Source: a virus. From it: a DNA stretch of 20,855 bases. The stretch lies in IMG/VR virus record IMGVR_UViG_3300010367_000012, positions 1 to 20,855 of that record, one strand, 5' to 3'. Position numbers and translations under genes: made by a program. This document shows positions 1 to 20,855 of the stretch, piece after piece. The notes under the pieces were generated by a model. That model was not told the origin of the DNA. It searched no databases and saw only the letters and a list, made by a program, of their open reading frames with translations. Numbering within the stretch: position 1 is the first letter of the stretch; each line of letters opens with the position of its first letter.

Positions 1-114
1 ATTCACAATGAGAAATTGGGAACAGCTATTGCAGAAACAGTTGTCTCTCATATGCTACAAAAAGGATTAATAACATACGGAGAAACAGATGAGTTTTTGG
101 GCGAACAAACTTAA
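1..114 (+). CDS. 3' end of upstream gene (partial, hypothetical)
   Basis: Frame 1 open from base 1 (IHNEKLGTAIAETVVSHMLQKGLITYGETDEFLGEQT) to TAA at 112-114, overlapping the next start. Confidence 0.6.
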   Translation: MHNEKLGTAIAETVVSHMLQKGLITYGETDEFLGEQT

Positions 115-487
115 TGGTGAGCCAGTAAAGCAGAACACTGTCCCTTCAAGGGATATGTTTGCTGTCTATAATTCACCCACAATACCCCAGCAAGCTCCTC
201 AGACTCCCAGTATCCCTAACCAGGAATACACACCAAGCGTCCGCCTGAAGGAGGGTGGACGTTGTCCTGGTTGTGGTAGTGATAAGTATCTGATCCACGG
301 ATCATATGCTATTGCCTGTGGAGAATGCGGATATCACCCACGATTTGAACAGTCTGGCTATGGAGAAAGAAGTCTCCAGACAAAGCCAGGAGAAGCTAAA
401 GCCGCGCGTCAGTCTGGAGACAGTCAGACAATGCAGAGCGCAATCGCTACCCTTAATGCCGGTGGCGGAGACCATATCAATTCATAA
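89..487 (+). CDS. Hypothetical protein with Cys4 zinc ribbon
   Basis: GGAGA RBS; CPGC...CGEC motif. Confidence 0.75.
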   Translation: MSFWANKLNGEPVKQNTVPSRDMFAVYNSPTIPQQAPQTPSIPNQEYTPSVRLKEGGRCPGCGSDKYLIHGSYAIACGECGYHPRFEQSGYGERSLQTKPGEAKAARQSGDSQTMQSAIATLNAGGGDHINS

Positions 488-516
488 ATCTACTCATCCC
501 AGCGGAGTAATAAAAC

Positions 517-2442
517 GTGTCTAATTCCATGAGCCCATATCAGTCCTTTATTGCAATCTCTCGTTATGCCCGCTGGGATGATGAGAAACAACGTAGAGAG
601 TATTGGGAGGAAAGTGCAGACAGATATCTGACTTTCCTTTCAGAACATACACTGAAGAATTACCAGTACGATTTGGCTGAGATTATGCCTCAGCTACGAG
701 AGAACTTTATTGGACTAGAGGCTATGGGTTCTATGCGTGCCCTGATGACTGCTGGTCCTGCCCTTGAGCGTTCCAATATCGCAGGATACAACTGTTCTTA
801 TCTGCCTATTGATAATGTTGTTGCTTTTGATGAACTCCTTTACATCCTTATGAATGGAACTGGAGTTGGCTTCTCTGTTGAGAAAGTATATGTAGACAAG
901 CTGCCTGTTGTTGCCAAGCCTCACCGTTCCGCTACCTTCGTTGACGTAGAGGACTCCAAGGAGGGTTGGGCAAAGGCTCTGAGAGAGGTTATCCAGGCTC
1001 TGTACAAGGGTCAGAAGGTCATATGGGATGTCCGTGCTGTTCGCCCCGCAGGCAGCCGTCTGAAGACGTTTGGAGGGCGTTCCAGCGGTCCTGAACCACT
1101 GGTTGAACTCTTCCAGTTCGTGACTGAGATCTTCCAGAATGCTGGTGGACGTAAGTTGAAGACGATTGAGGTATTTGATATCGTCTGCAAGATTGCATCC
1201 GTTGTAGTAGTAGGTGGAGTAAGACGCTCTGCTCTTATTGCATTGACTGATCTAGATGACAAGTCTCTAGCTACAGCCAAGTCAGGGGAATGGTATATCG
1301 ATCACCCTTACCGTGGACTGGCTAATGTCTCCGCTGTTTACAATGGTCGTCCAACTCAGTCACAATTCATGCAGGAATGGAAGAATATCTATGACTCTAA
1401 GTCTGGAGAGAGAGGCATTTTCAATAGAGAAGCTTCTCAGAAGCAGGCAGCCAAGTATGGAAGACGAGTGGAGAACCTTGATTATGGAACGAATCCTTGC
1501 AGTGAAATTATCCTCCGCCCATACCAGTTCTGTAACCTCTCCACCGTTGTTGTCAAGCCTGACGATTCACTAGATGATCTGCTGGATAAGATTGAGATAG
1601 CTACTATCTTCGGTACTATTCAGTCCACCCTTACAGACTTCAGTTATCTCCGTCCTATTTGGAGACAGAATACAGAAGAGGAAAGACTTCTAGGTGTCTC
1701 TATGACAGGACAGCTAGGTCATGCTGTTCTGAATGGTTCCAAGGGTTCTGAGCAAAGAGACAAGTGGCTTGACGCTCTCCGTATCTATGCTGTACAAGTT
1801 AATCAGGACATGGCTGCACTGCTTGGCATCTCTGCGTCCGCTGCTGTAACCTGTGTGAAGCCAGAAGGAACTACTTCTCAGTTGGCTAACGCTGCGTCAG
1901 GTATGCACGCGTGGCATGCTAAGTACTATGTACGTCGTGTTCGTGGAGACAAGAAAGATCCTCTGTCTAGACTGATGCAGGATGCTGGTGTACCTTGTGA
2001 GGACGACGTAATGAATCCATCCGCAGTAGTCTTTTCATTTCCTGTGAAGGCTCCTGATGATGCTATTACTCGTACTGATCTGACAGCTATTAAGCATCTT
2101 GATTTGTGGCTGGCATATCAGCAGCACTTTACAGAGCACAAGCCTTCTGTTACGATCACCGTGAAAGAAGATGAGTGGCTGGAGACAGCCGCTTGGGTAT
2201 GGAAGAACTTCGATGAGCTATCTGGAGTAGCATTCCTTCCGTACTCTGACCACGTGTATCAGCAAGCTCCTTATGAGGACTTGACGGAAGAGCAGTACCA
2301 TGAGATGGTTGCTGCCATGCCAAAGGAAATCCCTTGGGAGGACCTGAGCTGGTACGAGTTGTATGATCAGACCGTAGGTACACAATCGCTAGCCTGCACG
2401 GCTGATGGTGGCTGTGAGGTAGTTGACCTAGTAGCAGCATAG
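517..2442 (+). CDS. nrdJ: Class II (adenosylcobalamin-dependent) ribonucleotide reductase
   Basis: YNCSY, GTGVGFS, TNPCSEI active-site loop, VKPEGT, C-terminal CTADGGC cysteine pair; no small subunit nearby. Confidence 0.93.
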   Translation: MSNSMSPYQSFIAISRYARWDDEKQRREYWEESADRYLTFLSEHTLKNYQYDLAEIMPQLRENFIGLEAMGSMRALMTAGPALERSNIAGYNCSYLPIDNVVAFDELLYILMNGTGVGFSVEKVYVDKLPVVAKPHRSATFVDVEDSKEGWAKALREVIQALYKGQKVIWDVRAVRPAGSRLKTFGGRSSGPEPLVELFQFVTEIFQNAGGRKLKTIEVFDIVCKIASVVVVGGVRRSALIALTDLDDKSLATAKSGEWYIDHPYRGLANVSAVYNGRPTQSQFMQEWKNIYDSKSGERGIFNREASQKQAAKYGRRVENLDYGTNPCSEIILRPYQFCNLSTVVVKPDDSLDDLLDKIEIATIFGTIQSTLTDFSYLRPIWRQNTEEERLLGVSMTGQLGHAVLNGSKGSEQRDKWLDALRIYAVQVNQDMAALLGISASAAVTCVKPEGTTSQLANAASGMHAWHAKYYVRRVRGDKKDPLSRLMQDAGVPCEDDVMNPSAVVFSFPVKAPDDAITRTDLTAIKHLDLWLAYQQHFTEHKPSVTITVKEDEWLETAAWVWKNFDELSGVAFLPYSDHVYQQAPYEDLTEEQYHEMVAAMPKEIPWEDLSWYELYDQTVGTQSLACTADGGCEVVDLVAA

Positions 2443-2449
2443 GAGTACA

Positions 2450-2785
2450 GTGAACGCAGATGAGCTTGTAGAAGTTTGGGCTCTTGGAGAGTACAAGAGC
2501 AAGTACCGTTACTATTCAGATACTTCATATTTCCACAAGTACAACCATCTGATAATGTGTCCGACAGTAAAGGCTACTCCCGTCCGAATGGGCTGGGAAT
2601 GTGGCTGCTACTCTGAGTACACACGAGATGATGGTTTTGAAACTGCATTCACTATCTCGTGTGCTTGTGGAGTAGAAGACTTCTTCCGACTGTCTAAGGG
2701 TGAATGGGATCTCCCTGAAATTCTGAAGCAGATGGAAGAATATGAGAGCACACAGTTCTGTCCCTACTGGAATGAGGAAGACTAA
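2450..2785 (+). CDS. Hypothetical Cys-rich protein
   Basis: AGGAG RBS with GTG start; CGCYSE and CACG motifs. Confidence 0.7.
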   Translation: MNADELVEVWALGEYKSKYRYYSDTSYFHKYNHLIMCPTVKATPVRMGWECGCYSEYTRDDGFETAFTISCACGVEDFFRLSKGEWDLPEILKQMEEYESTQFCPYWNEED

Positions 2786-2925
2786 TGCTTGAAGCGTGGA
2801 AGTCTGCTTGGGAAGAGATGTCGGATAACTTCTATGAGAATTGGCAGACGATTGTCTTCCATCTCTATACCCTCCAATACGTAATGGCTACGGGTGATCT
2901 GACCGTTTGGGAGCAAGATGTCTGA
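2785..2925 (+). CDS. Small hypothetical protein, 46 aa (not in ORF track)
   Basis: TAATG coupling; MLEAWKSAWEEMSDNFYENWQTIVFHLYTLQYVMATGDLTVWEQDV fills the gap before the HNH gene. Confidence 0.6.
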   Translation: MLEAWKSAWEEMSDNFYENWQTIVFHLYTLQYVMATGDLTVWEQDV

Positions 2926-3202
2926 TCGACATGGAATGGGCGCACAGGTTCTTCATGAGCTGTACGAACGGGACATGGGAATCTGTCAGGTATGCTTCCG
3001 CTATGCGGATATCCGAGACTGTAACGTAGACCATGTCATTCCCGCTGCTGATGGTGGGACGAGTGATATGGATAACCTTCAACTCACGCATTACTGGTGC
3101 AATACCATTAAGGCGGACAACAAGGGAAAGATTAACTTCAACGCCTATTGGTACCAGAAGCCCACAAAGCGACAGCTTCAGGCAGTTGATCGTAGGGCTT
3201 GA
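2918..3202 (+). CDS. HNH endonuclease
   Basis: RDMGICQVC...VDHVIP..DGG...DNLQLTHYWCNTIK. Confidence 0.9.
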   Translation: MSDRHGMGAQVLHELYERDMGICQVCFRYADIRDCNVDHVIPAADGGTSDMDNLQLTHYWCNTIKADNKGKINFNAYWYQKPTKRQLQAVDRRA

Positions 3203-3228
3203 CCGATGTCAGTAGGGCCTGATAGAGT
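3199..3228 (+). promoter_or_regulatory. recA promoter: TTGACC-N18-TAGAGT with internal TGTCAG-N10-TAGAGT (PafBC/RecA-NDp-like)
   Basis: Motifs read directly; near-copy at 15475-15504. Confidence 0.75.
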
Positions 3229-3247
3229 AACTTCTATCAGGCCCTAC
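3212..3247. repeat. Perfect 15-bp inverted repeat over the -10 and start region of the recA promoter
   Basis: GTAGGGCCTGATAGA-gtaact-TCTATCAGGCCCTAC. Confidence 0.9.
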
Positions 3248-3265
3248 GCTATTTTGGGAGATAGA

Positions 3266-4309
3266 TTGAACGACGAATTAAAGTCTTTTATGGCCAAGAT
3301 GAATAAGCAATTAGAGAAGGATGGGAAGCCCCTTCTATTCACAGCATCTTCTATGCCTGTGATTAAGAAGTTCACTTCTGGTCTTCTCGCACTAGACGTA
3401 GCGTTAGGCGGAGGTTGGCCCGGAAATAAGTGGGTTGAGATTTACGGTAAGGAATCCAACGGTAAGACCAGCATCATTCTGAGAACTATTGCAGCTAATC
3501 AGGCATTGAATCCTGATTTCATGACGTTCTGGGTTGCCTCTGAGTATTTCGATCCTGCGTGGGCTACACAGAATGGTGTAGATGTTTCAAAGGTAATTGT
3601 GTTTGACACTAATAACATGGAGACTGCTTACCAGATGGTAATTGATGCAGCAGCCTCACATCAATTTGATTGCCTTGTGATTGACTCCTACCCGGCTATG
3701 GCGGCGGGAGAAGAAATTGATAAGGCCATGGATCAGAACTCTATGGCACTAGGAGCTAGACGTACCGGTCAGTTCTTCCGTAAGATTGAGGGACATTATT
3801 CTCAGGACCGACCATATATTGGTTTCTTTGTTAATCAGTTACGTGATGCAATCGGGTCTTTCTCACCATATGGCACGCCGACGACAACGCCAGGAGGAAA
3901 GGCAAAGAATTACTTCTTCTACCAGCGTGTACTTATCTCCAGAGATGAATTCATTGAGGAGAAGGTGGAAGGACAGGGTAAGGTAAAGGTTGGACAGACT
4001 AACAAGTACCTGCTAGAAAAGAACAAGGCTGCGGCTCCTAAGTCTGTAGCTATGGGAGACTTCTACTTCCTGGATTCTGAAAAGGGATTCCATGCTGGTG
4101 AGTTTGATACTACAAAGGACATCATTACTATGGCTGTCCTCTTCAAGGTCATCAAGCGTGCTGGTGCCTGGTTCAGCTACACCACACTTGACGGAGAAGA
4201 GTTTAAGTGGCAGGGTAGAGATCCGATGGTGGAAGACATTCGTAGTAATCTAGACCTTAAGGAAGAAATCTTCGCTAAGACTCTAGAAATTGCTACGAAT
4301 AAGGAATAA
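3266..4309 (+). CDS. recA: RecA-like recombinase
   Basis: TSGLLALDVALGGGWP, Walker A GKESNGKT, Walker B VIDS, NQLRD, TTPGGKA, AGAWFSY. Start moved to TTG 3266 after GGAGA RBS because the track start 3206 lies inside the promoter. Confidence 0.93.
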   Translation: MNDELKSFMAKMNKQLEKDGKPLLFTASSMPVIKKFTSGLLALDVALGGGWPGNKWVEIYGKESNGKTSIILRTIAANQALNPDFMTFWVASEYFDPAWATQNGVDVSKVIVFDTNNMETAYQMVIDAAASHQFDCLVIDSYPAMAAGEEIDKAMDQNSMALGARRTGQFFRKIEGHYSQDRPYIGFFVNQLRDAIGSFSPYGTPTTTPGGKAKNYFFYQRVLISRDEFIEEKVEGQGKVKVGQTNKYLLEKNKAAAPKSVAMGDFYFLDSEKGFHAGEFDTTKDIITMAVLFKVIKRAGAWFSYTTLDGEEFKWQGRDPMVEDIRSNLDLKEEIFAKTLEIATNKE

Positions 4310-4311
4310 CT

Positions 4312-4698
4312 ATGGCTATTACTGGTGCTAAGACCATCATTGTTACAGGAAAGTACGTAAATTTCATCAGTGGCGCTGGTGAGAACGGTACAGTACAGTT
4401 CATTCCATCCATGCCCAGTCTGTCTGATGCCGCAGACAATCAGTTCTTGACAATTCCCCCGTTTGTTGCTGTACTTCCAGGGACAATCGGGGGAACCCCG
4501 AACAGTAGTGGTCCGGGTACCTTCAGCATCACGTTGCCATGTACAGACAACAACGAGTTGCACCCTGAAGGATTTACCTATACCATCATCGAACGCGTTA
4601 CCAACATGGCGAACCGCACTACTAAGGGAGTCTTGATTCCCAGCACGCTAGGTAGTACAGTGGACCTAACAGACGTACTCGCCCCGTACTTGGGATAA
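4312..4698 (+). CDS. Hypothetical beta-rich protein resembling N-terminal domains of actinophage tail proteins
   Basis: GTVQFIPS...GTFSITLPCTDN..LHPEGFTYTIIE pattern; coupled to recA. Family call is tentative. Confidence 0.55.
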   Translation: MAITGAKTIIVTGKYVNFISGAGENGTVQFIPSMPSLSDAADNQFLTIPPFVAVLPGTIGGTPNSSGPGTFSITLPCTDNNELHPEGFTYTIIERVTNMANRTTKGVLIPSTLGSTVDLTDVLAPYLG

Positions 4699-4718
4699 AT
4701 ACTACAAGGGAGACAGCA

Positions 4719-4943
4719 ATGACAATGACGACCGATGAGGCAATGAACCGTGCGCGTGTTGAGTTCGCTAAGTACCAGCTTCTTTTCCTGGAGCAGGAGC
4801 GACTGAACCCTGACCTTTCTTTTGATGAGGTTCAGGTGCTGGTTGACTATGACCACCCGATCTTTGAGGATGAGGAAGACCAGGCTAGTTATGACACGGC
4901 CGCAATGATCGTTGCTTTCGAAGTCATCATGTCTGTTCTTTAA
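4719..4943 (+). CDS. Acidic hypothetical protein
   Basis: GGAGA RBS, clean ORF. Confidence 0.7.
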   Translation: MTMTTDEAMNRARVEFAKYQLLFLEQERLNPDLSFDEVQVLVDYDHPIFEDEEDQASYDTAAMIVAFEVIMSVL

Positions 4944-4956
4944 TTAGGAGGATTAC

Positions 4957-5577
4957 ATGGAGTTCAAGCCCTGGCCTAGCATCCCTCGTATGTCGAAGGA
5001 GCAGGTTACTGTAACTGAGAAGATCGATGGCTCGAATTCAGCGGTTCGTATTCGTCCATTCAATATCGATGATGACCGTATCGATCAGGTTGATACAGTC
5101 TCTATCGATGGTGAGAAGTACACTCTGTGGGCACAGTCCCGTAAGCGTCTCCTTCAGCCTGTAAAGGAAAAGGACAACTTTGGATTTGCTCGTTGGGTCT
5201 ACGACAATGCTCCTGCACTTGTTCGTGTGCTTGGTCCTGGTGACCACTATGGCGAGTGGTGGGGAAGCGGCATTCAGCGGTCCTACGGGCTGTCTGAGAA
5301 GCGTTTCAGCCTCTTCAATGCTCCTCGTTGGTCTGAGGTTCTGAGTCCCACAGAAGCGCTCTCAGAGGTTTCTAACCTGTACATCGTTCCACTGCTCTTC
5401 AAGGGTAGGTTCTACGATCTCGACACCAAGTCTCTTCGTGATGATCTGGTGGAGAACGGCTCGAAGGTTGTCCCTGGCTTCAAGTCAGAAGGCATGGTAG
5501 TGTACCTTCGAGAGGTCAACGCGAGTTACAAGGTTCTCTTGGAGAACGACGAAATCCACAAGTGGGAGACAAAGTAG
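4957..5577 (+). CDS. RNA ligase (Rnl2-like adenylation domain)
   Basis: Motif I TEKIDGSN, QSRKR, GEWWG, FSLF, EGMVV, terminal YK. Confidence 0.85.
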   Translation: MEFKPWPSIPRMSKEQVTVTEKIDGSNSAVRIRPFNIDDDRIDQVDTVSIDGEKYTLWAQSRKRLLQPVKEKDNFGFARWVYDNAPALVRVLGPGDHYGEWWGSGIQRSYGLSEKRFSLFNAPRWSEVLSPTEALSEVSNLYIVPLLFKGRFYDLDTKSLRDDLVENGSKVVPGFKSEGMVVYLREVNASYKVLLENDEIHKWETK

Positions 5578-5635
5578 TTGCTTGTCTCGTCATCCTCTAG
5601 TAGGATGGCGTGGCTGGTCACTACTAGGAGTAAAA

Positions 5636-6031
5636 ATGACGAACATGCGTAAGGTTGCTGCGGCTACTCTGGCGGCTGTTACCTTGGGTATTACTGCAAC
5701 TGCTTGTAGCAGCGAGGCTGATACAGCGTCAAGCAATGTGTCAAAGGCTGCTGATAACTTCCAGGTCAACCGTCGAATTGTTGTGATCAACGGCATCACT
5801 GACAAGTACCTGCTTGTTATCACGGGAGCCTGTTCTATCAATACGGATGACCCTCACAAGCTTGTGACCACATGCAAGACTGGTCCTGGTCAGTACAAGA
5901 AGTTCTATGCTGGACTGGCCAACAACGTTACGTGGACTGTGGAGCAGGGTTCTTCTGTTAAGGTGAGCGGATACCACTACAAGGTGATCTTCCGTCCGTC
6001 TACTCTTGTTCCTGACATCGATTTCAACTAA
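5636..6031 (+). CDS. Phage lipoprotein
   Basis: AGGAG RBS then ATG 5636; basic N-terminus, hydrophobic helix, lipobox-like ATAC; ADNFQVNRRIVVINGITDKYLL. Confidence 0.75.
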   Translation: MTNMRKVAAATLAAVTLGITATACSSEADTASSNVSKAADNFQVNRRIVVINGITDKYLLVITGACSINTDDPHKLVTTCKTGPGQYKKFYAGLANNVTWTVEQGSSVKVSGYHYKVIFRPSTLVPDIDFN

Positions 6032-6106
6032 GATCCTCAGCCAGTACCTGAACAATGGGTACTGGCTTGAGGCAGTAGAAAATCCATTCCAATTAGGAGG
6101 CAATAA

Positions 6107-6376
6107 ATGCTTATCACTGGTGCTTACATCGCGGGCGGAATCATTTACGCGATTGGTTTCTTCACCTCTCTGTCTGACGTTCTGGACAACGGTAAGAGCC
6201 TGAAGGAGTACCGCGAGAAGTATGGGCACGACCTTGGTCTGATCGCGTGTGGTTTCTCTCGTGGTTTCGTGACCGTTGGTTGGCCTGCATTCGGTGGCAT
6301 CAAGTTTGGTGTGGGTATTGTTCGGGATGCTATCCGTCTGGTCCTTGGTAAGAAGCCGAAGGTTGTTGAGAAGTAA
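6107..6376 (+). CDS. Small membrane protein
   Basis: AGGAGG RBS; N-terminal hydrophobic segment and a second hydrophobic stretch. Confidence 0.7.
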   Translation: MLITGAYIAGGIIYAIGFFTSLSDVLDNGKSLKEYREKYGHDLGLIACGFSRGFVTVGWPAFGGIKFGVGIVRDAIRLVLGKKPKVVEK

Positions 6377-6486
6377 TGGCTTCAACTTGTCCATTATGTG
6401 ACAAGAAATTCAAAACGGATAAAGAACTCTACGCGCACATGCCTAAGTGTTCTTATCCAAAAGATAAAAGGAAAGAAAAGAAATAA
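6376..6486 (+). CDS. 36-aa C2HC zinc-finger protein (not in ORF track)
   Basis: TAATG coupling; MASTCPLCDKKFKTDKELYAHMPKCSYPKDKRKEKK; stop abuts next GTG. Confidence 0.7.
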   Translation: MASTCPLCDKKFKTDKELYAHMPKCSYPKDKRKEKK

Positions 6487-6816
6487 GTGGCTGATGTAAA
6501 AGACAGCCAGAGGCAGGAACGCCGTCTAGCCATAGCGCTAGGCGGCTCTGTCAATTCTGGTTCAGGTAATGGTTGGGTTCGTAAGGGTGACGTGAGAACG
6601 GAGGAAGAACTATTCGAATTGAAGATTACCAGTGCCAAATCCTATTCCCTTAAAGACGCAGAGCTTGAGAAGAATGCGGAACAAGCGCTGATAGATGGAC
6701 GTATTCCAGTCTTTATGGTAGAGTTCAAGACCACTGGTAACGCATGGGTAATAATGTCGAAAGATGATTACCTGACTCTTAGGGAAGAAGCAAGTATTGG
6801 TAATGAAATTACGTAG
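6487..6816 (+). CDS. Hjc-like PD-(D/E)XK Holliday junction resolvase
   Basis: QERRLA, SGSG, KGDV, FELK motif. Confidence 0.75.
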   Translation: MADVKDSQRQERRLAIALGGSVNSGSGNGWVRKGDVRTEEELFELKITSAKSYSLKDAELEKNAEQALIDGRIPVFMVEFKTTGNAWVIMSKDDYLTLREEASIGNEIT

Positions 6817-7138
6817 TGTTGCTCCTCAATGGTTTCACGATGATCCAAAGAAGACAGCCAAATGTGTGTCCTTTCCCGCTACTGCGGATTATGACCCTTG
6901 GTATGGAGAGTCGGATGATCCTGATGCTGTAGACGAGACAGAAGACGCAAAGAATATCTGCTTAGGCACGTACGATGGACGACCGTGCCCCTTAAAGGAA
7001 CTCTGCTTAGAATTCGCTATGGTCAATAACGAACGCTGGGGAGTCTGGGGCGGGATGTCACCTGATGAACGTGCGAAACTGAGAAAGGAAAAGAGAAAGA
7101 ATTGGCAACCATCAGCAGCGGCTGGGGACCTAAGCTAA
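6803..7138 (+). CDS. whiB: WhiB-family transcription factor
   Basis: Four Cys, AKNIC..CP...CLEFAM, WGVWGG turn, basic tail. Confidence 0.9.
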   Translation: MKLRSVAPQWFHDDPKKTAKCVSFPATADYDPWYGESDDPDAVDETEDAKNICLGTYDGRPCPLKELCLEFAMVNNERWGVWGGMSPDERAKLRKEKRKNWQPSAAAGDLS

Positions 7139-8103
7139 AAGGTAACCTAGCTAATTACGCCAATGCTTCTAAGGGAACCGTTCTCTTGGGAGATATTCAA
7201 GCCCATATGATTAAGGAAAATGCCAAGCCTTCCACTCGTAGGCAAGACATCGTGCACCCGTCTGAGACGTCGAAAGAAGACTGGTGTCCCCTGGCTACCT
7301 ACCATCGGATTTTGGCCTGTAGAGAGGCAAACAACCCCTATCTCAAGCCTGCTGAGACCATCGCTCCACAGCTCCTGAACATCTTCGATGAGGGACACAA
7401 CATCCACGACAAGTGGCAGCGTCGAATCTGGAAGATGGGAGATCTCTGGGGTAACTGGAAGTGTCTGAGATGTGATACCTTCGTCAGATCTGACAACCTT
7501 CCTGACAAGTGCCATATATGCGGCATGGGTGTTGAAGGAATGCAGTATCTTGAGGTACCCTTGCGCTATGACCCGCTGTTGATCGCTGGTCATGCAGATG
7601 GCGCGGTTCCAAAGCTGAATGCTCTTATCGAGATTAAGTCGGTAGGCGCTGGTACCGTTAGAATGGAAGCACCTGATATATACAAAGCGAATGTTGATGG
7701 CTCACATATCAATCTTCAAGGTTTGTGGAAGGACATCAAAGAGCCTTTCCCAAGCCATATCAGACAGGGTCAGCTATATCTAGCTCTTTGTGCTCGAATT
7801 GGATTGCCATTTGATCAAATCCTCTTTCTATATGAAAGTAAGTTTAATCAGGGTGTAAAGGAATTCCTTGTAAAGTACGACCCTGAAGTGTCAAGGGGCA
7901 TTCTATTGAATTGCTCTGATATTGTCGCTGCTCTGGATTTGGGGGGACCGCTTCCAGAGTGCCCTACTGGTACGTGTAAAGATTGCGAGAAATATGGCAC
8001 GCAGAAATCCGATTCAGAGCGGATGGTTAGAGAACACAACTCTGAGAGAAAAGCCGTCAGACGACCAACCAGTTCTCCCACCAGGATTGTCAGATCTACC
8101 TGA
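7102..8103 (+). CDS. Cas4/RecB-like PD-(D/E)XK exonuclease
   Basis: HPSE..WCP, GHNIH, GHADG, IEIKS, QGQLY, C-terminal CPTGTCKDC; internal CLRC/CHIC Zn insert. Confidence 0.8.
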   Translation: MATISSGWGPKLKGNLANYANASKGTVLLGDIQAHMIKENAKPSTRRQDIVHPSETSKEDWCPLATYHRILACREANNPYLKPAETIAPQLLNIFDEGHNIHDKWQRRIWKMGDLWGNWKCLRCDTFVRSDNLPDKCHICGMGVEGMQYLEVPLRYDPLLIAGHADGAVPKLNALIEIKSVGAGTVRMEAPDIYKANVDGSHINLQGLWKDIKEPFPSHIRQGQLYLALCARIGLPFDQILFLYESKFNQGVKEFLVKYDPEVSRGILLNCSDIVAALDLGGPLPECPTGTCKDCEKYGTQKSDSERMVREHNSERKAVRRPTSSPTRIVRST

Positions 8104-8461
8104 CGATGTACTGATGGATCTGTTGGTTGATTTCACCAACTGGACTGGCTATGCTGGTTATCAAGTTGCTTTGAATGAAATTGCCGAAAGAAAGGCCGAA
8201 CGCAGTCTTCAGCGCGTATTCGACCGATACAGTATTGTCCATAAGAAGGAGAAGACTGTAGCAGCGACTAAGGCAATGGTTCAGCAAGAGGAAGAATATA
8301 TGGAGGCAGAAGACGCAGTTGAACTAGCGTACGCGGTAACGAAACTCTCAAAATCGGAATATACCCACCTAGAGGCTGCAAGTAAGGTAGTATCCAGAGA
8401 ACTGTCTCGCCGTATTTCTAGACGTGATCTAGAAGGCCGTGTAGACAAATACGCATCGTAG
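7994..8461 (+). CDS. Helical protein, possibly a UvsY-like recombination mediator
   Basis: All-helical 155 aa with EKTVAATKAMVQQEEEYMEAE and VSRELSRR; context with RecA and a nuclease. Function inferred. Confidence 0.5.
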   Translation: MARRNPIQSGWLENTTLREKPSDDQPVLPPGLSDLPDDVLMDLLVDFTNWTGYAGYQVALNEIAERKAERSLQRVFDRYSIVHKKEKTVAATKAMVQQEEEYMEAEDAVELAYAVTKLSKSEYTHLEAASKVVSRELSRRISRRDLEGRVDKYAS

Positions 8462-8468
8462 GTGGAAA

Positions 8469-8906
8469 ATGACTGTTGTCCGTGGGCAGATTTATCAATA
8501 TAACTTAAATCCAATGGTTTTCTTCAGCATTCAGAGGGTTTATTCTGTAAATCAGATTCTCATAATGAATGTTGATACCCGTGCACAAACGTACTTTACT
8601 CAGACTAGATTGCTGAGTACCTGTACGCTTGTGGACTCTGTACCACCAAATAGACTCCACAATGGCTACCATTTCACTGGTGGAGCGGTTACGGTAAGTC
8701 TGGCTTTTGCCTTGACGACACCGTTCACCAGTGGTAGAGTTCTTGCTCACGGCACAGTCACAAAGCCCAGAGCGTTCGCCCCTACGTACTTGCAGGGGCG
8801 TACCGCTGACCATGCTAGTGTGACTAGCGCTGGACTCATTAATCCACTTGTCCTAGGAGGACACTTTGCCAGCAAAGGGCGCACGGTACAAGCATCGCTC
8901 AATTAA
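8469..8906 (+). CDS. Hypothetical protein; 3' half overlaps a highly structured region
   Basis: AGGTGG RBS; first ~60 aa look like a small beta domain. Confidence 0.5.
   Translation: MTVVRGQIYQYNLNPMVFFSIQRVYSVNQILIMNVDTRAQTYFTQTRLLSTCTLVDSVPPNRLHNGYHFTGGAVTVSLAFALTTPFTSGRVLAHGTVTKPRAFAPTYLQGRTADHASVTSAGLINPLVLGGHFASKGRTVQASLN
8629..8863 (+). ncRNA. Candidate structured RNA
   Basis: Consecutive long stems: 8675-8689/8720-8733; nested 8737-42/8832-37, 8756-62/8819-25, 8777-83/8794-8800. Confidence 0.35.
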
Positions 8907-9036
8907 GGATGTTGTGTACAAGATCGATGAGGTTGACAACAAGGCTAAGGCGGTATACCTTGTAGAAACCAACGGACGCGGCGCACGTGTTCGAGTGACA
9001 TTTACTCAGTTGAGCGACAGCTACGAAAGGGCTTAA
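8866..9036 (+). CDS. 56-aa hypothetical protein (not in ORF track)
   Basis: AGGAGG RBS then TTG; MPAKGARYKHRSIKDVVYKIDEVDNKAKAVYLVETNGRGARVRVTFTQLSDSYERA; stop is 1 nt from next GTG. Confidence 0.7.
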   Translation: MPAKGARYKHRSIKDVVYKIDEVDNKAKAVYLVETNGRGARVRVTFTQLSDSYERA

Positions 9037-9037
9037 A

Positions 9038-9394
9038 GTGCACATCACGTATTCTATGGTTCAGGAAGATCTTCCCGCTATCATCGCCACAAAGGGTGAG
9101 GATTTTCAGTATGAGGTTCATCCTGGCTCTGGTGGTACTTGCCTGTACGTGTGGGAGGGTGAGCCTGACTGTCTGATTGGCTGCTATCTGGCTGATCTGG
9201 GACTTCCTCTTGAGGCTTTCAGCAAGTTTGAGGGCAGCGGTATTGACTCCGCTTTTGGGAATGGCCATCTTGAAGAGTTCGGCTTTACCGCTGACTATGA
9301 GGCCATTAACGCCATGGAACGCATTCAGAATCTTCAGGATAATCAGTACACCTGGGGAGACGCGTACGACCGAATTTTCGATTCAGAACAGTAA
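9038..9394 (+). CDS. Hypothetical protein
   Basis: Clean ORF with CLY...PDCLIG and QNLQD...TWGDA motifs. Confidence 0.75.
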   Translation: MHITYSMVQEDLPAIIATKGEDFQYEVHPGSGGTCLYVWEGEPDCLIGCYLADLGLPLEAFSKFEGSGIDSAFGNGHLEEFGFTADYEAINAMERIQNLQDNQYTWGDAYDRIFDSEQ

Positions 9395-9402
9395 GGAAAT
9401 AA

Positions 9403-10116
9403 GTGAAGTTAACAGTGTTAGCTTCCACCTATTTTGAAGAGTTGCCGGATTCCGTTAGAAATACGGAGTTCGGCACTTTTCATGGTGGAGAGCCCCATCA
9501 GTCCGCAGATCGTCTAGCGCATTTTGCTGGACGTTCTTGTTATCAGTCCTGGAAGATGCCTAATCCTGATACTGCTACAGATGAAGGTTATCTGAATAAC
9601 ATTATCAATCAGGGCCATTTCTCAGTTCTTGAGCACGCTAGCGTTACTTTCTATGTAGAAGGCATCAGCCGTAATATGACTCACGAGTTGATTCGACACA
9701 GACACCTGAGCTATTCTGAGCTTTCTCAGCGCTACATCAATATGGAGGATGCCTATATTATGGTTCCTCCCGCTGTTGACGCACTAGAGGGCAAGGATTG
9801 GGCGGAAACTGTAGGATTAATGGGTCGTACTATGTCAGAGGCTACAGATCGCTATAAGCGAATCGTGAAGTTCTTTGAGAAGAACGATGTCAAGGGTAAG
9901 AAGGCACGTGAAGCAGCAAGAGCCTTGCTTCCAGGCGGTACAGAGACTAAGATCGTAGTCACTGGAAACCACAGAGCATGGCGTGATATGCTCCACAAGC
10001 GTTACAGCGTACATGCTGATGCAGAGATCAGAGAGTTTGCCACTTTGGTTCTTAAGGAACTGAAGAAGATTGCCCCTGGAACTTACCAGGATTTCCCAGA
10101 TAAGCCTTTTGACTAA
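9403..10116 (+). CDS. thyX: Flavin-dependent thymidylate synthase
   Basis: GHFSVLEH, ThyX motif RHRHLSYSELSQRY, AREAARALLP, NHRAW, HADAEIR. Confidence 0.96.
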   Translation: MKLTVLASTYFEELPDSVRNTEFGTFHGGEPHQSADRLAHFAGRSCYQSWKMPNPDTATDEGYLNNIINQGHFSVLEHASVTFYVEGISRNMTHELIRHRHLSYSELSQRYINMEDAYIMVPPAVDALEGKDWAETVGLMGRTMSEATDRYKRIVKFFEKNDVKGKKAREAARALLPGGTETKIVVTGNHRAWRDMLHKRYSVHADAEIREFATLVLKELKKIAPGTYQDFPDKPFD

Positions 10117-10124
10117 GGAGTTAT

Positions 10125-10484
10125 ATGTCTGAACCGAAGCTTGACTTTGAGGATGCTCGTGTAGTTGACTGTCACGATCTCGATAAGTTCGTTGCTATAC
10201 ATCTTGAAGGTTTTGATGTAGAGTGGCGCGCACTGGAGTCGTCCCGTTGGGATGGTTTCCACAATGGTAGTTTTGCGGAAGCTGACGTGGCTCCTGGTAA
10301 GGAGTCTGACTGGCTTGATGATGGTGAGGACTTCGATAGGTGGCTTCTAGGAGGATATTACTTCGATGAAGACAGTTATGGATTCTCTGGTAATGAGATT
10401 CCCAGCGTAGAGTCAATGCTTCAATGGCTTTGCGATCAAGATAAGATTCCTGCTGGTAAGTATGTGGTGAAGCTCTGGTGGTAG
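10125..10484 (+). CDS. Acidic hypothetical protein
   Basis: AAGGAG RBS; ends LCDQDKIPAGKYVVKLWW. Confidence 0.75.
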   Translation: MSEPKLDFEDARVVDCHDLDKFVAIHLEGFDVEWRALESSRWDGFHNGSFAEADVAPGKESDWLDDGEDFDRWLLGGYYFDEDSYGFSGNEIPSVESMLQWLCDQDKIPAGKYVVKLWW

Positions 10485-10705
10485 AAGAATTCATTACTGT
10501 AAGAGAGTTCATTGAGATGCTTAAGGAGTTTCCTCCCGATACTCCAATGATTCTCTCTACTGATGCAGAGGGAAATGAGCTTCGTATGGTAAATGGTGTA
10601 GGAATACGCTATGTTACTGAACTAGAGCATCGTTTCATGGACAGTATTGACGACACAGAGCTTGACGAGTACGATACATGGGTAATGACTACGGAGGTAT
10701 GGTAA
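10478..10705 (+). CDS. Hypothetical protein
   Basis: TVREFIEMLKEFPPDTPMILSTDAEGN; coupled to neighbours. Confidence 0.7.
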   Translation: MVEEFITVREFIEMLKEFPPDTPMILSTDAEGNELRMVNGVGIRYVTELEHRFMDSIDDTELDEYDTWVMTTEVW

Positions 10706-10893
10706 TGGAGCCTGTTTTCGAGCTTAAGTGGAAGTACCGTTGCCCCAAGCAGCGTGGACGTTACTCCGGTGGTACTCACAATGGTCCTCCGAAGAAGCGT
10801 AAGAAGGTAGGTAGCAAGATCAAGCCTACTCAGCAGCGTGTGATGATCCTCCAGGCCAATGGCAGGGTTGCGTGGGACTGGCAACCGGTGTAA
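10705..10893 (+). CDS. Basic hypothetical protein
   Basis: TAATG coupling, GGAGG RBS; PKKRKK. Confidence 0.65.
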   Translation: MEPVFELKWKYRCPKQRGRYSGGTHNGPPKKRKKVGSKIKPTQQRVMILQANGRVAWDWQPV

Positions 10894-10926
10894 GGTAGTA
10901 CTTGTAACTGACCGACACAACGAAGG

Positions 10927-11139
10927 ATGACAATGGGTAAGCACAAGGGACCGAAGGAAGATCCGCAGGGTACTCAGGCTGGTAAGCCTTGGGAAGAGCT
11001 GACTCCTGAAGAGAAGGGTAAGGAGTTTGACGCTTCTCACGCCCGTCCGGTAAGCTACGCTCACAAGAACTTCAAGACTGCTAAGCCTGGTGAGGGTGGT
11101 CGTGGTTTCGGATTCGGTAAGCCCAAGCACAAGCGGTAA
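10927..11139 (+). CDS. Basic, disordered hypothetical protein
   Basis: AAGGA RBS; K/G/P rich; followed by terminator. Confidence 0.7.
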   Translation: MTMGKHKGPKEDPQGTQAGKPWEELTPEEKGKEFDASHARPVSYAHKNFKTAKPGEGGRGFGFGKPKHKR

Positions 11140-11149
11140 GTAAACAATC

Positions 11150-11186
11150 GAGAGGCCCTATCTGGAAAGGTAGGGCCTTTCTTGTT
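11150..11186 (+). terminator. Intrinsic terminator
   Basis: GAGAGGCCCTATCT-ggaa-AGGTAGGGCCTTTC followed by TTGTT. Confidence 0.8.
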
Positions 11187-11198
11187 ATAGGAGGATTA

Positions 11199-11594
11199 AT
11201 GACAATTGTAGTTATCACTGGTTCCCGAGATTGGCCAATGAGCAAGGCTCATCTTATCTGGGATGCCCTCAGAAAGCTCCAGAAGGCCCATGAGGACGCC
11301 TGGCACTGGGAAGAGGCGCACATGGTACTCCATCATGGTGAATGTCCGTATGGTGGCGCTGACCTGATTGCAGCCTCTTGGGCTGACGGAGCAGACTGGG
11401 AAGTCATTTCCCATCCGCCCATTAAGCAGGCTGCATGGGCATACGCTAAGCGGAATCAGGAAATGATTGACCTGAAGCCTGACTATGTAGTAGCATGCTT
11501 CCTAGAAGGCGCGGGAAACCGTGGAACTCAGATGACATTTGATATGGCCGTAGAGGCTGGTCTTTCCGACAACATTAAGGTGGTAAGAGGTTAA
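11199..11594 (+). CDS. SLOG-superfamily (YspA-like/DUF2493) protein
   Basis: VVITGSRDW, HHGEC..GADLIA..WA, RNQEMID, RGTQMT. Confidence 0.8.
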   Translation: MTIVVITGSRDWPMSKAHLIWDALRKLQKAHEDAWHWEEAHMVLHHGECPYGGADLIAASWADGADWEVISHPPIKQAAWAYAKRNQEMIDLKPDYVVACFLEGAGNRGTQMTFDMAVEAGLSDNIKVVRG

Positions 11595-11854
11595 TGGCTA
11601 CTGTTGAAGAGCGCATTGAGAGCATGCTGATTCGCTATCTCCTTGAGGAGAAGGACATCCTTGCTGCTGAGGCTATGTTCTACGGCACCAACAGCGCTCT
11701 GGACGATGGTTGTGACACTTGCGGTTGGGGTAGCACTGAGATGACTTTCACGGTTCGATACAAGCCTGTTGCAGGCAAGCACTTTGAGTTCCTGGAGCTT
11801 GGTGGTGATCCTCTGGATATGCTTCCTGTGCTCCTTAAGTACGACGTGGAGTAA
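11594..11854 (+). CDS. Hypothetical protein
   Basis: TAATG coupling; GCDTCGWG motif. Confidence 0.75.
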   Translation: MATVEERIESMLIRYLLEEKDILAAEAMFYGTNSALDDGCDTCGWGSTEMTFTVRYKPVAGKHFEFLELGGDPLDMLPVLLKYDVE

Positions 11855-11856
11855 GA

Positions 11857-11955
11857 ATGATTTGTAAGTGCGGATTGGCGGAAGCAGTTCCCAAGTGGTA
11901 CCCATACTGCTCTGAGATCTGCTTCCGCTTTTGGAACAAAAAGAAGGGCAAGTAA
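11857..11955 (+). CDS. 32-aa Cys4 zinc-finger peptide, FCS/YacG-like (not in ORF track)
   Basis: GGAG RBS; MICKCGLAEAVPKWYPYCSEICFRFWNKKKGK; TAATG coupling to next gene. Confidence 0.65.
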   Translation: MICKCGLAEAVPKWYPYCSEICFRFWNKKKGK

Positions 11956-12221
11956 TGCCTACTATGGTTGTGCAGGAATGGGTAGAGTCTGAAGCAGGCT
12001 GGGGAACTAGCTTTGACGGATATTCTATTCATGAGACTTCAGCCGATAGAGATGAATACATTAAGGAATATTGGGATTCAATGCCTGATGCTGTTCCTAG
12101 CATCTATTCCCGCCCGTTTGGTGATCCTCGTGTCATGCATATCTGGGCAGAGGCAGCGGATGAAGTATTCAAGACTAAGAACGGTTGGCGAACATGGGAC
12201 AGGACAGTAGTCGGTGAGTGA
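11955..12221 (+). CDS. Hypothetical protein
   Basis: ATG overlapping upstream stop; WVESEAGWG..FDGYS, PSIYSRP. Confidence 0.75.
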   Translation: MPTMVVQEWVESEAGWGTSFDGYSIHETSADRDEYIKEYWDSMPDAVPSIYSRPFGDPRVMHIWAEAADEVFKTKNGWRTWDRTVVGE

Positions 12222-12708
12222 TTTAGATCCAACAAAGCCCGAAGCTCTGTTTATAGGAATCGATCAGTCCTATACAGGCTTCGGGCTGGTTGTCTTAGAT
12301 AACAATGGCCACAGCCATCAGAAGAGCCTTTTGAAATACCCTCTCAATAAATACAGAGATGAAGGAGAGCGATTAGTAAAGATCTATGACGATCTGATTA
12401 TGTACTTCGCTATCCATCAAGGATCTAAGGCTGAAATACATATCGGAATGGAGGGATATGCTTATGGAGCAAAGCTCGGAAGGGAAAAGCTCGGAGAACT
12501 CGGAGGAGTCGTCAAACTCGTCTCCAACCTCATCTTCGGAGTCACCCCAACAATTATTGCGCCTACTTCTCTCAAGCAGTTCGTCACAGGATCAGGCAAA
12601 GCTGATAAGCAGACTATGCTTAGCGAGATACAAAAGCTGGACCCCGAAATAAAGAACCACAATCTAGCTGACGCATATGGTATTGCCTATCTGCTATACT
12701 CTAGCTAG
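12214..12708 (+). CDS. ruvC: RuvC-like Holliday junction resolvase
   Basis: IGIDQSYTGFG, MEGY, PTSLKQFVTGSGKADK, NLADAYGIA. Confidence 0.88.
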   Translation: MSDLDPTKPEALFIGIDQSYTGFGLVVLDNNGHSHQKSLLKYPLNKYRDEGERLVKIYDDLIMYFAIHQGSKAEIHIGMEGYAYGAKLGREKLGELGGVVKLVSNLIFGVTPTIIAPTSLKQFVTGSGKADKQTMLSEIQKLDPEIKNHNLADAYGIAYLLYSS

Positions 12709-12734
12709 CAACTCCTCCTTTGCTATCTCCCTTT

Positions 12735-12777
12735 AAAGACCCCTTTCTTACATAATCTGTGAGAAGGGGGTCTTTTT
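12735..12777 (+). terminator. Intrinsic terminator ending the DNA-metabolism region
   Basis: AAAGACCCCTTTCTTACA...TGTGAGAAGGGGGTCTTT with T run. Confidence 0.8.
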
Positions 12778-12824
12778 GTCTGTATAATCAGTAGGAGACA
12801 TGAACTACAAACTTGGAGAAAAAT

Positions 12825-13109
12825 ATGGTAGAGAATTCGAACCACAATGAGGTTCTTCTAAAGGTGAAGTCTTCCTCTCCTGCATCATCGCTCGCAGCAG
12901 CTATTGCTAACAATGTCTACGCCAATAAGGACATCACTCTAAGAGCTATCGGTGCCGCAGCAGTAAACCAGGCTATGAAGGCACTTGCTATTGCTCAGTC
13001 CTATGTCGGTCCAAGAGGACACGTATTAGCTTGCCGTCCTGGTTTCGCCACAGTGACTATGGATGACGGAGATATCAGCGCACTCATTTTCAAAGTAATC
13101 GTTTCTTAA
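12825..13109 (+). CDS. spoVS: SpoVS-family protein (Alba-like fold)
   Basis: LKVKSSS....LAAAIA, LRAIGAAAVNQAMKALAIA, CRPGF, ISALIFKV. Confidence 0.9.
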   Translation: MVENSNHNEVLLKVKSSSPASSLAAAIANNVYANKDITLRAIGAAAVNQAMKALAIAQSYVGPRGHVLACRPGFATVTMDDGDISALIFKVIVS

Positions 13110-13126
13110 CAAGGGGAGAGTCCCGA

Positions 13127-13348
13127 ATGCCAGCACAACCAGTGGACAACAGTAGTCCACAGTCAAGAACTGCTGAGTTCTCCTCTGGAGCTACAGGATT
13201 GACAGGGCAGGGAACTGCTCATTCAGTTCAGCAACAAGCCCCACATGACTACTCACTCACTTCGGTACTCTCACCACTTCCAAGAAACAATGGAATGAGT
13301 ACCACCACATTCAATCAGAACAGAGCCCTTAGCTATTACCGTTCTTAA
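13127..13348 (+). CDS. Small disordered hypothetical protein
   Basis: GGGGAG RBS; S/T/Q rich. Confidence 0.65.
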   Translation: MPAQPVDNSSPQSRTAEFSSGATGLTGQGTAHSVQQQAPHDYSLTSVLSPLPRNNGMSTTTFNQNRALSYYRS

Positions 13349-13359
13349 AGGAGAAAACT

Positions 13360-13680
13360 ATGGCTGAAGAAATCGGCACAGGAAGTCGCCCTACTATGGG
13401 CACTGAAGCAGCACAACTTTCCCGCGTTGGTCGTCCCGAGCGTGGAAGACTACGCCCCAAGGGTGGAGCAGGTAAGAATGGGAACGCTCTAGACGGGCCT
13501 ACAGGGCACCGTAAGGCGTCCTTTGAGAAGATGGGTGCCTCCCTGCACCCTACCGCTACGCTGTACGCTCAGAACGCCGTAGAGGCCAATGAGATGTGCA
13601 AGAAGGTTCTTATGATGCCTTCCCGTAGCTCTTGGACAGATTCATTCCGCGCAAAGGCCAAGTACGGTCGTTCTATGTAA
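13360..13680 (+). CDS. Basic hypothetical protein
   Basis: AAGGAG RBS. Confidence 0.7.
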   Translation: MAEEIGTGSRPTMGTEAAQLSRVGRPERGRLRPKGGAGKNGNALDGPTGHRKASFEKMGASLHPTATLYAQNAVEANEMCKKVLMMPSRSSWTDSFRAKAKYGRSM

Positions 13681-13695
13681 GAAAGGCAATTACCA

Positions 13696-14067
13696 ATGAC
13701 ACTTCAGCACCCAGCTAATATCGCCAGATTCGAAAAAGAAACCTGGATAGAAAGATTACCGGATGCTCTGACTGATGCTATTGGCAAATTGTCCTTTATT
13801 GCATGGGCTTCAGTTGTAGTAGTAATCTGGATTCTATGGAATTCACTAAGCCCATGGCCATTCGATCCATTTCCATTCGTCTTCCTTAACCTAGCGTTCA
13901 GTGCGTTTGCGTTCTACAGTGCGCCATTGATTCTTATGAGTCAGAACAGACAGAGCGAGCACGACCGTGCAAGAGCAGAGGAGGACTTGAAGACCGATAA
14001 GCGCACATTGGCCATTCAAGAACGAATCGCAGCACATTTGGCTATTAATGTAGCCGATATAGAATAG
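13696..14067 (+). CDS. DUF1003-family membrane protein
   Basis: WILWN...FDPFPFVFLNL..S..AFYSAPLILMSQNRQ..HDR..AE.D. Confidence 0.88.
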   Translation: MTLQHPANIARFEKETWIERLPDALTDAIGKLSFIAWASVVVVIWILWNSLSPWPFDPFPFVFLNLAFSAFAFYSAPLILMSQNRQSEHDRARAEEDLKTDKRTLAIQERIAAHLAINVADIE

Positions 14068-14074
14068 AGGAATT

Positions 14075-14647
14075 ATGGCTGGTTACTCCAGCGGTGTTGC
14101 TGGCATGAACAACATGTCATATAATCCTCCCGTAGGTCAGCAAGGATCTGTGACACAGTACGGAGGAGGCGGAGGAAACCCACTTACAGGGTTCCGCTCC
14201 ATCCTTGATGCTAAGCTAGCAGCCGCAACAGGAAAGACACCTGAAGCACAATATCCTGACGGATATCTAGGTTCTGTTATTGACAGACGTCAGGATAAGC
14301 TACTTCAGACTGTACGAAATAATGCCCGTTCGTATACCCGAGGGGTACACAAAGGATCACGCATTTCCCCTACAGATTACTTCTGGCCTGATGATCTGAC
14401 TCCTTATTCTTCTCTAGAAAGAAGACTCGCAGGAGATAAGAAGAAGTATTCTGCGCAAGGTAATCCAATGGAAAGACTTGCTCATGGTGGAAAGTACCTG
14501 ACTAATGAAGAGGCTAAGCAGTTCGCTCAAGAATTGAATATTGCTGTTGATCCTCAGATGAAGGTAGTTTCTCCACAGGTCAGAGCCTTCCATGCTAAGT
14601 TCAACTTGCCTGGTTGGTCTGCTACTTCCAACGGAATGAGTGTCTAA
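14075..14647 (+). CDS. Hypothetical protein
   Basis: GAGGA RBS; PEAQYPDGYLG, RSYTRGVHKG motifs. Confidence 0.75.
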   Translation: MAGYSSGVAGMNNMSYNPPVGQQGSVTQYGGGGGNPLTGFRSILDAKLAAATGKTPEAQYPDGYLGSVIDRRQDKLLQTVRNNARSYTRGVHKGSRISPTDYFWPDDLTPYSSLERRLAGDKKKYSAQGNPMERLAHGGKYLTNEEAKQFAQELNIAVDPQMKVVSPQVRAFHAKFNLPGWSATSNGMSV

Positions 14648-14973
14648 TGGAAAAGCAGAATAGTAATTACGTTCCAGGTAAAAGAGCACAACAGAACCAA
14701 ACTATTTACAACTGGACTAAGCCTTTCCAATCAATGAATGAGCAATTAGTCCATGCTCAATTAGTAGAGAATGCCACTCTGGAAGCTGCTACTAGAAAAC
14801 CTCCTATTCCTAATATCGGTAAGATTCCTAATCGATTCGGATATAGAACTGATCCTCCAGGTATTTCAGACGTTCTGGTAGTAGATACAGCATTTGCAGC
14901 CCAGTTCGGTGATTTCTCTGGTACAGAATCAGGGTACATGGGTACTAGCTATCCATCAGTACCACAAATTTAA
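14647..14973 (+). CDS. Hypothetical protein
   Basis: TAATG coupling gives ATG 14647 (MEKQNSNY...). Confidence 0.7.
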   Translation: MEKQNSNYVPGKRAQQNQTIYNWTKPFQSMNEQLVHAQLVENATLEAATRKPPIPNIGKIPNRFGYRTDPPGISDVLVVDTAFAAQFGDFSGTESGYMGTSYPSVPQI

Positions 14974-14982
14974 GGAATTAAT

Positions 14983-15156
14983 ATGGCAGCAAAAAGAGCT
15001 GTACCAGCAACGGCTAGTCGTTCTACCGATAAGCGTAAAGTTGGTACTGCAAAGAATCCCAAGAAAGTAGCAGCCCCATCAGCCGCAGCTTATAAGCCAG
15101 TAAAGAAAGTACAAGTGGTGAAGAAGTCTGCTGGAAGACCAAAGAAGGCACAATAA
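14983..15156 (+). CDS. 57-aa Lys/Ala/Pro-rich histone-H1-like protein with AT-hook-like GRPKK (not in ORF track)
   Basis: AAGGA RBS; MAAKRAVPATASRSTDKRKVGTAKNPKKVAAPSAAAYKPVKKVQVVKKSAGRPKKAQ. Confidence 0.75.
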   Translation: MAAKRAVPATASRSTDKRKVGTAKNPKKVAAPSAAAYKPVKKVQVVKKSAGRPKKAQ

Positions 15157-15157
15157 T

Positions 15158-15442
15158 ATGGCATATCCAAGATTAAGATCCATGAATGCCTCTCTGAATG
15201 AGGGAGCTACCGATGGACGTTATAAGAAGATCCGCCCTGACACTGAGTGTGCGGACACAGATGACAAAGTACAGAACCTAACGTACGATACTCGTGAGTC
15301 TCTGAGCCTTCCGTACTACGGAGTTGGTATGGCTCGTGAGATGCGCGTACCTGCTAGACTGGAAACGGTTACTACCCCTGATTTCTACAAGAATAAGCTT
15401 GAAAGACTGGAAGATTCTGGTGTTCTAGGCCAGACTTGGTAA
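15158..15442 (+). CDS. Hypothetical protein
   Basis: Starts 1 nt after previous stop; RSMNASLNEGATDGRYKKIRPDTE. Confidence 0.7.
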   Translation: MAYPRLRSMNASLNEGATDGRYKKIRPDTECADTDDKVQNLTYDTRESLSLPYYGVGMAREMRVPARLETVTTPDFYKNKLERLEDSGVLGQTW

Positions 15443-15462
15443 CACATTTTCCACTTTGCACC

Positions 15463-15504
15463 ACAGCCCCTGAGTTGACAGATGTCAGTCAGGGGCTGTA
15501 GTCT
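15463..15504 (+). promoter_or_regulatory. Promoter TTGACA-N18-TAGTCT with TGTCAG-N10-TAGTCT, inside an inverted repeat
   Basis: ACAGCCCCTGA-g-TTGACA-ga-TGTCAG-TCAGGGGCTGT; near-copy of the recA promoter. Confidence 0.78.
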
Positions 15505-15578
15505 TGAGCCTGTTGTTACGAGATCGGGACATTCCTGAACTCAGCGACAGTCCTTATTGTCTAGAGATTGGACTAACC

Positions 15579-16058
15579 ATGTCCAGCACTATTAAGCGCG
15601 CAGCAGCTATAGCTACTACGGTTTCTGCGCTTGTTATAAGTGGAATGGCTACAGCCTCTCATGCGGCTGCCAGCACAACCACTCTAGGGTCTAAGGCTCT
15701 AGGAATCGCCAAGAATCAGTTGGGTAAGCCTTACCTTTGGGGTGCGGCTGGTCCTAGCAAGTTTGACTGCTCAGGTCTTACGAAGTATTCTTTCAGCAAA
15801 ATTGGGAAGTCAATTCCCCGTGTTGCCCAGGATCAATACAATAAGAGCCACCACATCAGCAGCGCAAGCAGACGACTTGGCGATTTGATCTTTTTTGGGA
15901 ATAGTAGCCGCAGTATTGTTCATGTGGGAATTTATGCAGGTAACGGAAACATGATTGATGCGGACTCGGGAAGCTACTACGGCCACCGAGTAACCAAGGA
16001 GCCTGTAAAGGGTTGGTTCTCCCAGCACTACAAGGTTTACTACGGTCGATTCGCGTAA
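15579..16058 (+). CDS. Secreted NlpC/P60 peptidoglycan endopeptidase
   Basis: Signal peptide from ATG 15579; GKPYLWGAAGPSKFDCSGL, PRVAQDQ, GDLIFF, HVGIYAGNG. Confidence 0.93.
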   Translation: MSSTIKRAAAIATTVSALVISGMATASHAAASTTTLGSKALGIAKNQLGKPYLWGAAGPSKFDCSGLTKYSFSKIGKSIPRVAQDQYNKSHHISSASRRLGDLIFFGNSSRSIVHVGIYAGNGNMIDADSGSYYGHRVTKEPVKGWFSQHYKVYYGRFA

Positions 16059-16658
<600 letters not shown>

Positions 16659-16660
16659 AG

Positions 16661-16695
16661 AGAAGGGTCCTCACTTTACGTGAGGGCCTTTTTCT
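16661..16695 (+). terminator. Intrinsic terminator closing the nlpC-rpf operon
   Basis: AAGGGTCCTCAC-tttac-GTGAGGGCCTTT with T run. Confidence 0.85.
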
Positions 16696-16740
16696 GTTAA
16701 GATGAGTTGTCTAAGAAACGAAATACAAAAGGACCACTAC

Positions 16741-17301
16741 ATGACTGATACTTTCGATCCGTACACAGATAAGAATGTCCACAAGACAGGGCTGTTGATC
16801 TGCTGGCCTTGCAAAAAGATCGAAGAGATTCCAGACTACGATCCGGACAATGCGGATAACGATCCTCGTATTGGGCATATCGTTGAAACTCACCTTCGCA
16901 GACATCCGTCATTTGAAGACAGAAATGTTCTGGAATGGATGTCCCTTGGCTTTGTTCCTACACGCCACTTCAAGGACCCACAGTATAAGAAGCAGATCAT
17001 TGATCAGATTCTTGAGGGTAATGGTAAGACTGGATTCGATGATGAGTTCTATGACACAGCGAATACCTTCAAGGAAGACGCTCTTAAGTGTTACCAGAGA
17101 CATAATCGTCCTGCATTCAATGACACCAAGCATGGCAAGTGTATTGACTATCTGAGCCACAACATGGAGATCAAGCCCAATACTTCACGTGAGCGCAAGA
17201 TTGCTGGACTTCCTACCTACGATGAGACCAAGATCAAGAAGAGTTTCATCTGCGAGCACTGCCCGTATCACCAGAGCGTCAAGGTAGCTCTAAGAAAGTA
17301 A
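16741..17301 (+). CDS. Hypothetical Zn-binding protein
   Basis: AAGGA RBS before ATG 16741; CWPC, CYQRH, CIDY, CEHCP. Confidence 0.75.
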   Translation: MTDTFDPYTDKNVHKTGLLICWPCKKIEEIPDYDPDNADNDPRIGHIVETHLRRHPSFEDRNVLEWMSLGFVPTRHFKDPQYKKQIIDQILEGNGKTGFDDEFYDTANTFKEDALKCYQRHNRPAFNDTKHGKCIDYLSHNMEIKPNTSRERKIAGLPTYDETKIKKSFICEHCPYHQSVKVALRK

Positions 17302-17330
17302 TTACCGAAATACTATTTGGAGAATAATTA

Positions 17331-17687
17331 ATGACTATTGATCTGGAAGAACTACAGAAGAAGCAGGCTGCTGAATTACTTGCTGACAGAGATTCTGGGG
17401 CTGAAGAAGTAACGACTGCTTTTTTGATTGTCCAGAACAAGGATGGCCAGTGGTCCGCCTACGCCGATTTCGCAGGCATGGACGTAGAAATGGATCGTCA
17501 GGCTACTCTAGATGACATCATTGGCGGTTGTGAGAATGTAAAGGTTGGCTGTCAGACACAGCAGACAGCTATTTCTACTGTTATCATGATGGAACAGCGT
17601 GCTGCAATGATGCAGCAACAGATGATGCAGCAGCAGGAAGCCCAGAGAATTTCTTCTCTGATTGACCCCAATAAGTTGAGAGCGTGA
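17331..17687 (+). CDS. Hypothetical protein with Q/M-rich C-terminal helix
   Basis: GGAGA RBS; VTTAFLIVQNKDGQW; MMQQQMMQQQ. Confidence 0.75.
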   Translation: MTIDLEELQKKQAAELLADRDSGAEEVTTAFLIVQNKDGQWSAYADFAGMDVEMDRQATLDDIIGGCENVKVGCQTQQTAISTVIMMEQRAAMMQQQMMQQQEAQRISSLIDPNKLRA

Positions 17688-17691
17688 TTAC

Positions 17692-18618
17692 ATGACAATG
17701 TCTGGACCACAGAAGTACCCAGGTGCCTCGTTAAGCGAGTGGTACCATAATCGTTATCCTGGTGATCAGCAGGAAGTAAATACTATTGTTCTGCATACCA
17801 CTGAGGGACCTACCCTCTCTGATTACAGTGGTGGAGCTGTAGCACCTAATTTCACTGCTGTTCCTGATTTCAAGAACCAAAAGCTAGTTTGGTACCAGCA
17901 CTATGATTTTGATGAGTCTTCTCGTGCTCTTGTTCATGCTAGTGGTCAACCTGGTACAAATACTGCTAATGTAAGCCAGATTGAGCTTGTTGGTACCTGC
18001 GATCCCACTACTCACAATAAGTGGGGAAATACTCCGCATATTTATTGGCCGGAAGCTCCTGACTGGGCACTTAAGGAAGTAGCTAAGTTCCTTGCTTGGG
18101 CTAATGTAAACCACAATGTTCCTTTGAGTGGTCCAGCCAACTGGAAGGCTTATCCTTCTTCATACGGATCTGGTAATGGCGTTCGTCTTACTATTGCTCA
18201 GTGGGAAGCCTTTAGAGGTATTTGTGGGCACGAACACGTTCCTGAGAATTACCATGGTGATCCTGGTGCTCTTGATTTCGCTAAGTTGATTTCTTTTGCC
18301 AAGGCAATTGTTAATCCACCTAAGCCTCCAACACCTGTTCCACCGAAGCCTAAGCCCACTGTGTACACGCCTCCAGCCTTCCCAACAGGTCTGAGACCCA
18401 ACCACTCAACACCTTCCGCTAAGAGCCTACAGAAGGCCCTGAAGGCTACTGACTGGCTTGCTGAGAGCGTGGCTCTGTCTGATAACTACGGTCTTAAGAC
18501 ACAGGCTGCTGTGGCTGGTTTCAATAAGAAGCACGGTCTGAACTCTGCTGGTGTATCTTACGATCCGGCTATTGGTCCAAAGGGATGGAAGCTTCTATTC
18601 ACATTAGCCTACGGCTAA
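17692..18618 (+). CDS. Endolysin: N-acetylmuramoyl-L-alanine amidase + Pro linker + peptidoglycan-binding domain
   Basis: IVLHTTEG, SQIELVG, ICGHEHVPENYHGDPG; PPKPPTPVPPKP linker; LQKALK...DNYGLKTQAAV..F. Confidence 0.9.
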   Translation: MTMSGPQKYPGASLSEWYHNRYPGDQQEVNTIVLHTTEGPTLSDYSGGAVAPNFTAVPDFKNQKLVWYQHYDFDESSRALVHASGQPGTNTANVSQIELVGTCDPTTHNKWGNTPHIYWPEAPDWALKEVAKFLAWANVNHNVPLSGPANWKAYPSSYGSGNGVRLTIAQWEAFRGICGHEHVPENYHGDPGALDFAKLISFAKAIVNPPKPPTPVPPKPKPTVYTPPAFPTGLRPNHSTPSAKSLQKALKATDWLAESVALSDNYGLKTQAAVAGFNKKHGLNSAGVSYDPAIGPKGWKLLFTLAYG

Positions 18619-18628
18619 GATGACCATT

Positions 18629-18669
18629 AAGAGGGGAATCCTTTCGGGGGTTCCCCTCTTTGTCTTTTT
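18629..18669 (+). terminator. Intrinsic terminator (UUCG loop)
   Basis: AAGAGGGGAATCCT-ttcg-GGGGTTCCCCTCTT followed by TGTCTTTTT. Confidence 0.88.
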
Positions 18670-18685
18670 AGGATAAGATAAACAC

Positions 18686-19537
18686 ATGAACGATATACGA
18701 GTTGAACTAGGGGCAAGTAGCTACTTTAGCCGTCCCTCTAATATCCTTGACCCAAACCTATTCGAAGGTGAGCATTTACATCCCGATGTCCGAGACACGA
18801 TCCTCCGTATTTACATGGATTACATGGGTACTCGTTACAACGAGCCTGATAAGTGGTCTATGGTTTGGCTGGCAGGTAGTGGAATTAGTTTCCAGTGGTC
18901 GGCAAATCGCGGAAATGGTGATTTGGATGTACTGTTTGGAATCGACTACTCCGAGTTCGTCACAGCCAATCCAGACTTCATGTACTTTGACAGACACGAA
19001 ATCGCTAACTATATCACCGAAGATCTACGCAAGAATCTCTGGCCAGTAACAGCACACACCTATTTTGGCTTTGGTGAGTATGAGCTGACATTCTTCCTCA
19101 ATGACAATGTAGAGGCTACAGAAAACTCTATTACCAATATCCATCCTTATGCAGCTTATAACCTGACTAAGGATGAATGGACAATCAAGCCTCCTAACCT
19201 TCCAGCACAGCCAACGGAACTCTATCCTTCCTCCTTCTACGAACAAGCAGAAGCCAATAAGGCGCATACTGAAGGACTTGTGAACAGATACAACGCTGTA
19301 CGTCAGGAAGGATCTACGATCAGACCAGGGAGCCCACAGGATGTTAACAACCGTCGCCATAAAGAATTGGTACGATCAGAAGCGCGAACGCTCTTCGATG
19401 CACTCCACTTGGGCCGTAAGATGGCTTTTTCCCCCAATGGAGAAGGATACGGAGATTTCTACAACTTCCAGTGGCAGCACGCTAAGGAAGCAGGAGTAGT
19501 AAACGCTCTTAATGAGATAATTAATCAGGAGAATTAA
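18686..19537 (+). CDS. Pol-beta superfamily nucleotidyltransferase
   Basis: hGS...DhDh motif: WLAGSGIS...GDLDVLF; candidate third acid in YELTFF. Confidence 0.78.
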   Translation: MNDIRVELGASSYFSRPSNILDPNLFEGEHLHPDVRDTILRIYMDYMGTRYNEPDKWSMVWLAGSGISFQWSANRGNGDLDVLFGIDYSEFVTANPDFMYFDRHEIANYITEDLRKNLWPVTAHTYFGFGEYELTFFLNDNVEATENSITNIHPYAAYNLTKDEWTIKPPNLPAQPTELYPSSFYEQAEANKAHTEGLVNRYNAVRQEGSTIRPGSPQDVNNRRHKELVRSEARTLFDALHLGRKMAFSPNGEGYGDFYNFQWQHAKEAGVVNALNEIINQEN

Positions 19538-20035
19538 ATGGCAGAAACTTGGGGTAACCACGTAGCAATAGTAGTAAATGGCGTATTGAGACAGCCTAAT
19601 GACTCATCCGTCATCATCCCTGGACTTCTTATCTACAAGTCACTTGTCAAGGATCATCGAGTTTCTTTGATTATTGACAGTGCAGCCAAGGAAAAGGTTC
19701 AGTACTGGCTCCTTATGAATGGTCTTACTGATCATGTCAATGAGATCTATTGGGAAGAAACTGATCCTGATGATGATGGAGCCAGAAGATTGCGTCAAGT
19801 TGCTCGGTTGAGAAGACAGGGACCTCTTTCATTAGTATATGAATCCGATACTGCTGTGGCTACAAAACTACTTCAGGCTCAGATTCCTACTATGCTATTT
19901 CTGCATCCAACCTATACACATCCTGATTTCCGTCCTGGTCCTGCTAAGGAACCGACTCCTTGGGATTCTCTGCTAGCCGAAAAGATAAGACAGCAAGAGG
20001 CCAGAGCGACAGACACAAGACTTCTAGACTTCTAA
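19538..20035 (+). CDS. HAD-fold-like protein, apparently lacking catalytic aspartates
   Basis: VAIVVNGVLR at the DxDG motif position; WLLMNGL; LVYESD. Abuts the NTase stop. Confidence 0.55.
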   Translation: MAETWGNHVAIVVNGVLRQPNDSSVIIPGLLIYKSLVKDHRVSLIIDSAAKEKVQYWLLMNGLTDHVNEIYWEETDPDDDGARRLRQVARLRRQGPLSLVYESDTAVATKLLQAQIPTMLFLHPTYTHPDFRPGPAKEPTPWDSLLAEKIRQQEARATDTRLLDF

Positions 20036-20044
20036 GGAGATACT

Positions 20045-20855
20045 ATGGCAGCACCAATTCCAGATCAGGGAGCGATTGCCCACTTGGGTGGTCAGTTCCA
20101 TCACAATGTATTCGAGCATCTTCAGAAGAAGGCTAATGCCTCTTCTAAGAAATATGCCGCTGCTCATCAGACTCAGGTAAAGCAGACTGCTGATGCACGA
20201 GAAAGATTCGCTCAGAGTGCTGCACAAGGTATTAAGCAGGGACAGGCAGCCTACGCCAAGAACGTAGCAGGACAGCAGAAGCAGGCGCAACAAGCTGCTA
20301 AGGCTCACGCTGCTGGTGTAAAGTCTGGTAAGGTAGCTCCTGCACAAGGCGCACCACCACGTACCTTCGCTATGGGTTCAACTCCACAGCAGAAGGCTGC
20401 ACAGAAGACAGCAGCAAAGCAGTCATCTACTATGCAGCAACAGCGTAATTTCGCACATGGTGAGGCTCTGAAGTTCCAGTCAGCACAATTCAAGGTCAAG
20501 CAGCAGCAAGTAAACAATGCTCATGGTCAGGCTATTCAGGAAGCTAAGCAGAGAAGTAAGGGAGGACCCGTGAATACTACTAGTACACCGAAGGCTCCGT
20601 CTTTGTCTCCTTCTTTTTCTAGTGCACCAGCTACACATACACCAGTGAAGGCAAAGCCTATTGCTTCTACATCCTTCTCCAGTCAGCTTGCTCCACAGAA
20701 GCCTCTTGCAGGGCCGCAAGGGTCCACTACAGCCTCTTTCAGCTCTGGCAGCGGTAATTGGACAGCTAAGCCACCAAAGCCGCTTACAGCGGGACCTAGC
20801 AGTCCTTCGCTTCCGCACATTCCTGGTGGACCTATGCAGCGTGCTGGAAGTGTCA
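20045..20855 (+). CDS. Long Q/A/K/P/S-rich low-complexity protein, partial (runs off window; not in ORF track)
   Basis: AAGGAGA RBS, ATG 20045 (MAAPIPDQGAIAHLGGQFHHNVFEHLQKK...), no stop before window end. Confidence 0.8.
   Translation, partial: MAAPIPDQGAIAHLGGQFHHNVFEHLQKKANASSKKYAAAHQTQVKQTADARERFAQSAAQGIKQGQAAYAKNVAGQQKQAQQAAKAHAAGVKSGKVAPAQGAPPRTFAMGSTPQQKAAQKTAAKQSSTMQQQRNFAHGEALKFQSAQFKVKQQQVNNAHGQAIQEAKQRSKGGPVNTTSTPKAPSLSPSFSSAPATHTPVKAKPIASTSFSSQLAPQKPLAGPQGSTTASFSSGSGNWTAKPPKPLTAGPSSPSLPHIPGGPMQRAGSV

Follow-up and report, generated by a model that had tools for sequence, protein, structure and literature searches.

Promoters of the Streptomyces HrdB/sigma-70 type follow the consensus TTGACN - 16 to 18 nt - TAGAPuT. 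LexA-controlled phage genes, with SOS boxes on the phage promoters, illustrate how a phage borrows a host DNA-damage regulator for gene timing. In compact phage genomes, intrinsic terminators are found back-to-back with the next promoter. PafBC-dependent promoters (RecA-NDp, recA P1-type), described in terms of 'sigma adaptation' (PMC8635444; review PMC8223512), are borne by the host, follow the consensus tGTCgg(N10)tA(N3)T, in which GTC forms the core, and lack a -35 element (PMC8635444). Among host-type sites, GAC was found at the -35 position in 1 of 121, and the Streptomyces host sites, TTGTCAGTGGC-N6-TAGnnT, lie 70-215 nt upstream of the host recA. We compared these systems with two promoter sites in a window of 20,855 nt from an uncultured phage whose full genome measures 112,476 nt.

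An earlier note on this DNA had described two near-copy promoters, one preceding a phage recA and one an nlpC-rpf operon, each with a TTGAC -35 at 18-nt spacing and TGTCAG placed 10 nt 5' of TAGnnT; our analysis confirmed all these elements at both sites. The 30-mers are TTGACCGATGTCAG...TAGAGT at 3199-3228 and TTGACAGATGTCAG...TAGTCT at 15475-15504, on the + strand, and both cores are intergenic. The recA site is ordered TTGACC (3199-3204), 18-nt spacer, TAGAGT, with TGTCAG 10 nt before TAGAGT. Its box, extended to TGTCAGT (3207-3213), lies at about -26, and its -10 is of the extended form, TGA-TAGAGT, with TGA directly 5' of the hexamer (3220-3228). The nlpC-rpf site is ordered TTGACA (15475-15480), 18-nt spacer, TAGTCT (15499-15504), with TGTCAG (15483-15488) 10 nt before TAGTCT. 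The genes behind both sites are those that had been claimed: a RecA/UvsX-like recombinase at 3266-4309 (Pfam RecA, E = 2e-38; phrog_97), and a putatively secreted NlpC/P60 protein (15579-16058) followed by an Rpf-type transglycosylase with LysM (16086-16658). A terminator formed by a hairpin and a T-tract (about 16663-16696) closes this second unit, which spans 15579-16696.

The core TTGACNGATGTCAG has exactly two copies in the window and likewise two in the full genome. With up to 2 mismatches allowed, 4 matches were found against 0.47 expected, a number reached in 0 of 100 shuffles; the one-mismatch copy at 14280 lies within an ORF, without a -10, and is read as chance. On the + strand the 9-mer GATGTCAGT is confined to the two promoter sites, and the 8 TGTCRG words of that strand have a spaced -10 at just these two (expected 0.14), as the earlier note had observed for the words that it checked. 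The PafBC-style pattern TGTCRG-N10-TANNNT alone is weakly above chance in the window, with 2 matches against 0.39 expected, because 7 of 100 shuffles also reach 2. Sigma-70-like matches number 26 in the window, against 26 expected from shuffled sequence. That each site is a genuine conserved promoter is supported by the orthologues, every one of which retains both hexamers, -35 and -10, while adjacent positions vary or covary.

The recA promoter was compared in 14 phages, including the isolated Streptomyces phages BRock, Alone3, GiJojo, LuckySocke and pSt2308, whose RecA proteins are about 56% identical. The TTG start at 3266, preceded by a GGGAG ribosome-binding site (unit 3256-4309), aligns with the starts in relatives. 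Upstream, the TGA stop of an HNH endonuclease gene (2918-3202, + strand; Pfam HNH, E = 2.5e-10) overlaps the -35; this gene is unique to this genome, and relatives have different genes at the same place. Anchored on the -10, the consensus of the 14 promoters is T.GAC.aTGtCAGTagGG.CtG.TAGa.T. The box, TG(T/A)CAGT, stands 10 nt from the -10 in all 14 phages while the -35 drifts, and it is the best-conserved upstream element, better than the -35 itself. G and C of its GTC core are present in 14/14 and T in 11/14, GAC replacing GTC in the low-GC clade (G003, G004, L008). The orthologous -35 is TTGACG, TAGACA or TGGACA at 17 nt, with GAC in 14/14, and the positions immediately 5' of it vary almost completely. 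Among phages with GTC the -35 is frequently weak (TAGACA or TGGACA), and the three phages with GAC all carry TTGACG, a correlation that rests on few independent lineages.

The phage recA box also resembles the promoter of the host recA, as had been proposed: it matches the Streptomyces TTGTCAGTGGC-N6-TAGnnT pattern and agrees with the host recA box at 8 of 9 bases (TTGTCAGTG), while the GiJojo sequence TGTCAGTGG matches through GG. With PafBC-dependent promoters the two sites share a tGTCRg box exactly 10 nt upstream of TAnnnT (3207-3228 and 15483-15504), including TGTCAG(T) and the GTC core, and the first of them likewise serves a recA. They differ in lying on a phage genome and in having a properly spaced -35, TTGACC or TTGACA at 18 nt; furthermore, the recA -10 is buried in a predicted hairpin arm, and PafBC regulation there is putative. 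No WYL protein encoded by the phage was found. The nearest isolates infect Streptomyces, and Streptomyces genomes have the box upstream of recA; that the host of this uncultured phage has PafBC is our assumption. In BRock-type phages the same TGTCAGT box precedes ssb. In Alone3 and GiJojo it forms an intergenic TGTCAGT-N10-TAGAGT, with no -35 accompanying the box, and these ssb promoters thus share the host PafBC feature of lacking a canonical -35, PafC being what sigma region 4 contacts at the host promoters.

Both promoters interlock with RNA hairpins that covary, a feature that the earlier note had missed. At recA, the window scan and covariation delineate a terminator-like 16-bp hairpin (3212-3247) followed by GCTATTTTG (feature 3212-3256), one of the two longest terminator-like stems of the scan. 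The -10 lies within its 5' arm. Among 12 phages, compensatory changes affect 7 of the 16 predicted pairs, with G.U wobbles, and TAGA of the -10 is nearly invariant although the remaining pairs of the same stem covary. At the second site, the hairpin CAGCCCCTGAG-TTGAC-AGAT-GTCAG-TCAGGGGCTG (15464-15498; folding energy -28.2 kcal/mol, z = -3.6) encloses the -35, TTGAC pairing at the apex with GTCAG, so that TGTCAG doubles as the 3' side of the apical stem. Seven of 8 phages have a predicted hairpin of this type (z between -3.6 and -6.8) with differing arm sequences, and TTGACA is invariant in all orthologues, in loop or stem alike. The A-to-G variant TGTCGG converts a U-A pair into a U.G wobble and keeps the pairing with TTGAC. 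The G.U wobbles at both hairpins point to a structure formed in sense-strand RNA.

Like intrinsic terminators set back-to-back with the next promoter, these are stable, GC-rich, covarying hairpins located where a co-directional upstream gene block ends, with T-rich sequence following at recA. They differ from that arrangement in having the hexamers within the stem or loop and not after it, and in their U-tracts, offset by 4 nt after the recA stem (GCUAUUUU) and weak after the nlpC stem (UAGUCUUGAG). The clear terminators of this phage, located at 11150, 12735, 16663 and 18629, have a U-rich tail directly after the stem (UUUUUG, UUUGUCUUUUU, UUUUUCUG or UUGUU), stronger than those of both promoter hairpins.

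Downstream of the nlpC-rpf -10, which reads TAGTCT, TATGCT or TATCGT in the orthologues, runs a conserved leader of about 70 nt (15505-15578) with the blocks GTCC-TTGTC-GGAC-ATGTCC. The box is present before nlpC in 4 of 10 genomes examined, all of the window's own clade (G000, G001, G002, G005), as AGTCAG in G005 and TGTCGG in G001 and G002. It is absent at the 10-nt spacing from G003, G004, BRock, Alone3, GiJojo and pSt2308, which retain the nlpC promoter, the hairpin and the genes despite the missing box. For the window's clade, the core of the nlpC promoter seems to have been copied from that of recA, as a comparison illustrates (recA of L013, ATGTCAGTCAGGGCTGGTAGAGT; nlpC, ATGTCAGTCAGGGGCTGTAGTCT).

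We therefore favour, with a probability of about 60%, a composite cassette at each site: a housekeeping-type promoter with a hairpin, the promoter being hybrid at recA and canonical at nlpC-rpf. Each cassette would be intergenic and combine a sigma-A/HrdB-type promoter, T(T/A)GACN - 17 or 18 nt - TAGnnT, with an interlocked RNA hairpin; comparison of the orthologues shows the promoter hexamers to be conserved and the predicted hairpins to covary. TTGACN and TAnnnT hexamers 16-18 nt apart fit the HrdB/sigma-70 type in both cases and in every orthologue; departures from that type are the additional conserved -26 box of recA and the overlap of both promoters with structured RNA. Transcripts would start about 7 nt past each -10, and the hairpin would form solely in transcripts entering from co-directional genes upstream, which it probably halts or trims; recA and nlpC-rpf would therefore be expressed from their own promoters. 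Hexamers placed within covarying hairpins would then amount to a compact insulator design, independent of PafBC and relevant to annotators of these phages.

Within the composite cassette, the recA promoter would be a hybrid of a -35 and a TGTCAGT box that agrees in geometry and sequence with host PafBC (RecA-NDp) sites. We consider it an even bet that PafBC, the single-stranded-DNA sensor of the host, uses this box to boost phage recA; BRock-type phages would obtain the same boost for ssb, and for the adjoining DNA polymerase I gene if co-transcribed. Both window promoters have a good -35, and the box may therefore be unnecessary. The nlpC-rpf promoter would be canonical, with its GTCAG maintained because it pairs to the -35 within the hairpin. 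Deep conservation of the box is seen before recA alone, and the nlpC box is explained by predicted pairing inside the hairpin; PafBC control of nlpC-rpf is possible, not needed to explain the sequence, and doubtful.

A simpler account, which we hold possible though clearly less probable, is that both are plain housekeeping promoters without PafBC input and that something else preserves TGTCAGT at recA, for instance a phage-encoded factor, a constraint on spacer or DNA shape, or an RNA signal beside the hairpin. The Streptomyces -10 consensus is TAGAPuT, and the good -35 is accompanied by a -10 that follows TAGnnT (TAGAGT or TAGAAT). Reverse-complementing the -35 core TGACA gives TGTCA, which makes look-alikes easy to come by; the low-GC clade manages without the T of GTC, and other TGTCRG-N10-TAnnnT matches of the phage genome fall within coding sequence. 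However, the recA box outdoes the -35 in conservation at a distance from the -10 that is constant in 14/14 phages, is close to the box of the host recA promoter, and recurs before ssb without a -35. A phage-specific factor, moreover, should have many more than two or three sites per genome.

The earlier note had placed recA and the secreted NlpC-Rpf enzymes in one PafBC regulon, both promoters being switched on by the host single-stranded-DNA sensor, possibly through phage replication. The conserved, host-like recA box stands; the joint regulon, which the good -35 and the clade-restricted, stem-paired nlpC box weaken, appears rather unlikely. Both sites match tGTCRg-N10-TAnnnT, their cores are near-copies, and the nlpC variants of the clade (TGTCAG, TGTCGG, AGTCAG) alter only positions that are degenerate for PafBC. 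Yet these variants preserve the hairpin equally well, one turning U-A into U.G and the other falling in the loop; TTGACA is invariant at nlpC, whereas PafBC promoters have no -35. At the 10-nt spacing the nlpC box is lacking in the low-GC clade and in the four BRock-type phages examined, and a common regulon would therefore be confined to a single clade at best.

It is very unlikely that the palindrome TGAC(A)-N-(T)GTCA binds, as had been suggested, a phage regulator, which would be a dimer (for instance a repressor or a partner of WhiB) with the palindrome as its operator. TGACA-GA-TGTCA is perfect at 15476-15487, GACA-N-TGTC occurs in several recA orthologues, and the syntenic region of the BRock-type phage GiJojo includes genes annotated as WhiB-family and as HTH. 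Against this, the arms are spaced by 3 or 4 nt (GAC-N3-GTC versus GAC-N4-GTC), the symmetry is lost at nlpC in the close relatives G001 and G002 (TGTCGG) and in TTGACG forms, two phages (G003, L008) have a direct repeat, TTGACGTTGAC, and the wobble substitution points to RNA pairing. Half-sites just 6-7 bp apart are also too close for the usual helix-turn-helix dimer. Still less credible are terminators or RNA-processing hairpins with accidental promoter-like hexamers, a proposal that agrees with the strong covarying hairpins and the chance-level number of sigma-70-like matches but not with the retention of hexamers where stem or loop is free to change (recA TAGA, nlpC TTGACA), nor with a recA -35 that is conserved outside the hairpin.

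Returning to the hybrid recA promoter, we suggest tentatively that lytic BRock-type Streptomyces phages wire recombination and replication genes to the PafBC sensor of the host. The wired set would comprise recA and ssb, the DNA polymerase I gene beside ssb and perhaps a gam-like gene behind the helicase, joined in the window's clade by the secreted NlpC-Rpf wall enzymes. Single-stranded DNA of early infection would be the timing signal, and the hybrid -35/-26 promoters would give basal plus boosted expression. Should PafBC read the recA (and ssb) boxes, a lytic phage would exploit a LexA-independent sensor of its host as an activator timing DNA-metabolism genes; our literature search found no publication on such a use of PafBC. 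The parallel with LexA-controlled phage genes would be incomplete, the regulator here being a single-stranded-DNA-sensing activator and not a repressor. It would also mean that a PafBC box and a -35 are compatible, with implications for how 'sigma adaptation' competes with normal -35 recognition on one promoter. The close isolates BRock, Alone3 and GiJojo grow on laboratory Streptomyces, which makes the PafBC link directly testable.

Comparison with related phages identifies the recA and nlpC sites of the window as two real promoter-hairpin cassettes. The earlier note had described twin promoters, which is borne out, but had overlooked an RNA hairpin at each site. The phage record in IMG/VR comprises 112,476 nt at 47.7% G+C; the window covers its first 20,855 nt. 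Its nearest isolates are the Streptomyces phages BRock, Alone3, GiJojo, LuckySocke and pSt2308 (112-116 kb; RecA about 56% identical). Further relatives were found through RecA: five complete uncultured genomes (G001-G005), which were retrieved, and three fragments (L005, L008, L013). A search of viral contigs for NlpC returned unrelated prophage hydrolases; true orthologues were obtained via the genomes of the relatives. The + strand carries nearly all the longer reading frames of the window, and at both sites the neighbouring genes point the same way: an HNH endonuclease gene (2918-3202, + strand) and a RecA/UvsX-like gene (3266-4309, + strand; TTG start, GGGAG ribosome-binding site) at the first, an NlpC/P60 gene (15579-16058, + strand) and an Rpf-type transglycosylase gene with LysM (16086-16658, + strand) at the second. 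These gene calls agree with the downstream genes previously named recA, nlpC and rpf. The two 30-mers were confirmed in the sequence at 3199-3228 and 15475-15504, as first read. Their core, TTGACNGATGTCAG, has exactly two copies in the entire genome; a near-copy at 14280, inside an ORF and without a -10, was set aside. The pattern TGTCRG-N10-TANNNT alone exceeds chance weakly, with 2 matches against 0.39 expected and 2 reached in 7 of 100 shuffles.

Anchoring 14 phages on the recA -10 gave the consensus T.GAC.aTGtCAGTagGG.CtG.TAGa.T. The box is TGTCAGT in 11 of them, including all five isolates, and always stands 10 nt upstream of the -10. The exceptions, G003, G004 and L008, have TGACAG or TGACGT, and the G and C are still kept, as in all 14 phages. 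The -35 is less constant than the box (TTGACG, TTGACC, TAGACA or TGGACA), and the positions just upstream of it vary almost completely, which argues that the box is under selection. The three exceptions, which lack the T of GTC, all carry the strong TTGACG -35; this fits compensation, the independent events being few. The uncultured relatives G003 and G004 have a G+C content of 43-44%, that of the window's clade being 48%. Their loss of this T, together with the absence of a box at nlpC, may reflect a different host or regulation.

The published promoter consensus of the host activator PafBC is tGTCgg(N10)tA(N3)T; PafB reads the GTC triplet, a -35 element is absent, and PafC holds sigma region 4 (PMC8635444). 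PafBC is activated by single-stranded DNA (PMC8635444; PMC11804915). The Streptomyces host recA promoter form TTGTCAGTGGC-N6-TAGnnT, used as a search pattern, matched at least 120 loci, almost all from Streptomyces; of 80 loci, at least 22 had the match 70-215 nt upstream of a recA homologue. GAC occupied the -35 position in 1 of 121 host sites, a scarcity that agrees with the published absence of a -35 (PMC8635444). The phage recA promoter resembles these host promoters in its -26 box, but differs from them in having a -35 at 17-18 nt. Since the defining lack of a -35 does not apply to it, we do not file it as a plain PafBC promoter; its sequence is that of a hybrid between a host-type -26 box and a -35. 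PafBC input at the recA promoter is plausible, with a probability of about 50%. No WYL/PafBC-like regulator encoded by the phage was found, and a literature search turned up no publication on PafBC-type boxes in phage promoters. An extension to mycobacteriophages was rejected: in Kumao and Bask21, recA abuts or overlaps the preceding gene and lacks its own promoter.

At the recA site, TGTCA is directly followed by a 16-bp stem (3212-3247) and then by GCTATTTT. Among the terminator-like stems in a scan of the window this one is second in length, after an 18-pair stem at 12735, and its 5' arm contains the -10, TAGAGT. An alignment of 12 phages revealed compensatory changes in 7 of the 16 pairs, several with G.U wobbles. 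The four pairs made by TAGA are almost never altered, so this part of the stem is also constrained as sequence, as expected of a -10. A 5'-leader pairing around the recA start, UCUAUC/GAUAGA, is not retained in relatives and was discarded. HNH endonuclease genes are inserted beside both cassettes, in different phages. That of the window lies just upstream of the recA promoter, its stop codon overlapping the -35. In place of the TAGACA of the closest relative, this -35 has TTGACC and one additional nt. An HNH gene of GiJojo sits between the nlpC promoter and nlpC (L219, 13430-13942).

The nlpC hairpin, CAGCCCCTGAG-TTGAC-AGAT-GTCAG-TCAGGGGCTG, has an energy of -28.2 kcal/mol (z = -3.6). An equivalent hairpin surrounds the nlpC -35 in 7 of 8 phages with differing arm sequences (AGGGCTCCAG/CTGGGGCCCT in G004, GGCCTCAG/CTGAGGCC in BRock, CACTCCCTG/CGGGGAGTG in pSt2308). 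Both in BRock-type phages, where it is part of the loop, and in the window's clade, where it is part of the stem, TTGACA never changes, and this identifies it as a real -35. The box at N10 is found only in the window's clade, as TGTCAG in the window, TGTCGG in G001 and G002 and AGTCAG in G005. Elsewhere this position reads TATCTG (G003), AATCGG (G004) or AGGTTC (BRock), and in Alone3, GiJojo and pSt2308 a GTC belonging to the stem lies one nt closer. In the window's clade GTCAG is paired with the TTGAC of the -35; the A-to-G variant still pairs, as U.G, and the T-to-A change affects a loop base. The hairpin alone accounts for the conservation of GTCAG. TGACA and TGTCA are reverse complements, so that a hairpin tightly closed over TTGAC will always bring GTCA(A/G) to a position some 10 nt upstream of the -10. 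PafBC input at the nlpC-rpf promoter is doubtful. The likeness to the recA core extends over the whole nlpC core, even to stem bases that could vary freely (ATGTCAGTCAGGGCTGGTAGAGT at L013 recA, ATGTCAGTCAGGGGCTGTAGTCT at nlpC), and bases that pair with downstream partners at recA pair with upstream ones at nlpC. This likeness suggests that a copying or gene-conversion event took place in an ancestor of the window's clade, which would make the two promoters true but recent twins.

The earlier note had placed both promoters in one regulon linked to DNA damage. Among relatives the motif is deeply conserved at recA; at nlpC it is limited to the window's clade, where the hairpin explains it, and a single regulon is not established. 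Across six related genomes, TGTCRG-N10-TAnnnT is enriched, with 30 matches at N10 against about 10 at other spacings. Most of this excess consists of orthologous copies within coding sequence (terminase region, 62780; tail region, 93156; helicase 3' end, 104992; gene before ssb, 108715), which were left uncounted and do not amount to a genome-wide regulon. The alternative of a TGACA-N2-TGTCA operator for a phage regulator fails, the arm spacing being 3 or 4 nt, the symmetry lost in close relatives and the palindrome replaced by a direct repeat in two phages.

In a pattern search of the five isolates, sense-strand matches numbered 2 in BRock and 4-5 in each of the other four; controls gave 0-2. 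Besides recA, BRock-type phages have one intergenic match directly before ssb, TGTCAGT-N10-TA(G/A)A(G/A)T: without a -35 in Alone3 (OR725492.1, 75058-75079; TGTCAGTCCGATAGTGTAGAGT) and GiJojo (74047-74068; TGTCAGTATGATGGTGTAGAGT), and as TTGACC-TTGTCAGTG-N8-TAAGAT in BRock (42876-42897, - strand). Box and -10 are retained in these ssb promoters, and the intervening 10 nt are variable. In Alone3 the DNA polymerase I gene comes after ssb. The match near ssb in the window's family falls in coding sequence; two in Alone3 (21214 and 59927) were rejected as coding. Another copy, TGTCAG-N10-TA(G/A)(A/G)(G/C)T, lies within the last 25 or so codons of the helicase gene (104992-105013 of the window's phage, outside the window; 70569-70590 in Alone3). 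It is present in all clades (seven genomes examined), with the next gene some 60 nt further on. The residues encoded are (V/M)-S-x-x-x-G, and the TCA and GGT codons never vary. This suggestive copy may be a promoter hidden in coding sequence, a signal inseparable from coding constraint.

Since wobble pairing is meaningful only for RNA of the sense strand, the hairpins would act on transcripts from the upstream genes; a transcript starting 7 nt after either -10 would not include the full hairpin. The clear terminators of the phage (11150, 12735, 16663 and 18629) have better U-tracts than these hairpins, so we only infer that the hairpins, each interlocked with the promoter that follows, terminate or trim such transcripts. 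The nlpC leader of about 70 nt (15505-15590) shares the blocks GTCC(C/T)T(G/A)TTGTC, GA(T/A)TGGAC and ATGTCC with Alone3 and pSt2308. No Rfam family matched in the window, and the leader is thus not a known riboswitch. Its GGAC can pair with an upstream GTCC or, across the start codon, with the GTCC of codon 2; these alternative pairings could form a translational switch. At 8712-8740, inside the nominal ORF 8469-8906, TTGACG is followed after 17 nt by TGG-TAGAGT, the form seen at the relatives' recA promoter. At 12735-12788, a terminator hairpin of 18 bp and its T-tract lead straight into TATAAT, upstream of the gene at 12813; by its sequence, this segment is another terminator/promoter junction.
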